Virus record (IMG/VR): IMGVR_UViG_3300009370_001221
Location: 1-64,000 of that record
Reading direction: 5' to 3' (one strand)
DNA: 64,000 nt
Shown: positions 1 to 64,000 of the stretch, piece after piece
Numbering within the stretch: position 1 is the stretch's first letter
Layout: every line of letters begins with the position of its first letter
Program-made: the position numbers and the translations under genes
The notes under the pieces: model-generated
What the model saw: only the letters and a program-made list of their open reading frames with translations
Database searches by the model: none
What the model was told of the DNA's origin: nothing

Positions 1-266
1 ACATACATATCAATATGTGTGTCACCAGTATTGGTTAATCGTTGTCTAAAGGTTGCTCGTTCTGCATCTGTCCAAGTGTTAGACAAATACATTAAGGTTG
101 TATTAAACTTCTTTGACTGATCGTTAGTGAAAGGTCCTATCTTACCTAATAAAAAGGAAGACCTTACACCATGCAACGAGTGTATTTTATCGTATGCTTG
201 ACTGATACTAGGTACTAGTAATATACTAGAAAGTACCAGTGAAACCAAAAAAGATTTTGTTTTCAT
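1..266 (-). CDS. Partial secreted protein, tandem paralog of 226..1299 (runs off window start)
   Basis: Hand translation from ATG at 266: MKTKSFLVSLVLSSILLVPSISQAYDKIHSLHGVRSSFLL...GDTHIDMY. Matches AYDTNYSLHGHSASFLM...GDTHIYLY of the upstream gene; has a signal-peptide-like N-terminus. Confidence 0.75.
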   Translation of the reverse strand, partial: MKTKSFLVSLVLSSILLVPSISQAYDKIHSLHGVRSSFLLGKIGPFTNDQSKKFNTTLMYLSNTWTDAERATFRQRLTNTGDTHIDMY

Positions 267-1299
267 TAAAATCATCTGCTGTAGTATGGGATAATTCCAT
301 CTTAAAATTTAATGAATTATCATTTTTTTCAAACAAGTTAAATGTTTTCTGTGTGCCATATAGTTGATAATTGTCTGTTAAATCCATTTTCAATTCAAAA
401 TCATAGTTAGTATGCAAATAATATGCACCAACGGCGATTAAAGCAACACCAGCAACTGCCATTGCTGTTTCAGCATCTCTGTTTTTCTTTTTTGGCGGCT
501 CTTCTGCACCGCACAGTGTAATACTTCTACCGTTACCTGTACCTATTGCACCTGCCGCACACGCCGCATCACCTAATGCTCTAGCGTTCGCTGATCTACT
601 TTCAAATGAGTACTCGGACGCAACAACTGGTTTACCAGTTACTGCAATTGCATGAGCCACCATGGCCTTTACTTGTTCTGCTGTCTTACCAAAGCCGGTT
701 TGTAAAAATACATAATCAGCATTAGCAAAGTATGCCGGTTGAACACCTGGTGTCAAATGCACACCAACAGGTTTATTTGTTTTTGATTTTAAATGTGCTA
801 CTAGAGCCTGCACTTGAGCGGCACTCCAATATTCATCACATTCTAGGCAAGTAACATATCCTGTAACTTTGTCGTCAAACCTAGCAACCATATTACTAAA
901 GTGTGCCTTCTGGGCATCCATGGATTGATTTGTGATAGAAGGACTGTCATCAGGTGTCAACCATAAAACTGGTTTGAGTCCCATGTTGTTGAGTTCATCT
1001 AGTCTTGCTTCCCAATCTGGTTGGGGACTTATCTGTTCTAGATTGTAACCACCACCATTGTCACCACCATTTCTGGTGTAAAGATAGATGTGGGTATCGC
1101 CATTGGCCTTTGCGGCATTTCTCATACCGACTTTGTTGGCGTTAGGGTGAAGATAATTAAGTGTCATCCACTTATTATCTAACATCAAAAAACTTGCACT
1201 GTGTCCGTGTAGTGAATAATTTGTATCATATGCATAGATATTGGGCGAGCATATCATAGAAAACACCACTACAGCCAAAGTAGTTATATACTTTTTCAT
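226..1299 (-). CDS. Secreted/membrane-anchored protein, possibly glycoside-hydrolase-like TIM barrel
   Basis: Signal peptide, LECDEY and ASEYS acidic motifs at strand ends, hydrophobic helix near C-terminus; GAGG RBS. Confidence 0.45.
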   Translation of the reverse strand: MKKYITTLAVVVFSMICSPNIYAYDTNYSLHGHSASFLMLDNKWMTLNYLHPNANKVGMRNAAKANGDTHIYLYTRNGGDNGGGYNLEQISPQPDWEARLDELNNMGLKPVLWLTPDDSPSITNQSMDAQKAHFSNMVARFDDKVTGYVTCLECDEYWSAAQVQALVAHLKSKTNKPVGVHLTPGVQPAYFANADYVFLQTGFGKTAEQVKAMVAHAIAVTGKPVVASEYSFESRSANARALGDAACAAGAIGTGNGRSITLCGAEEPPKKKNRDAETAMAVAGVALIAVGAYYLHTNYDFELKMDLTDNYQLYGTQKTFNLFEKNDNSLNFKMELSHTTADDFNENKIFFGFTGTF

Positions 1300-1349
1300 A
1301 ATTAAATTACCTCAAGTATTAATTATCAAAAAATAATTTTAGGAGGTAA

Positions 1350-2240
1350 CTATTCGATAGTGCCAAATGTGGCCCATGTGCCAGGGTCACCTGATTCTAT
1401 ACAAACCCAACCAATTGGTTGGCCAATTGCTGGCTCTTGATTCCAAATAATCTCACTTCTATCATGCCAGCCTGGTTTTGGTTTAGAGTAGCCTGAGGAC
1501 ATTGTGACACCATCAAACTTAATATCACCACGTACTTCTAATGTAGCAGTGGGTTCGCGAGTGCCTATGCCAATATTACCATCAGTACAAACTGTCATAT
1601 GTACTGCTTTTTCACTTCCAAGCATATTAGTACCAAATACTAAATCAGTATTTCGAGCAGTACCAACATAACTTTTATCACCTACACCATCGACTACTAA
1701 TTCAGCACCACTGTCATTTTGTATATGTAGTGCGCCAACAGGTTCAGAAGTATTAATACCAACACGATTGGTTAATGAATTAACGTGGAAACTATATCCT
1801 GCATCTAGATTGCCAATTACAATCAACTTTTCTAAATGTCCCACTGTCCTTAAATTACTAAAGGCAATACCTGGACCTAATTCACTACGAGATAACACAG
1901 TATCATGTCCCATATGAATTAATCCTTGTTTACCTAAATGAATGCCATCTACTATCTCTTCTTGTGTAAATTTGTATTTGAGATTTTCTACAGTCATTGT
2001 ACCACTAACTGTAATATTAGTAACTTCTATATCATTACTAGTGATATTATCAACACTTAAACCATTATCATCTAGGTGTAAGGCAGGCTTGGTCGCTTCA
2101 TCTTTAATACCAGTACTGGAAAAATTCGTTATCGTACCACCATCTATATAGTCACCACTTAGATCATTGGCGTCAAAATTGATATGTTCTATTTTAATAG
2201 AACTTGGTGACATTAATGTTTCAAATGTTGCTATGCTCAT
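1350..2240 (-). CDS. Tail fiber-like virion structural protein
   Basis: RVGINTSEP / GNIGIGTREPTATLEVRG beta repeats typical of tail fibers; C-terminal GWVCIESGDPGTW. Confidence 0.6.
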   Translation of the reverse strand: MSIATFETLMSPSSIKIEHINFDANDLSGDYIDGGTITNFSSTGIKDEATKPALHLDDNGLSVDNITSNDIEVTNITVSGTMTVENLKYKFTQEEIVDGIHLGKQGLIHMGHDTVLSRSELGPGIAFSNLRTVGHLEKLIVIGNLDAGYSFHVNSLTNRVGINTSEPVGALHIQNDSGAELVVDGVGDKSYVGTARNTDLVFGTNMLGSEKAVHMTVCTDGNIGIGTREPTATLEVRGDIKFDGVTMSSGYSKPKPGWHDRSEIIWNQEPAIGQPIGWVCIESGDPGTWATFGTIE

Positions 2241-2248
2241 AATTTTTC

Positions 2249-3022
2249 CTATTGTGTCACTGATATAATATACTGACCACTATTACTATATATCGGTTTA
2301 TACAATAATTTTTTATGCACTGTAAAATTAGTCCAACCGGCTGAAGCAGTATGATATGCCAGTTGTTTAAAAAACATTGCTTGACGTTGTTGTGGTTCAA
2401 ATACTGTCATTTTTTTATTTGTTTGATCAATAGCATAAGAATAGTGCATCCACTTCTTTCTATCTTCCTGATCCCATTTTCTATAAGATACTAATATATA
2501 TTCTACTCCAGCAGTACTAATATAAAATGGTTCAGTAAACATTTTATTATTGAATTTAATATTCTTATAATCCATTAAAGATGTTAATAAAATACCTTCT
2601 GTATGTAATAAAGACAACGCATTATGTAAATTAGTTCTTTGTTGATCTTCACTATTAGCATATGTAAAATATTGATCCAATGCTAATACAGCATCATATG
2701 GTTCTTGTTTATCTTTATTCATATGATACTTAACACAAAATGCATCTAATGGCATATTGTGATTTTTAATTTTAACATCAAATTCCTTACACAAATTATT
2801 TACATATTTGACAAGTTTTTTATTCTCAGAAATATAACTTACATCTAAACCTTGTAAGGCAAAATCTACTAATATACTATGAAATTCAAGACTTATAATT
2901 CTTTCAGGCGCTTTATGTTTTTCTTCAAATGCTCTTTGAATTATTGACGCCTTTCGCTGAATTACTTTTTCAATTTTTTCTTTATCAATTAGAAGTGTAG
3001 CGAAATCGTAAAAATCGTTCAT
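2249..3022 (-). CDS. Degenerate SAM-methyltransferase-fold protein
   Basis: YDAVLALD...LLHTEGILL pattern of the class I MTase C-terminal half; no clear glycine motif I. Confidence 0.4.
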   Translation of the reverse strand: MNDFYDFATLLIDKEKIEKVIQRKASIIQRAFEEKHKAPERIISLEFHSILVDFALQGLDVSYISENKKLVKYVNNLCKEFDVKIKNHNMPLDAFCVKYHMNKDKQEPYDAVLALDQYFTYANSEDQQRTNLHNALSLLHTEGILLTSLMDYKNIKFNNKMFTEPFYISTAGVEYILVSYRKWDQEDRKKWMHYSYAIDQTNKKMTVFEPQQRQAMFFKQLAYHTASAGWTNFTVHKKLLYKPIYSNSGQYIISVTQ

Positions 3023-3097
3023 TAAACGTAGGTTGCTCCATTAAAGTAATATCTACCAGTATTTAGTTAAAATACCAATAATATTACTCGGAAAAAC

Positions 3098-3304
3098 CTA
3101 CGTTTTAGGTGGTTCGCCTGTTGATGTAAACTCTAAACCAGCATATCTACCATGATATACCTTAGCATCGGGAGTTTTTTTAAATAATTTTATAGGGGTA
3201 TCTGTGCCTACAATAGCAACTTCCAGCATTTTATCATTTTTATGTAAAATATCTGCTGGAGCAACTTGCCCATTATCTACACAATGTATTTCAGTTCTAT
3301 CCAT
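3098..3304 (-). CDS. Hypothetical phage protein
   Basis: ORF overlapping the stop of the upstream gene. Confidence 0.6.
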   Translation of the reverse strand: MDRTEIHCVDNGQVAPADILHKNDKMLEVAIVGTDTPIKLFKKTPDAKVYHGRYAGLEFTSTGEPPKT

Positions 3305-3761
3305 TGCCTACGTAATCGTCAAATAATCCATGTATAACATCTACAGCATTTTGAAAATCTTCAAATACCCAATTAACATTTGCCCTAATTAAAGGATGCT
3401 CTGTTAAGTACTCATCATCTGTTACTAATATAATAGGTTTCTTTAAACCAATTGCCCAACCAATCTCAATAGTTGTACCATAAGATGGCCGACGTTGGTT
3501 TAATTCACGTGGCATATATGCAAGAATTAAATCACACTTTTCTGTGTCATACCAATTCTTTGCCGCTATTGCTCCGGGGGAATTGTAACGTGGGTCGTTA
3601 CCTGGGCCGTATGTTTCTCCTTCCATAGGCTCACAACGTAGTGGGGAAATTCCAATTATGTTTGTGTGTAATTTATCACGAACATAACTGCGCCAGTCGT
3701 TTGCTTCCTGATAATTGCATTGCGCTATCGGGCCAGCAAGGTAAATATATTTTTTAGTCAT
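3297..3761 (-). CDS. Nucleoside 2-deoxyribosyltransferase family protein
   Basis: IYLAGPI, CDLILAY and SYGTTIEIGWA motifs. Confidence 0.85.
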   Translation of the reverse strand: MTKKYIYLAGPIAQCNYQEANDWRSYVRDKLHTNIIGISPLRCEPMEGETYGPGNDPRYNSPGAIAAKNWYDTEKCDLILAYMPRELNQRRPSYGTTIEIGWAIGLKKPIILVTDDEYLTEHPLIRANVNWVFEDFQNAVDVIHGLFDDYVGNG

Positions 3762-3767
3762 GCTATG

Positions 3768-3796
3768 ATTCTATAGCAAATCGTGTAAAATGTCAA
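3768..3796 (-). promoter_or_regulatory. Sigma70-type promoter, predicted leaderless transcript
   Basis: TTGACA-17nt-TAGAAT-6nt-ATG(3761). Confidence 0.75.
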
Positions 3797-3797
3797 G

Positions 3798-4070
3798 TTA
3801 TTTGTATTTCTCGTCGTTCCAGTTATCTAACTCTTTCCAGCCTTCCCAATTTGGGATAGATCTACGGATATTATTAGTATTACGTACAATTAATTTTGCT
3901 AATCCAAATCCAGCATATACAAATGGAAAAAATGCGTGAACAAATGACATTATTGACAAATAACCCAATAAAGCACCTGCTCTACATGCTATCCATGCGT
4001 GATAGCAGTAATAAGAAAAATTACATTTACGATTCGCCGCGATCGCGGCATTTTTTAAGTGTCCAGCCAT
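3798..4070 (-). CDS. Small membrane protein (DUF6356-like)
   Basis: SY..H...A...VHAFFPF pattern. Confidence 0.5.
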   Translation of the reverse strand: MAGHLKNAAIAANRKCNFSYYCYHAWIACRAGALLGYLSIMSFVHAFFPFVYAGFGLAKLIVRNTNNIRRSIPNWEGWKELDNWNDEKYK

Positions 4071-4100
4071 TAACCATCTCCCTTAATTAATGTTATTGAG

Positions 4101-4535
4101 TTATACTGACTCTGCTAAACCACGACCAGGATGACCTTGTAAGAAAGCATCTACTTCAGATGGTCTAATTTGATGTACACTCCCATGTTCATCATATACA
4201 AGTTCTGTTTTTTCATCAGCAGTATCAATACCTGCGGCTTGTAGAAACATTTCTTTATTAAAGCGAGGATTATCCTTCTCAAACATTGCTACTAAACGAC
4301 TCGCATAGTCATCACGAGTATCATTATCACTAATACTTTTTAACATATCAGCAAATAATTCAAAATGTTGCTTGGTAAATGCTTCGTCTAATTGCTGGCC
4401 AGGCAACAATTCTCCATCTTCATCTAACTTAAGAGTTTGTTCTATTTCACCCTCTTCTAATATTGTTTCAGGATCAATTTTTTCTTTCGTAAGTAACTCT
4501 AACGTTGTTAGAATATCTTTCATCTGTGTGCTCAT
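4101..4535 (-). CDS. Hypothetical acidic protein
   Basis: ORF track; FTKQHFE...DNPRFNKEMFLQA segment. Confidence 0.55.
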   Translation of the reverse strand: MSTQMKDILTTLELLTKEKIDPETILEEGEIEQTLKLDEDGELLPGQQLDEAFTKQHFELFADMLKSISDNDTRDDYASRLVAMFEKDNPRFNKEMFLQAAGIDTADEKTELVYDEHGSVHQIRPSEVDAFLQGHPGRGLAESV

Positions 4536-4574
4536 AATAATGTTTCCATTTATATGTATTTATTAAATATTAAT

Positions 4575-5498
4575 ATGAAGTTAGATTTAACCAAACAATA
4601 TATTGACTTAGAAACTGTTAATAAATTTATTGAATACAATTCTGATTTTTCTGACGTAAGACCTATACCAAATCCACATTTAGACGTAGTGTTTATGAGT
4701 TATAATGAGAAAGATGCTGATAAACATTATAAATTATTAAAAAAACGTGTACCTAACGCTAAACGTGTAAATGGTGTTAAAGGAATACTTAATGCGTATA
4801 ATGCGTGTAGGGAAATAACAGAAACTCCATACTACTTTATAGTTGAAGGAGATTCTATGGTATGTAAGGATTTTAACTTTAAACCACCGCAAAAATGGAC
4901 TAAACACTTAACCACATTAACTAATGACGAAATTAGTTATGAATATGTTAAAAGAAAACATAATATTAATTGGAATTCATTAAATCCGGTAAATGGTGAG
5001 ATACTTAATCATAGTCCTGTGGCTTTAGTTTGTAAAAGCACAAACAATTATAACTTATTTGAAAAATTCAAACTGCCTAATAATTATGACATCGATAATA
5101 CATATGAAATATTTGATGAAACTATAATTGAGGAAGATTATTGGAAAATGTGGGGTTCATGGCAAGAAAATAACATAGCAAGCATAAGTTTTTTTAATAC
5201 CTCGCCATATGACTCATGGAAAACAGGATTTAGAATTGGAAATAGACTAACTTATAAACTTCTTAATGAGACAAATAAACAAAACCATAATGATTATACT
5301 ATAAGATTAGATAAATGGTCTAGTGTAGGATATGAGCAAAAAAATGGTAAATACTGTATAGAAGGAGTGACATACGGCATAAAATGTGCTAAAATATGTA
5401 ATAATTGGATAGAGGAATACAGAAATACTTCAGACAATTATGATTGGTTAAGAGAAACTTTTGAGAAAGAATATGGAACACAACATAATACTAACTGA
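4575..5498 (+). CDS. Glycosyltransferase-like protein (GT-A fold), paralog of 12812..13549
   Basis: DVVFMSYNE...AKRVNGVKGI...FIVEGD motifs shared with 12812..13549; start reassigned to the ATG 5 nt after TAAATA. Confidence 0.6.
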   Translation: MKLDLTKQYIDLETVNKFIEYNSDFSDVRPIPNPHLDVVFMSYNEKDADKHYKLLKKRVPNAKRVNGVKGILNAYNACREITETPYYFIVEGDSMVCKDFNFKPPQKWTKHLTTLTNDEISYEYVKRKHNINWNSLNPVNGEILNHSPVALVCKSTNNYNLFEKFKLPNNYDIDNTYEIFDETIIEEDYWKMWGSWQENNIASISFFNTSPYDSWKTGFRIGNRLTYKLLNETNKQNHNDYTIRLDKWSSVGYEQKNGKYCIEGVTYGIKCAKICNNWIEEYRNTSDNYDWLRETFEKEYGTQHNTN

Positions 5499-5802
5499 AA
5501 CAGCAAAAAAACAGTTACTAACAGTTGCTACTAAAAATGACGTACCATACGTCCGCTATTCACTTGATGGCGGCGGGTGCTCAGGCTTAATTGGCAAATG
5601 GGAAAATTCTGACGAGTTAGAAGATGGTGATATTACTTTTGATTTAGGTGAGAGTAAACAATTCCTCATTGATAAATTTACAATTACACATATGACTGGT
5701 GCAACAATTGATTATACTGGTGATTTTATGCCAGCATTTAAAGTTACCATCCCAGATACTGCATCTTGTGGGTGTGGTGAATCCTTTATGATGAAGGGTT
5801 AG
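5473..5802 (+). CDS. iscA: A-type Fe-S cluster carrier (IscA/SufA/HesB family)
   Basis: GGGCSG and SCGCGESF signature motifs. Confidence 0.92.
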   Translation: MEHNIILTETAKKQLLTVATKNDVPYVRYSLDGGGCSGLIGKWENSDELEDGDITFDLGESKQFLIDKFTITHMTGATIDYTGDFMPAFKVTIPDTASCGCGESFMMKG

Positions 5803-6433
5803 TAATAAAGTTGTAAATATCTTTCCAATTTTTAGCAACTAAAGCAGGGCCTGGATAATCCATATTATGACCATGTTCCATTAGTATACCACGCAACCCC
5901 ATTTTTTCGCCAGTATCTACATTTTTCATTTTATCTTCTATCCACCAGCATCCTGAGTCCCTATAAGGTTCTAATGCGTCATCTTTATCAACGCCAGTAT
6001 CTAAACAAACTACTTTTTCAAATGCGGTTTCACCAAACAATTTGGCTAAATTCTGTTCTCTTAAACGTATCGCGTGTCTATTCAAACTTAATGATGTAAT
6101 TGCGTGAAATGCGTAACCATGTTGCTCATGTAATTTTTTTACATAAAACATAGCATCTCGTAATGGGGGGAGGAAACCTATTGAAGCACTCTCATTAAAA
6201 AACTCTGTTAATTTTTTAGCATTTGTACCAGTTATACCAAAACGCTTTGCTACGCTATAAACTAGTTTATGCCCATCTTCTGCTGTGTGTCCGTGCTCTT
6301 CCATCCACGTATGAAACGCGAATTCCCAGTCTAGCAAGACACCATCAACATCGGTTAATATGATTCTATCTTTCTTCATTGTTGAGTGACTTGTGAGTAG
6401 TGTTGCCAAAGAATTTACTTCTAAGGTAACCAT
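5786..6433 (-). CDS. HAD-superfamily hydrolase (5'-nucleotidase-like, T4 30.2-like)
   Basis: DVDGVLLD motif I and WIEDK motif; may start at MKKDRI (6379). Confidence 0.8.
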   Translation of the reverse strand: MVTLEVNSLATLLTSHSTMKKDRIILTDVDGVLLDWEFAFHTWMEEHGHTAEDGHKLVYSVAKRFGITGTNAKKLTEFFNESASIGFLPPLRDAMFYVKKLHEQHGYAFHAITSLSLNRHAIRLREQNLAKLFGETAFEKVVCLDTGVDKDDALEPYRDSGCWWIEDKMKNVDTGEKMGLRGILMEHGHNMDYPGPALVAKNWKDIYNFITNPSS

Positions 6434-6444
6434 TATATTCGTAT

Positions 6445-6651
6445 TTACGAGTCATTGCTAGAAGGTTTAGTGGTGTTTTTATACCAACCATCTCCTTTTA
6501 AAATAAATGATGATAATGAGGGTACTCTTTTAAATGTTTTCTCGCCACAATTTGGGCAAAATTCTATTGGCTCATCCTTAATGGATTGTGTTATTTCTAG
6601 GGTATGTTCGCAATTATCGTCTTCACATTTGTATTCATAAGTTGGCATCAA
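6445..6651 (-). CDS. FmdB-family zinc-ribbon protein
   Basis: MPTYEYKC...CPNCG...FILKGDGWY. Confidence 0.88.
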   Translation of the reverse strand: MMPTYEYKCEDDNCEHTLEITQSIKDEPIEFCPNCGEKTFKRVPSLSSFILKGDGWYKNTTKPSSNDS

Positions 6652-6941
6652 TCATCCTCTCGAATAATTACTCTATGTTTAATTACTGGGTCTGCTAATT
6701 GTATCATTGTTACTTCTTTTAATGAACCTGCATAAATTTTAGTATCACCTTCAAACTTTCTCATAACACGTTCTAACCATATCACTTGATTAGAGTGTTC
6801 TAACATTTGTACTTCTTTCTGTGTTCTATGGGATTTTCTTGGATTTAATTTCCACATGCGTATTGGACGCCACGCAAACCATTCATGCCATTGGCTCAGT
6901 CTAATTGCTCGTTCTTCTCTTGTTTCTCGTGTCCAGCGCAT
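6648..6941 (-). CDS. Hypothetical phage protein
   Basis: WHEWFAWRPI...WLERV motif; stop/start overlap with the neighbour. Confidence 0.55.
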   Translation of the reverse strand: MRWTRETREERAIRLSQWHEWFAWRPIRMWKLNPRKSHRTQKEVQMLEHSNQVIWLERVMRKFEGDTKIYAGSLKEVTMIQLADPVIKHRVIIREDD

Positions 6942-6954
6942 AAACTATTTAGTT

Positions 6955-7767
6955 TCATAAAAATGCTGTGCTTGTAATAGGAACGGGATTGTAATAATTC
7001 TCAATTAGTTCGCAGTCATCATCAAATCTAACATCTGCTGTAGGACTGTATTCCATAACTAATATTTTGCAAGGGAGTTTTGTTTCGTTATATATACGGT
7101 GAAATTGTCCTGATGGAACATAAAAATGCATATACTTTGTTAATGAGCGGGTTTTTAGTTTATTAACATCTTCTGGCCAAGCATATTCTACTTGACAATC
7201 ACCTTTAGCAACAAACCAAAATTCACTTTTCTTCTTATGACGTTCCATTTGCATTGTTGCGCCGGGATCTAAATGTACTTCCTTTACACGACATGTTGTG
7301 TCATTGTACAATACATTATAATAACCAAATTCCTCATACGACATACCAAATTTATAATTCTTAATTAAGTCACTTGAGGAGTTTTTCTTGTCATCACCGC
7401 CAATACTAAACACAAATTCTACACCCTCTACTTCTTGTTCTGGAACATTATCTTTACCACGATCTCCACCATTAGCAAATACAATTGTGTCATCAGGGTA
7501 ATGTCTTTTAACTTTGTTTAATGCATCTATAGCAGTATTGTCATTATCATTAAACGAGAAAACTTCATCCACCATTTGTAAATTGCGTACAATAAGGCGT
7601 CTTTCCTCAAATAACATAAAAGACCTGCCTTTTTTGCGTTGAAGCCACTTATCACTGTTTAACGCCACTACGAGTTTATCTCCTAGTGCTTTGGCTGAAT
7701 TAAATAAAGCGATATGTCCTTTGTGAATAGGATCGAAACCGCCTGAGACTACTATAATCTTTGACAT
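6955..7767 (-). CDS. Cytidylyl/adenylyltransferase (RfaE/TagD-like) fused to a cupin (type II phosphomannose isomerase-like)
   Basis: SGGFDPIHKGH (HxGH), FANGGDR, NSSS; C-terminal cupin with RHKKKSEFW and HRIYN. Confidence 0.85.
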   Translation of the reverse strand: MSKIIVVSGGFDPIHKGHIALFNSAKALGDKLVVALNSDKWLQRKKGRSFMLFEERRLIVRNLQMVDEVFSFNDNDNTAIDALNKVKRHYPDDTIVFANGGDRGKDNVPEQEVEGVEFVFSIGGDDKKNSSSDLIKNYKFGMSYEEFGYYNVLYNDTTCRVKEVHLDPGATMQMERHKKKSEFWFVAKGDCQVEYAWPEDVNKLKTRSLTKYMHFYVPSGQFHRIYNETKLPCKILVMEYSPTADVRFDDDCELIENYYNPVPITSTAFL

Positions 7768-7848
7768 GTTAATATTTAACTATAAATATACTTAACATAT
7801 ACTATTATATTATATTTCAATGATATTGTCAAGGAAAGAGGAATAATA

Positions 7849-8148
7849 ATGCCACACACAGTCAAATATAAAATAACATCTCTATTAGATGCAGAAAAAG
7901 TTTACAGTTCAACTACTGATTTTTGGAATGATCATAGCGAATATTTAGATGATGTATCTTCTAAAAGAGAAGAATATGAAACTGACAGAGTAATATCTAA
8001 AAGTCAAGAATTAGCAGAAGATGGATTATCAGTTATAACTACAAGAGAATTTGTAGATGAAGCAAAATATAATGAATATATGTCTCTGGTTATGGGAATA
8101 ACACCATCTAAAGATACTACACTAAAGTTTGAGAAAATTTCTTTATAA
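7849..8148 (+). CDS. Hypothetical protein
   Basis: GAGG RBS; first gene of a plus-strand operon. Confidence 0.6.
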   Translation: MPHTVKYKITSLLDAEKVYSSTTDFWNDHSEYLDDVSSKREEYETDRVISKSQELAEDGLSVITTREFVDEAKYNEYMSLVMGITPSKDTTLKFEKISL

Positions 8149-8165
8149 ATTTACATTATAAACGT

Positions 8166-8804
8166 ATGAATGATGATGATAAAGCACTTTTACGATTATA
8201 TTCTATGGTTGATTGGATTGAACTGAATAGATTTAACCATAAAAAGTTATTAAAAGAATTAGAAATATTCAAACTTAACTGGAAACGTTATAACCCTAGT
8301 AAACCAAATAACAGATGGGGATTAAGTGTGACCAGCATTGATGGTGGTCTTCACGGTGTCCCTGATTTAACAAGTTTAAGAGATTATGAAATAGAAACAG
8401 GGCAAGTAATACATAATCATGATATTAACGTAACAACCCCTGTATATGATCATTGCGAGGAATTACAAAATCTTTTAGAACCATGGAAACCATGGTTAGG
8501 TCGATGTCATTTTCTTCGTATGGATACAGGAAGTTTTTTTCCAGACCATTTTGATATTAATAAAGAAGATTATACTTACGAAGAAATTAGACTAGTTGGC
8601 TTTGTTAATACTAACGAATATCAATTCAAATGGATATATGATGATAAAATCATAAAAGGCAGAAACGGCAGTATTTGGTATTTTAATGGTAACAAAAGAC
8701 ACAGTGTTCACTCAGTAGCAGATAATATGATGTTATTAGTTATTTGTTTAAAATTTGATAAACATTTATTTCAAAAAGTATTAGATCTTGGTCATGTACA
8801 GTGA
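8166..8804 (+). CDS. Asp/Asn beta-hydroxylase-like 2OG-Fe(II) oxygenase
   Basis: PDHFD (HxD) and distal HSVH metal-binding triad. Confidence 0.7.
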   Translation: MNDDDKALLRLYSMVDWIELNRFNHKKLLKELEIFKLNWKRYNPSKPNNRWGLSVTSIDGGLHGVPDLTSLRDYEIETGQVIHNHDINVTTPVYDHCEELQNLLEPWKPWLGRCHFLRMDTGSFFPDHFDINKEDYTYEEIRLVGFVNTNEYQFKWIYDDKIIKGRNGSIWYFNGNKRHSVHSVADNMMLLVICLKFDKHLFQKVLDLGHVQ

Positions 8805-10087
8805 TTCTATTATTGTGGTCTTTATTTGGCATAGCAAGTGGAATAATTTTTGGAATCATTCCCGGCGCTGGTCCATTTTTAGCAATAGCAACAGTTTATG
8901 CTATATTAGCAAACACAGAGCCAATTAATATTTTAGCATTTTATATAGCACTCATAATAACATCAAATTATACAAACAGTGTTACTGCTATACTTTATGG
9001 AATTCCTGGTGACGCGACAGCAGTTACCACTGCAAGAATTGGTCATAAATTATTTACAAAAGGAGTTGGCCATCTTGCTGTAAGTAGCAACGCAATAGCA
9101 AGCAGTATAGGTTCTATATTTGCCGTAGGAGTATTTCTACTATTTTTCCCACAAATATTACATATTTTTAAATTTTACAATAGTACTATTCAATTAATTG
9201 TTATTGGTTTAGCAATTATATTAATAACATTATACACAAAACAACAAATATATAAAACATTACTTCTTTTTATATTAGGGGGTGTGCTTGCCAAAATTGG
9301 ATTTAATAATACTACATATGAAACATGGGGCACATTTGGTATAGATTACTTAACTTTGGGCATACCTTTTAGTAGTGTAATGATAGGCTTGTATATTATT
9401 CCTGAAATATTAAAATTTAAAAATTTAACTATCAGTACACCTAAAAAAATAACTAAATTTGCTATAGGAAAAAATACGTTACCTGCAACAATGTTAGGAA
9501 GTGTTGTTGGATTCTGGTGCGGACTTATACCTGGCATTACTAATATTCTAGGAAGTTTTGTTAGTGCGAATTTAGTAAAAAAATTCTTTAGAATGCCAAA
9601 CTTAAAAAGTATTTCAGCGGCCGAGGCGGCAAATAACAGTGGAGCATTGAGTAGTTTATTACCATTACTGATACTTGGCATACCAATTGTAGGAAGTGAG
9701 GTACTAATATACTATTTGATGATGTCTCAAGGTTATATATTCAATTTAGAGACAATTAAATCAGAATTTTTCTCTATACTTTATTGTATTCCAGTTATAA
9801 TACTAATTTGTCTATTATTATCATGGACAGGTTTTAACATGTTAGGTAAAATAGCATATCTTTATAAAGAACACAAAAATATAGTGAGCATTGGTATTGT
9901 AAGCATAATATGTATAATGAGTATTCAAATTTATCCAGTAGCAGAGTGGATGCTTATTTGTTTAATAGTATTAACTATACTAGGATATTATATGAGAAAT
10001 TTAGATACATTTCCAGTAATATATGGGTTCTTTTTAACTGACTTATTTTGGGATAACGCAATAAGAATAATAATAATATATCAATGA
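8801..10087 (+). CDS. Tripartite tricarboxylate transporter TctA-family permease
   Basis: GIIPGAG, AILYGIPGD, GLIPG and AAEAANNS...LLILGIP motifs; highly hydrophobic. Confidence 0.88.
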   Translation: MILLLWSLFGIASGIIFGIIPGAGPFLAIATVYAILANTEPINILAFYIALIITSNYTNSVTAILYGIPGDATAVTTARIGHKLFTKGVGHLAVSSNAIASSIGSIFAVGVFLLFFPQILHIFKFYNSTIQLIVIGLAIILITLYTKQQIYKTLLLFILGGVLAKIGFNNTTYETWGTFGIDYLTLGIPFSSVMIGLYIIPEILKFKNLTISTPKKITKFAIGKNTLPATMLGSVVGFWCGLIPGITNILGSFVSANLVKKFFRMPNLKSISAAEAANNSGALSSLLPLLILGIPIVGSEVLIYYLMMSQGYIFNLETIKSEFFSILYCIPVIILICLLLSWTGFNMLGKIAYLYKEHKNIVSIGIVSIICIMSIQIYPVAEWMLICLIVLTILGYYMRNLDTFPVIYGFFLTDLFWDNAIRIIIIYQ

Positions 10088-10734
10088 AATTAACAAACGA
10101 TAAACATTTTTATATACCAGAAGAAGATCATTGTGGTTGGCGTTGGAGTGCTAATTACGAATTTAATCCTTACTTATCTACAATAAAACAAATTGTTAAT
10201 AAGAATATAGCTTTAGATATTGGTGCTCATGTAGGCATTTGGTCCAAAAGACTTGCCTATGAATTTACAAAAGTGATAGCATTTGAACCAATACCACAAC
10301 ATATAGAATGTTGGGAAACAAATGTATTAGAAAAGAATGCAAGTTTAAACAAAGTGGCAATTTCTGACAGGGCAGGCACAGCAACTATGAAATATATAAA
10401 TTATTTCACTGGTATGTCTACCTTACACTATAATGCTGAAGAAATGGAAATAGAATTTAAAAAACTTACAAAGAAAAAAGTTATACAGACTCCAAAAGAT
10501 ATATCTGTTAACACTAAAACAATAGATAGTTATGATTTTCATAATGTGGATTTTATTAAAATGGATGTGGAAAGTCACGAATTAGAGGCATTAAAAGGTG
10601 CAGAGAAAACAATAAGAAAATTTAAACCACCAATTTACATTGAGATAGTAAATAAGGATGCCTACATTTTTTTAACAGAATTAGGATATAGACAAAAGGA
10701 AGATTTTGGTAACGATCATTATCTATTTAACTAA
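10084..10734 (+). CDS. FkbM-family methyltransferase
   Basis: LDIGAHVG, AFEP and FIKMDVESHELEALKGA motifs. Confidence 0.9.
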   Translation: MKLTNDKHFYIPEEDHCGWRWSANYEFNPYLSTIKQIVNKNIALDIGAHVGIWSKRLAYEFTKVIAFEPIPQHIECWETNVLEKNASLNKVAISDRAGTATMKYINYFTGMSTLHYNAEEMEIEFKKLTKKKVIQTPKDISVNTKTIDSYDFHNVDFIKMDVESHELEALKGAEKTIRKFKPPIYIEIVNKDAYIFLTELGYRQKEDFGNDHYLFN

Positions 10735-10812
10735 TACCAAGAATTGGTACCATATATCAATAATAAAGTAAATAAAATTAGTTGATATCAATTACAACAA
10801 GGAGTTAAATCA

Positions 10813-11583
10813 ATGAAAAAAGTTATAGTAGCACTATCTATGCTTTTAACTTCTTTTTCAGCTACAGCAGATGACAGTTATACAATCGTAAATGCTGGTA
10901 GCGACTCAGGAGATTTTAAAGCAGTATTGTCAATGATTGGCAATCAAGTTGATAGTAAATTTATACAGGCCAATAATCCTGTAGTTGCGGCCAGTCATTT
11001 TAATAATAAAAATGTACTTACTATGTGGAGTACAGAGTGGCCAGGCGATTCATCTATGCCATCAGTAGAAATGAATGAAAATACAATTATCGGTATTATG
11101 ACATATGAAACAATAATGTGTTCTCGCACTTTTACTTCAATGTCAGACATGTCTGGTAAAACAATTAAAATAGCAACATGGGGGAAATCACCCCCTGTTA
11201 AAAAATTCCTTGATAGGGTAGGAAAAGACAATAATATAAATTTTGTTATTGTTCCTTATGACGGAAGTGGTGCAACTACCAGAGGTTATCTAGGAAACGA
11301 CACTGATACTATTTTTACAACTCAAACTAAACAAGCTAAAGTAGAAGCGGATGGTAAATGCTTTGCATTTAGTGCAAATGGAGATTTAGATTTTGCATTT
11401 GTTGATGTTATTGTATCTATCAACGCATCTAAAACTGCCGTAAACAATGCTCGAAGTGTTGTTGCTAAACTAGTACAATCAGAAGCATGGGAAACTGCAT
11501 TTGGTGGAACTATGACATATATAATTAATAGTGGTGCTATAACTTCTAAAGTTAATAGTGCTATTAGTAATTTTTCAAATTAA
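10813..11583 (+). CDS. Periplasmic substrate-binding protein (TctC/Bug-like)
   Basis: Signal peptide; IVPYDGSGATTRGYLGNDTD resembles the TctC VPYxGxxxAxxxxLGGxxD motif; same operon as TctA. Confidence 0.65.
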   Translation: MKKVIVALSMLLTSFSATADDSYTIVNAGSDSGDFKAVLSMIGNQVDSKFIQANNPVVAASHFNNKNVLTMWSTEWPGDSSMPSVEMNENTIIGIMTYETIMCSRTFTSMSDMSGKTIKIATWGKSPPVKKFLDRVGKDNNINFVIVPYDGSGATTRGYLGNDTDTIFTTQTKQAKVEADGKCFAFSANGDLDFAFVDVIVSINASKTAVNNARSVVAKLVQSEAWETAFGGTMTYIINSGAITSKVNSAISNFSN

Positions 11584-12815
11584 TTTTCATATATAATACA
11601 CGCCTGTAACTGTTCTGAAATGGATCTATGTTTACTATCTAAACTAGATCCATTTTTTTCATCTGTTGACAACATAATCTCAATCCCTTTTGGTATATAC
11701 ATATTTTCAGGCAACGTATAACCAGGTTTTAATTGATGCAAACTTGTATCTCTTATATAAGGTTTTAAATGAGATATATCACTAATACTTTTAATTTTTC
11801 CTGGTTTTATATTAGCAATAGTCCATAGAAAATGTTTCCTTAAAGGAATAAACTTATCTTGTAATATAGATGAAAACAATTCATTATCATGTATTTGATC
11901 CATAAAAGATATACCACCACCAGGACGAGGATTTAAATCAATTATTTTTATATTACCATCATACATATAAAAGTCTGGGCCAGAAAATATCATATCTTTT
12001 ATTTCTAATGAAGTAACAAATGTACTTAAAAAATGTTTAGCAATTTCTACTAATTTAATAGGTACTTCATTTTCATTAATACTACGATGCGAAATAACTT
12101 GATTATCTTCTAACTTTATTGATAACCAAAATATTATTTCAGGAATACCTTTTTTCGTAATACGAGTATAAAGTCCAAACACTTGTGTACTAATCGATAA
12201 ACATTCTTGTGCCATTAAATGATATCTTATATTATTGAAATCTGGATGGGCAAATCCTTGTTTATTATCTTTAAAAAATGTTGGCCCTAACTCTTTCATA
12301 AAACTATTTTTATTTTTAAAACTTGTATATTCATAATCTTTATAAGGAGTTAAACATCTCATACCTGATCCAACAGTAGGTTTAACAAATATTCCTTTAT
12401 CTTTAAATATATCTAAATCTTCATGACATACAGGTATAACACTATCTGGTATAAGTTCTCCAAACCCTATTTCTTTACAATGATTATCAAACTTTTGTTT
12501 ATCAGACAACACTTGTGCTGTTTCATAATATAAATTACTTAACCCATAATATTGCTCAAGTTTGCATTGTAATGGCAACAGATCTTCAGTAAGACTGTAA
12601 ACTACATCTACTTCTTTTACATCTAATAGAATTTGTTTAATATCATATGTCGAGTTTATAAACAACTCCGCCCTATATATTTCAAAACTTTCAATTTGAT
12701 CTGGCCAATAATGATCTGACACAAGAAATACTCTATGATTTAAAAGTTTTAACCCTTTAATCATACCAGTACATTTATTCCAACCTCTACTATGGCACAA
12801 TAATAATATGTTCAT
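11580..12815 (-). CDS. ATP-grasp fold ligase
   Basis: DKQKF, FVKPTVGSG and IDLNPRPGG motifs. Confidence 0.8.
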   Translation of the reverse strand: MNILLLCHSRGWNKCTGMIKGLKLLNHRVFLVSDHYWPDQIESFEIYRAELFINSTYDIKQILLDVKEVDVVYSLTEDLLPLQCKLEQYYGLSNLYYETAQVLSDKQKFDNHCKEIGFGELIPDSVIPVCHEDLDIFKDKGIFVKPTVGSGMRCLTPYKDYEYTSFKNKNSFMKELGPTFFKDNKQGFAHPDFNNIRYHLMAQECLSISTQVFGLYTRITKKGIPEIIFWLSIKLEDNQVISHRSINENEVPIKLVEIAKHFLSTFVTSLEIKDMIFSGPDFYMYDGNIKIIDLNPRPGGGISFMDQIHDNELFSSILQDKFIPLRKHFLWTIANIKPGKIKSISDISHLKPYIRDTSLHQLKPGYTLPENMYIPKGIEIMLSTDEKNGSSLDSKHRSISEQLQACIIYEN

Positions 12816-13549
12816 ATAGTAATTTTTATTTTATACTGTTTTTGATATAATTTTTCTTTTAATTCATTAGTTACATCTATATAGTTTTCAATATTAGAAT
12901 TTGTAAATAACTCTTCTAAAAATTTAAAATCATTAACGTCTTGAAGACTAATTTTATTATCTATAGCATATAAAAAGCCAAGTCTTGCTCCAAACGCACA
13001 AGATTTTCCATTTTTTACTTCTCGTTTTATACACCATGAAAGTGTATAATTTATTCTAGGTTCACCAAACAACGAATGTGTTTTAAATGCTTCTCTAAAC
13101 CCTGCACAAAATGCTTGATATGTAGAACTATTAATGACAGTTTCACCAACACAAACATTTCCATCAGTTTGTTCAATATTATCACATCTATACCATTCTA
13201 AATTTTTATTAAAGTTATCTTTTGTTATATAGTTAAATGTATTTTTAGTCCAACATTTTATAGATCCACTTGCATCTGTAGCACCTAATATACTATTTTT
13301 TGTAGGATATCTAATTAATTGATTATCATTAGTAAAATTAAACTCTATATCTTTTAAATTATCCCAAACCACTGTATCACCATCTACAGTAATAAAGCAA
13401 TCAGACTCATTTAATTTAGATGCTTTATAATATGCCTCATAAATCCCTCTTACTCCATGAACCCTTTTAGCATGAGGAAATTTACTTAACAAATCTTGAT
13501 AATTTACTTCAGCATTGGGTTCTTTATAAGAAATGAAAATAATATCCAA
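12812..13549 (-). CDS. Glycosyltransferase-like protein (GT-A fold)
   Basis: DIIFISYKEPNA...AKRVHGVRGI...TVDGD (DxD) and AGFREA. Confidence 0.65.
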   Translation of the reverse strand: MDIIFISYKEPNAEVNYQDLLSKFPHAKRVHGVRGIYEAYYKASKLNESDCFITVDGDTVVWDNLKDIEFNFTNDNQLIRYPTKNSILGATDASGSIKCWTKNTFNYITKDNFNKNLEWYRCDNIEQTDGNVCVGETVINSSTYQAFCAGFREAFKTHSLFGEPRINYTLSWCIKREVKNGKSCAFGARLGFLYAIDNKISLQDVNDFKFLEELFTNSNIENYIDVTNELKEKLYQKQYKIKITI

Positions 13550-13550
13550 T

Positions 13551-14159
13551 TCATTTTCTACCTATTAACATATAACGAGTATATCCTGCAACATTAATAT
13601 CCAACTCCCCACCGTATAAGAGATTACTTATATAACATTGTTGTTTAAATTCCTCTAAACTATCAACACAATTAACATGTTCTTCTAATTCATTAAAATT
13701 ATTACTTTGCAATACTAATAATTTGTTATCTGGAATATTATCATACCAATCACTAAAGTTTTTTATATGTTCACAGGATGTATTAATAATAGTATCACAC
13801 TTATTGTAGTCTAAATTATGTATATCTTCTGTTATTGCCATAAACCTATTAACGTATTTGAAAGAATTCATATCATTTGCTATTTGGGTGCAAAATGAAT
13901 CTATGTCATACGAATAAATTCTAATAATAGGAAGTTTACTAATAAACAGCATAGAAGCCAATTGGCCATACCAACCACCACATATATACACAATGCCTAA
14001 ATCCACATCCCAGTGTAGTAATTTATCAACAAGCCATGATTTACTTTCTAACTGTCCTTTACTAAAAACATTTTCCCAATTAGCATTTGGATACTTGCTT
14101 GTTAATTTATCTATACTATGCGATCGTAGCGTATTTGTCAAGGTTTCGTTCGAATTCAT
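13551..14159 (-). CDS. SAM-dependent methyltransferase-like protein
   Basis: ICGGWYG motif I, SYDID and INTSCEH. Confidence 0.7.
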   Translation of the reverse strand: MNSNETLTNTLRSHSIDKLTSKYPNANWENVFSKGQLESKSWLVDKLLHWDVDLGIVYICGGWYGQLASMLFISKLPIIRIYSYDIDSFCTQIANDMNSFKYVNRFMAITEDIHNLDYNKCDTIINTSCEHIKNFSDWYDNIPDNKLLVLQSNNFNELEEHVNCVDSLEEFKQQCYISNLLYGGELDINVAGYTRYMLIGRK

Positions 14160-15150
14160 GCAAACGTTTCCATATGCTTCTTAGTTCTGTAATTGTAGTC
14201 CAGTTATGTAAGAACAATGCAAATCCACCATGTACTTTCTGGAATGCATTAGATACTTGTACTACTACACCTAACAATATTGCACCAGTAAACAAACCCG
14301 GGCCTACTATTAAGTATGGAACAATAATCATAAATTGATCATACATAATCATCCACGTATCAAAATATCCATAATGAAGATATAGTCTCTGATAGTTAAA
14401 ACGTATGCCAGTAAATAAACTCCACAGTGTTTCTGGCTGTGCATAATTTACTTTGTCATCCTCACCTAATACAAGGTCTTTTCTAAATGCCGCTTCTACT
14501 TTTTGGTTATTGTATTCAAGTCCAGGCAGTTTCCAACCCACAAACCATGAAATAATTATACCACCAACCGATACTGTTAACGCAGTCCAAACTAATGAGC
14601 CGGGTATATCACTAAAGAATGGAATAGCAACGTGCTCACTTAATCCCCACAATACTGGAATAAATGCTACAAGTGTCATAATTGCTCTTACTACTTGGAG
14701 TCCCAATGATTCTACAATTCGTGCAAACCGGTTGCAGTCTTCTTGAATACGTTGAGACGCACCTTCTATTTCTTCTTTAACTGTGCGCCAACGCGGAATA
14801 TAATCAAATGTCATTGCTTGTCGCCAACGCAATCCATATATACGGGTAAACCATCCAGTTAGCACCGCCAAAATAACATATGGGAACGCTAAAACTGCGA
14901 ATGACGGCTCGCCTTCAAAGCCATTAAGCCAATAATCAAAACTGAGTAACTTGTCGTAAAATAGTGCAATACCTTCTGCTGAGTTGTCTTTGTATGTACC
15001 CGATGTTTGTAGTAAGTTATAAAAGCCACCGTACCATTTGTTTATTGCTACAGTTATTTGTACTTGTACCCACAATGATAAAACTAATAATCCCCCACCA
15101 CCATATGCCCATAAGGCCCATTTTTTACTTCTAAAAAATGCCTTAATCAT
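14116..15150 (-). CDS. sbmA: SbmA/BacA-family peptide transporter
   Basis: INKWYGGFYNLLQ, WRQAM, IEGASQRIQED, NQKVEAAFRKDLVLGEDD and WTTITELRSIWKRLHEFE. Confidence 0.92.
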   Translation of the reverse strand: MIKAFFRSKKWALWAYGGGGLLVLSLWVQVQITVAINKWYGGFYNLLQTSGTYKDNSAEGIALFYDKLLSFDYWLNGFEGEPSFAVLAFPYVILAVLTGWFTRIYGLRWRQAMTFDYIPRWRTVKEEIEGASQRIQEDCNRFARIVESLGLQVVRAIMTLVAFIPVLWGLSEHVAIPFFSDIPGSLVWTALTVSVGGIIISWFVGWKLPGLEYNNQKVEAAFRKDLVLGEDDKVNYAQPETLWSLFTGIRFNYQRLYLHYGYFDTWMIMYDQFMIIVPYLIVGPGLFTGAILLGVVVQVSNAFQKVHGGFALFLHNWTTITELRSIWKRLHEFERNLDKYATIA

Positions 15151-15418
15151 GCTTTTTATCCTTGTATCGATATATTAGTGTATCTATTAATTGAAGTATA
15201 ATTGTTAAGTCATGGTTGAAATCATTATTTGTAGTATCGATACCGTGCTCATCTAATAAAGCTAACGTATCCCACAACCAAACTTCGGATATTACGCGAG
15301 TTGTTTCATCATTGAAAATGTCATCTCCTTTGCCGTGAAAGTCAGTTTCAATAATTTCCTTTAACGGAATTCTGTCTGCTTTCTTCCCTTCAAAGTCAAT
15401 AACATTATCGTCACTCAT
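15143..15418 (-). CDS. Hypothetical protein
   Basis: Likely start MSDDNVIDF overlapping the upstream stop. Confidence 0.5.
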   Translation of the reverse strand: MSDDNVIDFEGKKADRIPLKEIIETDFHGKGDDIFNDETTRVISEVWLWDTLALLDEHGIDTTNNDFNHDLTIILQLIDTLIYRYKDKKHD

Positions 15419-15764
15419 CAGGCCAATCTCTGAATAATGCGTGTTGTATATTGTCTGCAACATGCTGATTAAAGGCATGATGCTTTGTTTTAAGTTGACT
15501 TTCTATTTCGTCTAATGCATGATGTTCTACTTTAGCGACTCTCTGAAAAGCATTTTCTAATTGAGACATGTCTTTTGTTTCAATCATAATATGCCATTCA
15601 GGCAAATCTTGTATACTACGAAAGCCTAATTTACACCGAGTAATACGATAAGACTCGATTTTGTGTTCTTCTTTGAGTGATTTTAAAAATTCTCGAAGGT
15701 TATGTGCCCATTCTTTATCGGTAATATCACCTTCGATATCACACCAAACATGATAGATATCCAT
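15411..15764 (-). CDS. Conserved hypothetical protein (DUF6614-like)
   Basis: YRITRCKLGF...PEWHIMIE...ALFRDWPD. Confidence 0.6.
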   Translation of the reverse strand: MDIYHVWCDIEGDITDKEWAHNLREFLKSLKEEHKIESYRITRCKLGFRSIQDLPEWHIMIETKDMSQLENAFQRVAKVEHHALDEIESQLKTKHHAFNQHVADNIQHALFRDWPDE

Positions 15765-15790
15765 ATAGATATTTAGTGTAGGATTTAGTC

Positions 15791-16243
15791 TTATGGTTGG
15801 TTTTGTGGTATGGGACCGAGATTAAAACTTTCGCAGTGGCCGACCGCTTCACAGTCTATTATGCTAATATCTGCTTTTAATTTAGCACGTTCTAGCATTT
15901 CATACCAATGTTCTTCACTTTGATAACCTGCCCAACGTACTAGTTCGCGTTTATTAACTTCATCCCATATAATAAACGTAGGAACAGCATATAATCTCTT
16001 TATATTGCCTTCCCAATAATGCTCTAAATATTCTTGATTTGCAATAATACCATTAGTGATGTCTATTTTTATCATTGGTAAATCAATATCATCATAAAAC
16101 TCTGGAATTTCGTCTATCCAACGAGCACAAACAGGGCACCAGTTAGCAGTAACTACTAACAATTCCAATGCTTGTGCGGGCATAGCCACTAATAATAGCA
16201 ATACAAATAGGAACTTTTTCATATCAATTTGATTTAACTTCAA
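15791..16243 (-). CDS. Exported thioredoxin-fold protein
   Basis: Signal peptide, WCPVC (CxxC) and VPTFII. Confidence 0.75.
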   Translation of the reverse strand: MKLNQIDMKKFLFVLLLLVAMPAQALELLVVTANWCPVCARWIDEIPEFYDDIDLPMIKIDITNGIIANQEYLEHYWEGNIKRLYAVPTFIIWDEVNKRELVRWAGYQSEEHWYEMLERAKLKADISIIDCEAVGHCESFNLGPIPQNQP

Positions 16244-16595
16244 TTGCGTTCATTTGTTCACGCAGATTAACTTCTTCACTTACTTGTTTATAAATTTTAA
16301 TATTTTCTTGAATTTCTTTTAATTCGTTCTCTAGATGATTTAATCTCATATTCTGTTCAGCATCATCAGGTAATGAACCCAATTCACCACGAGGCCATTT
16401 AACACGAAATTCATTATTTGCTTTAACATGGACATCTTGAATTGCTAGATTATGCTCTAAAAACGTAATACGTCCTGTTACATTAAAATAACCAGTAATA
16501 GCAAGACCTACAAAGACGAACAATGCTATCAAATTACGAACTGGGATAGTTATCATTGATGAATCACTAACTGTCATACTTGTTTGTTTACTCAT
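16224..16595 (-). CDS. Membrane protein with coiled coil
   Basis: One TM helix then coiled coil; TAAATA-N5-ATG. Confidence 0.6.
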   Translation of the reverse strand: MSKQTSMTVSDSSMITIPVRNLIALFVFVGLAITGYFNVTGRITFLEHNLAIQDVHVKANNEFRVKWPRGELGSLPDDAEQNMRLNHLENELKEIQENIKIYKQVSEEVNLREQMNAIEVKSN

Positions 16596-16640
16596 GCCAA
16601 TATTTAAAGTGATGTTTTAATGATTAAAGCACTACTATAT

Positions 16641-17306
16641 TACTGCTGTAAATTATCCACTATTATTTCATATTAGCTTGTTCATTTTCTAAAACTATTG
16701 GATTACCATCTTTATCGGTTTTAGCGTACATAATATAAAGACTTAATCTTTTATAATTACATTTGGGAACCGAATGAACAATTCTTGGTTCAAGATAATT
16801 ATGATTAATATAACCCCTATTTAAACCATATTTTATTATTTTGTCTGAACCATCCATTTTAAATATAGTTCCAAAATTATCATTATCATTTAAATAAATT
16901 TGTATTGCAAGATGAACTTTATAATTATCAACATGATTACTCATAGAGAATCCTGGTTCATCCTTCCACAAAAAGGCATTATTAATAATAACAGGGTGAT
17001 CAACTGCGGTTTTTATAACAGAATCACAAAATTTCTCAATATCTTGTTTAACATCTAAATCCCAAAGATCTAATTTTTTACGAATACCACTCGCAACAGA
17101 ATAATTTATATCCACAAATTCATTATTGTTTGCAATCGATAAGATTTTATCAAGAATTTCTTGAGGAAAGAAATCTTTTACTTCAGTAACACGCATAAAT
17201 CGTCCTCCATTATTAATAAAATGGTAGTCGATTATGATTAATATATAGCTATGTTACCGCCATGTCAATATTTAACGTAATACTGCTATAAGTTATCCAC
17301 TATTAT
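16641..17306. repeat. 26-bp direct repeat pair (16641-16666, 17281-17306) flanking one gene
   Basis: TACTGCTGTAAATTATCCACTATTAT vs TACTGCTATAAGTTATCCACTATTAT, 2 mismatches. Confidence 0.8.
16663..17196 (-). CDS. 2OG-Fe(II) oxygenase
   Basis: HVD...IYLN...HSV...RLS motif set; GGAGG RBS. Confidence 0.75.
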   Translation of the reverse strand: MRVTEVKDFFPQEILDKILSIANNNEFVDINYSVASGIRKKLDLWDLDVKQDIEKFCDSVIKTAVDHPVIINNAFLWKDEPGFSMSNHVDNYKVHLAIQIYLNDNDNFGTIFKMDGSDKIIKYGLNRGYINHNYLEPRIVHSVPKCNYKRLSLYIMYAKTDKDGNPIVLENEQANMK

Positions 17307-17323
17307 AAATAGAACTTTACAGG

Positions 17324-17905
17324 TTGCTACCTAAATTGAATAACTTTTTCATTGACCCTGATATTTGCTTTGACGTGAGCAAATTACAGGATGCATTGCG
17401 CGAAGTTGATTCGCGAGTCGCAAGACAATCTCCTTTAGGCAAAAGAGACATCAATGCTATTTGTCTGACACAAATTCCCGGTGATCCAAACTCTATCACA
17501 GGTGGTAATGTAAGAGGATTATTTTGGACACGCCCAACAAGCAGTGGTGAAGAGGTCCAACGAGAAAATCCAATAGACGAATCCCAATATACTGAGTTTG
17601 TTAAACTATTTGAAGATACTTACTTCAAAGAAGTATACGATACACTTATTCCCAATTATAAATTAGGCAGAGTAAGATTGCTTTGGAAAATGCCACGCAC
17701 AACATTGAGTTGGCACAGGGATCCTGAACGCAGATTACACATACCTATCGTAACCAACCCAGGCGCACTAATGATTATTGATGATGAAGTAAAACATATG
17801 CCCGCAGATGGCAAAGTATGGATTACTGATAATACAAAATATCATAATGCGTTTAACGGAGGCGAGGAAGATCGCGTCCATTTAGTTGCTACAGTTATAG
17901 AATAA
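17324..17905 (+). CDS. Asp/Asn beta-hydroxylase-like oxygenase
   Basis: WHRD, RLHIPIVTN and HNAFNGGEEDRVHLV. Confidence 0.8.
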   Translation: MLPKLNNFFIDPDICFDVSKLQDALREVDSRVARQSPLGKRDINAICLTQIPGDPNSITGGNVRGLFWTRPTSSGEEVQRENPIDESQYTEFVKLFEDTYFKEVYDTLIPNYKLGRVRLLWKMPRTTLSWHRDPERRLHIPIVTNPGALMIIDDEVKHMPADGKVWITDNTKYHNAFNGGEEDRVHLVATVIE

Positions 17906-17936
17906 GGAAAGGCCCTAAACGGGCCCTTCCAAAAAA
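17906..17936. terminator. GC hairpin between the convergent oxygenase and tmRNA units
   Basis: GGAAAGGCCC-TAAAC-GGGCCCTTCC followed by A6. Confidence 0.55.
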
Positions 17937-18114
17937 GCAGATTGGGTAACAAGGTATGCTCTATACCCCGGAATACTGCCGTGATTAAGCGGCTAATGCG
18001 TATTCGTAATAATCGTCGTTTGCAATTATTTTAGTTTGCTGTTTTTTAACATGGAACTGCTCCCATGTGTCGTCCGTATATCGTCCTCACCCTGTCGAAG
18101 CCATGTCACCCCCG

Positions 18115-18258
18115 TCAAAAAAAGATTAAGTATACTATACCACCAATAATAATTATGTCGGCACAGATACTCCATGCGACATATATTTTAAACATATATT
18201 CTATAGCTTTCCTGAAAGGCCTTGGTAATGTTTTTATCTTGTTCCGGAGGAATCGCAT
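18115..18258 (-). CDS. 47-aa basic/transmembrane peptide inside the tmRNA intervening segment
   Basis: AGGAGG-8nt-ATG; MRFLRNKIKTLPRPFRKAIEYMFKIYVAWSICADIIIIGGIVYLIFF*; stop codon ends 1 nt before tmRNA G1. Confidence 0.65.
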   Translation of the reverse strand: MRFLRNKIKTLPRPFRKAIEYMFKIYVAWSICADIIIIGGIVYLIFF

Positions 18259-18292
18259 CGTCGCTTCCTCCTATCAATGTATTATAGTTCAT
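18188..18292 (-). CDS. Possible 34-aa ORF in the tmRNA intervening segment
   Basis: AAGGAGA RBS right after CCA; MNYNTLIGGSDDAIPPEQDKNITKAFQESYRIYV*; overlaps the 47-aa ORF out of frame. Confidence 0.35.
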   Translation of the reverse strand: MNYNTLIGGSDDAIPPEQDKNITKAFQESYRIYV

Positions 18293-18372
18293 TTTAATCT
18301 CCTTTTGGTGGAGGTGGTGGGGATCGAACCCACGTCCAGAATGCATATTGTCTACATCATACGACAATAAAG

Positions 18373-18546
18373 TTACTTACTTATTTTCTTTTCTTCATAT
18401 AAAACATGTTTGCGTACAACTGGGTCATACTTTTTTAATTTAAGTTTATTGCCACCCATCTTTCTTTTATTAACGGTTGTGGTATAATAATGCCCGGTAC
18501 CAGCAGTTGATACTAATTTAATAATTGTAATATTTTTACTTGCCAT
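18373..18546 (-). CDS. rpmG: 50S ribosomal protein bL33 (zinc-independent form)
   Basis: Hand translation: [57 protein letters not shown], with IKLVSxAGTGHxYTT and [10 protein letters not shown] signatures; TAATG overlap with the upstream gene; absent from ORF track (57 aa). Confidence 0.95.
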
Positions 18547-18890
18547 TACCATGCATCCTTAAATTGTGGTTTAGCGAAATTATCATTTTCTATAACATGT
18601 TCTTTTACTTCTTCTTTATCACCATAAGATATATTTTGCGGTGGCACATCTACAGAACTTCCTGTAGTATAAAATCTTGATGCTGTTTGTACATCATCAA
18701 AACTTTGTGATTTTTGTCCCATTGCTTTATCGAAAATGTCTTTATAGTCATTATAAATTTCCATATAGCTAGAAGGACCATATTTTTTCTCGGCCTCATC
18801 TGTGACAAACTTAACATACTCTGATGCTAAAGTCAAATCACCACCTGCTAATTTAAGACATTCTAATCTTATATGTGTTGAATCAATCAT
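18546..18890 (-). CDS. Hypothetical protein
   Basis: [10 protein letters not shown]-terminal motif; translationally coupled on both sides. Confidence 0.6.
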
Positions 18891-19048
18891 TCTTCGCCTT
18901 TAAATAGTGTCCATGCACCATAAATTATTGCGCCCCAGGCCGCCCACTTAACCAGTGGTGAAAATAAGAGGCATACTACACCAACAGCGACTAATACGCC
19001 GCCATCCCATGATGATCTTTCTGCCCATCGTGCTTTTAAATAGTCCAT
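18887..19048 (-). CDS. 53-aa two-helix membrane protein
   Basis: AGGAGA RBS; [53 protein letters not shown]; ATGA overlap; not in ORF track. Confidence 0.7.
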   Translation of the reverse strand: MDYLKARWAERSSWDGGVLVAVGVVCLLFSPLVKWAAWGAIIYGAWTLFKGEE

Positions 19049-19083
19049 ATTGTTATTCTCCTATGGTTTATATTTATAAAATA

Positions 19084-19386
19084 TTAATTATCTGCTTCTA
19101 TTTTTACTTGTAACGGGTAATTATTGTTACGAGATAGTACAGTGGTTTCAATACCTTTTTGTTCTGCTATTTCATACGGCAATACTGCTACTATAGCAAA
19201 CCCTTCTTGATGTATTTTATGTGTCAAATCTTGTGCGGCATCAATGGCATGCATAAAAATAGACATTAAACAATTTACAACAAAATCCATTGGTGTAACA
19301 TCATCATTAATAAAAACTACCTTATACAAAGGTGGTTCTTTTAACTTTAAATTTTCTTCTATTTTAGTTGCAGTATCTGACATCAT
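19084..19386 (-). CDS. clpS: ATP-dependent Clp protease adaptor ClpS
   Basis: PPLYKVVFINDDVTPMDFVV...IHQEG...YEIAEQK...YPLQ. Confidence 0.95.
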   Translation of the reverse strand: MMSDTATKIEENLKLKEPPLYKVVFINDDVTPMDFVVNCLMSIFMHAIDAAQDLTHKIHQEGFAIVAVLPYEIAEQKGIETTVLSRNNNYPLQVKIEADN

Positions 19387-20033
19387 TGTTGCTCATAATT
19401 CTTTTTTGGCCCTTCCATTAAGTCACGTAAATTATATACTATAAATTTTCCTGGATTACGTTGCCCTGCTCGTCCTTTATGTTTAGCGGCTCTCTTCCAT
19501 TCTAAGACCATTGGATTACCTTGTTCTCGTGCTTCTTTTGCTTGCTTTAACTTTTTCTGCAATTTTTTAGTATACGGTAATTTATATAATCGAGTATCTG
19601 TTTTACCTAAATGTTTAACCCATAATTCAATAACTTTACCTTGTCTTTGGCCGTCCATTACAATTACTTTTCCAACAGGAATCGTAGGATAAGCATACCC
19701 TAGAACGTCATTTAACTTATCCATTGTACTATATAATAAGAAAAAAAGCAAGGGAATTGTTAAGAATTTGATGTAAAGTTTCGCAGGAGTACGTATTAAT
19801 ATATAACTAACAAGAATAATTAACAACACCGCAGTAATAAACTCAATATTAAACGCATATAGTATATCATACCAAGCATTCCATTCAAGTTTCTCATCAC
19901 CTGCTATTGTGGAAAAATCTATTGCTTTTTCTTGTGCTGTTGCCATAATATTTGCCTCTGCATTGTTTTGATGATGACTTGCGTCTGTAATGTTTTGAGT
20001 TTCTTGTTGTTCATCAATCATCAATATCCCCAT
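19383..20033 (-). CDS. Membrane protein, third gene of the MotA/ExbB-like cassette
   Basis: Two TM helices then GYAYP...IELWV...RLYKLPYTKKL; start uncertain. Confidence 0.55.
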   Translation of the reverse strand: MGILMIDEQQETQNITDASHHQNNAEANIMATAQEKAIDFSTIAGDEKLEWNAWYDILYAFNIEFITAVLLIILVSYILIRTPAKLYIKFLTIPLLFFLLYSTMDKLNDVLGYAYPTIPVGKVIVMDGQRQGKVIELWVKHLGKTDTRLYKLPYTKKLQKKLKQAKEAREQGNPMVLEWKRAAKHKGRAGQRNPGKFIVYNLRDLMEGPKKNYEQQ

Positions 20034-20845
20034 AAGTGTAAAAATTCTTCTTTAATACCAGCAAAATTGCCAGCAGGATCAGGGGGCACTGGTGACTCAG
20101 GTGTTTGGTCTCCATGTGTACGTTCAATTAAATTTCCGTCAGGGCCTTCATGATATGTTGATTGCCACCTTTGGTCATATACAAATGGTGTCATATATGT
20201 ATTAACATCTGTTATATGATAAATCTTTTCTTCAGTTAGTTCTCCACCTTTTCGTTTAGTATATGTTTCTTCTACTACAGTAAAATTAAACGCTGTTTTT
20301 TCTTGCCCTGGTTTAACCAAATCAAATTTAATTAAACCTTTAGATTTATATGGATTAATTCTAATTAATTCCACTGTGACAGGTGCAGTTATTTCTTCTT
20401 GTGGTACATCTGCAGTAGAGCCTTGCCTATACGCATAATAATGAATATTAACAGTCCATTCGCCTGGAAGGAAACCACGTATTGTAACAATCTCTTGATT
20501 CATATCACTTGTTACATAACGACCATCTGCTAATTGAACAGTGTCATTACTAGTACCTAGATCATCTCGATCCAAATGCATCAGTCCTCTATCCCTGCCT
20601 CTAAAACTAACAATTTGTCCTAATGGATCTCTAACCCACATGTCAATATCTTTAGACGATCCTTCAGGCCAAGTTAATATGAGCAATATCTCTGCCTTTG
20701 GATCTATTTTTTTATCTGTGGGGACAGGAGGTGCTATAAGCAAGAATGCTATAACAAAAAGGAACACAAAACCGATTAAAGTATTAAACAATAAATCAGT
20801 AAATCCTAATCCTGATAGATATCTGTTACGCTTTCCTGTGGTCAT
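20021..20845 (-). CDS. MotB/ExbD-like TM helix plus periplasmic beta domain protein
   Basis: FTDLLFN TM helix with a conserved Asp; LTWP...DIDMWVRDP...LDRDDLG...NIHYY. Confidence 0.6.
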   Translation of the reverse strand: MTTGKRNRYLSGLGFTDLLFNTLIGFVFLFVIAFLLIAPPVPTDKKIDPKAEILLILTWPEGSSKDIDMWVRDPLGQIVSFRGRDRGLMHLDRDDLGTSNDTVQLADGRYVTSDMNQEIVTIRGFLPGEWTVNIHYYAYRQGSTADVPQEEITAPVTVELIRINPYKSKGLIKFDLVKPGQEKTAFNFTVVEETYTKRKGGELTEEKIYHITDVNTYMTPFVYDQRWQSTYHEGPDGNLIERTHGDQTPESPVPPDPAGNFAGIKEEFLHLWGY

Positions 20846-21296
20846 ATTCTAAGTTCATCAATTGTAATTTGGTAATAATTGAGCACACAAGGCCTACCAA
20901 TGTAGTTGTTAACGCGGTACTCATTCCCGCGGCCATATCTCGTATAACTTCCTTGGCTTGTCCTATATTAGTTAAATCTAAGTCAGCAAAAGCGCCACCT
21001 AGCATTATGATAAAACCTGTTACTGTACCAATTAACCCCAAAGTTATCATTGATTCAGCAAAGAACCATGATACTTCTATTGTGCGGAAATTTAAAGGTC
21101 GGCTTTTATAGAGTTTGTATGATTGATGTCCTAAATGGGCAGTTAAACCATAAAACAGTATTAATATACCAAAGCTTATCTTGGTTTGGTCTAAATGCCA
21201 GAGGGTGACCCACATATCGAAATAATGTACTACTGCCGTTGAGGCAAGTACAGCACATGTTATTAGCCACCACTTGAGAAAGCAATTTGATCGCAT
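20826..21296 (-). CDS. MotA/TolQ/ExbB proton channel family protein
   Basis: LGLIGTVTGFI...GMSTALTTTLVGL. Confidence 0.88.
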   Translation of the reverse strand: MRSNCFLKWWLITCAVLASTAVVHYFDMWVTLWHLDQTKISFGILILFYGLTAHLGHQSYKLYKSRPLNFRTIEVSWFFAESMITLGLIGTVTGFIIMLGGAFADLDLTNIGQAKEVIRDMAAGMSTALTTTLVGLVCSIITKLQLMNLEYDHRKA

Positions 21297-21347
21297 TCGT
21301 CGCTCCTAATCCGTCTTCAGTATTTAGCGCAATCTATAAATATTGGA

Positions 21348-22427
21348 ATGAATCCAAATCATAAATTCTTCTGCATAGAACCATATGTTAGTATGTCAAT
21401 AACAGAACCTGGCAAGGTATTTTGTTGTTGTTTACATGAAGGAGGTAAAGTAACTACTCCTGACGATGTATGGAATGATCCTTACCTTAAAGATATTAGA
21501 GCAAAATTTGACCGGGGAGAAATACCAGAAGAATGTGAAGGTTGCGTCGAAAACGAAAAACATAGTGACGGACGCTCGAGTAGAAGACTAGACGTTAACA
21601 GAAATTGGTTAAAACTACATAATAATTATGAAGATTACATCGATTCTGATGCTCCATATAGATTTGATTTTTGGGTAGGTAATTTATGTAATTTAGCATG
21701 TAATACATGTACATCTTATTATAGTTCAACATGGAATACGTTACTACAAAGACCGGCTGGCCATGATAGAAATCACAGAAACAGCATTGATATAAAAGAA
21801 TGGAAACCTATTACTGAAGATCCTCCAAACATTGATTATAAAAATTTAGAATGGATACATTTTAATGGTGGAGAACCATTACTCACAGCTACTCATCTTA
21901 AAACTTTAGAAAAAATACCAAAAGAACAACGAAGTTCAGTACGAGTAGAATATAATACTAATGGTACAGTAAAAGTAGATACTAATAGTGAAAAATACAA
22001 AATCTTTAAAGAATTTAGATCAGTTACCATGACATACAGCATAGATGGCATAGATGATGTTTTTGAAGAAATTCGTTGGCCGGCAAAATGGAATAAAGTA
22101 AGAGATAATATAGATAATTGGGTTGATCAAGTATGTGCAACTAAAGTAAGTGACAATTGGTTTTTTATGATAGGATTCAATTTAACAAAATCAGCATATA
22201 ATTACGATTCAATTAATGAAACAATAGACTACATCAAAGAAAGATGGACTGAACCTGTAAAAAATTATCTCATTCCGGAATACAAAAATTGGAACTATTA
22301 TGATATGATATTCTTATGCAACGATCACAGATCTATGAATTTTACCGATAAAGATTTTGAAGAATTTACACAAACCAAAGAGTTCATACGTGAAAAAGAG
22401 TTAATTGATCGGTTAAGAAAACGATAA
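21348..22427 (+). CDS. Radical SAM protein with N-terminal SPASM/twitch-like domain
   Basis: CNLACNTC (CxxxCxxC), GGEPLL, YNTNGT and SIDG; extra N-terminal Cys cluster. Confidence 0.88.
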   Translation: MNPNHKFFCIEPYVSMSITEPGKVFCCCLHEGGKVTTPDDVWNDPYLKDIRAKFDRGEIPEECEGCVENEKHSDGRSSRRLDVNRNWLKLHNNYEDYIDSDAPYRFDFWVGNLCNLACNTCTSYYSSTWNTLLQRPAGHDRNHRNSIDIKEWKPITEDPPNIDYKNLEWIHFNGGEPLLTATHLKTLEKIPKEQRSSVRVEYNTNGTVKVDTNSEKYKIFKEFRSVTMTYSIDGIDDVFEEIRWPAKWNKVRDNIDNWVDQVCATKVSDNWFFMIGFNLTKSAYNYDSINETIDYIKERWTEPVKNYLIPEYKNWNYYDMIFLCNDHRSMNFTDKDFEEFTQTKEFIREKELIDRLRKR

Positions 22428-22432
22428 ATATA

Positions 22433-22461
22433 TTGACATATCATAGTAATGGTGCTATAAT
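22433..22461 (+). promoter_or_regulatory. Consensus sigma70 promoter of hsp20
   Basis: TTGACA-17nt-TATAAT; AAGGAGG RBS downstream. Confidence 0.75.
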
Positions 22462-22526
22462 ATGTATATGAGTGCTCAATTTGGAGGCTCATAAACTTAC
22501 TCGCTTAACATAAGGAGGAACTTAAA

Positions 22527-22958
22527 ATGACTGAGTATAGAATCACTGCGGGAAATCTTATCCCCACACTTAACCGACACATGGTCGGATTCGATCGCTT
22601 ATTTGGCGATATGGACAGGCTTTTTACACATCAAGCACCGTCCTACCCACCCTACAATATTGAACGCATCAGCGACTCTGAGTATGTAATTACCATTGCC
22701 GTTGCTGGGTTTTCTCAGGGTGATCTTTCAGTAACTGTTGATAATGGACAATTGACTGTCGCTGGTCACAAAGAGGACTCAGACGAACAGAATTGGCTAC
22801 ACAAGGGCATCGCAACACGCGACTTCAGACGCTCTTGGAACTTGGCAGAATATGTCGAAGTTGTATCGGCAGTATGCAAGGACGGAATGTTAAAGGTTAG
22901 TCTTAAACAGGAAGTACCTGAAGCACTGAAGCCAAAGGAGATCGAAATTAAGTTCTAA
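22527..22958 (+). CDS. ibpA: Small heat shock protein Hsp20 (IbpA-like)
   Basis: GFDRLF, SYPPYNI, AVAGF, HKGIATRDF and DGML. Confidence 0.95.
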   Translation: MTEYRITAGNLIPTLNRHMVGFDRLFGDMDRLFTHQAPSYPPYNIERISDSEYVITIAVAGFSQGDLSVTVDNGQLTVAGHKEDSDEQNWLHKGIATRDFRRSWNLAEYVEVVSAVCKDGMLKVSLKQEVPEALKPKEIEIKF

Positions 22959-22980
22959 GTTTCGCTAACCCAAAGAGGAG

Positions 22981-23005
22981 AGGGGGGCATTGTGCCCCCC
23001 TTTTT
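22981..23005 (+). terminator. Rho-independent terminator after hsp20
   Basis: AGGGGGGCA-TTG-TGCCCCCCT followed by a T run. Confidence 0.85.
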
Positions 23006-23020
23006 CTTCACACGGCAGGG

Positions 23021-23341
23021 TTAATATTTTCGTTTACGATGGATGGAATTTTCAGCAACTTCTTTTAAATGTCGCTTACGGGCAATGTCTTTAGCACGTT
23101 TTCTTGCAATACTAGGTTTTTCATATTGTTCACGAGCTTTTAAATCTTGTAATTTACCGGAATTGGCTACTTTCTTTTTAAATTTGCGTAAGGCTTTATC
23201 CACATCACCATTTTGCACCCAAACTTTAAGTCCAGATATTTTTACTGGACTAACTTTATAATCTATTGGTTTTCTATAAGGTTTCTTTCCACCTCTATTT
23301 TTATCCCAACTTGTATTTTTATTATTCCAATCCCGTGCCAT
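23021..23341 (-). CDS. rpsU: 30S ribosomal protein bS21 with N-terminal extension
   Basis: VQNGDVDKALRKFKKKV...REQYEKPSIARKR. Confidence 0.92.
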   Translation of the reverse strand: MARDWNNKNTSWDKNRGGKKPYRKPIDYKVSPVKISGLKVWVQNGDVDKALRKFKKKVANSGKLQDLKAREQYEKPSIARKRAKDIARKRHLKEVAENSIHRKRKY

Positions 23342-23733
23342 TATTCCTCCAATTGTTTTATAGGCTCTATAATACTTTCTATTCTATTTGTGTTAAATAA
23401 TCCTACTAGTTTAGCAGTTTTATCATCACACTTATAATAACAATTACTCTTACTTAATAACCAACCAAAGCATATTGCATCTCTCTCTACTTTTGCCCAT
23501 TTAAGATTAAATATTATTATACTACATCTTAGAGCTGTGTCAAGCATCCATTCTGTATCTCTCTCGGGAGTCATATCATTTATTGCTAAACAGCACTCTG
23601 CATCTATATTATCAAGTACTAATATTAATTCACTTTGTTCGTCTTTACTAAAACCTGATATTAATATGTTTACATCAGCACCATAATATCTATCTGGTGG
23701 TGTTATTATTGTTAATTTATCCGCCGAGGACAT
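23341..23733 (-). CDS. Hypothetical protein
   Basis: IITPPD N-terminal motif; coupled to neighbours. Confidence 0.6.
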   Translation of the reverse strand: MSSADKLTIITPPDRYYGADVNILISGFSKDEQSELILVLDNIDAECCLAINDMTPERDTEWMLDTALRCSIIIFNLKWAKVERDAICFGWLLSKSNCYYKCDDKTAKLVGLFNTNRIESIIEPIKQLEE

Positions 23734-25723
23734 CTTGTCTGCTTAAATAATTTTGTAAGAACTCTTGTTCCTCATCTGTAAACTCTTCTATGTTTACACC
23801 ACTATTTAAGCGAGTAAGTAAATTATCTACCTGTTCCTGATTAAAATTAGCAGTATTTTCAGCACCAGTTAGTTTAGTTTTTAATTGTGCTATTTCTTTT
23901 TCTAACTTTTTAACTTTTTTCTTATCCTCTTTTAATACTACTATGGGAGTGCCTTCTAATTGCTCTGTTTCTACTACAGTTTTTTCTACTATTTTTTCAA
24001 CTTCTACCGGAACTTCCTTAATTACTTCTACTTCCTTAATTACTTCTACAGGAACTTCCTTCTCTACTATTTTCTCAACTTCTACAATTTTTTCTACAAT
24101 CTTTTCAACAGGAACTTCTACCTCTTTAATAACTTCTTTAATAACTTCTACTGGCACTTCTTTTTCTACAATTTTTTCAACAATTTTCTCTACTTCTACT
24201 TCTTTAATTACTTCTACTGGAACTTCCTTCTCTACTATTTTCTCAACAATAACTTCTTTCTCAACAGGAACTTTTACTTCTTTAATGATTTCTTTAATTA
24301 CTTCTACAGGAACTTCTTTTTCAACAACTACTTCCTTTTCAACAACAACTTCCTCTATTCTCACTGTTTCTTCCTGGTTAGAATCCTGCTTCGGCCCAGC
24401 GTGGATCGGTCTTTTTTTTTCGGAAGGATCTCTAAAACGTTTTAATGTCATATTACCAGCAACAACTAATAATACTGCAAGTGGATCAAATACAAATATA
24501 ATTGTAATAATTACCCAACGTACTGCTTCTTCTAATAAATCACGTGTAACATTAGATCCGTATACTAAACCAGCAATGTATTTAATAGGCCCTACTTCTA
24601 CTTCTAACTGGCGTACTTCTGTAGCAAGTACAAAACGTTGCTCTTTAAGTGTATCTATCTGTGTATAGTAATCTTCTATTACTACTTCTAATTCATTTAC
24701 TTTTGTTTCTACTTCATCTGCTTTCATACCCATTTGTTCTTGAAGTTGTTTAATTTCAGCATTAGCTTCATCAATTTCTGATTGGGTATTTTCACGCAAT
24801 TGTGCTATTTTATTTTGATGTGGTCGAATAGCAACTGCTAATGCTTCGCGCAATGCAGTAATTTCTGTTTGCACTTCATTTGAGATGGCAAGTTCATCCT
24901 GCCTTATACCATCTATCTCTTGCTCAATCTCTCTAATTTTAAATGCCAAGGCCTCTCGCTCGGGTTTTTGTTTTTCACGCAATTCTTTACCACGCTTAAT
25001 CCAATCAATCGGTTGTCCCCATGTCCGCTTCTCTACGCCTTTATCTACATATGCTTGAACTTCTTTATCTAATTGTGCTAATTGTTGATTTATACGGTCT
25101 ATTGCTTGTTGTTTAACAGCAACATCATCACGCACACGATCTATAGCATTAGACACTCGTTGTTCTTGTATAGCAATATCTTTTTCTAATTGCGCTCTTA
25201 ATGCTGTTATTTGTTGATTCTCTTGGCTAATACTACTGCTGACTCTACCCCAAGCACCATCACGTATTTCTTCTTGTTGTTCAATAGCTGAGGCAATATT
25301 TGTATTATGCTGACCGTGATCTTTACTTTGCAACCGCTCTATTTTCTCTTTAGTAACATTTACTCGCCCAGTAAATCGATTAATCTTTTCATTAATACGC
25401 TCTACTTTTGCTTCTGCTTGTGTTGTATTACTTGTTTGCTCTACGTGTGCTTTGGATAAAAAGCCAAAGATACCCATAGACGTAATGAACATTAAGACAA
25501 CAACTGCTATAGTAAGATAATACTTTAGAAATTTTGGTATGCGAGCCCAAAACTGGTAGAGCCACGAGGCAGTTACTAACTTACCTATCTCTAATACTAC
25601 ACCCATAATTGCTATAGGCACAGCGGCCGCGGCAAATATTGCCATTAAGCCAATAATACTATAATATGCGGCAACGGCGCTGATCGACAGCGCCGTCAAC
25701 AGAACAAATATTCCAAACTTCAT
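23717..25723 (-). CDS. Membrane-anchored long coiled-coil protein with C-terminal V/E/K/I/P repeats
   Basis: N-terminal TM helices, long heptad region, GPIKYIA...VFDPLAV TM, repeated EKIVEKEVPVEVIKE. Confidence 0.75.
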   Translation of the reverse strand: MKFGIFVLLTALSISAVAAYYSIIGLMAIFAAAAVPIAIMGVVLEIGKLVTASWLYQFWARIPKFLKYYLTIAVVVLMFITSMGIFGFLSKAHVEQTSNTTQAEAKVERINEKINRFTGRVNVTKEKIERLQSKDHGQHNTNIASAIEQQEEIRDGAWGRVSSSISQENQQITALRAQLEKDIAIQEQRVSNAIDRVRDDVAVKQQAIDRINQQLAQLDKEVQAYVDKGVEKRTWGQPIDWIKRGKELREKQKPEREALAFKIREIEQEIDGIRQDELAISNEVQTEITALREALAVAIRPHQNKIAQLRENTQSEIDEANAEIKQLQEQMGMKADEVETKVNELEVVIEDYYTQIDTLKEQRFVLATEVRQLEVEVGPIKYIAGLVYGSNVTRDLLEEAVRWVIITIIFVFDPLAVLLVVAGNMTLKRFRDPSEKKRPIHAGPKQDSNQEETVRIEEVVVEKEVVVEKEVPVEVIKEIIKEVKVPVEKEVIVEKIVEKEVPVEVIKEVEVEKIVEKIVEKEVPVEVIKEVIKEVEVPVEKIVEKIVEVEKIVEKEVPVEVIKEVEVIKEVPVEVEKIVEKTVVETEQLEGTPIVVLKEDKKKVKKLEKEIAQLKTKLTGAENTANFNQEQVDNLLTRLNSGVNIEEFTDEEQEFLQNYLSRQDVLGG
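23965..24360 (-). repeat. Coding tandem repeats (EKIVEKEVPVEVIKEV-like)
   Basis: Multiple imperfect copies visible in DNA and protein. Confidence 0.85.
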
Positions 25724-25758
25724 AATACATATTTATGCTATTTCCAAGCATAAATAAT

Positions 25759-25845
25759 TGGCTCCGGGGGTTGGGATCGAACCAACATTGCCCATTGGGC
25801 ACCCTATAAACGGTAGGGCCTGTATACCTATTCCAGCACCCCGGA
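25759..25845 (-). tRNA. Atypical tRNA, anticodon GUU (Asn), long variable arm, encoded CCA
   Basis: TCCGGGG/CCCCGGA acceptor, G73, CCA; D arm CTG-GAATAGGTATA-CAG; anticodon arm CCCTA-CCGTTTA-TAGGG; variable arm TGCCC-AAT-GGGCA; T arm GTTGG-TTCGATC-CCAAC; 87 nt. Confidence 0.9.
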
Positions 25846-25852
25846 TCATTTT

Positions 25853-26710
25853 TTATCGGTGCATATTTGCTACTATACCACGCAACTTATATTGTTCCAT
25901 CGCATGAATAAAACGTGTCATGCCTATTCCACCACCTACTCTTGGAATAAAATCTAATTGTAAAAAGTCATCTAGTTCTTTTGTTACACGATCTTTACCA
26001 AATGTTCCAAACAATAAATCTGCATACATACCATCACTAATTGTATGAAACATTTCTCGCATTTCAGTAGTGTCACTACTGCGCTCTGCTGAACCAATAG
26101 TTTCCATGCCCGCTATAATTACATCAATTTTTGCGGCCGTTCCGTCACCATTTTGTTTCATGTTCCAAAAAGGACTTGTGTAATTAGGGAAGTTTTTAAT
26201 CATGCAAACTCTACCTTGCCAATTCTTACACATTGCGTCTTCGTGCTCATGCTCGAGTTCTTGAACACCAAAATCCTCGCACCATGCAAGATAATCCTTT
26301 GCAACAACTCCACCCTTAGAACACCAACCTAAGTATTCCATAAGTTCTTTTTCCATTTTTTCTAAATCATTCATGTCACCTGGCATTTCAAATTCAAACA
26401 TTGGGAAAATTAAATCATGTCTACCTTCTACAACATTAGGTTCTTGCCTATAGGATGTTGAAACACAAAAAAACCCCGGGACATGGGGTTTAGTTAAAAG
26501 CTCGTACTCGAGCCACATTTGGCCAGTTTGTGGAAGTGGCCAAACTTCTCCGGCATAGTTATATGTTGCTACAGTTGTTGGATCTTCACACGCGGCTAAT
26601 ATTGATAATCTATTTTGAGTATGTACCTCTTCAAATCCTTTAGCCATAAAAAAAGACCTTAATAGGCCTGTGGCTTCAGTAAACTGTTGAGGGTTAATTA
26701 ATTGCGTCAT
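25853..26710 (-). CDS. Class IIb aminoacyl-tRNA synthetase catalytic-core protein (AsnRS/AspRS-like, no anticodon-binding domain)
   Basis: Motif 1-like LRSFFMAKGFEEVHT, LPQTGQMWLE, motif 2 SYRQEP...RHDLIFPMFEFE, ETIGSAER, motif 3 GGGIGMTR; 285 aa from the GGAG-preceded ATG at 26710. Confidence 0.85.
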   Translation of the reverse strand: MTQLINPQQFTEATGLLRSFFMAKGFEEVHTQNRLSILAACEDPTTVATYNYAGEVWPLPQTGQMWLEYELLTKPHVPGFFCVSTSYRQEPNVVEGRHDLIFPMFEFEMPGDMNDLEKMEKELMEYLGWCSKGGVVAKDYLAWCEDFGVQELEHEHEDAMCKNWQGRVCMIKNFPNYTSPFWNMKQNGDGTAAKIDVIIAGMETIGSAERSSDTTEMREMFHTISDGMYADLLFGTFGKDRVTKELDDFLQLDFIPRVGGGIGMTRFIHAMEQYKLRGIVANMHR

Positions 26711-26839
26711 TCTTATTCTCCAGTCAAATTTTTTTAGGCGCAAGACAAGCCGCCTAAACTGTTTTTATTTATACCTTTTCTTTATTATAGTACAATTAAG
26801 TCAAGTTATTATTATATCAGAAACCACTTTAAATATTAT

Positions 26840-27202
26840 ATGTTACCTACATTCTTAACAATACGAAAAAAGAAAGGCGTTTTTGTCCTATGCGCCGCAG
26901 AAGATATACCACATAGAAGATTTGTCGGAATAACTTCAGTTACTCATCCTCACATTCATGTGGGGCAAGGTCGCGGCCATGCTGGCGAGGGTTCTTTAAT
27001 AACTACAGAATTAGGTGCATTTTTAACAACATCAGACAACCCCAACTGCTCACTGCGAGAAATGATGTTATCAGGTGGTTATGATTGGGGACTACGGTAT
27101 GAAGAAGCATGGTGCTTACATTTATCTATTAACCGACCACTTAAAAAAGGTGAGATATTAACTGTACGATCTTTAACGGAAGGTGATAAAACTATTGATT
27201 AG
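26840..27202 (+). CDS. Degenerate SET-domain-like protein
   Basis: AAEDIP...LGAFLTTSDNPNC...RPLKKGEILTV follows the SET layout but lacks NHS and the terminal Tyr. Confidence 0.55.
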   Translation: MLPTFLTIRKKKGVFVLCAAEDIPHRRFVGITSVTHPHIHVGQGRGHAGEGSLITTELGAFLTTSDNPNCSLREMMLSGGYDWGLRYEEAWCLHLSINRPLKKGEILTVRSLTEGDKTID

Positions 27203-27205
27203 ATT

Positions 27206-27760
27206 TTAATCTTCGTCTTGAAACTCTGCAGGATTTTCTTTATCATAATCCCACTTCATTTTATCTTTATCTAATTTTTTTATTGCTCGTTTTTTATATG
27301 CATCAAGTACACCAAGTTCTTTAGCACGAACAATAATTGCTTTTGCTATTTCTACTTCTTGTCTTGATGGTGGATTTGTTTTTGACCTGCCATTAAATGA
27401 CATTAATACATTTGCTATGTCATCATCCAATTGGCCAGGCACATCACGTAGCATATGTAATGCTATTGCCATATCACCTGCTTCGGCAGCTATTAAATTT
27501 GTACTTGTACCAACACCAAACTCGGCTGTTTTAATTCTTGACAACATATCATCATGACTAGATTGTCGAGCCGCTTGTTGTTTTTCTGCCTGGTAATCAG
27601 CAAAATCAGGAAAAGCCGTTACTAAACGATCAAGTTCTTTTTGTAATTTAGCAGGCGCCTTGCCAGTTTTTTCTTTAGCAATCTCTATTTCTTGATTGAG
27701 TTTTTCAATCTTTTTAGCAAGGCGATCTTTATTCTCAAGTATTACTTCATTAATTTTCAT
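27206..27760 (-). CDS. Hypothetical protein, possible internal head protein
   Basis: MKINEVILE N-terminal motif. Confidence 0.55.
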   Translation of the reverse strand: MKINEVILENKDRLAKKIEKLNQEIEIAKEKTGKAPAKLQKELDRLVTAFPDFADYQAEKQQAARQSSHDDMLSRIKTAEFGVGTSTNLIAAEAGDMAIALHMLRDVPGQLDDDIANVLMSFNGRSKTNPPSRQEVEIAKAIIVRAKELGVLDAYKKRAIKKLDKDKMKWDYDKENPAEFQDED

Positions 27761-28680
27761 TACTTATTAACGTTATCTTGATCAAATGCTTTAGGTTGTG
27801 TTGCATTTTTCTTCATCCACTTCAGTAAATTCGGCTTTGCTGTTTTAGTATTGCCTTTATTATACCATTCTGGACTATCATCACCTCTTTTTGGTGTGCC
27901 GCGGCCGATCAAGTTCCGGCCGCCGCCGATATCGCCACCGATAGGTTTTTCCATCTGTTGTCGGATCTTATCTAGCCAGTTCTGATCCATCGTCCCAGAG
28001 CCAATGCGTGTCGGCCGTTGTAAAATTCCTGGAGGAGGAGTGTTAGGCATTGCTTGTTTTCTATCCAACCCAGCATTCTTCATCATACTGTCCAATTGAT
28101 TTTGAAGTCCTGGACGAACGCCTTGTGCTGGTTTTGGTGTTGCATAACCTGGTGGAGGTGTGTTTGGACCACTTGCCACTTGTGTACCTGGTGGAGGAGT
28201 ATTTGGTAACTCCGCTACCTTTGTTCCTGGTGGAGGAGTATTTGGTAAATTACTTGGTTTTGGTGTTGCATAATTTCTACCTGGAGGGCCACTTGCTCCT
28301 GTACCTGCGGCTACTTGTTTAGGGGCATATCGTCCTGCTGGGCCATCTGCACCCGTGCCTGCGGCTACCTGTCTTGGTGCATAATTCCTTCCTGGAGGGC
28401 CACTTGCTCCTGTGCCTGCGGCTACCTGTCTTGGTGCATAATTCCTTCCTGGAGGGCCACTTGCTCCTGTGCCAGCGGCTGGTACCCTTGTCGGTGTCAT
28501 AATGCCAGCGGCGCCCATATTGCCGCCGCTTGGTCCTTCAGCGTCATGCTTAGGATCAAATTCACCACCACTTTGAAGATCTGGATCACCACCACCCAAT
28601 GCGGCTTTCTCGGCGCGCAATGCGGCAATTTGCTTATCAATTTCTTCAGCTCTACCTTCTAAAATTTGCTTAATTTTCAT
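27760..28680 (-). CDS. Gly/Pro-rich repeat protein, possible internal head protein
   Basis: MKIKQILEG N-terminus; four AAGTGASGPPGRNYAPRQV-like units and four PNTPPPG units. Confidence 0.65.
   Translation of the reverse strand: MKIKQILEGRAEEIDKQIAALRAEKAALGGGDPDLQSGGEFDPKHDAEGPSGGNMGAAGIMTPTRVPAAGTGASGPPGRNYAPRQVAAGTGASGPPGRNYAPRQVAAGTGADGPAGRYAPKQVAAGTGASGPPGRNYATPKPSNLPNTPPPGTKVAELPNTPPPGTQVASGPNTPPPGYATPKPAQGVRPGLQNQLDSMMKNAGLDRKQAMPNTPPPGILQRPTRIGSGTMDQNWLDKIRQQMEKPIGGDIGGGRNLIGRGTPKRGDDSPEWYNKGNTKTAKPNLLKWMKKNATQPKAFDQDNVNK
28260..28480 (-). repeat. About four coding tandem repeats (unit about 57 bp)
   Basis: CCTGGAGGGCCACTTGCTCCTGT..GCGGCTAC..G core repeated. Confidence 0.85.
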
Positions 28681-28709
28681 AATAATAAATCCAAGTATAT
28701 TTAATATAT

Positions 28710-29060
28710 TTATCTACTACCACCTGAATATTTAGTTGCAAAGCCATGTTCTACAAGGTAATTATTAAGATTTACTTCTTCTATCATAATTTCACCTAGT
28801 AATCTACCAAACTTACCTTTCTTATCCAAGTATGTTTTAATAACAACATTAGATCCTACTGGGCACATTTCTTGCACTTTTGCTTTAGCGGCGAGTCCTT
28901 TTTCTTTTTCTACTAAATCGCGTGTTCTACTTTCAGGGGCGTTGATACCTAATAAGCGAACTCGTTGCTTTTTAAGTATAATACTAAATCCTAAGTCAAT
29001 ATCAACATCTATTGTGTCACCATCTACAACACGATCTATTGTTGCAGGATACTCATACAT
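28710..29060 (-). CDS. Thermonuclease (SNase) family nuclease
   Basis: RVVDGDTID, RVRLLGINAPE and GKFGRLLG. Confidence 0.9.
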   Translation of the reverse strand: MYEYPATIDRVVDGDTIDVDIDLGFSIILKKQRVRLLGINAPESRTRDLVEKEKGLAAKAKVQEMCPVGSNVVIKTYLDKKGKFGRLLGEIMIEEVNLNNYLVEHGFATKYSGGSR

Positions 29061-29194
29061 TACTTTCCCTGCCCTCTATATTTTTTCCAACTGCGCTTTT
29101 TATGTTTGTTTGTTGGACGTGATCTTGTACTATTCCCTATAGATGTTTTCTTTTTAACATAGATTCTCTTTTGAAACCCTATACTTTTTGCCAT
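29060..29194 (-). CDS. 44-aa highly basic protein (KKYRGQG type seen in T4-like phages)
   Basis: Hand translation MAKSIGFQKRIYVKKKTSIGNSTRSRPTNKHKKRSWKKYRGQGK*; TAATG overlap. Confidence 0.7.
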   Translation of the reverse strand: MAKSIGFQKRIYVKKKTSIGNSTRSRPTNKHKKRSWKKYRGQGK

Positions 29195-29203
29195 GATTGA
29201 TTC

Positions 29204-30853
29204 CTAGTGTGGTCCTGGACGTGGAGATAACGTATTTGTCCCTGTTACGCCCGCTTTATTTTGTAATGCATCATCAAATACTTGACTATCTGCTAATGCT
29301 TTAGTAGCACCGGATAAACATTCTCCTAATGCTTTTTTAATTTCTGGATTTGCCATTTTAGATGACAATGAAGATGCAAACCCTGATAATGCACCTTGAC
29401 TTTGTATTTTTTTAGCCGCATCCGACATCGCTAAACTCATATCTTTCATCGTAGCATTTTCCTTTGTCATTATTGAAGTAATTTCACTAGCCGACGATTG
29501 CATAGCTGCACTGGCAGACGCGGCGGCCGCTTCAGCATCTGGTATTAATTTAGTTAATACTGCTTGTAAAGATGTTTGATCAGCTGCATCAGTTCCTAAT
29601 TCTACTTCAGCTGCTCCTGGCCCTGTTATTGTTTCACCAGTATCACTAGTTGATGTAACACTACTCCAATCTCCATTGCAGGCATTTGCTATATCTGAAA
29701 AAACTGTTGTACTAATGCCACTCATAGCACTTTTATAGTTCGTTAAAGCCGCATCCATTGGGCCATTTTTACCCATTACTGAACCCATGACATCTTTAAA
29801 CGTCTTTGCACCATTAGTTCCGCTACCACCACCAAATTGTGATGTTAAATTGGTAGCAGTTGCGGCAGTTACTTTTTCTGTTCCTGCTGGGAAATTAGGA
29901 TTTGCAGTGGCACTTAAATCTTTAACAACTGTTCCCATATCACTAGCAGTATTTAATTGTCCAAAATCATCACCAAAATCTTTAGTCATTGCTGAGAAGT
30001 TTTCTACTGCACCACCTGATGCTTTAGCATAATCCATAATATCACTACCTGATGTTAATGTAGCATCTGGTGTCTTTAATATTGTCTTTACTTCATCCAT
30101 TGCTTTAGAACTTTTAAGTGAAGAAAGAACAGATGTTGCTTGGGCAGATGTGATGCTATCTGTGTCTAAACTACCATGAGCCGCCATAAAAGCTGCTTTT
30201 GCTTCTACTGCATTACCTGCTATAAGTTTATCTACAACATCAACTGGATTTTGATCAAGTGGTAATTCTCCTAGTTTTGCTAAATTTGCTCCAGCCGTAG
30301 CACCACTAAATCCACCTTCAGGACCTCCTTCCATCATTGGGCCAAATTGTCCTGCTACTTTAGCAAGAGGAGAAGATACTGTTTCTGTAGCACCTACTAC
30401 AGCGGCATGCATTGCTTGAGCAGATTGTTCCATTGCTTGTTCCATTTGCCCAAAATTCTCAGCAAATTTTGATGGATCACCACCACCAAGTATTTTATCT
30501 GTATGTGCTTGAACTGAATCCATTAAAGTACCAGTATCTCCCAAACCACCGCCAGCAATTTTACTAGCTATTGATTTTAATTGGTCCGCTTGGGCGGATG
30601 GTATACCAAACATACCACCTTCTTGTCCGGTACATTCTAGATTAGCAATAGCATCTACCATATCTTTAGCGGCTTTCTGAATTGGCAATTCTTTAATAGA
30701 ATCTATTAATGCTTTGGTAGTTGTTGGCATAGCCAAACCATTACCTTCCATTAATTCTGCCAATGCTTCAGATTCTAAACATTTGTCTCCAACTTCGCAA
30801 CTGCCCTGGGCACCTACGCCGCCTTCTCCATAAATGCTTTCACCGCCTGCCAT
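29204..30853 (-). CDS. Ala/Ser/Gly-rich virion protein (baseplate/tail-associated)
   Basis: Composition and position directly after PAAR. Confidence 0.45.
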   Translation of the reverse strand: MAGGESIYGEGGVGAQGSCEVGDKCLESEALAELMEGNGLAMPTTTKALIDSIKELPIQKAAKDMVDAIANLECTGQEGGMFGIPSAQADQLKSIASKIAGGGLGDTGTLMDSVQAHTDKILGGGDPSKFAENFGQMEQAMEQSAQAMHAAVVGATETVSSPLAKVAGQFGPMMEGGPEGGFSGATAGANLAKLGELPLDQNPVDVVDKLIAGNAVEAKAAFMAAHGSLDTDSITSAQATSVLSSLKSSKAMDEVKTILKTPDATLTSGSDIMDYAKASGGAVENFSAMTKDFGDDFGQLNTASDMGTVVKDLSATANPNFPAGTEKVTAATATNLTSQFGGGSGTNGAKTFKDVMGSVMGKNGPMDAALTNYKSAMSGISTTVFSDIANACNGDWSSVTSTSDTGETITGPGAAEVELGTDAADQTSLQAVLTKLIPDAEAAAASASAAMQSSASEITSIMTKENATMKDMSLAMSDAAKKIQSQGALSGFASSLSSKMANPEIKKALGECLSGATKALADSQVFDDALQNKAGVTGTNTLSPRPGPH

Positions 30854-30856
30854 GTC

Positions 30857-31147
30857 CTATTCTCCTATAATAACGTCTTCACTGCCCACAGCACGTGGAT
30901 GGCCACAAGTATCTTTATCAATTTTAGTTCGCAATGCTGGCTTTCCTTCAATAATAACTGACTTACATGTTGATACAGTTTTAGCACTACAATGAGGTGG
31001 GGATGGTAATGGACAAGGTGCATGAGGAGTGACATCCATTTGAGGTATGCCTGCTTTTCGTCCATTAATTAAGACAGATTCAGCACCGCCTTGAGCGATG
31101 CCGCCTGCTGAATTAGGGTCTTTGTCCCGCTGTGCTTTCCATGCCAT
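30857..31147 (-). CDS. PAAR-domain baseplate spike-tip protein
   Basis: SVLINGRKA, VTPHAPC..PPH, SVIIEGKPALR..DKDTCGH..GSEDVIIG. Confidence 0.88.
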   Translation of the reverse strand: MAWKAQRDKDPNSAGGIAQGGAESVLINGRKAGIPQMDVTPHAPCPLPSPPHCSAKTVSTCKSVIIEGKPALRTKIDKDTCGHPRAVGSEDVIIGE

Positions 31148-31159
31148 ACTACTATTTAT

Positions 31160-31456
31160 TTAACTTGGCATGGCAAGACCAGTAGTTCCTTGGATATACT
31201 GGTCAGACATTTCTTTTCTTGTTGGTGCAATTACTATACAATTATGTTTAGAAAGAGTTACAGTGGTATCCATTTCCATTGTTAACATAAATTGACTAAT
31301 ACCTACACCTTGCGGTCCTACTTGTAGAGACATTGGCTTGTCTACTGTAATATGAGTATCTGTTTCTTCTTCAAATCTAGCAACTAATTCTTCACCAGTT
31401 ACTAACTTAATTGATATTACATCACCTTTTTTATGATTGATTTCGATTAACATCCA
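31160..31456 (-). CDS. Sm-like-fold small phage protein
   Basis: ISIKLVTGEELVAR...QYIQGTTGL. Confidence 0.55.
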   Translation of the reverse strand, partial: WMLIEINHKKGDVISIKLVTGEELVARFEEETDTHITVDKPMSLQVGPQGVGISQFMLTMEMDTTVTLSKHNCIVIAPTRKEMSDQYIQGTTGLAMPS

Positions 31457-32051
31457 TACTTTCCTTAAAAATTCTAATAGCACTATAACATATTAATAGG
31501 CCTATACCACCACCAATTACGACATCTGGTATATTGCTCTGCGTTAGTCCTACTAATATACCAGCAATAATAATACCAACACTTGATATGGCATCATTTC
31601 TACAACAAATATATGCACTCTTTAAATTAATGTCTTTATTTTTATAATATAACAATAACATAGCAGATGCTATATTACCTATTAATACAAAAACTCCTAC
31701 TAAAGTAATAGGCGTAGCATTAGGCACATATCCTGTTATTACATTTTGAATAACATACCATAACGCTAATATACCAAAACTTAACATTATTATTGCTTTT
31801 AATAATGCGACTTTTGCTTTTACTATCAGACTAGAACTCATAACAAATATACTGCCTAATAGGATTAAAGCATCACCTATATTATGAGCACTATCACCAA
31901 GTAAACTAGCAGAATGGGATATTACACCAAAATATAACTCAACAACAAACATCAACGCATTAATTAAAAAACATATAATTAAAGCATTGCGTTCACATGC
32001 GCCACATTCTTCTAAATCATGACAGTCATCGTCTAAACATATTCGAAACAT
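31431..32051 (-). CDS. Cation diffusion facilitator (CDF) metal transporter
   Basis: SASLLGDSAHNIGDA and DINLKSAYICCRND; Cys/His-rich N-terminus. Confidence 0.88.
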   Translation of the reverse strand: MFRICLDDDCHDLEECGACERNALIICFLINALMFVVELYFGVISHSASLLGDSAHNIGDALILLGSIFVMSSSLIVKAKVALLKAIIMLSFGILALWYVIQNVITGYVPNATPITLVGVFVLIGNIASAMLLLYYKNKDINLKSAYICCRNDAISSVGIIIAGILVGLTQSNIPDVVIGGGIGLLICYSAIRIFKESMDVNRNQS

Positions 32052-32284
32052 TATCCCAGTAGTAGAGTATCTGGTGTCTCCACTAGTCCATTAAATCCGC
32101 CTTCTACTAATCGATCATTGATATAAATTTGTGGAACGGTTCTATGACCTTGTTCCAAAATCCATTGGCGTGCTTCTAGATCTTGTTCGATATTTACCTC
32201 TTCATATGTTATATTTTTTGATTCTAGATACTGCTTTGCTCTTACGCAGAAAGCGCAAGAGTTCTTACTATAAATTTTGATCAT
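32051..32284 (-). CDS. Glutaredoxin
   Basis: CAFC, RTVPQIYI and GGF. Confidence 0.92.
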   Translation of the reverse strand: MIKIYSKNSCAFCVRAKQYLESKNITYEEVNIEQDLEARQWILEQGHRTVPQIYINDRLVEGGFNGLVETPDTLLLG

Positions 32285-32412
32285 ATTAAACCTTTCCAGT
32301 CTTTACTATGATCTACTTTGTGGCAATCACAGCCACAATCTTCACAGGTACAAATTCCTGTCTCATCGCATTTACAATCTGGATTAGTGCATCCACAATC
32401 CTTTTCTATCAT
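32281..32412 (-). CDS. 43-aa Cys-rich metallothionein-like protein
   Basis: Hand translation MIEKDCGCTNPDCKCDETGICTCEDCGCDCHKVDHSKDWKGLI*, 9 Cys in CxC motifs; ATGA overlaps with both nrdJ and glutaredoxin. Confidence 0.75.
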   Translation of the reverse strand: MIEKDCGCTNPDCKCDETGICTCEDCGCDCHKVDHSKDWKGLI

Positions 32413-34322
32413 ATTTCGCATCCTCCGGCTACACATGCTAATTCTTGACTGCTTGTAGTCATATCTTGTTGTTCATATTCGCTTAAAGTTTCCCAACTTA
32501 CATTTTTGGGCATACTTTGCATTGCTTGTTCATACTGTTCTTTAGTGCAATCTTGGTATGGTGCTTGCCGATACGTATGATCACTAAACGGTAAAAACGA
32601 TACACCAGACATTTGATCAAAGTGTTCATAAACCCACGCTCCGACCTCCAACCACTCGTGTTCTTTGACACTAATTGTTACTGAGGGTTTGTGTTCACAC
32701 CAATTATCTTGATAAATTTTCCATAATTCTAACTGTTCTATGGCTGTCATATCTTTTCTATAAACACCATATTGTGGCCCTTTCATTGGAAAGGAAAATA
32801 CTACAGTATGTTCTGGTTTTGTTACATCATCTTCTACAGGAAATCCTGCTTCTATCATCATTTTTGCTAATGGATCTTTTTTATCTGCTCTAACTGTTCG
32901 AATATAATATTGATTATGTCTTGCATGTATTCCACTTGCGCTATCTACTAATTGACTTACTGTACCTGATGGTTTTACACAAGTAATTGCAACAGATTGA
33001 TTAATACCAAGTCTCTTTGCCCAATCCTTATTAGTAGCAACAGCAACTTTTTTAAGTTCTGTGAGTAATTCCTCTAAACCTTTCTTTTTACCATTTGTTA
33101 ATGGATTATCCATAATACCTGTTAAAGAAACACCCAATAAACGCTCTTCATCACAATTCTGTAACCATCTCTTATTAAGATATCTAAAATTAGTAAGTGT
33201 TGATTGGAATGTGCCTAAAATAGTTGCATTAATAACTTTATCTTTTAATGTTTCAAAAGTATCGTTTGGACGAATTACTACTTCAGATAAATTACAAAAT
33301 TCTTCTGATCTTAAAATAATTTCACTGCAAGGGTTGGTGCCAAAATTATGATTTGGATCTCTACGTTCATTTTTGCCTGCTTGTTCTTTAGCGGCACGTC
33401 TGTTAAATATGCCACGCTCACCGGATTTGGACTCATAGAGAGATTTCCATTCTTCCATAAAAATACCAATATCAGGACGTTCAGTGTAACAAGCAGAATT
33501 ATTTGCTAATGCTCGTTGAGTTTGTGTTTCCCACCACTGTCCTGATTTTGCTAAACGCATTCTGTCGTCAGACAAATTTGACAAACTGATCAACGCAGAA
33601 CGCCTTACACCACCTACTACTACTATCTCCGCAATTTTACATGTAATATCATGACACTCTAAGGATGTTAGTCTACGTCCAGCGGCGCCTTTGAAAATAC
33701 CTACACAAAAATTAAATAAGTCTTCTAAAGGTTCTGGACCTGATGCTCTACCACCAAATGTTTTTAATGGAGAACCTGCGGCTCTAACTCGCGTCAAATC
33801 CCATACAGGAATTTGTCCGCCGTACAATAGATGAACTAATTCTTTGAGTGCTTTGGCCCAACCCAATTTAGAGTCACTTACTACAATAGTAGTTTCTGTT
33901 GGATAAAAATCATCAGCAACTCGGGGCATTTCATTAATCATTTGGCGTTCAACACTAAAGCCAACGCCCGTACCATTCATTAAGATATAAAGTATTTCGT
34001 CAAATGCACGTGGGTTATCAATTGCTACAAATGAACAATTATAACCCGCGACATTCTCGCGATGTAATGCCTCTCCAGCAGTCATAAGACAGCGCATAGA
34101 AGGCATTGTTTCTAAATTTAATACAGAATCTTGAAGTTTTTCTTTAAGATCTTTTGACAAATTATAACTACATGTCTCCTTTAAATGTTCTGCGAAGAAA
34201 GTAAAGTATCTGTCTACTGTTTCTTCCCATGTTTCTCGTCGATTGTCTTCATAACGGTAACGAGAGTATCTTGATAAATGAATGTATTGCTGGTATAGGG
34301 AGGGTAATTGATTATCTGCCAT
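32409..34322 (-). CDS. nrdJ: Class II (adenosylcobalamin-dependent) ribonucleotide reductase
   Basis: RETWEETVDRY, YNCSF, GGVRRSALISLS, TNPCSEI, CVKPSGTVS, C-terminal CVAGGC; no small subunit adjacent. Confidence 0.92.
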   Translation of the reverse strand: MADNQLPSLYQQYIHLSRYSRYRYEDNRRETWEETVDRYFTFFAEHLKETCSYNLSKDLKEKLQDSVLNLETMPSMRCLMTAGEALHRENVAGYNCSFVAIDNPRAFDEILYILMNGTGVGFSVERQMINEMPRVADDFYPTETTIVVSDSKLGWAKALKELVHLLYGGQIPVWDLTRVRAAGSPLKTFGGRASGPEPLEDLFNFCVGIFKGAAGRRLTSLECHDITCKIAEIVVVGGVRRSALISLSNLSDDRMRLAKSGQWWETQTQRALANNSACYTERPDIGIFMEEWKSLYESKSGERGIFNRRAAKEQAGKNERRDPNHNFGTNPCSEIILRSEEFCNLSEVVIRPNDTFETLKDKVINATILGTFQSTLTNFRYLNKRWLQNCDEERLLGVSLTGIMDNPLTNGKKKGLEELLTELKKVAVATNKDWAKRLGINQSVAITCVKPSGTVSQLVDSASGIHARHNQYYIRTVRADKKDPLAKMMIEAGFPVEDDVTKPEHTVVFSFPMKGPQYGVYRKDMTAIEQLELWKIYQDNWCEHKPSVTISVKEHEWLEVGAWVYEHFDQMSGVSFLPFSDHTYRQAPYQDCTKEQYEQAMQSMPKNVSWETLSEYEQQDMTTSSQELACVAGGCEI

Positions 34323-34481
34323 AGTTGAGATCCTTAATTATAATATCTATTATACAATAAAACGCTTTGATTGTCACGCCTTATATGTATATATCGAGAA
34401 AATGATATTTGAAGTATTTACCTGGTCTGTAACCAGATTATCCACGTGTTTAACATTTGCTAATATTAACTTCTAGGTATT

Positions 34482-36311
34482 TTAATTAATGATTTCTATT
34501 GCGTTTACAAACGAGGCCACGGTACCAGTGTTTGTAGTAGTATACTTCAACGTTGCAATACCACCACTATGAGTAACTGTAAACGAAACTCCAGTTGCGG
34601 CTGTTTCTTCATATTCATCACTAATACTTGATGCACCTGTTTTAATTGCTATATCTAAAGTACCTACTCTAGACTCTGAACCACGTGTAATTTTATAAGA
34701 AATTTTAACATCTTTTATTGAAGCTTCAGCAAAAGTAAGTCCAGTTGTAACAGCAGTTTGATTATCTGCCAATGTTATTGTTGTAGGAATACGTGCTTCA
34801 TGTTTACCCCATACTTGTTTTTCATTAGGTATATTGTAATAAACATCAGCATTATTTGTAGCAATTCTATCAAATGTTCCTACATCTCCATCTGGACGTT
34901 TAAAGTTATCTGAAATACTAGTACAATTAGATACATTTGAACTAGCATAGTTAATTACATCAGCAACAGCACTAGTAGTACCATCACCTGAGTTATTATT
35001 ACCTACATCATCAAATGTGTTGCCAACTGAATAAATGGCTGAACCATAGTCTACGTTAATGGCTTCATAATCTATATCACGAAATAAAGACCCCATTACT
35101 TTAAAACTTGTCGGGCCAGTTCCTGATGATGTTGATTCACCTAACCATATACCTCTGTTTGCAATGTCAAAATTACAATTTGTAAAATTAAAACCTTCAA
35201 TGGCGTCATTTGAATATACTCCAATTGGAACGCCCAAAAACTGACAATTGTTAAATGTAATATTTCGTGTTTTTAATGCATTTGTTTGTGTAACTTTTAC
35301 AGCAGCTGGTCTATCAGTACTATTTAAACCATCACCATTAGTATATGTGCCCATAAATGCCACATTTTCAAAATATGAATTAAGTGTTGAATCAATTTGA
35401 ATACAATCTTGTAGTAAATGTGTTGTATCTGTCGTTTTAATACATAGGTTGCTAACTACTAAACTCTGTGGTTGTATAGCACTGTTATTACCAATATTTG
35501 GTGCGATTTGATTTTTAGAATCTGATGTACGCATTACACAACTATCATGTCCTGCCGTTGTTGAAGAAGTAATAGTTACTGTAGCACTTGAATAACCTGA
35601 ACCACCATTTGTAACAGTAATTGCTGTAACTACTCCACCAACAATTGTTGCTGTTGCTGTTGCACTACTACCATCACCTGTAATTGTTACTACTGGAGCA
35701 GTTGTATAACCTGCACCACCAGCACTAACAGCAATACTCGCCACAGCACCTGAACTTAAAGTAGCGGTAGCAGTTGCATTAGTTTGTGTTTCATTATACT
35801 GTATAAGTGATTTACCTGGACCATCACCAAAAATAGTTGCCCAAGTTGGTATTTTTATTGGAGCAGTTACTTTATAAACACCTGCAGGGAAATATAAACT
35901 TCTACGTGCTTTTTGTGTAGTATCTTTAACAAACAATTCATACATTGCCCTATCAATTGCGGCGGTGTCATCTACTGAACCATTACCACTTGCACCAAAA
36001 TCCATTACACTAACATAATCATCTAACCTATCTTGCAATTTTCTAACAGTTGGTGCGCCTGCTGTGGCTCCTGTTTGAACTGTTGATGTTGCATTTCCCT
36101 CGTAAGTATAGTTTAACAATGACACAATATTACTGTGTTCTGTTAATACTTGTGTATTACCTACAATTGGCGCGCCGGCACTCGTTGGGCCGTTGCCAAT
36201 ATATAATTTACGAGAATCAGTAACCCAACCTAATTCTGCATGTGATAGTTGTGGAAGATTTGATTCCAATCCTCTACGATGTTGTATTCTTGAAATTTGT
36301 ACTATTGCCAT
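34482..36311 (-). CDS. Tail spike/fiber protein with beta-helix (pectate lyase 3-like) domain
   Basis: IQHRRG..LPQL..AELGW N-terminal module; SVMDFGASGNGSVDDTAAI and LYFPAGVY. Confidence 0.8.
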   Translation of the reverse strand: MAIVQISRIQHRRGLESNLPQLSHAELGWVTDSRKLYIGNGPTSAGAPIVGNTQVLTEHSNIVSLLNYTYEGNATSTVQTGATAGAPTVRKLQDRLDDYVSVMDFGASGNGSVDDTAAIDRAMYELFVKDTTQKARRSLYFPAGVYKVTAPIKIPTWATIFGDGPGKSLIQYNETQTNATATATLSSGAVASIAVSAGGAGYTTAPVVTITGDGSSATATATIVGGVVTAITVTNGGSGYSSATVTITSSTTAGHDSCVMRTSDSKNQIAPNIGNNSAIQPQSLVVSNLCIKTTDTTHLLQDCIQIDSTLNSYFENVAFMGTYTNGDGLNSTDRPAAVKVTQTNALKTRNITFNNCQFLGVPIGVYSNDAIEGFNFTNCNFDIANRGIWLGESTSSGTGPTSFKVMGSLFRDIDYEAINVDYGSAIYSVGNTFDDVGNNNSGDGTTSAVADVINYASSNVSNCTSISDNFKRPDGDVGTFDRIATNNADVYYNIPNEKQVWGKHEARIPTTITLADNQTAVTTGLTFAEASIKDVKISYKITRGSESRVGTLDIAIKTGASSISDEYEETAATGVSFTVTHSGGIATLKYTTTNTGTVASFVNAIEIIN

Positions 36312-36326
36312 ATCTATATTTATACT

Positions 36327-37607
36327 TTAACTGTAATTACAATTACTACAGGTTGAAGCACAAATATGTAAATTTCCATTTTTACTATTATATGGTGCAT
36401 TTACTGTTTGGAGAAATATATTTTCTGATGTATCTGGTTTCCAAGTTTGTTTGACAAGATTCATAAATCCACTATCAAATACTGCTTTAATACTTCCATG
36501 CTTTAATGCATCATTTACATCTTGTTGTAAGCCTGCGTATTTTAAAAGTTCTCGAGTATCATATGTATATTCATTTGCTATTCTTGTATGGTTCAATCCC
36601 ATCATGCAACATGGATATACATAACCATCTGCTGTAATAAAAATTCGTTGTAAATCAACTGCCATACAATCTATTTTACGATTCTCAATAAAACGAGCTT
36701 CTCCTCCACCACGTAAAATATTATTAATATCTACATTATCAAAATTATTAGTAATATTGGCATATCCACCTAAATAACCTTCAAGCCAAGATTTCTCTGT
36801 AATATCTTTCTCCCAAGACTTTTCTTGATTTAAATATTTTTTACTGACAATTTTACCAAATTCTATTGTTTGTTTCATATCAACAGTATGCCCATCAAGT
36901 GCATCTACATTAGTATTTTCTTTTAAATTTGTTGTAGCATTCATATAACCATATTCATCTATAGTTGAGTCTTCCAATTGTCCAACATATACTCCTTTGT
37001 TATCCATAACAGGAGTACCATTAGGACGATCTGATTTAATAACATCAATATTATTAAAATTATATGCTTTAGCTAATCTTTTTACTTCTTCTAATTGATG
37101 TTGATTATGCTTAAACAATATAAATTGCCAACATGCATTTCCTCCAGCATCAATAAATGCTGTTGCATTACTTAATACTTTAAGATAACTTGTATTACGC
37201 CTATAAAACGAATGCACTTCTTCTGTAGTGCCATCAATTGCCCATATTATTTTCATCCCTTTACCATACTTTGCAAACTCTGCCCAATAATGTTGCTCAT
37301 ACATTGAACCATTAGTATTGAGGGTTGCCCAAATCTCTGGATTAACACTAAACAAATATTCTACCATATCGTGCAAATAAGGATTCATTTGGGCATCACC
37401 CAGATTACCACAAAAACTTATATCGTTTAATTGTTGCAAAAATTCTTCGGGCAATAGTATTTTAAACTGCTCAAGTGTCATATTGCCTTTATATATACCG
37501 GGTTTTGCCCCATAACCAAAATAATTTCGCGGACAGGCAGGACAAGCGGCATTGCACCGCTCTGTTATTTCTATTTGAACACTTTTAATATCGTTGAGAT
37601 TATACAT
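36327..37607 (-). CDS. Radical SAM/SPASM-domain protein
   Basis: CNAACPAC, FCGNLGD, NTNGS, IDG and GYVYPCC; start reassigned to MYNL. Confidence 0.88.
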   Translation of the reverse strand: MYNLNDIKSVQIEITERCNAACPACPRNYFGYGAKPGIYKGNMTLEQFKILLPEEFLQQLNDISFCGNLGDAQMNPYLHDMVEYLFSVNPEIWATLNTNGSMYEQHYWAEFAKYGKGMKIIWAIDGTTEEVHSFYRRNTSYLKVLSNATAFIDAGGNACWQFILFKHNQHQLEEVKRLAKAYNFNNIDVIKSDRPNGTPVMDNKGVYVGQLEDSTIDEYGYMNATTNLKENTNVDALDGHTVDMKQTIEFGKIVSKKYLNQEKSWEKDITEKSWLEGYLGGYANITNNFDNVDINNILRGGGEARFIENRKIDCMAVDLQRIFITADGYVYPCCMMGLNHTRIANEYTYDTRELLKYAGLQQDVNDALKHGSIKAVFDSGFMNLVKQTWKPDTSENIFLQTVNAPYNSKNGNLHICASTCSNCNYS

Positions 37608-38280
37608 TATAATACTGGGCGACTTTATCATTCCAACCTTCAGCCACGGTGTCAAACTCCTCACCTTCAATAACAAATTCTTGATATGTTAAATCACGAC
37701 TGCACATTAGTATAACTCCAGTATTTATTTCTGTATCAAACATCTCATTATGAGCCTGAGCATAAGCAGTAAGTTGGCAAAAGTAATCATCAACCCATTC
37801 TCTTTTCTTTGGTTTATTTGTTTGCTTAAAATCTAAAATTGCTAACTTACCATTCCATAAACCAACACAATCTGTTGTGCCGGCATATAAACCACTGGCA
37901 TACAACGAAACTTCTGTGCCATATATCTCTGCTACTTGCCTAAAACCTTCCGCTATAATAACATTAGACATACTATATGCTTGCTGATGTATTTGATTAC
38001 TGCCTACTTTTCTCTTTTCACTGTTAATGTATAATTCTAAATTTTTATGCATTAACGTGCCAACATTAGCAGCTTCTGTAGTAATTTGCTGTGCTTGCTC
38101 TGTGCCAACACGCTTTCTCCAATTTGCTAATGCTTCTCTTTTTTCTTTTGATTTTGTTGCATCTAGTATAGTTGTAACACTAGGAACACTTGAGCCATCA
38201 GGTAACTTATAATGGCGTTTTCTGTCTATTGTTGTTACTCTGTCAATAGGAGAGTATTCGTATTTCTCTAATAATAGCAT
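37600..38280 (-). CDS. PD-(D/E)XK exonuclease (phage Cas4-like family)
   Basis: PSVTTIL, GTLMH, YAGTTDC, ILDFKQ and QLTAYA. Confidence 0.88.
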   Translation of the reverse strand: MLLLEKYEYSPIDRVTTIDRKRHYKLPDGSSVPSVTTILDATKSKEKREALANWRKRVGTEQAQQITTEAANVGTLMHKNLELYINSEKRKVGSNQIHQQAYSMSNVIIAEGFRQVAEIYGTEVSLYASGLYAGTTDCVGLWNGKLAILDFKQTNKPKKREWVDDYFCQLTAYAQAHNEMFDTEINTGVILMCSRDLTYQEFVIEGEEFDTVAEGWNDKVAQYYNV

Positions 38281-38286
38281 TGTTAT

Positions 38287-38315
38287 ATTATAGTTGATTT
38301 ATATTTAAATGTCAA
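38287..38315 (-). promoter_or_regulatory. Consensus sigma70 promoter, predicted leaderless transcript
   Basis: TTGACA-17nt-TATAAT-6nt-ATG(38280). Confidence 0.8.
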
Positions 38316-38319
38316 GTAT

Positions 38320-39639
38320 TTAAGACAAAGGTCTTGTATGCGGATTATTTGTAGGTTGGGTGAGCCGCCACTCATCCCATTCTTTGGCTGTCATTGTACC
38401 ACCAGGAACTGCATCACCTTTCGCTTTAAAGGCCGCTAACTGGTCCGCCATTGATGAGTGTTCTTTATCATCATCATAATTTGGGTGGAATGGCATATCC
38501 AGTGTATTACCTACAGGACCAAATGTCTCAGGATTCTCTGCAAAAAAGTCATTTAATTTTTCAATATATGGTTTATATTTGTCAAGAGCTTGTTTATTTT
38601 GTTTGCCTAATGCTTCTATTGGCTCTATATTATTCATATCCATCTCTGGATCATATTCTGCAGATATATGAGACTCTCCATGTTTATCACGCAAACTATA
38701 AATTAAATGGCCGCCGGGTGATTCTCCAGTTTCTATATCAGCATCGGCTTCTATAATCCGGTGTGCCATCCAATCAAGTGCTTCTTCATCACTCATCTCT
38801 ACTACTAGATCTGCACCTATCTCTTCCTCCCACGGATCTACGCGGTCCAATTTATCCTCTATATAATCTTGAATGGAGCCGTTATCTTCTATCCAGTTTT
38901 CGAGGAACTCATAAACATTATCGTCAGTATGGTCTACTGGATCGTATTCGGCAGCAAATTCATTTCTTAATCCAAACGTTGGATCCATGGCTTCCTCTTG
39001 ACCAACTGGACAATAACCACTAATGCAATTTTGCATCATTTCGCCTTCGCGTTCCATTTCTTGTTTTGAGTCTAAACGCACCCACATAAAACCATTATCA
39101 AATCTCATTATAATTGGTGCTTCAGTTTCTAAACGTTGCCTTTCTACTTTATCATGTTTCCATTTTTGAGCACCTAATTGAGTCATAACATTCAGTGCTT
39201 TTTTTATGCCTTGGAAATCATATTTTCCTTGTTGATAAGCATTTTTAATAGGAGCAAGTTTATTTTTAATATCTATGTCAGTGTCCGGATCAGATAACTT
39301 TTCATGAAATTTGGAAAAGTTTGCGTTGTAAAGTGCCATTAAATCAACATGCAATTGATTTAAATCTTTTTCTTCAATTGTATATACTTGGTCTGTAGCG
39401 TTTTGAATATAATCTGGATCTTTTTCTGTTGGTGTGTAAGTTGTTAGCGCATACTCTACGTAGTTGCCATTAATAATATCCTTTCTCATTCTTTTTAAGA
39501 AAGCGTTGTGATTGATATCCATATCCAAATTTGACAAGTCAACACTTAAATCACGTATGAACTTGTCAAGACGTGCTAAACCCTGTGGCTCAACGTTTGC
39601 TTCAATTAGTATTGGATTAAAAAATTCGGCTAATAGCAT
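38320..39639 (-). CDS. PcfJ-like domain protein
   Basis: WVRL...EGEMMQNCISGY and IYSLRD...HISAE...GKQN motifs separated by an acidic insert. Confidence 0.55.
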   Translation of the reverse strand: MLLAEFFNPILIEANVEPQGLARLDKFIRDLSVDLSNLDMDINHNAFLKRMRKDIINGNYVEYALTTYTPTEKDPDYIQNATDQVYTIEEKDLNQLHVDLMALYNANFSKFHEKLSDPDTDIDIKNKLAPIKNAYQQGKYDFQGIKKALNVMTQLGAQKWKHDKVERQRLETEAPIIMRFDNGFMWVRLDSKQEMEREGEMMQNCISGYCPVGQEEAMDPTFGLRNEFAAEYDPVDHTDDNVYEFLENWIEDNGSIQDYIEDKLDRVDPWEEEIGADLVVEMSDEEALDWMAHRIIEADADIETGESPGGHLIYSLRDKHGESHISAEYDPEMDMNNIEPIEALGKQNKQALDKYKPYIEKLNDFFAENPETFGPVGNTLDMPFHPNYDDDKEHSSMADQLAAFKAKGDAVPGGTMTAKEWDEWRLTQPTNNPHTRPLS

Positions 39640-39658
39640 ATAACATATTTATTCCGCA

Positions 39659-41017
39659 TTAACCTCTACGTGTGGCTGGATTATCCACTGTAAAAGAAGT
39701 ATCACCAATTGAAACCCTTACTGCTGGTTCATACCCAGCACCTGGTTTTGGAAAACGGTATGTTCCACGATTGCCATTTGTAAATCCAGAAAAACTGCCA
39801 GTATCACCACCTACAATAACAGTTGTTTGGGCATATTTGGAAGGCAACAATACAACAAGATTGCCATCACCTTCAGATATTGGTTTCCAAACTGCTCCAG
39901 TTCCCAAAGCACCGAATGAAGTAATCCCTGAAAAAGTTGTAATAGATCCGCCACCGCCACCGCTGCCATGTGTGGTACTACTACCACCAGGATGTTCAGG
40001 AGTGCCAGAATCACCTGGCCGGCCAGCATTACCAGTTTCTGGTTTTCCTGCTGGATTATATGTATTATAATGATCTAAATCTTGTGTTACACCATCTCCT
40101 GTGTTTACTTTACCGGCTTGCAAGGCAAAATCGGACCCCACTTCACTACGTAATAAACCAGTCTGCGTCATGTGTCCAAAAGAAGTATCTAATGCACCAA
40201 TTAGTCCATTAACAACACCCATTACTTGTGCTATAGCAGCTCCTGCCGATGTTTCACTACTTCCACCCACATTAAATGCAGAACCATCACCAATATCAGC
40301 AGTTGCTTTAACTGCTGTATCATTTTTTGTACCGGCGGCCGCGGGACGCATAACTGTTTGCCCAGTACCTTTATTGCCTAAGCCATAAAATTCTATTTTT
40401 GTTTGATGATGTATTGGTTCAATTAATCCTGCAACGGGATGAACTTGTAATCCTGACGGCATGAGAGCCGAAGGATCTGCTGTTTTAGCACCAACTGGTG
40501 CTAGTTGATCTGGCTTGCCAATAACCAAAGTATCATCTATAACCGTTACATGATCAAATACAGTATTATTCCAGTTAAGAACCCATTTAATTTTATTTGT
40601 TGTTGTAGCATCAAACCAATTGCCTGGATGTATTTGATAACCAAACTTTCTAAAATGAGATAATACTGCGTTAATACGTTTATGATTAACAAATATATTT
40701 GGATCTATCTCTTTTATTGCCGCTTGTACTTCTTTCATGGTCATTTCTGTAATACCAGGAATACGTTGAACAGAAGTAAAATCTGTTCGTCCTTTCCACC
40801 CAGCACCGTACATATAAACTTCTTCCAATAACCACCAATCACCATAATTGTAAGCACCGGCCATACCGGCACCGGTAGAAATAACTGTTTTTACTTTGCC
40901 TGCATCAGAAGCATCTTCAATAGCATCATTGATAAACTCAATTTCTGCTTTTACTACTGAATCGCCTAGAATTACTTTGCCGCGCACATCGGCGGCTGAT
41001 TTAGTATGACTTGCCAT
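39659..41017 (-). CDS. Virion protein; N-terminal domain paralogous to 41248..41613
   Basis: Shared motifs (see findings); TATAAATA-N5-ATG. Confidence 0.55.
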   Translation of the reverse strand: MASHTKSAADVRGKVILGDSVVKAEIEFINDAIEDASDAGKVKTVISTGAGMAGAYNYGDWWLLEEVYMYGAGWKGRTDFTSVQRIPGITEMTMKEVQAAIKEIDPNIFVNHKRINAVLSHFRKFGYQIHPGNWFDATTTNKIKWVLNWNNTVFDHVTVIDDTLVIGKPDQLAPVGAKTADPSALMPSGLQVHPVAGLIEPIHHQTKIEFYGLGNKGTGQTVMRPAAAGTKNDTAVKATADIGDGSAFNVGGSSETSAGAAIAQVMGVVNGLIGALDTSFGHMTQTGLLRSEVGSDFALQAGKVNTGDGVTQDLDHYNTYNPAGKPETGNAGRPGDSGTPEHPGGSSTTHGSGGGGGSITTFSGITSFGALGTGAVWKPISEGDGNLVVLLPSKYAQTTVIVGGDTGSFSGFTNGNRGTYRFPKPGAGYEPAVRVSIGDTSFTVDNPATRRG

Positions 41018-41038
41018 ACTATTATTTATATGGGATTA

Positions 41039-41251
41039 TTATTGGGACTTCTGTTTTATCTTTTCTTTAACTGCTTTATCTACTTCAACTGCGTGATTAG
41101 CAGTTAGTGGGGTTGGGCGTTCTTGTTCTGTGCCGAGAGGACTAAACTTACCGTCAGGACTTTTAATATCAGAATCTACATCTGGGTTGGGATTTATGCC
41201 TGCTTGCGTTAAGACTGTGTCTTTAGGCGCGGTGAATTCTTTTAGTCTCAC
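41039..41251 (-). CDS. Hypothetical protein
   Basis: MRLKEF N-terminal motif; GTGA overlap. Confidence 0.5.
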   Translation of the reverse strand: MRLKEFTAPKDTVLTQAGINPNPDVDSDIKSPDGKFSPLGTEQERPTPLTANHAVEVDKAVKEKIKQKSQ

Positions 41252-41613
41252 CAGCTTATTTCCCAGTAAAAAGTATCGTTAGTTGTGGTGTTTTTCTTTC
41301 TAACAATAGTATATTTTTTACTGGTAAAGTGGGACATTACTTCGCTCATCTGTTCTGTTTTTAATGTGCTAGTAGAAGTACCTTTCCAAACTTTATAATA
41401 AGATTCTCCAGTAGCATCGTTTTTTGTCATTGGACTACCAGTAATTGTTGTGCCTGCGATTGTAACAGTTGTTGTATCTGTTGAAGTGGTTGTTAATGCG
41501 TTAGCTGCAATTGCCGCTAATACACGCAATTCTAATATTGAGATTTCTTGAGCAATTAGACTATTATCTTGTCCACGTTCTCTTGCTAATGTTGCTGTAG
41601 GGAAATATGCCAT
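41248..41613 (-). CDS. Hypothetical virion protein
   Basis: Thr-rich; ends YWEISW; in the late gene run. Confidence 0.55.
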   Translation of the reverse strand: MAYFPTATLARERGQDNSLIAQEISILELRVLAAIAANALTTTSTDTTTVTIAGTTITGSPMTKNDATGESYYKVWKGTSTSTLKTEQMSEVMSHFTSKKYTIVRKKNTTTNDTFYWEISW

Positions 41614-42000
41614 TTAAATTCTCTTTTTCATTGCTCGTTTAGCCATGTCATCTACTGTATTCTGACTTGGCTCATCTATATTCTCTGGATCTGAAAAACT
41701 TATTTCTTCTCCTGAATCGGTATTAAGTACAATTTCTTGGTCATTATGATCACGAATTAAATTTTCAAATGCACCTGGATCCATATCTTTTAATTGCAAA
41801 AATGCTTCATAATCCATAGGTATACCTGTTACATTATACACTTCTGCAGACAATACAGAAAAAGGCACTACTGCATCATTTGGATTTGTTGAGGATTCAG
41901 CTGAACTTAATTCATTAACCAAAATAGTAAGCAATGCATCCTGCTGTTCTTTAGCTCCTGAATCTTCAGTAACTTTATTAATGACCTCAACAATTCGCAT
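41614..42000 (-). CDS. Hypothetical protein
   Basis: MRIVEV N-terminus; VDDMAKRAMKKR C-terminus. Confidence 0.6.
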   Translation of the reverse strand: MRIVEVINKVTEDSGAKEQQDALLTILVNELSSAESSTNPNDAVVPFSVLSAEVYNVTGIPMDYEAFLQLKDMDPGAFENLIRDHNDQEIVLNTDSGEEISFSDPENIDEPSQNTVDDMAKRAMKKRI

Positions 42001-42001
42001 G

Positions 42002-43132
42002 TTACTCGCGCTCTGCTCTGCCTATTTCTTCTTCCGCACCAGCTGCTACATCAGCAGTTTCAAAATCTTCTTCTGGCATTGGTTCTGCATCCATAGGCAC
42101 TTCTTCAACTGGTGCTTCTACACCCATTGCTTGTGGTACTTGCTCTTCACCAGTAAGTATTCTGCTTGCTTGTGAAAGTGTTTCACGTGCTGTGCCATTA
42201 GCTGCAACTAGTTCATCTAATGTTGGAATAACAATGTTAGCATATGCTGTACTAATTTCTGCACCAACTTCATCACGCATTGCATCTAGCAATGGTGGGA
42301 GATCTTCGTTGCGTAATTTACTTAAATCATCAACTGCTTTTTGTACTCTATCTACAACATCTTTTGATGCTAGTAATAGTTCTGCTTGGTCTTCTTGACT
42401 TTCATATAAGCCACGTAATCTATCTGATATTTCTTCTTTACTTTCGTCAACACCCAACTGTTTCCTTGCACGTTTTGTAAGATTATTAAGCATTTGAACG
42501 TTTGCCATTCCACTCATCATAATATCATCTAGCATGTCTATCAATGGAAGAAATGATTTTACAAACATTGCTGGTACTGCTTTACCATCATGGGCCATTT
42601 CAATTGCCCTTTTAGCTCGCATCATATTTGCTGAGCCAACTAATTTACGTAGTGCTACAAATCCTTTTGGATCAAAAACAAAATGTCCTTTATCTTCATC
42701 AAGTTTTTCTTCATCAACCTTTTTATTTTTTTCGTCAACTTGAGCTGCTACTTTTTCCCATTTAGTACCGGCCGGCTTTATTTTCTTACCTGCGCCAAAT
42801 CCACCTTTGCTTGAACCACCTTGGCCTGGAATTGGTTGTGCATCTGCGGCGGCAGTATTTTCTTTGTTAAATTCATTAAGTTTAAGTTCAGCAATGTGCT
42901 TTTCTAAATTTTCTTTGATGAAAATTTTAGCCAAATAAGATTTTGTTTTATGTAAGTTGTGTCTATCTTCTGATAAACGTTGCTTCTGTATTTCTTCGTT
43001 AACAGAAAGTAGTAGTTGTGCTGACTTATCTAAGTCTAGTTTACTAATATCTACTTTCACACCAAACGTATTTTGCATACTATTTGCAAATTGGTTCGCT
43101 GTTTGCGTTGGTTTAATATCAGTTAAATTCAT
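42002..43132 (-). CDS. Helical virion protein, possibly head core/scaffold
   Basis: Acidic helical protein with several (L/I)xE sites, in the late cluster. Confidence 0.45.
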   Translation of the reverse strand: MNLTDIKPTQTANQFANSMQNTFGVKVDISKLDLDKSAQLLLSVNEEIQKQRLSEDRHNLHKTKSYLAKIFIKENLEKHIAELKLNEFNKENTAAADAQPIPGQGGSSKGGFGAGKKIKPAGTKWEKVAAQVDEKNKKVDEEKLDEDKGHFVFDPKGFVALRKLVGSANMMRAKRAIEMAHDGKAVPAMFVKSFLPLIDMLDDIMMSGMANVQMLNNLTKRARKQLGVDESKEEISDRLRGLYESQEDQAELLLASKDVVDRVQKAVDDLSKLRNEDLPPLLDAMRDEVGAEISTAYANIVIPTLDELVAANGTARETLSQASRILTGEEQVPQAMGVEAPVEEVPMDAEPMPEEDFETADVAAGAEEEIGRAERE

Positions 43133-43174
43133 AGTTGTGTATCCAAATATTGTAAAATAAGTTATATGTATTTA

Positions 43175-43657
43175 TTAAAAAACATGATTAAAATACATCG
43201 TGTTTAATTGTTTTAGAGCATATCTAGCCTTATACATGTATGTTTTCAGTCTATCTTCAAACAAATTGACTTTGAACCAATCTCCTTCATCTGCATATTG
43301 CCTCATTCTTTCCTTTGCAAATTTTAATTTTTCAATGTTTATTGAAAACTGCTCATCCAATTCTTTCACTTCTTTATACAACACACTATTTTGATTATTA
43401 TAAAAAATTGACAGCATAATTGCTGATTTTTTGTGTACAATATCTTTCTCTATTATAGAAAATCCACGATTAAACCCTTTCTTTAAAATATAGCCAGACT
43501 TGTTTTTTTGTATACGAATATCACCTACTTTAATACCTTTGTTTATTTTTTTAACTTTTAAATAATGAAGACGCTTCTCTTTCTTTAACTTATCAATTAA
43601 AGAATCGTATACATCAACGAATTTTTTATCAATTTTTTTCTTTGATTGCTGTTGCAT
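43175..43657 (-). CDS. Hypothetical basic protein
   Basis: ORF; TAAATA-N5-ATG. Confidence 0.6.
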   Translation of the reverse strand: MQQQSKKKIDKKFVDVYDSLIDKLKKEKRLHYLKVKKINKGIKVGDIRIQKNKSGYILKKGFNRGFSIIEKDIVHKKSAIMLSIFYNNQNSVLYKEVKELDEQFSINIEKLKFAKERMRQYADEGDWFKVNLFEDRLKTYMYKARYALKQLNTMYFNHVF

Positions 43658-43699
43658 AGTATTATTTAATTATAATTTAATAATTAGATTAATTACTGA

Positions 43700-44536
43700 T
43701 TAAGCATCAAAGGCTGGATTTGGATCGGTACCGTATTTTTTATACCACTCTACTGTGCCATATTTAGGTTTAGATACTTGTGCCACTGGCTCATCTCGCC
43801 GAGGTTCAGGTGCGTCTACACCTTGTGTTTTTTGTTTTGGTATTGGTGTAGCATAGTCTTGTTTTTGTTTGTATAACTCCATTTTATCAATGATATCTTG
43901 TTGATATTGTAATCCAGCATCTCCTTTAGGAGTTGGACCAGCATTATACATTCGTGATGCTTGATCATCTGTTTTTGCACCATATTTTTCTTTTTGTAAT
44001 TTCCAATATACTCCAGCAACTCTTATATTATCTTCAGGATCATGTAAATCTACTTTTCGACCAAGATACTTTTCTACATCTTTTCTTGCTAATTCTCTAA
44101 TTTGTCCTATACCAATTGCAGTACCTTTATCACCTGTAAGTGTTTTTCCAGTTTTATCATCTGTATGATTAAAACTTGATTCTTGATGTAAATGAGCAGC
44201 TAATCTCGCATATGGAATACCAAGTTCTTTTGCAATTTTAGCAATGCGTTCTTTATATATTTTATATGACCTAGGAATTTCTGAAGATTCAGTTAAAGGC
44301 ATTCTAACTTTTATATTAGATTCATTTATTTGGGTATTACGAACAAAAGCAATTTCACCTTCTCTTTTAACACGCTTAAATACAGACTTATTAACCAACC
44401 CATTAGCAGTATGAACTTCTCGTTCTGTTAAATCTTTTTTGTATATCGGCTCATTGGAATAAGAAAGTAAAAACTCACTTTCCACAAGACTAATATAAAC
44501 TAATGCTGTTAAACCTGCTACTTGTGCAAATCTCAT
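43700..44536 (-). CDS. Lytic transglycosylase (SLT) domain protein
   Basis: HQESSF, AIGIGQI, DPEDNIRVAGVY and YNAGP. Confidence 0.85.
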   Translation of the reverse strand: MRFAQVAGLTALVYISLVESEFLLSYSNEPIYKKDLTEREVHTANGLVNKSVFKRVKREGEIAFVRNTQINESNIKVRMPLTESSEIPRSYKIYKERIAKIAKELGIPYARLAAHLHQESSFNHTDDKTGKTLTGDKGTAIGIGQIRELARKDVEKYLGRKVDLHDPEDNIRVAGVYWKLQKEKYGAKTDDQASRMYNAGPTPKGDAGLQYQQDIIDKMELYKQKQDYATPIPKQKTQGVDAPEPRRDEPVAQVSKPKYGTVEWYKKYGTDPNPAFDA

Positions 44537-45051
44537 CGTATGTCCAGTGGAATCCCTTGCCGTTTCATTTTTCTTACAAGTTGTGCCTGCTCTGCTGGAC
44601 TACGCTCTATTTCAAGTGCAATGCCATTAGGACTCATAGTCACAAAATAATCTTTCCAACTTATTATTTTAGGACGTTTTGCTATATTATTTGGATCTGA
44701 AACATATAACCGGCCACTTCTTATTAAATTAGCTTGCGATTGTGCTATCCCTAATTGTAATAATTGTTCATCAGGTGTTATAATATATATTGTAGGATTT
44801 GCAGGCCATGGTTGCTCACGTATAGATATAGGATTACCAATTTGTCCTATTAAACCTAATGCTAATTTTGCTTCATCTGCTTCGGAAGGTTCAGTTGTCA
44901 TTTCACCAGTATCTGGATCAATACGCATATCACGCCCAGTACTATCTAAATCAACAGAAGTATCAACACCAGGTTGACCATGCAATTCAATATCATGTCC
45001 TGATACGCCTTTAATACTTAATGGTGCTTCAAATAATTCTGCTAATTTCAT
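44533..45051 (-). CDS. Hypothetical protein
   Basis: MKLAELFEA N-terminus. Confidence 0.6.
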   Translation of the reverse strand: MKLAELFEAPLSIKGVSGHDIELHGQPGVDTSVDLDSTGRDMRIDPDTGEMTTEPSEADEAKLALGLIGQIGNPISIREQPWPANPTIYIITPDEQLLQLGIAQSQANLIRSGRLYVSDPNNIAKRPKIISWKDYFVTMSPNGIALEIERSPAEQAQLVRKMKRQGIPLDIR

Positions 45052-45323
45052 CGTTTGCCAGCCTTATTTAATTTTTGTTTCATTATACTTGCTGGATTAG
45101 TTCTTTTTGTTCTCTTTGATTTTCGAGCAATTTTTGCACCAATCTTTGCTTTAAGCATTTTTAATTTAAAACGCTTTTTAATATCTGGTGCCGCAAAACA
45201 CTGTGCTGGCTTCGCAACAATCCTTCCTTTACGTCGGCCAGAAGTACACCGGTACTTACGAACGAGTTTTTTACCCGCCCTATGCCAAGCCATTTTTACT
45301 TCAAAGAGTTCTTCCAAATACAT
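45048..45323 (-). CDS. Basic protein, possible DNA-binding head protein
   Basis: MYLEELFE then K/R-rich; YRCTSGRRKGRIV..PAQC. Confidence 0.6.
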   Translation of the reverse strand: MYLEELFEVKMAWHRAGKKLVRKYRCTSGRRKGRIVAKPAQCFAAPDIKKRFKLKMLKAKIGAKIARKSKRTKRTNPASIMKQKLNKAGKR

Positions 45324-45342
45324 TGTATATGTATTTATTGAT

Positions 45343-45591
45343 TTATGCTATAGTTAATAGATAGATGACTGCTGAAAATAGAGCAGTAATGATGGAACCA
45401 CTTAAAATGTACATAGATTTATACTTATTTTTTTCGTTGACTAGTAGATTATGTCTAATTTCATCGAGTTGCTGTTCAATGACCGTTAAACGACTTTCAA
45501 TTCGTTCCATATTCTCCTCCAAGTAACCGTAGCGTTCACTGCAGATTTCTACGTGTGCCTCGAGGCTCTGTTTTTCAATCTCTGATGGCAT
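45343..45591 (-). CDS. Coiled-coil protein with C-terminal TM helix (XhlA/holin-like topology)
   Basis: LEAHVEICSERY coiled coil followed by a hydrophobic tail. Confidence 0.55.
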   Translation of the reverse strand: MPSEIEKQSLEAHVEICSERYGYLEENMERIESRLTVIEQQLDEIRHNLLVNEKNKYKSMYILSGSIITALFSAVIYLLTIA

Positions 45592-45619
45592 AATAATCCT
45601 TTAATGTCATACAAAAAAT

Positions 45620-45695
45620 GCCTACCGCCCGCCCTTTAATTTGTGCCTTTACAAATGCCTATCATTTCGCCTAAAATGAGCCTAAGTCTCTGCCT
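45620..45695 (-). repeat. Periodic AGGC motif array in the leader of 45343..45591
   Basis: GCCT (plus strand) at 45620, 45645, 45657, 45669, 45680 and 45692, plus GCCC at 45631. Confidence 0.7.
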
Positions 45696-45720
45696 AGTAC
45701 GAGTATTTATGAAGGGTGGG

Positions 45721-46278
45721 TTATAGATTAAAAGGTATTTTTTCGTTTAAAACAAAATATATATTTTTATTACGAGGATTACTAGCATCCCAAATGGGGG
45801 TTTTTAGTTTAATTGATTCTGTTAAATTAGCAATTACAGGAACATTAGTGAAATCATTTATCAGGCCTGATAATAGTTGATCTTCTTGTCCACGCTCGGT
45901 ATAAAGTCCAACTTGCTCTACACTAAAAGAAGTAGACCAAAATATATGTTTTCCTTTATATGAGGAACCAAAATTTAATTGCTTAATATCATCTACTGTA
46001 TATTTCCGTGGAAGTTCAATATACATAGGGTTTCCACGTAAACTAATAGTTTGTATAAATGTTTCACAATTGCTTTGTTGGTTTCTACTTTTATTCCAAG
46101 ACTGTTCATTATTGACTACTTGTTTTGCATCATCAATAAATGCAGAAATGTCTGCTCTGTAAGGTGACACCACGCCTGTTTGTGTAATATCTACTAGGGT
46201 ATATACAGTAATAAACTCACCAACGCCACTTCCAAACTTGCCTTCGCCAGCAATACCATGTGCTCTTTCTTTTGCCAT
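45721..46278 (-). CDS. Hypothetical virion protein
   Basis: YTLVDITQTG...RNQQSN...ISLRGNP...NIYF. Confidence 0.6.
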   Translation of the reverse strand: MAKERAHGIAGEGKFGSGVGEFITVYTLVDITQTGVVSPYRADISAFIDDAKQVVNNEQSWNKSRNQQSNCETFIQTISLRGNPMYIELPRKYTVDDIKQLNFGSSYKGKHIFWSTSFSVEQVGLYTERGQEDQLLSGLINDFTNVPVIANLTESIKLKTPIWDASNPRNKNIYFVLNEKIPFNL

Positions 46279-46318
46279 AACTTACCTATAATATGCTATT
46301 ATAATATTTAGTGTAGGC

Positions 46319-46347
46319 AAAAAAAAGCGGAGCATTTATGCTCCGCT
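46319..46347 (-). terminator. Rho-independent terminator
   Basis: AGCGGAGCAT-TT-ATGCTCCGCT preceded by an A run (U tract on the minus strand). Confidence 0.85.
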
Positions 46348-46405
46348 CTTTAAATCTACTAGTCTTTAGAAATTTCTAAAAACTGGGTGATTTTACGCTA
46401 GTATC

Positions 46406-46699
46406 TTATTCAAAGAAACATGCTACAGCTGCCGCTGTTACACCTGTTGCGCCACCATAGTTAGCACCTACTGCTGGGACTGGGCCTTCTACTAGTACGT
46501 GAACAACATCTGTTTCAGCTGTATTAAAACCGCCTGCTGTGTCATCACCAATACCTACAATAGTTGCTGTTGTCTGTATGTGTTGAGAACATTTATCAAG
46601 TTCTGCTTGAGTAATGTTTGTCTTTGATAGTGTGATCAAAGTTACCATTTTGCCTGCATAAACTACGCCGGCTTTTGCGGGGTTTGTTAAACTCGCCAT
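46406..46699 (-). CDS. Small, probably abundant virion protein (decoration-like)
   Basis: AAGGAGA RBS, TAAATA upstream, own terminator; Ala/Thr/Gly-rich. Confidence 0.5.
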   Translation of the reverse strand: MASLTNPAKAGVVYAGKMVTLITLSKTNITQAELDKCSQHIQTTATIVGIGDDTAGGFNTAETDVVHVLVEGPVPAVGANYGGATGVTAAAVACFFE

Positions 46700-46785
46700 T
46701 TTAAATCTCCTTTATCTTGTAGTGTGTAAACTAATTTACACCGTTAATATTATTTATCCCAAAAATAAGAAATTATTGGCTAATA

Positions 46786-47514
46786 TTAATATTTTTCGTA
46801 ATCATCAGCGTGTCCTTTTAAAGGACCGCCTGTAATTTTTCGAGCAATGCCTTTACCAATAAGGGCACCAGCACCAAACGCAGCCAAAGCACCCCAGGCA
46901 CCACCACCTGCACGAACTTTTTCAGGATTATCAACACCCTTAATCTCATAACCACCCTTACGAACAAATGATTCATATGGACTACGCAAATCACTACGAG
47001 CAGACTTTGCTTTCATTGCTTGTAATAAACGAGTTGCGCCAAGTTTACGTTCACTACCATATAATCTATTCCAATCACTCAATAATCTTCGTGTTGCACT
47101 ATATTGAGAATTGCGAATACCTAAATTTCTTTCAAGAGTCATCAAAAATTGTTTATCAAAGTTTGGATTTACTTTACCACTTGCAACTTGTCGTAAATAA
47201 TTTTTAAATTGCAATGTAGGCATACTCGCTCGTCCCATTGGTCCAATTTTATCCGCATAACGCTCTGGTTGGTTAAGTATAGCAACCCAATTATGCAAAT
47301 CAGTACCAGTAGTACGAATATTGTCGAATCCTGGATACGCTAATGTCTTTTTTGCGTATTCTTGGGCGAATTTCATAGAATTAGGATCATTCCTCATTGC
47401 TTGTAATGATAAAATATTCATAAACACCGATTCTGCTACTTCTTCTGCAGACATGTTTATTTGTTTAGAATTACGCAATGCTTTTGATTCAAAAATATTT
47501 TTAATAAATTCCAT
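46786..47514 (-). CDS. Hypothetical virion protein
   Basis: TAAATA-N5-ATG; Gly/Ala hydrophobic C-terminal segment. Confidence 0.55.
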   Translation of the reverse strand: MEFIKNIFESKALRNSKQINMSAEEVAESVFMNILSLQAMRNDPNSMKFAQEYAKKTLAYPGFDNIRTTGTDLHNWVAILNQPERYADKIGPMGRASMPTLQFKNYLRQVASGKVNPNFDKQFLMTLERNLGIRNSQYSATRRLLSDWNRLYGSERKLGATRLLQAMKAKSARSDLRSPYESFVRKGGYEIKGVDNPEKVRAGGGAWGALAAFGAGALIGKGIARKITGGPLKGHADDYEKY

Positions 47515-47522
47515 AATACTAT

Positions 47523-48788
47523 TTACCCACCTGCTAAAAAGTTACGTCGGGAAAATACTAATCTATCAATTAATTTTACGGCGCCGCCAACATGATCTAT
47601 TGCTACAAACCCTTCTGGGCCGGCAACTTCATAACCATTATCTGTTTTATAAAATGCTTGTATGCCTTCTATCTCATTAAGTTTTTTAAGCAGAATATTC
47701 TTAACTTGTATAATTTGTTTATAAACTGCCAATATTGACAACAATGTATTGCTATTATCTTCAATAAATTCTCTGGTTGCGTTTATTTTAGCAATCCGTG
47801 CTTCGGCAGCCGGACTCCATCCAGATTGTGTTTTGTCAGAAACACCACCGTCTTTAAGTTTATCTATTTCTGCTTGCTTTTTACTATCATAATAATCAAT
47901 AAACTCTTTCAAAAAAGCATTAGCATTTCCAACTTGTGGTAGGTCTGCTCTAATTTTACTATTAACAAATGGTTCAATATGCTCTCTAAACTCTTCATTT
48001 CTCATTAACGCATTAAATCTATTTGCATTTATTTTTTGTAAAATTACTTGTAATTTATCAAGTCCATTTGCTACTTGTGCTGTTTCACGTCCAGTCATTG
48101 TAGCACGACCAGTTAAATCTCTATAATCAGCATCTTGTGACCATACATTTTTATTTCCTACAGGGGCGGACGCACCAAATGATGCTGTAAGATCTGACAT
48201 TTCAGGGCCACCACTATATAATGTGTGCCATACAACACCAATCTCAGCCGCAAGTAATTCTTTTGCTAAGTCACTGTCCGCTGGAACAGCATATGCTATC
48301 TCATTTGGTTTAAAAACAACATATGACTCACCATCTATATCTTCGGTTGTTAAATCACCTTTAGTAAACATAATATCGCCTTGCAATATACCGTCAAAAT
48401 TAAGTTTACGCAAATGTTTCAATGCTATATTTAATTTATGTGCTAAACCTGGTATTTTACCATGATTTTTTCTAATATCTGCCGGGGTTTTGTTTAATAA
48501 TGGAGTAGCATTAAATACACTTTTTGTTCCTACAAAAAACTTACCATCTTTAGGATCATTACCAGCAATTACAGCAGGCTTACCATCCCATTTTACAGAT
48601 ATTCTGCCCGCTTCGCTTGTTCCTGATAACATTTCTGCTGTTTGTGCAAGATGATTTATTGCTTTCTTTACACCTTGATAACCTTGATAAAATACTAAAT
48701 CCTCTATATGAGTCATATGAGTATTTTTACCGCCAGTATCTTCAACAATCATCCATTTACTTTCGCCTTGGACTTCAAATAGTTTCAT
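47523..48788 (-). CDS. Conserved large-phage protein (DUF6267-like)
   Basis: HMTHIED, VKWDGKPA, GILQGDIMF, PEGFVA and VKLIDRLVFSRRNF. Confidence 0.65.
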   Translation of the reverse strand: MKLFEVQGESKWMIVEDTGGKNTHMTHIEDLVFYQGYQGVKKAINHLAQTAEMLSGTSEAGRISVKWDGKPAVIAGNDPKDGKFFVGTKSVFNATPLLNKTPADIRKNHGKIPGLAHKLNIALKHLRKLNFDGILQGDIMFTKGDLTTEDIDGESYVVFKPNEIAYAVPADSDLAKELLAAEIGVVWHTLYSGGPEMSDLTASFGASAPVGNKNVWSQDADYRDLTGRATMTGRETAQVANGLDKLQVILQKINANRFNALMRNEEFREHIEPFVNSKIRADLPQVGNANAFLKEFIDYYDSKKQAEIDKLKDGGVSDKTQSGWSPAAEARIAKINATREFIEDNSNTLLSILAVYKQIIQVKNILLKKLNEIEGIQAFYKTDNGYEVAGPEGFVAIDHVGGAVKLIDRLVFSRRNFLAGG

Positions 48789-49294
48789 TCTTTTTTACCA
48801 TTAGTACTAAATCGTGATGTTCGTCCTTTAGACCGATCTACTGTACGATCAGATGATCTACTAGGTCTGTTGCCTACTCTAGGAGTTGGGGTAACGTAAT
48901 TTTGTTCATCATTATCATCTGATTGAACTAAACTATCTAAATGTTCTTTTCGTTTTTTTTCTTGGGCAGTCCAGTGCCGCAACGCGGCTTCTTGTGCTGT
49001 TTCACCATCATCCCCAGTCCATTCAGGATTCCATTGAGGGTCGCCATTATCATCAATAATAACTTGGGGTATTGCTTTATAATGCCTATGTTGCCAATCT
49101 TCTAGTTCTTCTGGAGTTACTTCCATACCAAGAGTCTGTTTTAAAGCAAGCCATTTATCAAATAAAAAATTGTTTATTTTTTGAGCGGCTCCTGATTCCC
49201 ATGAATCAGGTGATACTGCCCAAGCTCTGCCCTTATCATCAAACGGTTTCCAGCGAATACCACTTTCCTCTTTTAAAAAATCTCTTGCTCTCAT
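48785..49294 (-). CDS. Hypothetical protein
   Basis: MRARDFLKEE N-terminus. Confidence 0.55.
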   Translation of the reverse strand: MRARDFLKEESGIRWKPFDDKGRAWAVSPDSWESGAAQKINNFLFDKWLALKQTLGMEVTPEELEDWQHRHYKAIPQVIIDDNGDPQWNPEWTGDDGETAQEAALRHWTAQEKKRKEHLDSLVQSDDNDEQNYVTPTPRVGNRPSRSSDRTVDRSKGRTSRFSTNGKKE

Positions 49295-49536
49295 ACTTCT
49301 TCGCTCTGAATAATCTCTAAAAGTTCTGTAATTGCATTACTAAAACGCTCTTTGGATTCAGGATTAATATCTTTCCAATCAACTTTAACCCATCTATCCA
49401 CAATATGTTCTAATTCTTCCGACATTCTATCCACAGTACCACTTTCACCACCATGTACGTGTGGATATTTTGGTTGTGGTCTATCTACGTGTATGTCGGG
49501 AGTATCTGAGAAATCAGATATTTCAATTAGTCTCAT
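49291..49536 (-). CDS. Hypothetical protein
   Basis: Likely start MRLIEIS overlapping the upstream gene end. Confidence 0.5.
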   Translation of the reverse strand: MRLIEISDFSDTPDIHVDRPQPKYPHVHGGESGTVDRMSEELEHIVDRWVKVDWKDINPESKERFSNAITELLEIIQSEEV

Positions 49537-49792
49537 TATCGCCAGCCTTACGTATGCTACGGATAAACTTTTTATTATCCTGGCCACGTATGCTGTTAAG
49601 GAGACGGCGCTCTAATTCAGAAGCAATTTCATGATCATAGTGTTCATATATAGTATTCACTAAATTAATTGCACTATCAATAATATGAATAGCACGACTT
49701 TCTATAATCGCACTTTTATTGTGATCCTTATATAAGGAATTCAATTCTTCTAGTATTGTCCTAGTCTTACGTTTCATTGTCATACATGTCAC
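49523..49792 (-). CDS. Conserved hypothetical phage protein
   Basis: MKRKTRTILEELN...IESRAIHII.SAINL...LERRLLNSIR. Confidence 0.6.
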   Translation of the reverse strand: MTCMTMKRKTRTILEELNSLYKDHNKSAIIESRAIHIIDSAINLVNTIYEHYDHEIASELERRLLNSIRGQDNKKFIRSIRKAGDNETN

Positions 49793-49827
49793 ATAGTGTT
49801 TATTATATTTAGTTAAAATGTGACTCT

Positions 49828-50316
49828 TTAATTATCAAAAACTGATGGTTTTCGTATGGCCCACCTACCAAAAGGGCGTACTGCCCAAAAGCAAGAAAAT
49901 ATTTTCCAATCTGGAATGTTAGGATCTGCATCATCCATGCCCTTCCTAAATACATTATCTGCTTGAGATCGTAATACTTTAACAGTTTGTGGATGCAATC
50001 CCTTTACTACTAAAACTTTACGTAAAGCACCATATAACACATCATGTATTACTGCCGCTCTCGCAACATCCCAGGGTGAAATAATATTCCATGTAATACG
50101 TGGTATAGATGCTAAATCTGTTTCATAACCAACTGGTGCTGTGATTAAAAGAGTACTTGGTGTAGATTTCATATCTACATTTAAATTTGTCCAACTAGAA
50201 ACCCATCTATCCATTTCAAGACTTCTACTTTTTTCTATCTCATATGTAAGAGGTTCAGTAAGTACCCAATGCTTTGCGCCGTGAAATTCTGCTTTCAATA
50301 AACCATGCCATGCCAT
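49828..50316 (-). CDS. DUF1353-family protein
   Basis: GYETDLASIPR, AAVIHDVLY, ADNVF and AVRPFG. Confidence 0.85.
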   Translation of the reverse strand: MAWHGLLKAEFHGAKHWVLTEPLTYEIEKSRSLEMDRWVSSWTNLNVDMKSTPSTLLITAPVGYETDLASIPRITWNIISPWDVARAAVIHDVLYGALRKVLVVKGLHPQTVKVLRSQADNVFRKGMDDADPNIPDWKIFSCFWAVRPFGRWAIRKPSVFDN

Positions 50317-50345
50317 TATTGATGCTCCTTTTAATATATGTATAT

Positions 50346-51761
50346 TTATATTTCATCAGGAGTATTCATGTTGCGTAATAATGATCTTATCTTACTTCCA
50401 CTTGCTTCAGCAGTTACTTTTGGAGTATCCTCGTTAGGTTGCACTGTAGCACTTCTGTTTATTCTATCAAATATGTTAGTTGATTGTGTTTGTGTTGCTG
50501 TATAAGAAGTATCTTCCTCTTGTTGCCCTTCTTCTCCCAAATCTCTTATACGCAAACTGCTTATATCAAATTCTAAATCTACTTTTGAGCCAACCCCACT
50601 ACTGCTTCTTGTTTTCATAAACTGCACTTGATAACGTCCACGTTCACGCATTGCCCTACTCGTAAAAATACCAATAACATTATCTGCTGTATTAATTTTA
50701 CTAATACCACCTGCAATGTGACTATGATCAAACTCTATTTCATCAACTGCACTTCTGTTTAACTGCGATGCTGTAACAAATACAACATCTAACTCTTTAG
50801 ATAAGTTACGCAATTCTTCTGCAACATATTTGTCTTTAACATATAAATCACTTGGTGCAACTTTTGTGCTAATTGGCATACACAAATCTAAATAATCTAC
50901 TAACACCACATCTGCTTTCATACCTTTTTGCACATTTAATTCTTTAACATAACTTCTAAAATCATTAATATTACTTTGTGCTGGCATATATTTTATTTGT
51001 AAATTGCCTGCTTTTTTACTTACAAGTTTAATTTTCATTTCAACAGTATCCAAATCTTTAAATATTTCCTTTGTAGAAATATTGGACACCATACTATCAA
51101 TTCTCATTGCAGTTAATTCCTCACTCAACTCCAATGTAAAATATAATACATTGAGTCCTGCAAGCACCCAATTAACTGCTAAATTTTGCATAAACAAACT
51201 TTTACCACTACCACTACCACCTGCAAATATTTGTAACTCACCTCTATTAAATCCACCAAACAATTTTCTATCAAACATTTCCCAACCAGTGCTAACTTGC
51301 CCATTACTTGTTTTTAATGTCATTAAACGTTCGCGTGGATTGTCCCAATAATCAGTTCCCATGTCTTTTGTAAGACCAACCTGTACAGCATCTTTAATTT
51401 TGGCCTCTACTAAACCATAATCACCTTTCTCTAACAAATCCGCACTGTCTAATATTGCACGTTCTAGTTCTTTATGCCTACTAAACTGTTCAAACTCATC
51501 TAATAACCAATTACTGTGTTCTTCTAACTGCTCAGTCACAACATCTTGTAATTTGGAACCTGTTTTGCTGTTTATTTGATTTACTTCTGGCAATGTTTTG
51601 TATTGATCTACATAATTTAATACAAATGTTGCTATTGGCCGCAAACTTCTATCAAAATTCTGCGGATTGAATATATTTTGCACTCTAACAAATGCTTCTG
51701 GATTGCTTACTAGCATTTCCAAATATAATTTCTGCAATTCTACGTTATATTCTTTATTCAT
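50346..51761 (-). CDS. DnaB-like replicative helicase (T4 gp41-like)
   Basis: GGSGSGKS Walker A, TLELSE, VDYLDL, TASQLNR and KTRSSSGVG. Confidence 0.93.
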   Translation of the reverse strand: MNKEYNVELQKLYLEMLVSNPEAFVRVQNIFNPQNFDRSLRPIATFVLNYVDQYKTLPEVNQINSKTGSKLQDVVTEQLEEHSNWLLDEFEQFSRHKELERAILDSADLLEKGDYGLVEAKIKDAVQVGLTKDMGTDYWDNPRERLMTLKTSNGQVSTGWEMFDRKLFGGFNRGELQIFAGGSGSGKSLFMQNLAVNWVLAGLNVLYFTLELSEELTAMRIDSMVSNISTKEIFKDLDTVEMKIKLVSKKAGNLQIKYMPAQSNINDFRSYVKELNVQKGMKADVVLVDYLDLCMPISTKVAPSDLYVKDKYVAEELRNLSKELDVVFVTASQLNRSAVDEIEFDHSHIAGGISKINTADNVIGIFTSRAMRERGRYQVQFMKTRSSSGVGSKVDLEFDISSLRIRDLGEEGQQEEDTSYTATQTQSTNIFDRINRSATVQPNEDTPKVTAEASGSKIRSLLRNMNTPDEI

Positions 51762-51774
51762 ATACTGTAATTAT

Positions 51775-52746
51775 CTATGTTTGTAAACGTTTTTGGTGTA
51801 ATTGAATTTTTAACCGTGTGGACTGAACATTATCCAATATATTCTTTAATGTAAACATTTTGCCGTAATTTAATACTGCTTCATTTATATCTTTGCAAGT
51901 ATCATACCAAGTTGGGAAACTAACATCCCAATTGTACTTCATTGCTTGTGTTATAAGTTTATTACCAGCACTATCATTATCTGGCACCATTATTACTTGC
52001 CTATTTAGACTTTCTATCAAGTCTACTTGTGCATCACCAATATCACTACCTAATATTGCAACTCCATCTATAGCAATTGCATCAAATGGGCCTTCTGTCA
52101 CAATAACAAACTTACGATCTTCAGTTTGCCTGTCCATATTAAACACATAACCCGCAGGCGTACTAGTAAAATATTTTGGATTACCACGAACTGCTAATCG
52201 TGCCGTGTATCCTACTATTTCATCTTGCCAAAAGAATGGAATTATTACTCGTCTATCAAATTTTGTCTCTGTAATTGGTGTCCAGTAATATGGATAATCA
52301 TTTTCATCCAATCCACGCTTATGTAAATATTCTAATATAAGTTTATTATCAGATGCTAATGGACTACTTTGTTCCGGAAAATCTTTCTTCTCAAAAGTAA
52401 ATTCAATTTCCTCTGGAATTAAGTTTTGCTCAATTGCTGTCTCTTTTAATTGTATAGCAGTTAATACAAGACGCTTTATGTCAGATTCCGGAGTACCAAG
52501 CCAATCCATAAATTGTCGCAGTTTACGACTTAATGGCCTACCTGGTTGCCACCCTGTTTTATATCCACAATTAAAACAATTATACGATATTGCCTCTCCA
52601 TTAAGTATAATACCGCCTCTACCACGTTTGTCTTGCGTTTCTCCGTTATGAACACAACATGGAGCATTAAAGGACTGCCAGCCACTGGAACTTTTCTTTA
52701 CCTTTCCTGGTAAATTACTCATAATGACTGACTGTATTTGATTCAT
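51775..52746 (-). CDS. DNA primase (T4 gp61-like; zinc finger plus TOPRIM)
   Basis: CC..H / CFNC zinc finger, VTEGPFDA, PDND and KDINEA. Confidence 0.9.
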   Translation of the reverse strand: MNQIQSVIMSNLPGKVKKSSSGWQSFNAPCCVHNGETQDKRGRGGIILNGEAISYNCFNCGYKTGWQPGRPLSRKLRQFMDWLGTPESDIKRLVLTAIQLKETAIEQNLIPEEIEFTFEKKDFPEQSSPLASDNKLILEYLHKRGLDENDYPYYWTPITETKFDRRVIIPFFWQDEIVGYTARLAVRGNPKYFTSTPAGYVFNMDRQTEDRKFVIVTEGPFDAIAIDGVAILGSDIGDAQVDLIESLNRQVIMVPDNDSAGNKLITQAMKYNWDVSFPTWYDTCKDINEAVLNYGKMFTLKNILDNVQSTRLKIQLHQKRLQT

Positions 52747-52752
52747 ACAGTT

Positions 52753-52781
52753 ATTATATAGGAGTTACTGCTAAAAGTCAA
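52753..52781 (-). promoter_or_regulatory. Sigma70-type promoter, predicted leaderless transcript
   Basis: TTGACT-17nt-TATAAT-6nt-ATG(52746). Confidence 0.75.
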
Positions 52782-53557
52782 GGACGATAAAGTACTTTTG
52801 CTAATCCGCCTGAAGATGGAGTACATTTAATACGAATTCTACTATGAACACCGTTCCAATTTGTATAACCAACACCAGTTTCATTAGTTAGATTTAATGT
52901 CTTAATATCAAAATAATCATCATCTGCTAATGAAATATTATCATTCAATGTACCTTGTATTACAATAGTACCAGTATATGTACCTGAAAAATAAAAAGCC
53001 GCAGTTTGCAACGCAGAGTTTTGATTAAGTTTAGAATCTGCTACTAGTGGATTACTTGTATGAGTTGAACCTGATATAGTAAAGTCTGCTGTGTTCAATA
53101 CTTTACTATCTGTAAGTGTTGGGAAAACACCATCTGCAATTTGTAATTGTCCTAATACATCATATGCACCATCTACATAACCAATACTTGTATTCGCTTC
53201 ACCATCAACTACTTTTACTGAATAATTAAGATATTGAGAGTCTAAATCTAGTAAATCATTTTCTGTTATAATAACTTTTGCCGTTCCTTTTATTCCATCT
53301 ACTATTGTGGCCGTTTTACTTAATATCACGCCAGTATCACCAACATTATCTAAAATGTTAAATGTAATTGTTTTATCAGTAATTGTTAACGACTTTTGAT
53401 TATCGTTCTTTAGTGACAATTGTATGGTATTGTCAATACCCTTGTATACCTTTATAGGATGATTATACATTTCATACCCCCAATGCTCCTTATCAGTGTC
53501 CGCCTTTATTTTCAGATTAACATTTTGGTTATATAAATAGACCGTAGTAACTAACAT
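52778..53557 (-). CDS. Beta-rich virion structural protein
   Basis: IKVYKGIDN, YTGTIVIQGTL and KVLYR; beta-strand rich. Confidence 0.5.
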   Translation of the reverse strand: MLVTTVYLYNQNVNLKIKADTDKEHWGYEMYNHPIKVYKGIDNTIQLSLKNDNQKSLTITDKTITFNILDNVGDTGVILSKTATIVDGIKGTAKVIITENDLLDLDSQYLNYSVKVVDGEANTSIGYVDGAYDVLGQLQIADGVFPTLTDSKVLNTADFTISGSTHTSNPLVADSKLNQNSALQTAAFYFSGTYTGTIVIQGTLNDNISLADDDYFDIKTLNLTNETGVGYTNWNGVHSRIRIKCTPSSGGLAKVLYRP

Positions 53558-53583
53558 ATTTTAAGACCTTTTACTATATTTAT

Positions 53584-53958
53584 ATGCCGAACATATATGA
53601 AGAGTTAACAGAAAAGTACCCTTTCATCAGTTATATCAAATATGCTGATAGGGAGATAGTAGGTATTATCCTCAATAAAGATGCAACCATTGTAAGCATT
53701 TACGACTTTAATGAGTTGCCGAACACAGAAGCAAAACAAAAATTTCTAGATCTGGGAGAAACATGGTGGTGGGAATCAAATAGAATGTTTCCTATAAACA
53801 TATTTCTTAAACAAGAATTTGCTATCTTCAAACCATTTATCAAAACATTTATGGCTAAAGATGTTGAAATAGTTCATGGTCCATATGTTAGTATGAATGA
53901 ATTAGCACAACGCCGGACCAAACGCAGGAATATACAACTAGTCCAAAAAGTTAAGTAA
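53584..53958 (+). CDS. Conserved hypothetical phage protein
   Basis: KYPFIS...VGII.N...WWWESNRMFPINIFL. Confidence 0.65.
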   Translation: MPNIYEELTEKYPFISYIKYADREIVGIILNKDATIVSIYDFNELPNTEAKQKFLDLGETWWWESNRMFPINIFLKQEFAIFKPFIKTFMAKDVEIVHGPYVSMNELAQRRTKRRNIQLVQKVK

Positions 53959-54516
53959 ATGATAGATACCTCTGCTGTAGTTAAAAGAGAAAATATATCC
54001 ACTAGAATATCGTGTCAAACCAAAAATTTTAGTTTTCATTATGAATATTATGTCTATCCAAAACTTCGTATCTATTATTGTAATATACCAAAATGTGCTT
54101 CTACTGCTTTAATGAAGTTCATTAGCAACAAAAATACAATACAAAAAAATCCACGATATTTCACAGTAGTTCGTGAGCCATTGAGTAGATTTAAATCATC
54201 TTTAAATTATCTTGATATGTTTTTTAGCGACTACGTAAAAAATAATTATAGTGGAGGTGTGAAAGACCAAATGGCACATCGGCTTCTGCATTTAATGCCA
54301 CAATCTTTTTTCATTAAATACTTTCCTTATACTATTAAAGAATTTTTTCATATGGGAAATGTTGATAAGATATTTAATGAAGAAGTTATCAGAAAGAATG
54401 CTAACGAATATAGTGATAAATTCAATATTGACTTTGATAATACGCTTAAAAATTATAAAAATTGGTTCGAGGACGTATATCAAAAAGATATAGAATTATA
54501 CAATAAGGTTAAGTAA
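53959..54516 (+). CDS. Sulfotransferase family 2-like protein
   Basis: IPKCAST and VVREPLSRFKS PAPS-binding motifs; HLMPQ. Confidence 0.75.
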   Translation: MIDTSAVVKRENISTRISCQTKNFSFHYEYYVYPKLRIYYCNIPKCASTALMKFISNKNTIQKNPRYFTVVREPLSRFKSSLNYLDMFFSDYVKNNYSGGVKDQMAHRLLHLMPQSFFIKYFPYTIKEFFHMGNVDKIFNEEVIRKNANEYSDKFNIDFDNTLKNYKNWFEDVYQKDIELYNKVK

Positions 54517-55068
54517 ATTCATATGCACAACTACTAAATGTGCATAAGCAACCGCGTGTGACTTCTTAAAATAATATCCTTCATCAGGCTTCTCCCACAC
54601 TTGCTCACCAATCTCTTTCCATGTTTTACCAATCAAATAACGCTTTGCTGGACGAATTACAGACAGAAACATTGCCATCCGCGGAATAGTATCTGGCTTC
54701 ATTTTTTTAATAAGATCATATTGATTGCCTACATGAATTAATTGCTCACAATATTCTTTTTCTAATAATCTTTCCCATGGTGGTTCTGTAAACATTAAAT
54801 CAATTAAATGTGCTTCACTTTTAACTTGACTATACACGTTTACATTAAGCAAATCTAATTTAAAATAACCACGGTCTTCCGCATCTTTATGATCAAGAGA
54901 ACAAATTCCTTTTACTGGATCAGTTGGAACATCGGTAAAGTATACTCCAGTATTATGTTTCACTAATTCATTTCCCCTAATAATAGTCGCAGGAATATGA
55001 TGCTTTACTTTTTCCAGCACAGCAGTTCTATCTGCAAAATCTATATCAATATCAAACTTAAGGCTCAT
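54496..55068 (-). CDS. Miniature DNA polymerase III alpha (DnaE)-like protein
   Basis: DIDIDF, KHNTGVY, FKLDLL, IRP and YYFKKSHAVAYA motifs in 190 aa. Confidence 0.8.
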   Translation of the reverse strand: MSLKFDIDIDFADRTAVLEKVKHHIPATIIRGNELVKHNTGVYFTDVPTDPVKGICSLDHKDAEDRGYFKLDLLNVNVYSQVKSEAHLIDLMFTEPPWERLLEKEYCEQLIHVGNQYDLIKKMKPDTIPRMAMFLSVIRPAKRYLIGKTWKEIGEQVWEKPDEGYYFKKSHAVAYAHLVVVHMNLLNLIV

Positions 55069-55765
55069 ATTGGTGTCTTGCCCTTGGTACAATCGGTAAT
55101 GCTAAAAATCCTAAACGTGGCATTGGCAAATTTCCACCAGCATCGTCAAATGCTTCTATATATACATAACCATGTTTAAAATATGTTTTTTTATAATAAC
55201 TTGAATCTTCCCACCACACTATTAATTCTTTATGCTTATCTATCGGATCTGGATTGGATCGTAAGTGTACTTCTATAATATTATCATCAATACACTCTAC
55301 ATTTATACTACTTACATCTTTTAGTTCATCAAACCAGTCTGGAAGTTTAATAAACCTATTTCTCTTAACCCATTTACTCCATCTCCACAACTTTTCTTCT
55401 CCTGTTTCCCTAAAACCTTCCCAACAATTTAATTGTCGCCAACCTTTTGCATAACGAGGAGTTCTTAATGGAACTTCCCATTCTTCTTCCCATATGAAAT
55501 CATATGAGAAATGCCTCCCTTCAAACTTTTCACACCAAAAATGGCCCGGCGGCAGAGTAGTATATTCATCTGGGTCCATCTCTACAGTTTCAGCACCTAC
55601 GCCCATACCTTCTAAATTCATAATAGGACGTACAATGTATTCTTCTTTAAGTAATACATTTACACCAGCCGGGCCACATCTATAGCCTAATTTTTCACTT
55701 AACCATAACTTGTTATACCATTTATGGTGATGTGGATATTTGTCATAGGCAACTGCGTCATCCAA
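55058..55765 (-). CDS. Conserved marine-phage protein, possibly ATP-grasp-like
   Basis: NKLWLS..LGYRCGP, IVRPIMNL.GMG, FWCEKFEG and IIEVHLR. Confidence 0.5.
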   Translation of the reverse strand: MDDAVAYDKYPHHHKWYNKLWLSEKLGYRCGPAGVNVLLKEEYIVRPIMNLEGMGVGAETVEMDPDEYTTLPPGHFWCEKFEGRHFSYDFIWEEEWEVPLRTPRYAKGWRQLNCWEGFRETGEEKLWRWSKWVKRNRFIKLPDWFDELKDVSSINVECIDDNIIEVHLRSNPDPIDKHKELIVWWEDSSYYKKTYFKHGYVYIEAFDDAGGNLPMPRLGFLALPIVPRARHQYEP

Positions 55766-55955
55766 ATTTCTGTTCCATAAACATTATTTTATCTTTAAGC
55801 CACAATTTTTCTTTTTTCAGTTCCATTATTTTCATATGTACTTCGCCAACGTCTTGTTCCTTTTCCTCAATTTCCCATATCATCTTATCCAACTCTCTGT
55901 GTCTAATTTTCAATTTTTCCAAATCAAGGTTGTATACTACGCTTTCGTCTGTCAT
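55758..55955 (-). CDS. DUF465/YdcH-like small coiled-coil protein
   Basis: HRELDKMI...LKKEKLWLKDKI. Confidence 0.75.
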   Translation of the reverse strand: MTDESVVYNLDLEKLKIRHRELDKMIWEIEEKEQDVGEVHMKIMELKKEKLWLKDKIMFMEQKFG

Positions 55956-55966
55956 TAAATGTCTCC

Positions 55967-56668
55967 TTACATTTTTGCGTCACTTAAAATATGCTTAACC
56001 CATTCTACATCGCTTACAAACGCTTCAAAACGTTTGCTCCAATATATTGGGTCTATAAAATCGTTAATCAATCCTAATTGTTCATCAGTCATTTTCTCTA
56101 ACATCTCCATACCTGTTTTACAATTATAGATTGTCCATGGACTTATTTTTCCATTTCTAATTAATGATACTGCTTTATTGAAACTTACAAACTTAAAGAA
56201 ATGATTGAATTGGGCATTATTGTCTGTTGCCCATTTTTCCATAGTTATAATACTGCGTTCTAATGCATCACGAACATTTTCAGTTTTAATATATGGCAAC
56301 AAATACTCTTCATATATTGCATCTTTACACCAATGATCCAATTTTTTATTTGCTTTTATAACATAGTCTATAAAATAGTCTGGATTTATTACGTTAATAT
56401 TAATAATGTGATTACCAAATTTTACAAAAGCATTATAATATTGACTTTGTGCAAAGTGCTCATATGTTTTAAAATTTGAACTCCCTTGTGTTAACTCATA
56501 GAACCGTTTATAAGCAATGTACGCAATTTGCACATGCTTTTCATCTCTTTGTTGATGCCTACGCTTGGGCTCACATACGTGCGCCGCTAGTGTTTTCTCT
56601 CTTGTAAAACTCCTTTTACAAAATTGGCACTCATAGTTTTTCTCTGATTGACTTATCGTCGTATCCAT
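55967..56668 (-). CDS. Zinc-finger-containing phage replication-region protein
   Basis: CQFC..F.....L..H.C N-terminus; GKISPW. Confidence 0.6.
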   Translation of the reverse strand: MDTTISQSEKNYECQFCKRSFTREKTLAAHVCEPKRRHQQRDEKHVQIAYIAYKRFYELTQGSSNFKTYEHFAQSQYYNAFVKFGNHIININVINPDYFIDYVIKANKKLDHWCKDAIYEEYLLPYIKTENVRDALERSIITMEKWATDNNAQFNHFFKFVSFNKAVSLIRNGKISPWTIYNCKTGMEMLEKMTDEQLGLINDFIDPIYWSKRFEAFVSDVEWVKHILSDAKM

Positions 56669-57101
56669 GTTCTATCGCTAACTGTTTGAGTTCTTTCTTA
56701 TCACACATCTCAGCATATGCTTCGATGTCACTTAATTTCCAAGTTGGATATAATTCCCTTAGAAACTTTGTCTTTTTATTATCTTTTACATTTTTTTTCA
56801 TTGGCAGATACTTGCGATTAAAACTGCCAATCTTGGGATTAATGGCACATAAAAGCATCCATACTAACTTTGGATGCTTACTAATTTCCCAGAAATCTTT
56901 ATTAAGTTCTTCATTTGTGGAGCGTATCATATATTCTTGCATGTCACTACTGCCTGTAGCACTTGCATTATATTTTAACTGCAAATAAGAACTAAATGCT
57001 TTTTGTTTTTCTTTTCCGATCCGCCCATAAAACCAATAATCTTTTTTATCTAATGCATTAAAGACCTCTTTAAGAGGCAATATTGGTTTTTTACTTGGCA
57101 T
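56631..57101 (-). CDS. Clamp-loader small subunit-like protein (T4 gp62-like)
   Basis: Size, context, KAFSSY..., HPKLVW and FLRELYP similar to gp62-type proteins. Confidence 0.5.
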   Translation of the reverse strand: MPSKKPILPLKEVFNALDKKDYWFYGRIGKEKQKAFSSYLQLKYNASATGSSDMQEYMIRSTNEELNKDFWEISKHPKLVWMLLCAINPKIGSFNRKYLPMKKNVKDNKKTKFLRELYPTWKLSDIEAYAEMCDKKELKQLAIEHGYDDKSIREKL

Positions 57102-57720
57102 TTCTTTCTCTAACGTGCATATGAAAATTATTTGTGAATACTTCTGATATGTATTCTTCTATTTTAACATGTTTCATGTATTTGTCAAGTTCAAACGGAA
57201 TATCATCAGCAATGCGTCTAATAAGTCCTATAGGATATTTCTCATTAAACCGATTACTAATCGCTTTTAAATTAAATGCATCCACAATATACCCACTCGC
57301 TGGCCTTGCTTCTGGCATATAACTAGGTGAGTTTTTATATACGTTATTAGTTAAACCATCTGGTGAGCCTAGATCAAACCCTATTAAATCTATTTCACAG
57401 TGATCCCGCATTGCTATTTGTAATGCCATACATCCAGCACTCATCATTGGCTCATACTCAGGCATATCCTCTACAAAATAAACATGCTTTGGCATACCAT
57501 AAAATGTTCTACCTTCAGGTATATTTGTAGTACGTCCTTTAAGATGAGTATTATACTCAAACTCTGTACGCATTGCTTCATCAATTATAACTAAATGATC
57601 CGCGGAAAAATCCCTATATAGTCCATTACAACCATATATTTCCCACTTGTCACGTCTAAATAAATTTAAACCAATTCGTTTACGACTCTCGCCGTTTCCT
57701 ACTACTAATGCTTTCTTCAT
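57091..57720 (-). CDS. DUF115/MAF-like Rossmann protein (sialyltransferase-like)
   Basis: VVGNGESR, YGCNGLYRD, SAG and IDLIGFD. Confidence 0.6.
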   Translation of the reverse strand: MKKALVVGNGESRKRIGLNLFRRDKWEIYGCNGLYRDFSADHLVIIDEAMRTEFEYNTHLKGRTTNIPEGRTFYGMPKHVYFVEDMPEYEPMMSAGCMALQIAMRDHCEIDLIGFDLGSPDGLTNNVYKNSPSYMPEARPASGYIVDAFNLKAISNRFNEKYPIGLIRRIADDIPFELDKYMKHVKIEEYISEVFTNNFHMHVRERNAK

Positions 57721-58220
57721 TACATTACTTGGTTAACATCTATTACCTCTGATTGTTTATTAATTTCGCTTACAAAATATGCACATTGGGGTTTTGGATT
57801 ATCGTTTAATGGTATTGCTAATAATTGTCCTGTTTTAAGTTTTGGAAAATACCATTTAACTTCTGTATAGATATCTACAATATCAATTTCTCTATACTCA
57901 TGCATATATCCACTCAAACAATTATATAAAAATGCTTCAAAACCTCTATCATTTACACTTGTTAAGGGCAAAACTTCCAAATCACCCACTTCAGGACTTC
58001 CCACTACAATATGCCAATCAACTGGCATCATTATTTTATCTTTCCCCAATTGAATTACTAGTGCTGGCGCATTAAAACTCTCTAAAAATATTAAGGGAAT
58101 AAAAAAGTAATCTGGGTCCTGTGGATTACTATTGTCCAATATACAAAAACGAACATCATCTACCTTTTCAGGCATTTCGTTCATAGCAAACGACTTATTA
58201 TCTAATGTTAAAATTCTCAA
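57720..58220 (-). CDS. Conserved hypothetical phage protein
   Basis: DYFFIPLIFLESF and KWYFPKLK; beta-rich. Confidence 0.6.
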   Translation of the reverse strand: MRILTLDNKSFAMNEMPEKVDDVRFCILDNSNPQDPDYFFIPLIFLESFNAPALVIQLGKDKIMMPVDWHIVVGSPEVGDLEVLPLTSVNDRGFEAFLYNCLSGYMHEYREIDIVDIYTEVKWYFPKLKTGQLLAIPLNDNPKPQCAYFVSEINKQSEVIDVNQVM

Positions 58221-58242
58221 TTGATTTCCTTTTGTTAATTGA

Positions 58243-58851
58243 TTAAAAAGGTGGGATTTGCTCTCCTGTCCCTTCGTCTTCTTTAAGATCGTCAGGTTTA
58301 GTCATAACATCTTTCCCCTTTTGTTTAGCATCACCGGGATTTACATATTTGGGATTTCGTACAATACCTTTAGCAGAATCATTAATCCAATAAGGTTCTT
58401 TTTTTGGATCTGCTGGCGTACCTGTTGACGTATTATTACTATCTACACTTCCAGCACTTTTAACTGTAGTATTTGCTCTCGGTGCTATACCTGGTGCAAC
58501 TGTTCCGGTTGCATAACTAGTGCCAGGTGGACTGCCTGGTGGCACTGGTTTAGGTGTAGCGTATGGCATTGGTGGTGGTACCGATACTGCTGGTCCAGTT
58601 TTAACATTTGCTTTCGCATCTTGTTCGTCTTTTTGATCTTTTAACTTTTGAGCAAGGTTTAAAGTATCAACTATTTTTTCTAATGATGCAATTTGCTTCA
58701 CTAATAAAATAATCTCAGACTGTAATCCCTTGTTCTCGGCTTTGGCCTTATCCAACTCTTCCGTAAGGTCCTTAATAGATTCTTGAATAGATTTGATGTC
58801 TTTGGACACTTCGTGATGTTTCTTATAAAGATCACTCACTTGTGTACTCAT
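58243..58851 (-). CDS. Coiled-coil and Pro-rich protein
   Basis: Start reassigned to the ATG 5 nt after TAAATA. Confidence 0.55.
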   Translation of the reverse strand: MSTQVSDLYKKHHEVSKDIKSIQESIKDLTEELDKAKAENKGLQSEIILLVKQIASLEKIVDTLNLAQKLKDQKDEQDAKANVKTGPAVSVPPPMPYATPKPVPPGSPPGTSYATGTVAPGIAPRANTTVKSAGSVDSNNTSTGTPADPKKEPYWINDSAKGIVRNPKYVNPGDAKQKGKDVMTKPDDLKEDEGTGEQIPPF

Positions 58852-58865
58852 GCCAATATTTAGCA

Positions 58866-60314
58866 CTACTGCCAGTTAATTTTATCTACTGTAAATGGAT
58901 ATTCTGCCTCCCTATAAAATCTTTTCCTTTTTGTTAAGTGGCGTTTTGCAAACTTACAAGTACTCGTTATATCCCATATTTGTACAAAGTCCTTATCTTC
59001 TGCTTTACGGACGCCACGCCCGATGCTCTGTATAACCCGCACAAAACTCTTACCTGGTTCTATTAACACAAGATTGAATATTCGTGGGATGTTAATTCCA
59101 ACTGCCGCAACACCATACGTTGCTATAATAATTTTTGCTTCTGCTGTACGTATTTCATCATAATGCTCTTTACGCTCATCTGCTTTTGTAGCACCACTAA
59201 TGAATACACTATCCTTTAATTTTAATTGTATTGCTTTGCCAGCACTAATTCTATCTACGAGTATAAGTGTATTGCCACTCTCTTTAACATCGTTTAAAAA
59301 CTCGCCTATATACGATACTCTATCCTCGTTGGTGAGCAAATACTTTAACTCGCTTTGATAGTTATTATACTCACCATAATCCTGTAACTGCACGATATTC
59401 ACGTGACAGTTTGCCAGAACGCCCTTCTCCTGCAAATCGACAGCGGCCACCCTATTGACTACTTCCCCTATGCTAACACGCAGTGACATCCATTCGAATT
59501 GCTCCTTAGGTATAGTTCCAGTTAATCCCCAACGTATAGGCACGTGGGACAACTGCTGAGTCAATAACTGCTTGAGCACGTCTGCCTTACTCTGATGTAC
59601 CTCATCCACTATCACACAGCAAACGTCCTCTATAAAGTCTCCAAACGTTATATCCACTTGAGCATTGCGAGTACGCTTCATCAGTATGTTAAGGGATTGC
59701 CAAGTACAAATAGTATGAGTGCGACCAAACTCTTTTCTATCTCCATAGAACACGCCCACATCTAATCCCAGATTAATGTAGTCTTCTTCTGTTTGCGTCA
59801 CTAAACTTTTATTAGGTACTATAACTATAGTCCGGCCATATACTTCACACTTATGGCTGAGTATTGCTGTAACAAGTGTCTTACCAGCACCTGTAGCAAC
59901 TTCTTGTATAGCATGTGGGGATTGTAAAAAGTTATTAATAACTTCTACTTGATAATCTCGCAATACAATAGGTTGCCCTTCATGCGTATGCTTTTTTGGC
60001 CACTTGACATGACTGTAACTAACTTCAGTTACTGGTTCAAATGCTAAATCAACTGGCTTGCGATAATCTATTAAATCAATTTTATAATTAGAAATGTCAT
60101 CTAATATATCTGGCAAGAGGTTGATAAACGTGCTACCACCTAATTGAAAGAAACTTACTTTGCCATCCCAACGCCCTAAACGAACCGCTGGCATAAATCG
60201 CGCATGTGGGATATCGAATTTAAACTTATTAGATAACTTTCGTCTATCTGTTAAATCTAAACCCTCAAATTTGCAATTTACTTCATCTTTTAAATATAAT
60301 TTACACTTTGGCAT
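58866..60314 (-). CDS. uvsW: UvsW-like SF2 DNA helicase
   Basis: LRDYQ, ATGAGKT, VDEVH, GLTGT and QSIGRGVR; GRWDGKVSFF N-terminus. Confidence 0.9.
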   Translation of the reverse strand: MPKCKLYLKDEVNCKFEGLDLTDRRKLSNKFKFDIPHARFMPAVRLGRWDGKVSFFQLGGSTFINLLPDILDDISNYKIDLIDYRKPVDLAFEPVTEVSYSHVKWPKKHTHEGQPIVLRDYQVEVINNFLQSPHAIQEVATGAGKTLVTAILSHKCEVYGRTIVIVPNKSLVTQTEEDYINLGLDVGVFYGDRKEFGRTHTICTWQSLNILMKRTRNAQVDITFGDFIEDVCCVIVDEVHQSKADVLKQLLTQQLSHVPIRWGLTGTIPKEQFEWMSLRVSIGEVVNRVAAVDLQEKGVLANCHVNIVQLQDYGEYNNYQSELKYLLTNEDRVSYIGEFLNDVKESGNTLILVDRISAGKAIQLKLKDSVFISGATKADERKEHYDEIRTAEAKIIIATYGVAAVGINIPRIFNLVLIEPGKSFVRVIQSIGRGVRKAEDKDFVQIWDITSTCKFAKRHLTKRKRFYREAEYPFTVDKINWQ

Positions 60315-61251
60315 AGTAATTCTGACCAGGCCCAACCATTCCTTCCTTTGATTTTATATTACTATAATAACATACTTTGGGTATTTGGTCAATTAAAATG
60401 TTAAAACTATTCTCATTTACCATTCGTGTAAAGAATATCAATTGTGGTTTAATGTTACTCTGTATCAATGTTTGTATTGAATAACTGTAGTAAACATCAC
60501 AATTAGACTTCATTTTGTGGTTAGGTGGTACTAATACTACACCAATTTTACTTTTGTCTATTAATCTATTAACTACTTTGGTTACTAATTCACTATAGTG
60601 TCCTAAATTAGGATCTTGACTATTATCTGGCTTGTAGAATACTATAGGTGTTCTCTTATACTTTAAGGCATATTGTATAATTTGCTCAAGTTTAGAGCGT
60701 TCATTTTTACTGCCAGTAAACAATGTCACATATTGATTATTGAGCATTGTATGCTCTACTGAATCATTTAACAAGTTTAAAACGTTACTACTTAATCCAT
60801 AACATAACTCGATAGATTTGTCTATTAATTGCCATACATTAATAATTTCATTTTGTTTAAGATATTCTATCAATTCATCACTGGCATTTTTCATAATTGG
60901 TTTGCCATTAACAAAATCTAACTGAATAAGATGATTGTGAATTTCTGATTGTACTTTTTCTATCTCATCTAAATAATAATAAACATCATCATCAAAAATA
61001 ACATCTTCTTGCATATCATTATTACGCAAATAATTAGCAATAAAAAGTAAATTGAGTTCGCTTAAACTAAAAATCCATGAATTTTCTGCTGAATCATAAT
61101 AAACATTTTGTGCCGCTTCTTTAACATGATCAAAAAATTGCTGTGATATTTTTTGAACATACGCAGTACCCCATTGCTCTAAATCGAACTCAGGTATCTT
61201 CACATGAATACTATCGTTTTCTATAGAAACTTTCCAGCAATTATAATTCAT
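60301..61251 (-). CDS. Hypothetical protein
   Basis: Long ORF; start placed downstream of the terminator. Confidence 0.55.
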   Translation of the reverse strand: MNYNCWKVSIENDSIHVKIPEFDLEQWGTAYVQKISQQFFDHVKEAAQNVYYDSAENSWIFSLSELNLLFIANYLRNNDMQEDVIFDDDVYYYLDEIEKVQSEIHNHLIQLDFVNGKPIMKNASDELIEYLKQNEIINVWQLIDKSIELCYGLSSNVLNLLNDSVEHTMLNNQYVTLFTGSKNERSKLEQIIQYALKYKRTPIVFYKPDNSQDPNLGHYSELVTKVVNRLIDKSKIGVVLVPPNHKMKSNCDVYYSYSIQTLIQSNIKPQLIFFTRMVNENSFNILIDQIPKVCYYSNIKSKEGMVGPGQNYYAKV

Positions 61252-61257
61252 ATCAAT

Positions 61258-61283
61258 AAAAAAGGAGGCCCGGTTAGGCCTCC
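61258..61283 (-). terminator. Rho-independent terminator after the AAA ATPase
   Basis: GGAGGCC-CGGTTA-GGCCTCC with an A run (U tract on the minus strand). Confidence 0.8.
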
Positions 61284-61347
61284 CCAAGCTTATAGATACT
61301 TATAGTTGGAGCGAGACTAAAGTATCTTTTAGGAAATTTTTATTATT

Positions 61348-62412
61348 CTAATTAGCCGACGCCTGCTTGTTGACGCGGGTCATAACCGTTGTCTCGGCTA
61401 GGCGCTTCCAGTTGTCTTTCGACATTTTACGCAGGTCACCAATCTTCAGTGCCATACGCAGGCTCATTTCCCGAAGCCTGTCCTTGTTTTCTTCCATAAA
61501 GTCCAAAATCTCATCTTGGACGGAAGATTTAAATCCGTACCCTGCGAACAGTTCACCGTTCTTGGCAATGTCCTTAATACGGAGTATTTTGTCGCGCATT
61601 GTGTCGAGCGTCAAATCCAGGTAATGGCAACGTGACTGAAGTGCGTCCAAGTGATCTTTCACCTTTTTGCTCCGGACGTTCTCAAACTTCACGTTCGTGA
61701 TAAAGATCGCTGAGCCATTAAAGTCGAAGTGATTTGGAATCCCTTCTGCTCTCAGTTTGGCACTATCAGCATTCCAGTGGATTCGGCGTCTCTTACCTGA
61801 GTCCAATGCCGCTTTCAGTATGTTGAGTGACAAGTCATCAAACAATACTGTGTCACAGTCATCAAACACCAGCACATTGTTGGCATCACTGTACTCATAC
61901 AGTTTGGCGTAAAGTCCAAGGGCAGTCATCGCGCCTTTGACTACGTCATAACGTATCTTCTTACCAGCAATCTTGTCGAACAATACGGCTTTCTCAAGAG
62001 TGGTTTCCACAATGTAGGACTTACCAACCCCTGGAGGGCCTGTTACGATCATTGCTCGGACATCACCGTCAATTGTGGCTTGGGTCATACTGCCCAAGAT
62101 CTCAAATCGTTCCGAAATGCGAGACATTACTTCGTCATCACTCTCACCCGCTTCAACAGGGTTGCCAACCATCTTGGCGGCCGCGTCTTCCGCTACTGAC
62201 TCACCCACACGCTCATAATGAAGTGGGGAATCGACCTTTACACGGATATTCCGCTGAGGGTAGGCAGGGTTGCCAGTTCCATCAACTGTGATGTACCCAC
62301 CTTTTTTGCCCACTTTATAATCGCGGACCAATGGGAATACTACATCTTCAACTATCCCACCGGGTGCATCTGCGTGGTATCCCTTCGTGACTGAAACATA
62401 TTCTTGTGACAT
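61348..62412 (-). CDS. Phage AAA+ ATPase
   Basis: GPPGVGKS Walker A, VFDDCD Walker B, FITN sensor and ALQSR; GGAG RBS. Confidence 0.85.
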   Translation of the reverse strand: MSQEYVSVTKGYHADAPGGIVEDVVFPLVRDYKVGKKGGYITVDGTGNPAYPQRNIRVKVDSPLHYERVGESVAEDAAAKMVGNPVEAGESDDEVMSRISERFEILGSMTQATIDGDVRAMIVTGPPGVGKSYIVETTLEKAVLFDKIAGKKIRYDVVKGAMTALGLYAKLYEYSDANNVLVFDDCDTVLFDDLSLNILKAALDSGKRRRIHWNADSAKLRAEGIPNHFDFNGSAIFITNVKFENVRSKKVKDHLDALQSRCHYLDLTLDTMRDKILRIKDIAKNGELFAGYGFKSSVQDEILDFMEENKDRLREMSLRMALKIGDLRKMSKDNWKRLAETTVMTRVNKQASAN

Positions 62413-62435
62413 AATTCGCTCCTGCGTGTCGTTGG

Positions 62436-62819
62436 TTAAACTAATTCGTAGGGTTTACTGTAGTTCCCTACTTCGAGGTTGAAGTAAAAAGCGGTGTGGA
62501 AATAATCCACCATCGCATCACTTTCATCGAACCATTCCCGGCCACCTTCTGCTTTTCCGGGAGCCTTCTTGATAACATCAACAATGTCATCAAAGAGGTT
62601 AGCATGTTTACCATACTGGTAAGTATGATACTGATTGATTTGGGCATAGCCATTATCACCTTCGCGCATTATATCGGAAAAATCGACATTGCCTTTCTTG
62701 ATGGTGACTTTGACTGAGGAATAATGTTCCTTCTTTACTCCAAATTTCAAATCGGGTCCAAACTCTTCTTTGAGAGCATTTCGAATCTCTCGAACTTCTG
62801 CTGTGGTAATATAAGCCAT
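62436..62819 (-). CDS. Early-type hypothetical protein
   Basis: IRNALKEEF..KFGV...WFDESDAMVDYFHTAFY. Confidence 0.65.
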   Translation of the reverse strand: MAYITTAEVREIRNALKEEFGPDLKFGVKKEHYSSVKVTIKKGNVDFSDIMREGDNGYAQINQYHTYQYGKHANLFDDIVDVIKKAPGKAEGGREWFDESDAMVDYFHTAFYFNLEVGNYSKPYELV

Positions 62820-62825
62820 TGTGCC

Positions 62826-63080
62826 TTATCTCTGTGAGTGGTGGTTGGTTTCAACTGTGCATCTTGGGACGCCATAACGGCCATCCATGTTCCAGCGATG
62901 CGTCAGTTTGCCTTCGATCCCATACCGTTCAACAGTAAGGGGTGTATCAAACCCGCCCTTGAGCAGGTTAAATTCCGCAACCGCATCCATTAGGGTGGCA
63001 GTACTGGCGGATGTAAAAACCCGAGCACCGCCCATTATGGGTTCGCGGTATAAAATTTTAAAACAGCCTTGATCTAACAC
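62826..63080 (-). CDS. Hypothetical early protein
   Basis: First ORF after the putative early promoter. Confidence 0.5.
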   Translation of the reverse strand: MLDQGCFKILYREPIMGGARVFTSASTATLMDAVAEFNLLKGGFDTPLTVERYGIEGKLTHRWNMDGRYGVPRCTVETNHHSQR

Positions 63081-63156
63081 TTGGGTAACTCTCTGTTTCT
63101 TAACTTACAATACTACTCTAACATATTACTCAGATTTGTCACTCTTTTCGTGCCTG

Positions 63157-63252
63157 TAAGTGCTTGATTTCATTGAAGAATCACAAATTTCTGATATTCT
63201 GATAAGTGGTTGAAATCATTGAAGAAAAAAAGTCAATGAAATCAATGACTTA
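63157..63252. repeat. Direct and inverted repeats containing IHF-consensus sites
   Basis: TAAGTGCTTGATTTCATTGAAGAA (63157-63180), TAAGTGGTTGAAATCATTGAAGAA (63203-63226), inverted TCAATGAAATCAATGACTTA (63233-63252). Confidence 0.75.
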
Positions 63253-63335
63253 CTGAAATCACTGATTTTTTATAAAATTTATATATAATTAACCCTATAT
63301 TTTGTAGGGTATTTGGGGTATTCATAAATATTCAT

Positions 63336-63914
63336 ATGAATCTCACTGAATCCCAAATCACGCAGAAATCCCAAGAATGCTTTGATTTTTGGTTTAGGGA
63401 TGTTGGGGTAGAAGGGCACAATCACGGATACATGTCTAAATCTTGTTTTATGTTTGAACACGTATTACACGGAATGCTAAAACCTGCCTACGGGAAATAT
63501 ATGCAAATGGGCACTAATTTTGGCATTAGTTTTGACATATTGTATAGGCAATATGGCGATCGCTGTATTGGGATAGATTTATGGAATCCTCTCAATCATC
63601 CAAATATTATTGAAAAGGACATATATGATTTAGAAAATATGAATCTTGGATTCTGCAATGTTGATGCAGGAGATTTTAGATGGACTCCCGAGTTAAGAAT
63701 GTTCTCTATAGACTACGCAATGCGTAATGTTGTACTACAAGGCGGAATAATATTTACTGCTGGTGGAGATTTTGTTAATGAATGTTTAGGATTAAACTTA
63801 TACGAATATCTCGAGGATCATGGATTTACAATAGCAAATTATCATGATTTTACCGATAAAGAACCATTACCTAACATAGGTATTGAAAACGAACTAATTG
63901 CTATTTCTTCTTAG
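63336..63914 (+). CDS. SAM-methyltransferase-fold protein
   Basis: MQMGTNFGISF, IGIDL and GGII; TAAATA-N5-ATG. Confidence 0.55.
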   Translation: MNLTESQITQKSQECFDFWFRDVGVEGHNHGYMSKSCFMFEHVLHGMLKPAYGKYMQMGTNFGISFDILYRQYGDRCIGIDLWNPLNHPNIIEKDIYDLENMNLGFCNVDAGDFRWTPELRMFSIDYAMRNVVLQGGIIFTAGGDFVNECLGLNLYEYLEDHGFTIANYHDFTDKEPLPNIGIENELIAISS

Positions 63915-64000
63915 TTTTTTTCTTGGCTTTCTTTTTAGTTTTCTTCTTCGTAGTTTTCTTAAGAGTTTTCCACTTATCATTGACGCCTTTAACCTTTTTT
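63901..64000 (-). CDS. Partial CDS: Lys-rich C-terminal tail
   Basis: ...WKTLKKTTKKKTKKKAKKKTKKK* in frame to the window end. Confidence 0.5.
   Translation of the reverse strand, partial: KKVKGVNDKWKTLKKTTKKKTKKKAKKKTKKK

Follow-up and report, generated by a model that had tools for sequence, protein, structure and literature searches.

A phage tRNA gene with an asparagine anticodon, a long variable arm and a synthetase-like partner gene in marine T4-like phages

What is the role of a phage tRNA that combines an asparagine anticodon with an anticodon loop and a body which do not belong to an ordinary tRNA-Asn? The question was raised by a gene found on the minus strand at positions 25759–25845 of the window, a 64,000-nucleotide stretch (positions 1 to 64,000) of the IMG/VR record IMGVR_UViG_3300009370_001221, derived from a marine T4-like phage. 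A sequence-only reading had noted the loop C-C-GUU-U-A, the class II body, five perfectly paired stems and an encoded CCA. It had proposed that the gene was not a decayed pseudogene, and that the RNA escaped the queuine and t6A modifications and perhaps anticodon nucleases, or worked outside the ribosome, or was mischarged, for example with Ser or Leu at AAY codons. The observation itself was confirmed by our analysis, whereas its interpretation was only partly supported.

ARAGORN called a single tRNA in the window, and in the whole 235,363-bp genome, at 25759–25845 (minus strand) with anticodon GTT. The 87-nt cloverleaf showed a 7-bp acceptor stem (UCCGGGG/CCCCGGA), a 3-bp D stem (CUG/CAG), an anticodon stem (CCCUA/UAGGG), a variable arm with a 4-bp stem, a T arm (GUUGG/CCAAC), and a discriminator G followed by CCA. 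The minimum free energy fold was exactly this cloverleaf, and the five stems do pair perfectly if the D stem is counted as 3 bp, the class II type. The anticodon loop, C32-C33-G34-U35-U36-U37-A38, corresponded to positions 25807–25813, with the anticodon at 25809–25811, position 33 at 25812 and position 37 at 25808, so that C33 and U37 are real. A shifted anticodon (UUU or UUA with a displaced loop) was rejected by inspection, as the alternative stems do not pair. The 15-nt variable arm (25787–25801) was made of the stem GCCC/GGGC and an AAU loop. The 3' acceptor strand CCCCGGA, the discriminator G73 (25762) and the CCA (25759–25761) occupied positions 25759–25769. The general tRNA model of Rfam (RF00005) did not match the gene at its gathering score, nor at E<10. 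The best hit in the clan was tRNA-Sec (RF01852) with 21.1 bits against a cut-off of 47, and this identity was rejected since the gene has 7/5 acceptor/T helices and a GUU anticodon instead of the 8/5 or 9/4 helices and UCA anticodon of tRNA-Sec.

An assembly error was ruled out. Two other IMG/VR contigs carried the tRNA letter for letter, and a contig assembled from DNA runs of other studies covered positions 25600–26204 with no difference inside the tRNA. A covariance model built from 36 relatives found the gene at 93.1 bits. This score is by construction, as the window copy was part of the seed, but 37 extra loci that ARAGORN missed or that were not in the seed scored 62–88 bits. Compensatory changes across the family were observed in 17 of 20 base pairs. 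The gene is thus far more than a chance sequence, and these changes, together with the identical independent contigs, exclude a pseudogene.

The gene belongs to a family of at least 58 distinct RNAs in marine T4-like phages, here called tRNA-star, which includes the annotated "tRNA-Asn" of Prochlorococcus phages P-SSM2, P-SSM5 and P-SSM7. G34 and U35 were present in 58/58 members, U36 in 57/58, U1-A72 in 57/58, G73 in 58/58 and CCA in 55/58. In contrast, position 33 varied freely (U in 42, A in 9, C in 5 and G in 2 members) and position 37 was mostly U (U in 48, A in 7, G in 2 and C in 1). The variable arm was 13–38 nt long, the long versions being capped by GCAA, except in two members where it was 6 nt. 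U33 was therefore found in 42/58 members and a purine at position 37 in 9/58, as compared to 41/41 and 39/41 in ordinary tRNAs from the same phage loci (Fisher P=1e-4 and 2e-16, respectively). This is the direction expected if the RNA works outside ordinary ribosomal decoding, as the sequence-only reading had suggested among other possibilities.

The same frequencies bear on its other suggestions. The window copy lacks U33 and A37 and cannot be a substrate of TGT or of t6A modification. However, C33 is not a special adaptation, and escape from TGT cannot be the selected trait because most members keep U33-G34-U35. Colicin-E5-type recognition is likewise not what the conserved trait avoids. No defence or nuclease genes were seen beside the tRNA, and an escape or decoy role, in which the RNA would evade or soak up such nucleases, explains neither the synthetase-like partner described below nor the Leu-type body. 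We consider it quite unlikely. Mischarging with Ser, Leu or Tyr by host synthetases recognizing the class II arm, with insertion of that residue at AAY codons, is suggested by the long variable arm and the Leu-like D arm. But G73 is an antideterminant for LeuRS and TyrRS, and C2-G71, present in the window copy, is an antideterminant for SerRS (PMC9976931). In addition, the acceptor stem is of the Asn type and two members lack the long arm altogether. This recoding hypothesis is very unlikely.

The sequence-only reading missed the partner gene entirely, as well as its link to pyrimidine genes. A spacer of 7 nt (25846–25852, minus strand) separates the first base of the tRNA from the stop codon of an upstream gene, called X (25853–26710, minus strand). 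X encodes a 285-aa class IIb aminoacyl-tRNA-synthetase catalytic core, AsnRS-like and devoid of an anticodon-binding domain. Its start was taken at the Met that matches the homologues, the mechanical ORF running to 26743. Seventy-three of 85 related loci carried the tRNA directly behind X, with a spacer of 4–11 nt in 66 of 67 related loci, whereas about eight T4-like loci had X but no adjacent tRNA-star. No indel tracking the length of the variable arm was seen in the N-terminal half of the X alignment. Metatranscriptome contigs covered positions 26078–26270 and 26521–26741. Two nucleotides after the CCA, a perfect 10-bp inverted repeat with a 7-nt loop (25730–25756, minus strand) was observed, 6 nt before the ATG of the next ORF (23717–25723). 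It may be a processing or 3'-end hairpin, but it is AT-rich and was not listed by the terminator scan.

This arrangement would be compatible with an RNA accessory of the X gene, the tRNA-like structure defining and stabilizing the 3' end of the X mRNA through RNase P/Z processing, or binding X as an allosteric cofactor or regulator by analogy with synthetases that need tRNA in order to activate their amino acid. The spacing of 4–11 nt in 66/67 loci, the hairpin that follows and the existence of X without the tRNA in other lineages are in favor of this possibility. It remains doubtful, as a processing element would not need GUU, U1-A72, G73 and an encoded CCA to be kept across 58 variants whose stems have diverged freely.

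X matched PF00152 at 53 bits, over the core only, and phrog_29758. A profile comparison with PDB sequences gave AsnRS and archaeal AspRS at 1e-14, and the best structural matches of the AlphaFold2 model (pLDDT 94.7) were AsnRS/AspRS cores. The motifs QTGQMWLE and FEFE are of the AsnRS type and lack the AspRS lysine, residue roles being taken from established AsnRS/AspRS structures. They were identical in the phage, CPR, Pyr-linked and giant-virus copies of X.

X was also found in very different contexts. PyrD-X and X-PyrF fusions arose in at least three separate clades, X being fused or adjacent to PyrD, PyrE and PyrF in giant viruses and bacteria. PyrD(1A)/PyrE-PyrF/X clusters occurred, and PyrE was next to X in two CPR loci. 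In one Bacteroidota order, all 3 X-containing genomes out of 81 lacked PyrB, which was present in 70/78 of the others. With seven more large X-containing genomes, 10/10 lacked PyrB (P=1e-8), and none had a PyrC at cut-off level. X is found in Aureispira-type Bacteroidota genomes that lack ATCase and canonical DHOase, and in one of these X-containing genomes X was located on a contig of more than 2.28 Mb. Of 50,697 phage records, X and a P-SSM2-type PyrE occurred together in P-SSM2, P-SSM5 and P-SSM7 and in no other cultured phage.

The association with pyrimidine genes was not observed everywhere. In Patescibacteria, PyrD was present in 2/6 genomes with X against 95/301 overall. A complete 716-kb Saccharibacteria chromosome had X but no PyrD, PyrF or PyrB, and three of the genomes examined had X without PyrD or PyrF. 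In the genome of the window, about 67% complete, no PyrD or PyrF was found and the single PRTase is not a PyrE orthologue. Furthermore, no tRNA-star was detected near X or elsewhere in the bacterial genomes and giant-virus contigs that carry X, and the RNA is therefore not intrinsic to the reaction of X. Other roles for X were considered. A general replacement of AsnRS in CPR bacteria was rejected, since only 6/301 sampled Patescibacteria have X and all five genomes examined have GatB. An ATP-driven dihydroorotase acting on carbamoyl-aspartate is disfavored because genomes with X lack PyrB, the only source of that substrate. A plain asparagine synthetase is also disfavored, as four of five CPR genomes with X lack AsnRS, so that free Asn would have no translational use there, and X resembles AsnRS more than it resembles archaeal asparagine synthetase A.

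The main alternative is a private translational pair, in which X would be a minimal AsnRS recognizing only the acceptor end and the class II body, and tRNA-star its dedicated decoder of AAY codons. This would be useful in hosts making Asn-tRNA only by the slow two-step transamidation route, and the pyrimidine neighbors of X in other lineages would then reflect a second use of the enzyme. The AsnRS-like active site and predicted fold, the conserved GUU, G73 and CCA, and the operon-like coupling agree with it, and the conservation of GUU is also what a decoding tRNA would show. Moreover, tRNA-star is the only tRNA of the genome, and Asn makes up 6.06% of the phage codons (3074 AAT and 1088 AAC), although it is not an outstanding codon class. 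However, U33 is present in only 72% of the members and a purine at position 37 in 16%, while A37 is needed for t6A on ANN-reading tRNAs. Nor does this reading explain why X is repeatedly fused to PyrD or PyrF, stands in for PyrB/PyrC in Bacteroidota, or tracks PyrE among phages. We regard it as possible but rather unlikely.

We tentatively favor another model, without holding it to be more likely than not. In this view, tRNA-star is a natural chimera, made from the same transcript as X, in which a tRNA-Leu-type class II body carries the acceptor stem, G73, CCA and GUU anticodon of bacterial tRNA-Asn. It keeps exactly the nucleotides read by the asparagine enzymes: the anticodon and G73 for AsnRS and non-discriminating AspRS, and U1-A72 for the GatCAB amidotransferase, these being published identity elements (PMC9976931). 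It has lost the two loop features that the ribosome and the loop-modifying enzymes need, and is best read as a carrier of an aspartyl or asparaginyl group, not as a normal decoder. Its partner X, in this view, is not a general translation enzyme. We propose that tRNA-star is loaded with Asn, either by X through the acceptor end or by host ND-AspRS plus GatCAB, and that X holds the activated asparaginyl group (Asn-AMP or Asn-tRNA-star) and converts it, with CO2, into dihydroorotate. This would provide an entry into pyrimidine synthesis that bypasses the feedback-controlled ATCase step. The analysis establishes the RNA family with its conservation rules, its physical coupling to X, the AsnRS-like motifs and modeled fold of X, and the genomic link of X to pyrimidine genes. 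The amino acid used, the enzyme that loads it, any aminoacylation by X, the formation of dihydroorotate and the participation of tRNA-star in that chemistry are inferences, and no biochemical datum exists.

A more specific and more speculative version, which we hold to be unlikely, is a tRNA-dependent, ATCase-independent entry into pyrimidine synthesis. The phage would supply a non-decoding tRNA-Asn look-alike on which host ND-AspRS and GatCAB, or X itself, build asparagine. X would then turn the activated asparaginyl group plus CO2 into dihydroorotate, for example through an N-carboxyanhydride that the side-chain amide closes into the six-membered ring, the product feeding PyrD, PyrE and PyrF. 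In bacteria such as Aureispira, and in giant viruses, the same enzyme would use free Asn or the ordinary tRNA-Asn, and replace ATCase and dihydroorotase.

If the favored reading is right, a very abundant marine phage gene pair, with more than 8000 protein clusters and hundreds of IMG/VR loci, has been misfiled for twenty years as "tRNA-Asn plus tRNA ligase" and is in fact an auxiliary metabolic module. It would also imply an unrecognized way into pyrimidine synthesis, bypassing the classic feedback-regulated ATCase/DHOase steps and used by phages, giant viruses, some CPR bacteria and free-living Bacteroidota. The tRNA would have evolved away from the ribosome while keeping its aminoacylation identity, and would be of interest for tRNA biology and as a natural orthogonal scaffold. 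Even under the translational alternative, an AsnRS with no anticodon-binding domain working with a Leu-bodied tRNA lacking U33 and A37 would be an unusual aminoacylation system. Searches of the available literature found no paper on this gene pair or on such a pathway.

The comparison with known systems shows both the borrowed and the distinctive parts of the pair. No tRNA-dependent step is known in pyrimidine synthesis, and here it is only inferred, but an aminoacyl-tRNA serves as an activated metabolic intermediate in the transamidosome converting Asp-tRNA(Asn) to Asn-tRNA(Asn), the identity elements of which are kept by tRNA-star, and in the C5 tetrapyrrole pathway with Glu-tRNA. Truncated synthetase paralogues with non-translational functions, such as archaeal asparagine synthetase A (AS-AR, 3p8t), AsnA, EpmA/GenX, HisZ and GluQRS, illustrate the recruitment of a catalytic core without anticodon-binding domain to metabolism or modification. 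AS-AR is the nearest in size and ancestry, but X matched it far more weakly (2e-6) than true AsnRS, EpmA was matched at 5e-5, and the NCBIfam scores were far below the cut-offs (23.6 bits against 389 for asparagine synthetase A and 13.5 against 286.9 for EpmA/GenX). None of these paralogues has a dedicated tRNA gene or pyrimidine-gene fusions. With the catalytic domains of AsnRS and archaeal/eukaryal-type AspRS (e.g., 1x54, 2xti, 8h53, 3nel, 1asy), X shares the predicted fold (TM by query of 0.70–0.76), motif 2 SYR.E..RH, the E.E pair, the Q..Q..LE strand, D..E..GS.ER and motif 3 GGGIG..R. It lacks the N-terminal OB-fold anticodon-binding domain, the sequence identity is only about 18–20%, NCBIfam asnS scored 28.6 bits against a cut-off of 342.6, and the X family is found in viruses, a few CPR bacteria and some Bacteroidota.

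On the RNA side, bacterial tRNA-Asn has the same GUU anticodon, U1-A72 and G73 and a nearly identical acceptor stem (UCCGGGG in the window against UCCGGAG in a Saccharibacteria tRNA-Asn), and it is the best-scoring class I tRNA for the family model. The canonical molecule, however, has U33, A37 (t6A), a 4-bp D stem and a 5-nt variable loop, none of which is present in the window copy. With bacterial tRNA-Leu, tRNA-star shares the D arm (GGUGG.GAAUUGGUAGAC-type), the 3-bp D stem and the long variable arm, and tRNA-Leu genes were the top hits of the family model in cellular genomes (58–74 bits), but tRNA-Leu has G1-C72, A73 and Leu anticodons, and G73 blocks LeuRS (PMC9976931). The closest system is that of phages P-SSM2, P-SSM5 and P-SSM7 (Kyanoviridae). 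Their copies have U33, no encoded CCA and a different, compensated acceptor stem sequence, and the public records treat the two genes as an ordinary tRNA-Asn and an unspecified ligase. The two-gene module is nevertheless the same, with an X protein 61–62% identical and, directly behind it, an 85–88-nt GUU tRNA with a long variable arm, U37, U1-A72 and G73.

ARAGORN identified a single tRNA in the whole 235,363-bp contig (35.8% G+C), an IMG/VR virus record estimated at 67% complete and carrying a T4-type major capsid gene; the window is the first 64 kb of this contig. The tRNA was located at window positions 25759-25845 on the minus strand, with the anticodon GTT. Direct reading of the sequence showed a 7-bp acceptor stem (UCCGGGG/CCCCGGA), a 3-bp D stem, a 5-bp anticodon stem, the loop C-C-G-U-U-U-A, a 15-nt variable arm with a 4-bp stem, a 5-bp T stem with a GUUCGAU loop, a discriminator G and an encoded CCA. 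The minimum-energy fold was exactly this cloverleaf. The Rfam tRNA model did not detect it, and the only hit was tRNA-Sec at 21 bits, far below threshold. The sequence-only reading, which had described a class II body on an Asn anticodon with C33 and U37 in the loop, was therefore accurate as an observation. The sequence was not an artefact, as two further IMG/VR contigs carried it identically and a contig from DNA runs of other studies covered positions 25600-26204 with no difference inside the tRNA.

A 668-aa ORF (23717-25723, minus strand) started 36 nt after the CCA of the tRNA. It had no family match beyond a sub-threshold baculovirus PEP hit, and it was not conserved at this place in other phages. 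Just downstream of the module lay a ribosomal protein S21 gene (23021-23341, minus strand; PF01165, 57.5 bits, with the domain at residues 40-91 of 106), an Hsp20 gene (22527-22958, plus strand) and a radical-SAM gene (21348-22427, plus strand). A phage-encoded two-piece (permuted) tmRNA was present at 17903-18417 on the minus strand, with scores of 119.7 bits for the Rfam tmRNA_permuted model and 99.6 bits for beta_tmRNA, and ARAGORN gave two overlapping tmRNA calls with different tag peptides.

Seven nucleotides upstream of the tRNA, on the same strand, ended an ORF (25853-26710 from the conserved Met) encoding a 285-aa class II (D/K/N) synthetase catalytic core and nothing else, with no anticodon-binding domain. 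This protein, called X, forms its own family. It matched phrog_29758 at 394 bits, scored far below cut-off against asnS, aspS(ND), archaeal AsnA and EpmA, and had no PDB hit by single-sequence search. A profile of 57 family members found eukaryal/archaeal-type AsnRS and archaeal AspRS at about 1e-14, whereas archaeal asparagine synthetase A came in at 2e-6 and EpmA at 5e-5. An AlphaFold model (pLDDT 94.7) superposed best on AsnRS and AspRS catalytic domains, with TM by query of 0.70-0.76. The alignments showed the motif-2 arginine (SYR.E...GRH), the E.E pair (FEFE), Q..Q..LE (QTGQMWLE), D..E..GSAER and motif 3 (GGGIG..R). In established AsnRS/AspRS structures, L-E in place of the AspRS K-Q, and E.E in place of D.E, are the asparagine-type signatures, and the assignment of X to this type is inferred from them. 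One X homologue of 498 aa carried a LAGLIDADG_3 domain (PF14528), which suggests an intein or homing-endonuclease insertion.

The pair constitutes a conserved and abundant module. IMG/VR holds at least 598 loci with X, and the metagenomic protein collection holds more than 8000 clusters. A covariance model built from 36 distinct tRNAs found the RNA, here tRNA*, at over 60 bits directly behind X in 73 of 85 loci, including versions of about 100 nt that ARAGORN missed. The stop codon of X and the tRNA 5' end were 4-11 nt apart in 66 of 67 cases, and 17 of the 20 modelled base pairs showed compensatory double changes. Some T4-like loci (L018/L019, L031-L034, L048 and L051) and two huge phages of 735 kb and 484 kb (L003 and L004) had X but no tRNA* within the flanks retrieved, and L018 instead had five ordinary tRNAs just upstream of X.

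Among 58 distinct tRNA* sequences, G34 and U35 were found in 58, U36 in 57 (with one GUC), U1-A72 in 57, G73 in 58 and an encoded CCA in 55. Position 33 was U in 42, A in 9, C in 5 and G in 2, whereas position 37 was U in 48, A in 7, G in 2 and C in 1. The exception with the Asp anticodon GUC (locus L024, 3868-3966) had G37, and ND-AspRS would still read it but AsnRS would not. The variable arm measured 13-38 nt, and 6 nt in two members. In L069, L052, L080, L053 and about 20 other loci, versions of about 100 nt had a variable arm of 27-38 nt ending in a conserved GCAA tetraloop, and ARAGORN missed all of them. As a control, the 41 distinct ordinary tRNAs found in the same phage loci were examined: all 41 had U33 and 39 had a purine at position 37, differences corresponding to P=1e-4 and P=2e-16, respectively. 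The C33 of the window is therefore one state of an unconstrained position, whereas U37 is the family norm.

Outside the T4-like phages, an exhaustive search of representative proteins gave 437 clusters at E<=1e-10, nearly all of 260-380 aa. Some of them were fusions, either PyrD(class 1A)-X, in at least nine 90% clusters, some on giant-virus-like contigs with RING, IF4E, TBP and thymidine kinase genes, or X-PyrF, with PyrE and PyrD next door. On a family tree these fusions fell in at least three separate clades, with the T4-like clade nested among them. A scan of one genome per prokaryotic species found 263 loci, many of them CPR/Patescibacteria chromosomes with X at about 60% identity, including a complete 716-kb chromosome; none had tRNA* beside X. 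Clustering of the neighbours of these loci showed a sole class 1A PyrD directly upstream in 7 loci, a PyrE-PyrF fusion in 10 loci (Aureispira/Chitinophagales-type genomes) and PyrE next to X in two CPR loci. In CPR, DnaX lay downstream in 15 loci and a dihydrouridine synthase (Dus) gene lay just upstream on the same strand in 14 loci (L122, L116, L165 and 11 others). Dus is a flavoenzyme related to PyrD that acts on tRNA, although this arrangement may only reflect local synteny. In one Nomurabacteria locus (L123, 6815-9094), X was followed 5 nt later by an argininosuccinate-lyase-type gene (306.8 bits, above cut-off) and then by a cytosine-deaminase-like amidohydrolase, another pyrimidine or Asp-nitrogen theme. 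The active-site motifs of X were the same in all four settings (phage, CPR, Pyr-linked and giant-virus copies), and one biochemical activity is therefore expected.

The link with pyrimidine synthesis was tested in a sample of 81 genomes from the order of the Aureispira-type genome, three of which carried X, in one case on a contig of >2.28 Mb. ATCase (PyrB) was found in 70 of the 78 X-negative genomes and in none of the three X-positive ones (P=0.0019). With seven more large X-positive Bacteroidota genomes, 10 of 10 lacked PyrB (P=1e-8). Most X-negative genomes had two DHOase-type hits of 260-360 bits, whereas the X-positive ones had at best 217 bits, below the 279-bit cut-off, or none. In these genomes the PyrD next to X was the only strong PyrD. 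Five further large Bacteroidota genomes (G365, G396, G405, G418 and G431, from the order of genome G311) lacked both PyrB and a cut-off-level PyrC yet showed no X at E<=1e-25, and could be auxotrophs, incomplete bins, or carriers of a divergent X. Among 50,697 phage records, X occurred in the Prochlorococcus phages P-SSM2, P-SSM5 and P-SSM7 and in three huge uncultured phages, and a P-SSM2-type PyrE occurred in the same three cultured phages, in six single-cell virus fragments and in one other huge phage. Among cultured phages the two genes therefore co-occur exactly. These results support X as the entry enzyme of a route to dihydroorotate or orotate that does not use ATCase and DHOase.

Other observations speak against this link. 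In Patescibacteria, X was rare (6/301) and was not enriched with PyrD (2/6 against 95/301, the latter tally including one unpublished genome, G159), and several CPR genomes had X but no PyrD or PyrF. The partial genome to which the window belongs showed no PyrD, PyrF or PyrE orthologue. Of the five CPR genomes examined, the two with PyrD and PyrF were also the two with AsnB, which is suggestive but concerns only five genomes.

The analysis establishes that tRNA* is a selected, structured RNA, genetically welded to X, which keeps its asparagine identity but not its decoding features, and that X is an AsnRS-like core of the adenylating type genomically tied to pyrimidine synthesis. The remainder, including every catalytic step, is inferred from sequence and genomic context and not from biochemistry. 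We propose, tentatively, that tRNA* carries Asx on its 3' end, loaded either by X through the acceptor end or by host ND-AspRS plus GatCAB, and that X then channels the activated asparaginyl group into dihydroorotate. In one chemically plausible, hypothetical route, Asn-AMP or Asn-tRNA would react with CO2 to give an N-carboxyanhydride, and the side-chain amide would attack the carbamate carbonyl to give dihydroorotate, which would need only ordinary alpha-carboxyl activation. Because X works without tRNA* in cells and giant viruses, where no tRNA* was found, the RNA would be a phage-specific addition, and it may serve to obtain asparagine in hosts whose only asparagine synthesis would be tRNA-bound. 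The main rival explanation is a private translational AsnRS/tRNA pair, which explains the invariant GUU, but neither the loss of U33 and of the purine at position 37 nor the pyrimidine associations of X. The interpretation given in the sequence-only reading was only partly supported: the RNA is not a pseudogene and is probably not an ordinary decoder, as it had suggested, but its proposals of mischarging and of escape from modification are not supported, and the partner enzyme, which appears to mark an undescribed entry into pyrimidine synthesis, had been missed.

The gene pair itself was already known, although unstudied, and what is new here is the definition of its unusual rules. P-SSM2, P-SSM5 and P-SSM7 carry X at 61-62% identity, annotated as "tRNA ligase", with an 85-88-nt "tRNA-Asn" directly behind it. 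In the P-SSM2 GenBank record (AY939844.2) the tRNA-Asn feature (PSSM2_199) is placed at positions 5325-5410 of the locus L001 taken from it, inside CDS PSSM2_205, about 2 kb away from L001 position 3313-3400, directly behind PSSM2_198, indicated by ARAGORN and the covariance model, and the feature coordinates look stale. In cellular genomes the best matches of the covariance model were tRNA-Leu genes (58-74 bits), canonical tRNA-Asn was the best class I match (55.8 bits), and the acceptor stem is almost that of a bacterial tRNA-Asn. The invariant nucleotides are exactly the published identity set, in which the anticodon plus G73 serve AsnRS and ND-AspRS and U1-A72 serves the amidotransferase, whereas G73 is an antideterminant for LeuRS and TyrRS, and C2-G71 for SerRS (PMC9976931). 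tRNA* is thus a chimera, in which a Leu-type body carries the acceptor end and anticodon of tRNA-Asn.

What the first reader, a model, noticed from the sequence alone, without database searches (positions are those of the whole stretch)
31431..34322. B12-dependent RNR operon containing a hidden metallothionein-like peptide and a CDF metal transporter
Seen: nrdJ, a 43-aa 9-Cys peptide, glutaredoxin and a CDF transporter are joined by ATGA/TAATG overlaps. The peptide is absent from the ORF track, and the CDF has a Cys/His N-terminus (CLDDDCHDLEECGAC). Established: NrdJ needs adenosylcobalamin and thiol reduction; CDFs move Zn/Co/Cd; CxC-rich peptides bind soft metals. Inference: a phage metal-buffering module that protects RNR thiols or manages cobalt/zinc during replication.
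Basis: partly seen in the sequence, partly recalled or inferred. Interest (0 to 1): 0.65.

Follow-up and report, generated by a model that had tools for sequence, protein, structure and literature searches.

The report
Phage RNR string with cysteine peptide
A marine jumbo phage encodes, in one tightly coupled gene string, a B12-dependent ribonucleotide reductase, a glutaredoxin, a short metal-efflux transporter and, in one young sublineage only, a real 43-residue peptide with nine cysteines that looks like a metallothionein but has no known relatives and no measured function.

Summary
On the minus strand lie nrdJ (32409-34322), a 43-codon 9-Cys/2-His ORF (32281-32412), a glutaredoxin (32051-32284) and a 206-aa CDF transporter (31431-32051). 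They are joined by ATGA, ATGA and TAATG overlaps.

The peptide is very probably a real gene. It has a GGAGGA ribosome site 8 nt upstream. Five DNA variants keep the frame through in-frame indels. pN/pS is 0.16-0.33. Every Cys and His is kept while Cys codons switch TGT/TGC.

It is also young and dispensable. It forms one sublineage nested among relatives where nrdJ abuts grx directly or where a 362-aa gene fills the same slot. A profile search of 1.84 billion proteins found no relatives, and it matches no Pfam metallothionein family.

The CDF belongs to the already described C-terminal-domain-lacking class. It is common in bacteria and archaea and rare in viruses. Its N-tail carries four Cys, and its transport site reads His-Asp/Cys-Asp instead of His-Asp/His-Asp. 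It is linked to nrdJ-grx only in relatives of at least 73% identity.

The "metal-buffering module for RNR" reading is plausible but untested. No metal, binding or direction of transport is shown.

The parts
34349..34377 (-). Sigma-70-like promoter candidate (GTGACA-17-TATAAT, 11 of 12) in the 159-nt gap upstream of nrdJ
   Evidence: This is the best-scoring of 30 promoter-like sites in 28600-36500. The total count of sites is not above shuffled expectation, so only its position supports it.
32409..34322 (-). nrdJ: monomeric-type adenosylcobalamin-dependent ribonucleotide (triphosphate) reductase, 637 aa, with a C-terminal Cys-x4-Cys tail
   Evidence: phrog_367 E 1.9e-189. TIGR02505 RTPR 331.5 bits against a cut-off of 340. 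PF02867 and PF21995 weak. The C-terminal Cys pair is read from the translation.
32421..32426 (-). Shine-Dalgarno GGAGGA, 8 nt before the peptide ATG, inside the last codons of nrdJ
   Evidence: Read from the sequence. The same site precedes grx in relatives that lack the peptide.
32281..32412 (-). 43-aa Cys9His2 peptide gene: four CxC pairs plus one further Cys within 25 residues, then an invariant His-x3-His and a Trp-containing tail
   Evidence: ATGA overlaps at both ends. pN/pS is 0.16-0.33. All Cys and His are kept in the variants that retain the column (the 35-aa variant has lost two Cys columns in an in-frame deletion). 4 of 9 Cys columns carry synonymous TGT/TGC changes, and indels are in frame. 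No family or relatives were found outside the clade.
32051..32284 (-). Glutaredoxin, 77 aa, with a dithiol Cys-x-x-Cys active site
   Evidence: PF00462 E 5.9e-21. TIGR02181, TIGR02196 and NrdH-like models score below their cut-offs.
31431..32051 (-). CDF metal transporter, 206 aa, six TM helices, no cytoplasmic C-terminal domain
   Evidence: PF01545 73.6 bits. AF2 model pLDDT 86 with six helices. Foldseek match to YiiP at TMq 0.82, rmsd 2.0.
31995..32039 (-). Cytoplasmic N-tail of the CDF with four conserved Cys (C5, C10, C16, C19) and acidic residues
   Evidence: Invariant in 7 phage relatives down to 68% identity. Absent from the nearest bacterial homologues.
31872..31895 (-). TM2 half of the transport site: D53, H56, D60
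   Evidence: H56 and D60 align to ZnT8 H106 and D110, the positions mutated in the D110N/D224N entry. Invariant.
31593..31607 (-). TM5 half of the transport site: Cys-Cys-Arg-Asn-Asp. C149 stands in the place of the usual site-A His; D153 is kept.
   Evidence: Aligned to ZnT7 and to ZnT8 H220/D224. C149, R151, N152 and D153 are invariant in 59 homologues.
31160..31483 (-). Next gene of the same string (about 97-107 aa, unknown function). It overlaps the CDF 3' end and is conserved downstream of the CDF in relatives.
   Evidence: phrog_527 E 2.6e-10. A 96-aa gene follows the CDF in L113.

Best explanation
This is part of a long co-directional gene block of a marine jumbo phage. The window record is 235 kb and 67% complete; a relative of 323 kb is 90% complete.

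nrdJ and grx form an ordinary phage dNTP-supply pair: a monomeric-type B12-dependent reductase and the dithiol protein that re-reduces its C-terminal Cys pair.

The gene translationally coupled behind them is a six-helix CDF antiporter of the known class that lacks the cytoplasmic C-terminal domain. It carries a cytosolic four-Cys acidic N-tail and a His-Asp/Cys-Asp transport site. Inferred: it inserts into the host inner membrane and pumps a thiophilic divalent metal (Zn, Cd or Co type) out of the infected cytoplasm in exchange for protons.

In one recent sublineage a 129-nt gene was inserted exactly at the nrdJ|grx junction. It encodes a cytoplasmic 43-residue peptide whose 9 Cys and 2 His are under purifying selection. 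Inferred: it folds only around a metal-thiolate cluster, like a metallothionein domain, and buffers metal or hands it on.

Shown here: the gene identities, the coupling, the coding status and selection of the peptide, its single recent gain, the fold of the CDF and the residues of its site, and the synteny pattern.

Inferred only: metal binding, which metal, direction of transport, and any benefit to RNR thiols or to the phage's many Fe-S and B12 enzymes.
For: Identities.

Junctions and ribosome site.

Peptide coding status: pN/pS 0.16-0.33, against 0.06-0.19 for its neighbours. Further variants of 44, 42 and 35 aa carry in-frame indels in the same slot. No Cys or His is replaced, 4 of 9 Cys columns show synonymous change, and all 13 variable columns lie between the ligands.

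Single gain: the peptide-bearing genomes group together (89/92 support) inside peptide-less ones.

CDF: pLDDT 86, six helices, no C-terminal domain. YiiP TMq 0.82. Site residues come from three independent ZnT alignments, including the D110N/D224N mutant entry.

Metal-efflux role of the family: cellular homologues sit beside a MerR-type metal regulator, an RND pump and a full-length CDF. Reviews describe this CTD-lacking class with a Cys/Asp/Glu/His-rich N-tail proposed to chelate metal (PMC8341793, PMC6465983).

Synteny: nrdJ-grx-CDF is kept in at least 5 distinct lineages of 73-100% CDF identity.

RNA: library contigs of 90-95% relatives cover nrdJ, the grx/CDF junction and the whole CDF.

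Metallothioneins characteristically have no fixed fold without metal (PMC3323870). This is compatible with the low-confidence, structure-free AF2 model of the peptide.
Against: The peptide matches no metallothionein family at E up to 10 and has no relatives anywhere else, so 'metallothionein-like' rests on composition alone.

It is missing from close relatives, so the module works without it.

No RNA-library contig covers it, and there are no protein data.

The most conserved part is the non-Cys C-terminal tail. That fits a docking motif as well as it fits extra ligands.

The CDF is unlinked from nrdJ/grx in relatives of 71% identity or less.

Free zinc in seawater is picomolar (PMC3323870), so the need for efflux is not obvious.

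The effect of a Cys in site A on selectivity is unknown. The reviews I read list only His/Asp/Asn quartets.
Confidence: 0.55

Rival explanations
1. The CDF is an independent auxiliary gene of this phage group, and its place behind nrdJ-grx is positional only. Its job relates to the infected cell in general, for example shielding the phage's 13-19 radical SAM (Fe-S) and B12 enzymes from thiophilic metals, not to RNR.
For: In relatives of 50-71% CDF identity the gene lies elsewhere, with no NrdJ or Grx within 3.5-6 kb. In L112 and L125 it directly adjoins a radical SAM gene. The genomes carry 13, 19 and 14 Radical_SAM matches and B12-binding radical SAM genes. Junction overlaps are common genome-wide.
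Against: The TAATG coupling to grx is kept in every relative of 73% identity or more, including lineages that changed the gene upstream of grx. With one radical SAM gene per roughly 17 kb, a neighbour within a few kb is not clearly more than chance.
Confidence: 0.4
2. The peptide is a zinc-structured thiol relay or adaptor between glutaredoxin and NrdJ. It would be a small trans-acting analogue of the cysteine-rich domain that most non-monomeric class II reductases carry, and that Pseudomonas encodes as a separate gene (nrdJb).
For: It sits exactly between nrdJ and grx, with overlaps on both sides. There is precedent for a separately encoded Cys-rich Zn domain needed for turnover (PMC5704485). 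The invariant C-terminal tail could be a docking motif.
Against: The known domain is 150-220 aa with six Cys in CxxC spacing and never occurs with monomeric NrdJ. This peptide is 43 aa with CxC spacing. NrdJ here already has its own C-terminal Cys pair. Close relatives do without the peptide.
Confidence: 0.12
3. The peptide is a precursor of a ribosomally made, radical-SAM-modified peptide (thioether cross-links of the sactipeptide or ranthipeptide type).
For: A radical SAM/SPASM gene lies two genes upstream (36327-37676) and the genome has at least 13 radical SAM genes. Small Cys-rich precursors of about 45 aa are typical of such systems (my own knowledge).
Against: The SPASM gene is separated from the peptide by a tail-fibre-like gene. 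Its orthologue is kept in lineages that never had the peptide (G001, G004). The peptide has no leader: the first Cys is residue 6. The peptide was gained once, long after the radical SAM genes.
Confidence: 0.07
4. The 43-codon ORF is a recent insertion without a function of its own. It would be kept open merely because it carries the ribosome-site-to-start spacing for grx.
For: It is young, clade-restricted, without homologues and dispensable. There is no RNA or protein evidence. The comparison rests on few sequences.
Against: pN/pS is well below 1. Three separate in-frame indels occur. There are zero replacements at 11 ligand positions despite 13 variable columns and synonymous Cys changes. 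Relatives show that grx needs no such spacer.
Confidence: 0.08

Closest known systems
CTD-lacking CDF transporters (class noted by Kolaj-Robin et al. 2015, as cited in PMC6465983 and PMC8341793)
   Same: Six-helix Cation_efflux domain only, no cytoplasmic dimerisation domain, and an N-terminal tail rich in Cys/Asp/Glu/His. Common in marine and soil bacteria. At least 538 genome matches to the family motif.
   Different: This one is encoded by a phage; only 19 loci were found in 2.9 million viral contigs. The four-Cys N-tail is specific to the phage clade and a few close bacterial relatives (P0055, P0057 and P0058 keep three of the four Cys). I did not find the Cys at the site-A His position discussed in the reviews read.
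ZnT8 / ZnT7 / YiiP (structurally solved Zn-CDFs)
   Same: Same transmembrane fold (TMq up to 0.82). TM2 His-x3-Asp and TM5 x-x3-Asp align to the transport site.
   Different: The quartet is His-Asp/Cys-Asp instead of His-Asp/His-Asp (ZnT) or Asp-Asp/His-Asp (YiiP). There is no C-terminal domain and no His-rich loop. Sequence identity is 14-20%.
Metallothionein domains (mammalian beta-domain M3Cys9; cyanobacterial SmtA/BmtA, recalled as Zn4Cys9His2)
   Same: Small size; 9 Cys within 25 residues, arranged as CxC pairs; no aromatic residue inside the Cys region; two conserved His next to the Cys block. The ligand counts of the two known proteins are recalled from my own knowledge. They are a lead, not a test.
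   Different: No sequence homology to any Pfam metallothionein family. The spacer residues are acidic rather than Lys/Ser-rich. There is a conserved Trp-containing tail. No BmtA-type zinc-finger fold is predicted. Metal binding is untested.
Phage nrdJ-glutaredoxin/thioredoxin pairs
   Same: A class II reductase followed by its small dithiol reductant, as annotated in many marine phages (Roseobacter, Methylophilales and Puniceispirillum phages among the nrdJ matches).
   Different: Here a transporter, and in one sublineage a Cys-rich peptide, are translationally coupled into the pair.
NrdJ cysteine-rich domain / NrdJb (PMC5704485)
   Same: A Cys-rich, Zn-binding element that is genetically separable from the catalytic subunit of a class II reductase.
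   Different: 150-220 aa with six Cys in CxxC spacing; never found with monomeric NrdJ. The peptide is 43 aa with CxC spacing and sits next to a monomeric-type NrdJ.

Membership tests
Class II ribonucleotide reductase, monomeric type (NrdJm / RTPR) | Match to the RTPR equivalog model and to the phage RNR family | tested here: inconclusive
   TIGR02505 scores 331.5 bits, just under its 340.05 cut-off. phrog_367 E 1.9e-189 over residues 5-637. It is clearly a class II RNR; the exact subclass is near the threshold.
Class II ribonucleotide reductase, monomeric type (NrdJm / RTPR) | C-terminal redox-active Cys pair on a flexible tail, and no cysteine-rich domain | tested here: met
   The translation ends with Cys-x4-Cys three residues before the stop. 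There is no long Cys-rich extension.
Glutaredoxin | Glutaredoxin domain above the Pfam threshold with a CxxC active site | tested here: met
   PF00462 scores 74.9 bits against 22.9. Cys-Ala-Phe-Cys at residues 10-13.
Cation diffusion facilitator | Cation_efflux domain and a six-helix fold | tested here: met
   PF01545 scores 73.6 bits against 26.6. The AF2 model has six helices at pLDDT 86. Foldseek top hits are all ZnT/YiiP.
Cation diffusion facilitator | Four-residue transport site A from TM2 and TM5, usually made of His/Asp/Asn | tested here: inconclusive
   Three of four positions are canonical (H56, D60, D153). The fourth is Cys149 where ZnT7/ZnT8 have His. It is invariant in 59 homologues. 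Function of such a site is untested.
Cation diffusion facilitator | Cytoplasmic C-terminal (ZT_dimer) domain | tested here: not met
   The protein ends 6 residues after TM6 and has no PF16916 match. This places it in the CTD-lacking class, not outside the CDF superfamily.
CTD-lacking CDF class | No CTD, plus an N-terminal tail rich in Cys, Asp, Glu and His | tested here: met
   Residues 5-20 hold 4 Cys, 1 His and 7 Asp/Glu. The class description is in PMC8341793.
Metallothionein (operational definition) | Small protein, high Cys content in CxC/CxxC motifs, few aromatic residues | tested here: met
   43 aa with 9 Cys (21%). Four CxC pairs. One Trp, lying outside the Cys block.
Metallothionein (operational definition) | Binds several metal ions in thiolate clusters | not testable with these tools
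   Needs ESI-MS or ICP-MS on the purified peptide.
Known metallothionein families (Pfam, including bacterial BmtA type) | Sequence match to a family model | tested here: not met
   Three variants gave no Pfam metallothionein hit at E up to 10. Nothing in NCBIfam or PHROGs. Profile search of 1.84 billion proteins found only the peptide's own clade.
NrdJ cysteine-rich domain / NrdJb | 150-220 aa with six conserved C-terminal Cys in CxxC spacing | tested here: not met
   The peptide is 43 aa with CxC spacing. The domain description is in PMC5704485.
Radical-SAM-modified peptide precursor (RiPP) | Co-occurrence and adjacency with its maturase; a leader region | tested here: not met
   The SPASM orthologue is present in genomes without the peptide. 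A tail-fibre-like gene lies between them. There is no leader before the first Cys.

The most novel reading that the evidence does not exclude
The peptide is the first phage-encoded metallothionein. It would work as a soluble metal donor for the four-Cys N-tail of a CTD-less CDF whose transport site uses a cysteine: a virus-borne chaperone-plus-exporter pair. The peptide would substitute in trans for the missing metal-sensing C-terminal domain. The pair would clear thiophilic metal released during host breakdown, protecting the phage's thiol, Fe-S and B12 enzymes.
Probability: 0.15. Interest if true: 0.7.

Novelty: new variant of a known kind. Interest (0 to 1): 0.5.

Why it matters
Phage auxiliary genes for trace-metal handling are little documented. 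This CDF type occurs in only 19 of 2.9 million viral contigs, and the viral structure library holds no phage CDF fold.

If the transporter and the peptide act on metal, infection by an abundant marine jumbo phage would include active re-setting of the host's metal pool. The phage is seen in seawater metagenomes of at least 13 studies.

The peptide is also a clean case of a very young orphan gene under selection, inserted at a junction that has accepted three different states.

Separately, the Cys-containing transport site marks a large, uncharacterised family of short CDFs in bacteria and archaea. The phage gene offers a compact test case for it.

Tried and rejected
No binding claim is made.

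2. AF2 on the peptide with 6 sequences gave pLDDT 62 and no secondary structure. It is not usable for fold search.

3. The ESM Atlas feature search of the peptide scored 0.81 or less, with only unnamed clusters. No lead.

4. phmmer of the single CDF against PDB gave nothing at E 0.001. Profiles were needed.

5. RNA evidence: only Logan contigs were available. They cover nrdJ, grx and the CDF of 90-95% relatives but leave 32208-32510 empty. This is no evidence against transcription, because those relatives may lack the peptide and contigs drop rare variants. DNA carry-over in RNA libraries is also not excluded.

6. Literature searches for phage or viral metallothionein and for phage-encoded CDF found nothing specific. 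The library lacks most subscription journals, including the Kolaj-Robin 2015 review itself.

7. The RiPP idea was tested by co-occurrence and rejected as unsupported.

8. The idea that the peptide is an NrdJ cysteine-rich domain in trans was compared with the published description and does not fit.

9. Terminator scan: no convincing terminator between nrdJ and the genes after the CDF.

Full report
WHAT IS THERE

The window is the first 64 kb of a 235-kb IMG/VR virus record that is estimated 67% complete. A close relative of 323 kb is 90% complete. The DNA occurs in marine and seawater metagenomes of at least 13 studies. GC content is 34.8%. Nearby genes include DnaB-like and other helicases, a tail-fibre-like protein, a PAAR-like protein and a nuclease. 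This is a marine jumbo phage.

All four genes of the finding lie on the minus strand:
- nrdJ, 32409-34322
- a 43-codon ORF, 32281-32412
- grx, 32051-32284
- a CDF gene, 31431-32051

The best promoter-like site of the region (11 of 12 positions) lies in the 159-nt gap before nrdJ. No convincing terminator follows the CDF, and another small gene overlaps its end. The four genes are therefore part of a longer string. Such overlaps are common in this genome, at 11 of 66 same-strand junctions.

THE TWO ORDINARY GENES

NrdJ matches the phage RNR family at E 1.9e-189. It matches the adenosylcobalamin-dependent triphosphate reductase model at 331.5 bits, just under the 340 cut-off. It ends in a Cys-x4-Cys tail. 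According to PMC5704485, that is how monomeric class II enzymes receive electrons from thioredoxin or glutaredoxin. The 77-aa protein is a dithiol glutaredoxin (PF00462, 74.9 bits). This pair is a standard phage dNTP-supply unit.

THE PEPTIDE IS A REAL GENE

A GGAGGA site lies 8 nt before its ATG. Relatives yielded five DNA variants and one further protein variant, of 35 to 44 aa, always in the same slot.

- Among window, L006 and L008, pN/pS is 0.16-0.33. For comparison it is 0.06-0.07 for nrdJ, 0.10-0.14 for grx and 0.09-0.19 for the CDF.
- Four of the nine Cys columns carry TGT/TGC changes, and none carries a replacement.
- All 13 amino-acid-variable columns lie between the Cys and His positions.
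- The three indels (1, 1 and 8-9 codons) are in frame.
- The upstream ATG of the 51-aa reading is not conserved.

Cys richness alone would not be enough. Cys is 1.16% of residues in the window's genes, yet two antisense small ORFs are equally Cys-rich.

THE PEPTIDE IS YOUNG AND DISPENSABLE

Relatives L005, L009, L010 and L113 have nrdJ running straight into grx through a TAATG overlap. They use the same ribosome site. The L011 lineage has an unrelated 362-aa gene in the slot. On a tree of NrdJ+Grx+CDF, the three peptide-bearing genomes group together (89/92 support) and are nested within peptide-less ones, so one recent gain is the simplest history. The peptide is single-copy and is absent from the 202-kb and 77-kb contigs of the L011 lineage.

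THE PEPTIDE HAS NO RELATIVES

There is no Pfam match at E up to 10, and none in NCBIfam or PHROGs. The word search of 5.8 billion proteins and the full HMMER profile search of 1.84 billion representatives returned only its own clade. The Atlas gave no lead. AF2 gave pLDDT 62 and no secondary structure.

WHAT THE PEPTIDE LOOKS LIKE

Nine Cys lie within 25 residues as four CxC pairs plus one more Cys. The spacers are acidic, and there is no signal sequence. A His-x3-His and an invariant Trp-containing tail follow.

By composition this is metallothionein-like. I recall a nine-Cys count for the mammalian beta-domain, and nine Cys plus two His for cyanobacterial SmtA. That recollection is a lead only. 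PMC3323870 notes that metallothioneins have no defined fold without metal and that their small ORFs are easily missed in annotation.

The tail is the most conserved part of the peptide. It could supply extra ligands or a docking motif; I cannot tell which.

THE CDF

It is 206 aa, with six helices at pLDDT 86 and nothing after TM6. It superposes on the YiiP membrane domain at TMq 0.82 and rmsd 2.0 A.

Profile alignments to ZnT7, human ZnT8 and Xenopus ZnT8 put H56 and D60 on the TM2 site residues. They put C149 and D153 on the TM5 His and Asp. The D110N/D224N mutant entry marks exactly these columns. The site is therefore His-Asp/Cys-Asp.

C149, R151, N152 and D153 are invariant in 59 homologues down to 33% identity. 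The motif found at least 538 confirmed matches in bacterial and archaeal genomes. In cultured species the homologues lie next to a MerR-type regulator, an RND pump and a full-length CDF. This fits metal efflux.

Reviews already describe CTD-lacking CDFs with a Cys/Asp/Glu/His-rich N-tail and call their function unclear. The four-Cys tail (C5, C10, C16, C19) is invariant in the phage clade and missing from the nearest bacterial homologues.

In viruses the family is rare: 19 loci in IMG/VR, nearly all from this phage group. No phage CDF fold appears in BFVD. PHROGs does hold a cation-efflux family, phrog_7308.

IS THE MODULE CONSERVED?

nrdJ-(peptide | nothing | 362-aa gene)-grx-CDF is kept in every relative with 73% CDF identity or more. 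At 68-71% (L016, L114) and at 50-61% (L020, L112, L125, L128) the CDF lies elsewhere, with no NrdJ or Grx within reach. In several of these it lies beside radical SAM genes.

These phages carry 13, 19 and 14 Radical_SAM matches plus B12-binding radical SAM genes. At that gene density, such neighbours are not clearly more than chance.

RNA-library contigs of 90-95% relatives cover nrdJ, bridge the grx/CDF junction and cover the whole CDF. None covers the peptide. These are contigs, so they show neither level nor strand, and DNA carry-over is possible.

INTERPRETATION

I take nrdJ+grx as a working pair. I take the CDF as a co-expressed metal exporter of the infected cell. I take the peptide as a recently acquired cytoplasmic metal-thiolate peptide that is useful but not required.

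The idea that it protects RNR thiols or manages cobalt is only one of several possible benefits. Protection of the phage's many Fe-S and B12 enzymes is at least as plausible, and the loose linkage of the CDF to nrdJ favours a general role.

Rivals for the peptide were considered. A Zn-structured relay between Grx and NrdJ does not match the published cysteine-rich domain. A radical-SAM-modified precursor does not co-vary with the SPASM gene. A functionless spacer is contradicted by the selection pattern.

VERDICT

This is a new variant of known kinds: a phage-borne CTD-less CDF with a Cys-containing site, plus an orphan metallothionein-like peptide. The decisive evidence is biochemical and is listed under next steps.

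Noticed in passing
whole record G000 (window 36327-37676 is one copy); G002, G001: These marine jumbo phages carry very many radical SAM genes: 13 matches in the 67%-complete window genome, 19 in the 90%-complete relative and 14 in a third. B12-binding radical SAM genes are present in two of them.
   Followed up: partly
window 32281-32412 slot; L011:4683-5771; L005, L009, L010, L113: The nrdJ|grx junction exists in three states among close relatives: direct TAATG overlap, the 43-aa peptide, or an unrelated 362-aa gene with no Pfam family. It looks like a hot spot for gene insertion.
   Followed up: partly
L020 (JGI 3300032820 contig, 24.7 kb), also L021, L022: A 58%-identical CDF homologue lies in a cluster of several radical SAM and B12-binding radical SAM genes, a PEP mutase/isocitrate-lyase-family gene, an Asp/Arg hydroxylase-like gene and an aminotransferase. 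This may be a phosphonate-type biosynthetic island in a related phage or a cell.
   Followed up: no
L027-L106 (genome loci), e.g. L059, L062, L081: A large, apparently uncharacterised family of ~200-aa CTD-less CDFs with an invariant Cys-[Cys/Ser]-Arg-Asn-Asp motif in TM5 occurs across many bacterial phyla and in marine archaea. Some members lie next to MerR-type regulators, RND pumps or full-length CDFs.
   Followed up: partly
window 27760-28680 (-): A 306-aa protein is built largely of Gly/Pro-rich tandem repeats: repeated AGTGASGPPGRNYAP-like units and NTPPPG units. No family was assigned here.
   Followed up: no
window 34482-36311 (-) and 30857-31147 (-): Structural genes flank the metabolic string. 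Upstream is a tail-fibre-like protein with an Mtd_N tip domain and a pectate-lyase-like domain. Downstream is a 96-aa PAAR-like protein, below the Pfam threshold.
   Followed up: no
phage record DQ115834.1 (Cyanobacteria phage AS-1 fragment): The only cultured-phage match to the CDF is an unannotated 1.5-kb fragment of cyanophage AS-1 (36.6% identity over 65% of the query). The other four hits are contigs labelled Acinetobacter phage MD-2021a that carry czcD/zitB-annotated genes.
   Followed up: no
L023, L024 (bacterial contigs): The nearest cellular homologues of the phage CDF (47-49% identity) sit in a conserved housekeeping neighbourhood (FtsH, pterin-binding enzyme, BipA, short-chain dehydrogenases, DUF1802) of an unclassified marine bacterium. 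That lineage may be related to the host or to the gene's donor.
   Followed up: no

What the first reader, a model, noticed from the sequence alone, without database searches (positions are those of the whole stretch)
45592..45710. Leader RNA with periodic AGGC motifs, some in hairpin loops
Seen: on the minus strand, after a TAAATA, AGGC recurs six times (plus one AGGG) at 11-14 nt intervals. Two copies sit in clean hairpins (TCATTT-TAGGCG-AAATGA and ATTTGT-AAAGGC-ACAAAT). Established: CsrB/RsmZ RNAs display repeated GGA loops, and TRAP binds periodic triplets. Inference: a multivalent protein-binding RNA or phased DNA site controlling a holin-like gene, or a small-RNA sponge with a different specificity.
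Basis: partly seen in the sequence, partly recalled or inferred. Interest (0 to 1): 0.6.

Follow-up and report, generated by a model that had tools for sequence, protein, structure and literature searches.

The report
Repeated AGGC operator before phage lysis gene
The periodic AGGC array is a real, strongly conserved leader element in front of a small holin-like gene of an uncultured marine jumbo phage. The same motif sits on the ribosome-binding site of the phage's single-strand-DNA-binding protein gene, so it is probably a shared translational operator that could link lysis to DNA replication.

Summary
On the minus strand, 6 AGGC plus 1 AGGG recur every 11-13 nt at 45620-45695, between a late-promoter-like CATAAATA and an 82-aa XhlA/holin-like gene. 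It is the densest AGGC cluster in the 235-kb phage genome, and 0 of 200 simulated genomes reach it.

The 80-nt core is 87-100% identical in relatives, and 87-91% between lineages whose neighbouring third codon positions are only 58-72% identical. Most distant homologues of the gene (33-44% identity) also carry a 60-150-nt leader with typically 3-8 copies of A-GGC-A/U at 10-13 nt spacing, with unrelated spacers. This holds for 143 of 157 unique leaders. A few lineages have a 5-40-nt leader with almost no GGC.

The same motif, 2-5 copies with the last usually inside the Shine-Dalgarno sequence, marks the leader of the gp32-like SSB gene in 74 of 74 unique leaders of this phage group. These are the only two leaders in this genome with paired motifs.

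Best reading: a single-stranded RNA translational operator. Its binder is a sequence-specific phage factor, most plausibly the gp32-like SSB by analogy with T4 gene 32 autoregulation. The binder is inferred, not shown.

It is not a CsrB/RsmZ sponge, not a TRAP site and not an Rfam family, and the "Sm-like" ORF has no support.

The parts
45703..45710 (-). Late-promoter-like CATAAATA (T4-type TATAAATA class)
   Evidence: ATAAATA occurs 50 times in the genome. 39 of these lie within 150 nt upstream of an ORF in sense, mostly 0-30 nt away. TAAATA is kept at this position in all relatives.
45592..45702 (-). 5' leader of about 105-110 nt of the 82-aa gene's late mRNA
   Evidence: It is the longest leader (112 nt) that paired with an ATAAATA site in this genome; the rest lie mostly 0-30 nt from their ORF. 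RNA-library contigs from three studies cover 45417-45858. The fold z-score is -0.54.
45620..45695 (-). Array of 6 AGGC plus 1 AGGG with an 11-13 nt period. Copies lie at 45695-45692, 45683-45680, 45672-45669, 45660-45657, 45648-45645, 45635-45632 (AGGG) and 45623-45620.
   Evidence: The GGC core is invariant in the 9 distinct relatives' leaders aligned. The core is 87-100% identical where third codon positions are 58-72% identical.
45682..45697 (-). 5'-proximal hairpin CTAGG/CTTAG with loop CAGAGA, which buries copies 1 and 2 in the stem
   Evidence: RNAalifold consensus. There is one U-A to U-G change and no compensatory change.
45662..45679 (-). Hairpin 1, TCATTT-TAGGCG-AAATGA, with copy 3 in the loop
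   Evidence: Invariant in all relatives, so covariation says nothing for or against it.
45639..45656 (-). Hairpin 2, ATTTGT-AAAGGC-ACAAAT, with copy 5 in the loop; not conserved as a hairpin
   Evidence: The 3' arm changes to ACAATT or ACATAA in L003 and L004 without compensation.
45619..45635 (-). G-rich block AGGGCGGGCGGTAGGCA holding three closely packed GGC copies; contains an ops-like GGCGGTAG
   Evidence: Invariant except for the T, which is A or C in relatives. In IMG/VR the pattern hits only this clade plus unrelated high-GC coding DNA.
45589..45602 (-). Shine-Dalgarno AAAGGA (45602-45597) and start codon ATG (45591-45589). AUGCC can pair with the GGCAU of array copies.
   Evidence: five invariant pairs between GGCAU and AUGCC; not general in other lineages.
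45343..45591 (-). 82-aa protein (p82): N-terminal coiled coil plus C-terminal TM helix, XhlA/holin-like
   Evidence: Weak phrog_1193 'hemolysin' (XhlA) hit, E = 0.0012. ESM-Atlas features are close to XhlA and DUF2951 clusters. In several lineages an SLT transglycosylase gene follows directly.
45721..46278 (-). 185-aa protein of unknown function; conserved upstream neighbour whose stop abuts the promoter
   Evidence: The order p185, TAAATA, p82 is kept in nearly all loci. No Pfam, PHROG or Atlas lead.
45048..45323 (-). 91-aa very basic protein (p91) with an N-terminus (M-x-L-x-E-L-F-E) like a T4 capsid-targeting sequence; probable internal head protein. Tested and weakened as the binder.
43700..44536 (-). 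278-aa SLT-domain lytic transglycosylase with a hydrophobic N-terminus (endolysin or internal-virion type)
   Evidence: Pfam SLT E = 1.8e-6. PHROG endolysin and internal-virion-protein hits.

Best explanation
The array is the core of a conserved 5'-leader RNA operator on the late mRNA of a small XhlA/holin-like membrane protein (p82). It consists of 3-8 single-stranded A-GGC-A/U sites spaced 10-13 nt apart, separated by G-poor A/C/U-rich spacers that keep the sites unpaired.

The same site, in 2-5 copies with the last one usually inside the Shine-Dalgarno sequence (AGGAGGC-A/U), forms the leader of the phage's gp32-like SSB gene. I therefore read both leaders as targets of one sequence-specific trans-acting RNA binder. 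By analogy with T4 gene 32, that binder controls translation initiation. The most plausible binder is the gp32-like SSB itself. If so, translation of the lysis-associated protein would follow the pool of SSB that is not engaged on single-stranded DNA.

In some lineages the array is closed by a helix, GAUGCU/AGCAUC. The 3' arm of this helix overlaps an anti-SD mimic (UCACC) that sequesters the SD (GGUGA). Occupancy of the array could therefore switch SD accessibility.

Shown: the motif, its period, purifying selection, linkage to two genes, sense orientation, and coverage by RNA-library contigs. Inferred: RNA-level action, the identity of the binder, and the sign of regulation.
For: (1) The cluster is non-random: it is unique in the genome and was reached by 0 of 200 simulated genomes.

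(2) Purifying selection: the leader core is 87-100% identical over all pairs, and 87-91% between the divergent lineages. In those lineages the adjacent gene's third codon positions are 58-72% identical and the core-to-ATG spacer 57-72%.

(3) Deep conservation of the motif but not the sequence. Of 157 unique leaders of the p82 family, 143 are 60-150 nt long with mostly 3-8 GGC. In the 48 leaders measured, the consensus is A at -1 (87%), A or T at +3 (73% and 19%) and never G at -2. Spacing peaks at 12 nt, and density is 4.0 per 100 nt against 0.71 expected.

(4) In the loci held, such arrays lie at this position; the few other matches to the pattern are coding or chance.

(5) The same motif in the same context occurs in all 74 unique gene-32 leaders, 53 of them with exactly 3 copies and the last usually in the SD. 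This includes phages that lack the p82 array (G001 and G002).

(6) In this genome, non-coding AGGCW pairs upstream of genes occur only at gene 32 and p82.

(7) The two leaders follow different promoter classes: a perfect TTGACA-17-TATAAT for gene 32 and TAAATA for p82. The motif is always in the sense strand of the transcribed region. Arm changes in the closing helix are U-A to U-G, which is tolerated only in RNA.

(8) The leader is no more structured than shuffles, and G is depleted outside GGC (13%).

(9) Contigs from RNA libraries of three studies cover the leader and the 5' part of p82, with patchy coverage elsewhere.

(10) Precedent: T4 gp32 represses its own translation through a 5' structure followed by unstructured UUAA(A) repeats that overlap the RBS, and operator specificity diverges between T4 and RB69 (PMC3014915, PMC535899).
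Against: - No binding data exist and the binder is inferred from analogy only.
- T4 gp32 binds RNA without a strong sequence motif and occupies about 7 nt per monomer (textbook figure, not checked here). Neither a strict AGGCW core nor a 12-nt period follows from that.
- At p82 the array ends 20-50 nt before the SD, so direct occlusion needs spreading or a structural switch.
- No compensatory base-pair changes support any helix.
- The RNA evidence comes from assembled contigs. They cannot show transcript ends or strand, and could include DNA carry-over.
- Phages G001 and G002 keep the gene-32 motif but have no p82 array, so the coupling is dispensable.
- The cultured relatives PA5oct-like and RaK2 lack the motif at gene 32.
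Confidence: 0.5

Rival explanations
1. It is an RNA operator as above, but the binder is a different sequence-specific RNA-binding protein. This could be an unknown phage-encoded translational regulator (RegA-like in role) or a conserved host factor that regulates both gene 32 and p82.
For: A strict 5-nt core with a 12-nt period fits a dedicated oligomeric RNA-binding protein better than a non-specific SSB. The genome record is only 67% complete and most ORFs are unannotated.
Against: No CsrA, Hfq, RegA or RegB model matches in the genome. The nearby basic protein p91 is absent from a complete array-bearing genome (G013) and looks like an internal head protein. A host factor would have to be conserved across marine and freshwater hosts.
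Confidence: 0.25
2. The AGGCW sites are cleavage sites of a sequence-specific endoribonuclease. This would resemble T4 RegB, which cuts GGAG in Shine-Dalgarno sequences. The nuclease would inactivate or mature the two mRNAs.
For: At gene 32 the last copy lies inside the SD, as RegB targets do (PMC3014915). Multiple accessible single-stranded copies would suit a nuclease.
Against: There is no RegB homologue. A regular 10-13 nt period and 3-8 copies are not needed for cleavage. RNA-library contigs span the whole array uncut (records 13 and 14).
Confidence: 0.08
3. The array acts on DNA, as phased sites for a DNA-binding protein downstream of the promoter. Candidates are a roadblock or repressor, a clamp-loading or nicking site for late transcription, or an origin- or centromere-like iteron set.
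For: Direct repeats at roughly one helical turn are typical of iterons.
Against: Spacing varies from 9 to 15 nt with a mode of 12, not 10.5. The same motif follows two unrelated promoter types and overlaps an SD. It is always in the sense strand. The G-depleted spacers and the G-U-tolerant closing helix make sense only for RNA.
Confidence: 0.07
4. It is a protein-independent cis element. It could be an unstructured ribosome standby or enhancer platform made of SD-like AGG or UAAGG tracts. Alternatively it could be a self-contained switch in which GGCAU copies pair with the AUGCC start region.
For: UAAGG is complementary to the 3' end of 16S rRNA (general knowledge). RNAalifold pairs GGCAU with AUGCC in the window clade. 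SD-sequestering hairpins lie beside the array in other lineages.
Against: The conserved part is GGC plus A/U, not the SD-like AGG. ATGCC starts occur in only 13 of 157 leaders. GCC(U) is not enriched in the coding starts of array-bearing genes.
Confidence: 0.08
5. It is a CsrB/RsmZ-like sponge or a CsrA-regulated leader.
For: There are multiple purine-rich sites, some in hexaloops, and the true SD is AAGGA.
Against: The core is GGC, with C invariant by definition and A/U only after it. The loops are not conserved. No CsrA gene was found, there is no own terminator, and no Rfam family matches.
Confidence: 0.02

Closest known systems
Translational operator of bacteriophage T4/RB69 gene 32 (gp32 autogenous repression)
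   Same: Both are 5'-UTR elements made of a 5' structure followed by an unstructured stretch of short repeats that reaches the ribosome-binding site (PMC3014915). In this phage group the gp32-family SSB gene itself carries the AGGCW version. Operator sequences are known to diverge between phages (PMC535899).
   Different: The repeats have a strict GGC core instead of UUAA(A), and a 10-13 nt period. No pseudoknot is shown. A second, unrelated late gene (holin-like p82) carries a larger copy of the operator. Binding by the SSB is untested.
CsrA/RsmA targets and CsrB/RsmZ sponge RNAs
   Same: Both have multiple short purine-rich sites in a leader or RNA, with multivalent binding and translational control at or near the SD.
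   Different: The core is GGC, not GGA. The sites are not held in conserved hairpin loops. It is not a free sRNA, no CsrA gene was detected, and there is no Rfam match.
TRAP and HutP binding arrays (Bacillus trp and hut leaders)
   Same: Both are periodic short motifs in a single-stranded leader that wrap an oligomeric protein.
   Different: TRAP and HutP use GAG/UAG triplets with 2-4 nt spacers (general knowledge). Here a 5-nt motif recurs every 12 nt with 3-8 copies.
T4 RegB-cleaved or RegA-repressed ribosome-binding sites
   Same: Both are phage post-transcriptional control through a short motif at or near SD sequences of several genes (PMC3014915).
   Different: No RegA or RegB homologue was found. 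The motif differs, and the sites form arrays rather than single sites.
RfaH ops element (GGCGGTAG)
   Same: The window contains an exact GGCGGTAG inside the G-rich block at 45619-45635.
   Different: The T, which general knowledge says is essential for ops, is A or C in close relatives. The block is absent from all distant arrays.

Membership tests
T4-type gene 32 translational operator | Lies in the 5' UTR of the gp32-family SSB gene and overlaps its ribosome-binding site | tested here: met
   This is met for the sister element. All 74 unique gene-32 leaders carry 2-5 AGGCW copies, the last usually within AGGAGGC. In this genome it lies at 69994-70027. It is not met for the window's own element, which precedes a different gene and ends about 20 nt before the SD.
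T4-type gene 32 translational operator | Unstructured region of short repeats downstream of a 5' nucleating structure (a pseudoknot in T4) | tested here: inconclusive
   Repeats are present, fold z = -0.54 and G is depleted. 5' hairpins or closing helices exist, but no pseudoknot or covariation was shown.
T4-type gene 32 translational operator | Bound by the SSB when it exceeds available ssDNA, repressing translation | not testable with these tools
   This needs binding and translation assays.
CsrA-binding leader or CsrB/RsmZ sponge | GGA core, typically in hairpin loops | tested here: not met
   The core is GGC followed by A/U. Hairpin 2 is not conserved and most arrays are unpaired.
CsrA-binding leader or CsrB/RsmZ sponge | Independent sRNA with its own terminator, or an Rfam CsrB/RsmZ match | tested here: not met
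   There are no Rfam hits. The T-run after the last copy is not conserved.
TRAP-binding attenuator | 9-11 (G/U)AG triplets separated by 2-3 nt | tested here: not met
   The period is 10-13 nt with 3-8 copies and a GGC core.
RfaH ops / JUMPStart | Conserved GGCGGTAG with an invariant T | tested here: not met
   T varies to A or C in relatives. The block is absent in distant arrays.
ANTAR dual-hexaloop target | Two conserved tandem hairpins with hexaloops (A at 1, G at 4) | tested here: not met
   The second hairpin is broken without compensation in L003 and L004.
XhlA / holin-like lysis protein (for the downstream gene) | Small protein with an N-terminal coiled coil and a C-terminal TM helix, sequence match to XhlA, and an adjacent endolysin | tested here: inconclusive
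   phrog_1193 E = 0.0012. There is no Pfam XhlA hit. Atlas features score 0.93 to XhlA clusters. An SLT gene is adjacent in some lineages.

The most novel reading that the evidence does not exclude
A gp32-family SSB in a very large, uncultured clade of marine and freshwater jumbo phages has evolved sequence-specific recognition of AGGC(A/U) RNA sites. It uses them to autoregulate, and also to gate translation of a holin-like lysis protein. The pool of SSB not bound to single-stranded DNA would then act as a molecular timer that couples the end of replication and packaging to host lysis.
Probability: 0.3. Interest if true: 0.8.

Novelty: new variant of a known kind. Interest (0 to 1): 0.62.

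Why it matters
Lysis timing sets phage burst size, and in abundant marine phages it sets carbon release, yet its control outside model phages is almost unknown. This is a simple cis element that is easy to recognise. It is conserved across hundreds of uncultured jumbo-phage contigs and links exactly two genes: the replication SSB and a holin-like protein.

If one factor reads both leaders, this would be a second natural target for gene-32-type autogenous control. It would also be a directly testable link between DNA metabolism and lysis. The motif also gives an annotation handle for two leaders in metagenomic phage contigs, and a compact multivalent RNA tag whose binder can be sought by pull-down.

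Tried and rejected
- **Rfam.** The window at gathering threshold gave only a tmRNA. Twenty related loci at E <= 1 gave nothing on the leaders.
- **Covariation.** RNAalifold on 9 variants found 0 compensatory pairs, and hairpin 2 is not conserved.
- **G-rich block elsewhere.** The pattern AGGGCGGGCGGNAGGCA in IMG/VR hits only this clade plus unrelated high-GC coding DNA.
- **ops/RfaH.** Rejected because the T varies.
- **uORF in the leader.** ATGATAGGC... (9 codons) is frameshifted in L007 and L009 (reading).
- **G-quadruplex.** Many arrays have only 3 GG runs.
- **Cis-antisense pairing with the coding start.** GCC(U) is not enriched there.
- **Start-codon pairing (GGCAU:AUGCC).** Present in only 13 of 157 leaders.
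- **p91 as the binder.** It is adjacent in many lineages. All 59 p91 loci where a p82 start could be placed have long GGC-bearing leaders. It is absent from the array-less G001 and G002. However, it is also absent from the complete array-bearing genome G013, and it has a T4-like capsid-targeting N-terminus. Weakened.
- **'Sm-like' ORF at 31160-31483.** No Pfam hit.
- **CsrA, Hfq, RegA and RegB models.** None matches in the genome.
- **Isolates.** No cultured phage in the collection has p82.
- **Genome-wide pattern scan in larger relatives.** Swamped by coding GGC repeats, but it led to the gene 32 leader.
- **Unpaired-probability analysis.** Uninformative, because GGC are the only strong pairers.
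- **Literature search.** Nothing found for the motif.

Full report
**1. What the window is**

The window is the first 64 kb of a single 235,363-bp viral record with GC 0.36, about 67% complete by CheckV. Most genes run on the minus strand.
- Its gp32-like SSB is 44-58% identical to those of PA5oct-like, RaK2, 121Q and Atu_ph07 jumbo phages and just reaches the Pfam gp32 threshold.
- A DUF6267 protein matches cyanophage, Melnitz and HTVC008M proteins.
- DNA runs that hold the stretch are marine or seawater metagenomes.
- ATAAATA behaves as a promoter word. Of 50 copies in the genome, 39 lie within 150 nt upstream of an ORF in sense, mostly 0-30 nt away. This matches the T4-type late promoter class TATAAATA, a comparison from general knowledge.

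**2. The observation**

- CATAAATA lies at 45710-45703.
- AGGC lies at 45695, 45683, 45672, 45660, 45648 and 45623 (position of the A), and AGGG at 45635. The intervals are 11-13 nt.
- Both hairpins are present.
- It is the only site in the whole genome with 6 AGGC in a 110-nt scan window; the six copies span 76 nt.
- None of 200 first-order Markov simulated genomes reached 6 in 80 nt.
- TAGGC is not over-represented in the window overall, so the signal is the clustering.
- The leader folds no better than shuffled sequence, z = -0.54.

**3. Conservation in close relatives**

IMG/VR and JGI contigs give 9 distinct versions of the leader. In these relatives the upstream protein is 63-100% identical.
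- Every GGC core is invariant.
- The first 38 nt (ACTAGGCA...GAAATGA) are almost invariant.
- The G-rich block varies only at one base.
- Pairwise, the 80-82-nt core is 87-100% identical. It stays at 87-91% between lineages whose p82 third codon positions are 58-72% identical and whose core-to-ATG spacer is 57-72% identical. That is purifying selection on non-coding sequence.
- No helix shows compensatory change. Hairpin 2 is broken in L003 and L004.

**4. Conservation in distant relatives**

An alignment-based scan of metagenome contigs with the p82 family returned 80 loci (more than 500 candidates exist), most of them 33-44% identical to p82. The gene order p185, TAAATA, p82 is kept.
- Over all loci collected, the 157 unique leaders are bimodal. 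143 are 60-150 nt long and carry mostly 3-8 GGC. 14 are 5-40 nt long, and 12 of those carry none.
- In the 48 long leaders of the metagenome set, GGC occurs at 4.0 per 100 nt against 0.71 expected from composition.
- The context is A at -1 (87%), A or T at +3 (73% and 19%) and never G at -2.
- Spacing peaks sharply at 10-13 nt with a mode of 12. Gaps of 22-24 nt hold degenerate copies such as AGACA.
- G outside GGC is only 13%.
- Spacer sequences are unrelated between lineages, so it is the motif and its period that are conserved.
- On a p82 tree the short-leader state needs 4 changes, at least 2 of them forced by supported branches. The array has therefore been lost or gained repeatedly. My first impression that it was a clade-specific insertion was wrong.
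- Within the loci held, such arrays lie at this position; the few other pattern matches are coding or chance.

**5. Extra structure in some lineages**

In many lineages the transcript would begin with GAUGCU, which pairs with AGCAUC after the array.
- The only arm changes seen are U-A to U-G (AGCGUC, GGCAUC) or added flanking pairs. This is compatible with an RNA helix but is not proof.
- The 3' arm overlaps by two bases an anti-SD mimic (UCACC) that pairs with the SD (GGUGA) 6 nt before the AUG. There are again wobble-type changes (UCGCC) and extensions (UCACCU/AGGUGA).
- The closing helix and the SD sequestor are therefore mutually exclusive. This suggests, but does not show, a switch driven by occupancy of the array.
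- In the window's own clade, GGCAU of the array can pair with the invariant AUGCC of the start. This is not general, since ATGCC starts occur in only 13 of 157 leaders.

**6. The second target**

A pattern scan of larger relatives turned up a similar array in front of a gp32-like SSB gene.
- In this genome the SSB gene lies at 69033-69986 (minus strand, outside the window).
- It follows a perfect TTGACA-17-TATAAT promoter.
- Its leader reads ...AGGCAcattttAGGCAaataacAGACAagAGGCAtattatt-ATG.
- The SSB leaders of G003, G013, G001 and G002 also carry AGGCA copies. G001 and G002 are the phages with a short, array-less p82 leader.
- A scan of IMG/VR gave 74 unique gene-32 leaders. All have 2-5 GGC in the last 110 nt, and 53 have exactly 3.
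- The flanks match those of the p82 array: A at -1 in 92%, A at +3 in 76% and T in 21%.
- The last copy usually lies inside the SD as AGGAGGC-A/U.
- In this genome the only non-coding AGGCW pairs upstream of genes are at gene 32 and p82.
- Among cultured relatives, PA5oct-like and RaK2 lack the motif at gene 32. Atu_ph07 has AATTTAGCACA repeats and a vibriophage has GGTACA twice. Repeat operators of differing sequence may therefore be a general feature of this SSB family.

**7. Interpretation**

Several facts favour action on RNA over action on DNA:
- the two leaders lie behind different promoter classes;
- the motif is always in the sense strand of the transcribed region;
- at gene 32 it overlaps the SD;
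- it sits in G-depleted, unstructured sequence;
- one helix tolerates G-U pairs.

The established precedent is T4 gene 32. There gp32 in excess over ssDNA binds a 5' pseudoknot and spreads over unstructured UUAA(A) repeats that overlap the RBS (PMC3014915). Operators diverge between T4 and RB69 (PMC535899).

I therefore propose that AGGCW arrays are translational operators of one trans factor, most plausibly the gp32-like SSB. I further propose that the p82 leader places a lysis-associated protein under the same control.

p82 is XhlA/holin-like by architecture and by weak profile and language-model similarity. In several lineages an SLT transglycosylase gene follows it directly; in the window the SLT gene is two genes downstream.

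The identity of the binder, the sign of regulation and the structural switch are all inferences.

**8. Transcription**

Logan contigs of RNA libraries from three studies cover 45417-45858, which spans the 5' part of p82, the whole leader and the 3' end of p185. Other parts of the 2.5-kb stretch are uncovered. One contig ends 11 nt beyond the array, at a variant TAAATA. Contigs cannot give strand or transcript ends, and DNA carry-over is possible. This is supportive evidence only.

**9. Alternatives and dead ends**

These are listed under rival explanations and under tried and rejected. The main ones are:
- another RNA-binding protein, with no CsrA, Hfq, RegA or RegB found;
- p91, weakened;
- RegB-like cleavage sites;
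- DNA iterons;
- a protein-independent element.

**10. Verdict**

The element is real and under selection. It defines a widespread, previously unannotated leader family tied to two genes. Mechanistically it is closest to the gene 32 translational operator, but it differs in having a strict sequence core, a 12-nt period and a second target. I file it as a new variant of a known kind.

Noticed in passing
window 17903-18417 (-); tRNA-Asn at 25759-25845 (-): A permuted, beta-proteobacterial-type tmRNA (Rfam RF04321 at 119.7 bits, RF01850 at 99.6 bits) and a tRNA-Asn are encoded inside this viral record. This may hint at a betaproteobacterial host such as marine Methylophilales, or at phage-borne trans-translation.
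   Followed up: no
genome 69987-70095 (-), outside the window: The gp32-like SSB gene has a perfect sigma-70 consensus promoter (TTGACA-17-TATAAT). Its leader carries three AGGCA copies plus one AGACA. Its start context (AUUAUUAUG-G-CAUCA) is nearly identical to that of p82 (AUUAUUAUG-C-CAUCA).
   Followed up: partly
window 45048-45323 (-) and 44533-45051 (-): Two adjacent proteins begin with M-x-L-x-E-L-F-E, like the T4 capsid-targeting sequence of internal head proteins. The 91-aa one is extremely basic, is 50-67% conserved across lineages where p82 is about 35-40% conserved, and has more than 400 relatives in IMG/VR.
   Followed up: partly
window 46279-46405 (intergenic between the 97-aa ORF and p185); L086 382-479; L133 108-212: Weak sub-threshold matches to the Rfam L20_leader model (28-30 bits against a gathering score of 58.7) fall in the same intergenic spacer of two distant relatives. 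This may be a conserved structure or terminator after the 97-aa gene.
   Followed up: no
L352 (Atu_ph07, about 60 nt upstream of its SSB gene); L353 (Vibrio phage 2.275.O): Cultured relatives have different short repeats in the SSB leader: AATTTAGCACA two or three times, and GGTACA twice. Lineage-specific repeat operators may be a general feature of this SSB family.
   Followed up: no
window 43700-44536 (-): The SLT-domain transglycosylase has a hydrophobic N-terminus (MRFAQVAGLTALVYISLV), resembling a signal-anchor-release endolysin. In some relatives it directly follows p82, as in a holin-endolysin pair.
   Followed up: no
window 30857-31147 (-), 31431-32051 (-), 28710-29060 (-), 36327-37676 (-): There are unusual cargo genes for a phage: a PAAR-like protein, a cation-efflux family protein, a staphylococcal-nuclease homologue and a radical-SAM protein. 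A class I-like ribonucleotide reductase lies nearby at 32409-34322.
   Followed up: no
window 45713-45719 (-) versus 45628-45634 (-): CCCACCC, just upstream of the promoter, can pair with GGGCGGG of the G-rich block. That pairing would enclose the promoter and array in read-through transcripts. It is absent in L009, L034 and L040, so it is probably incidental.
   Followed up: partly
G013:C1:30186-31419 and 294007-298081: A complete 322-kb relative carries long coding arrays of GGC-AGY-nnn-GGC-TAY repeats (collagen-like Gly-X-Y). These swamp any genome-wide search for the motif.
   Followed up: no
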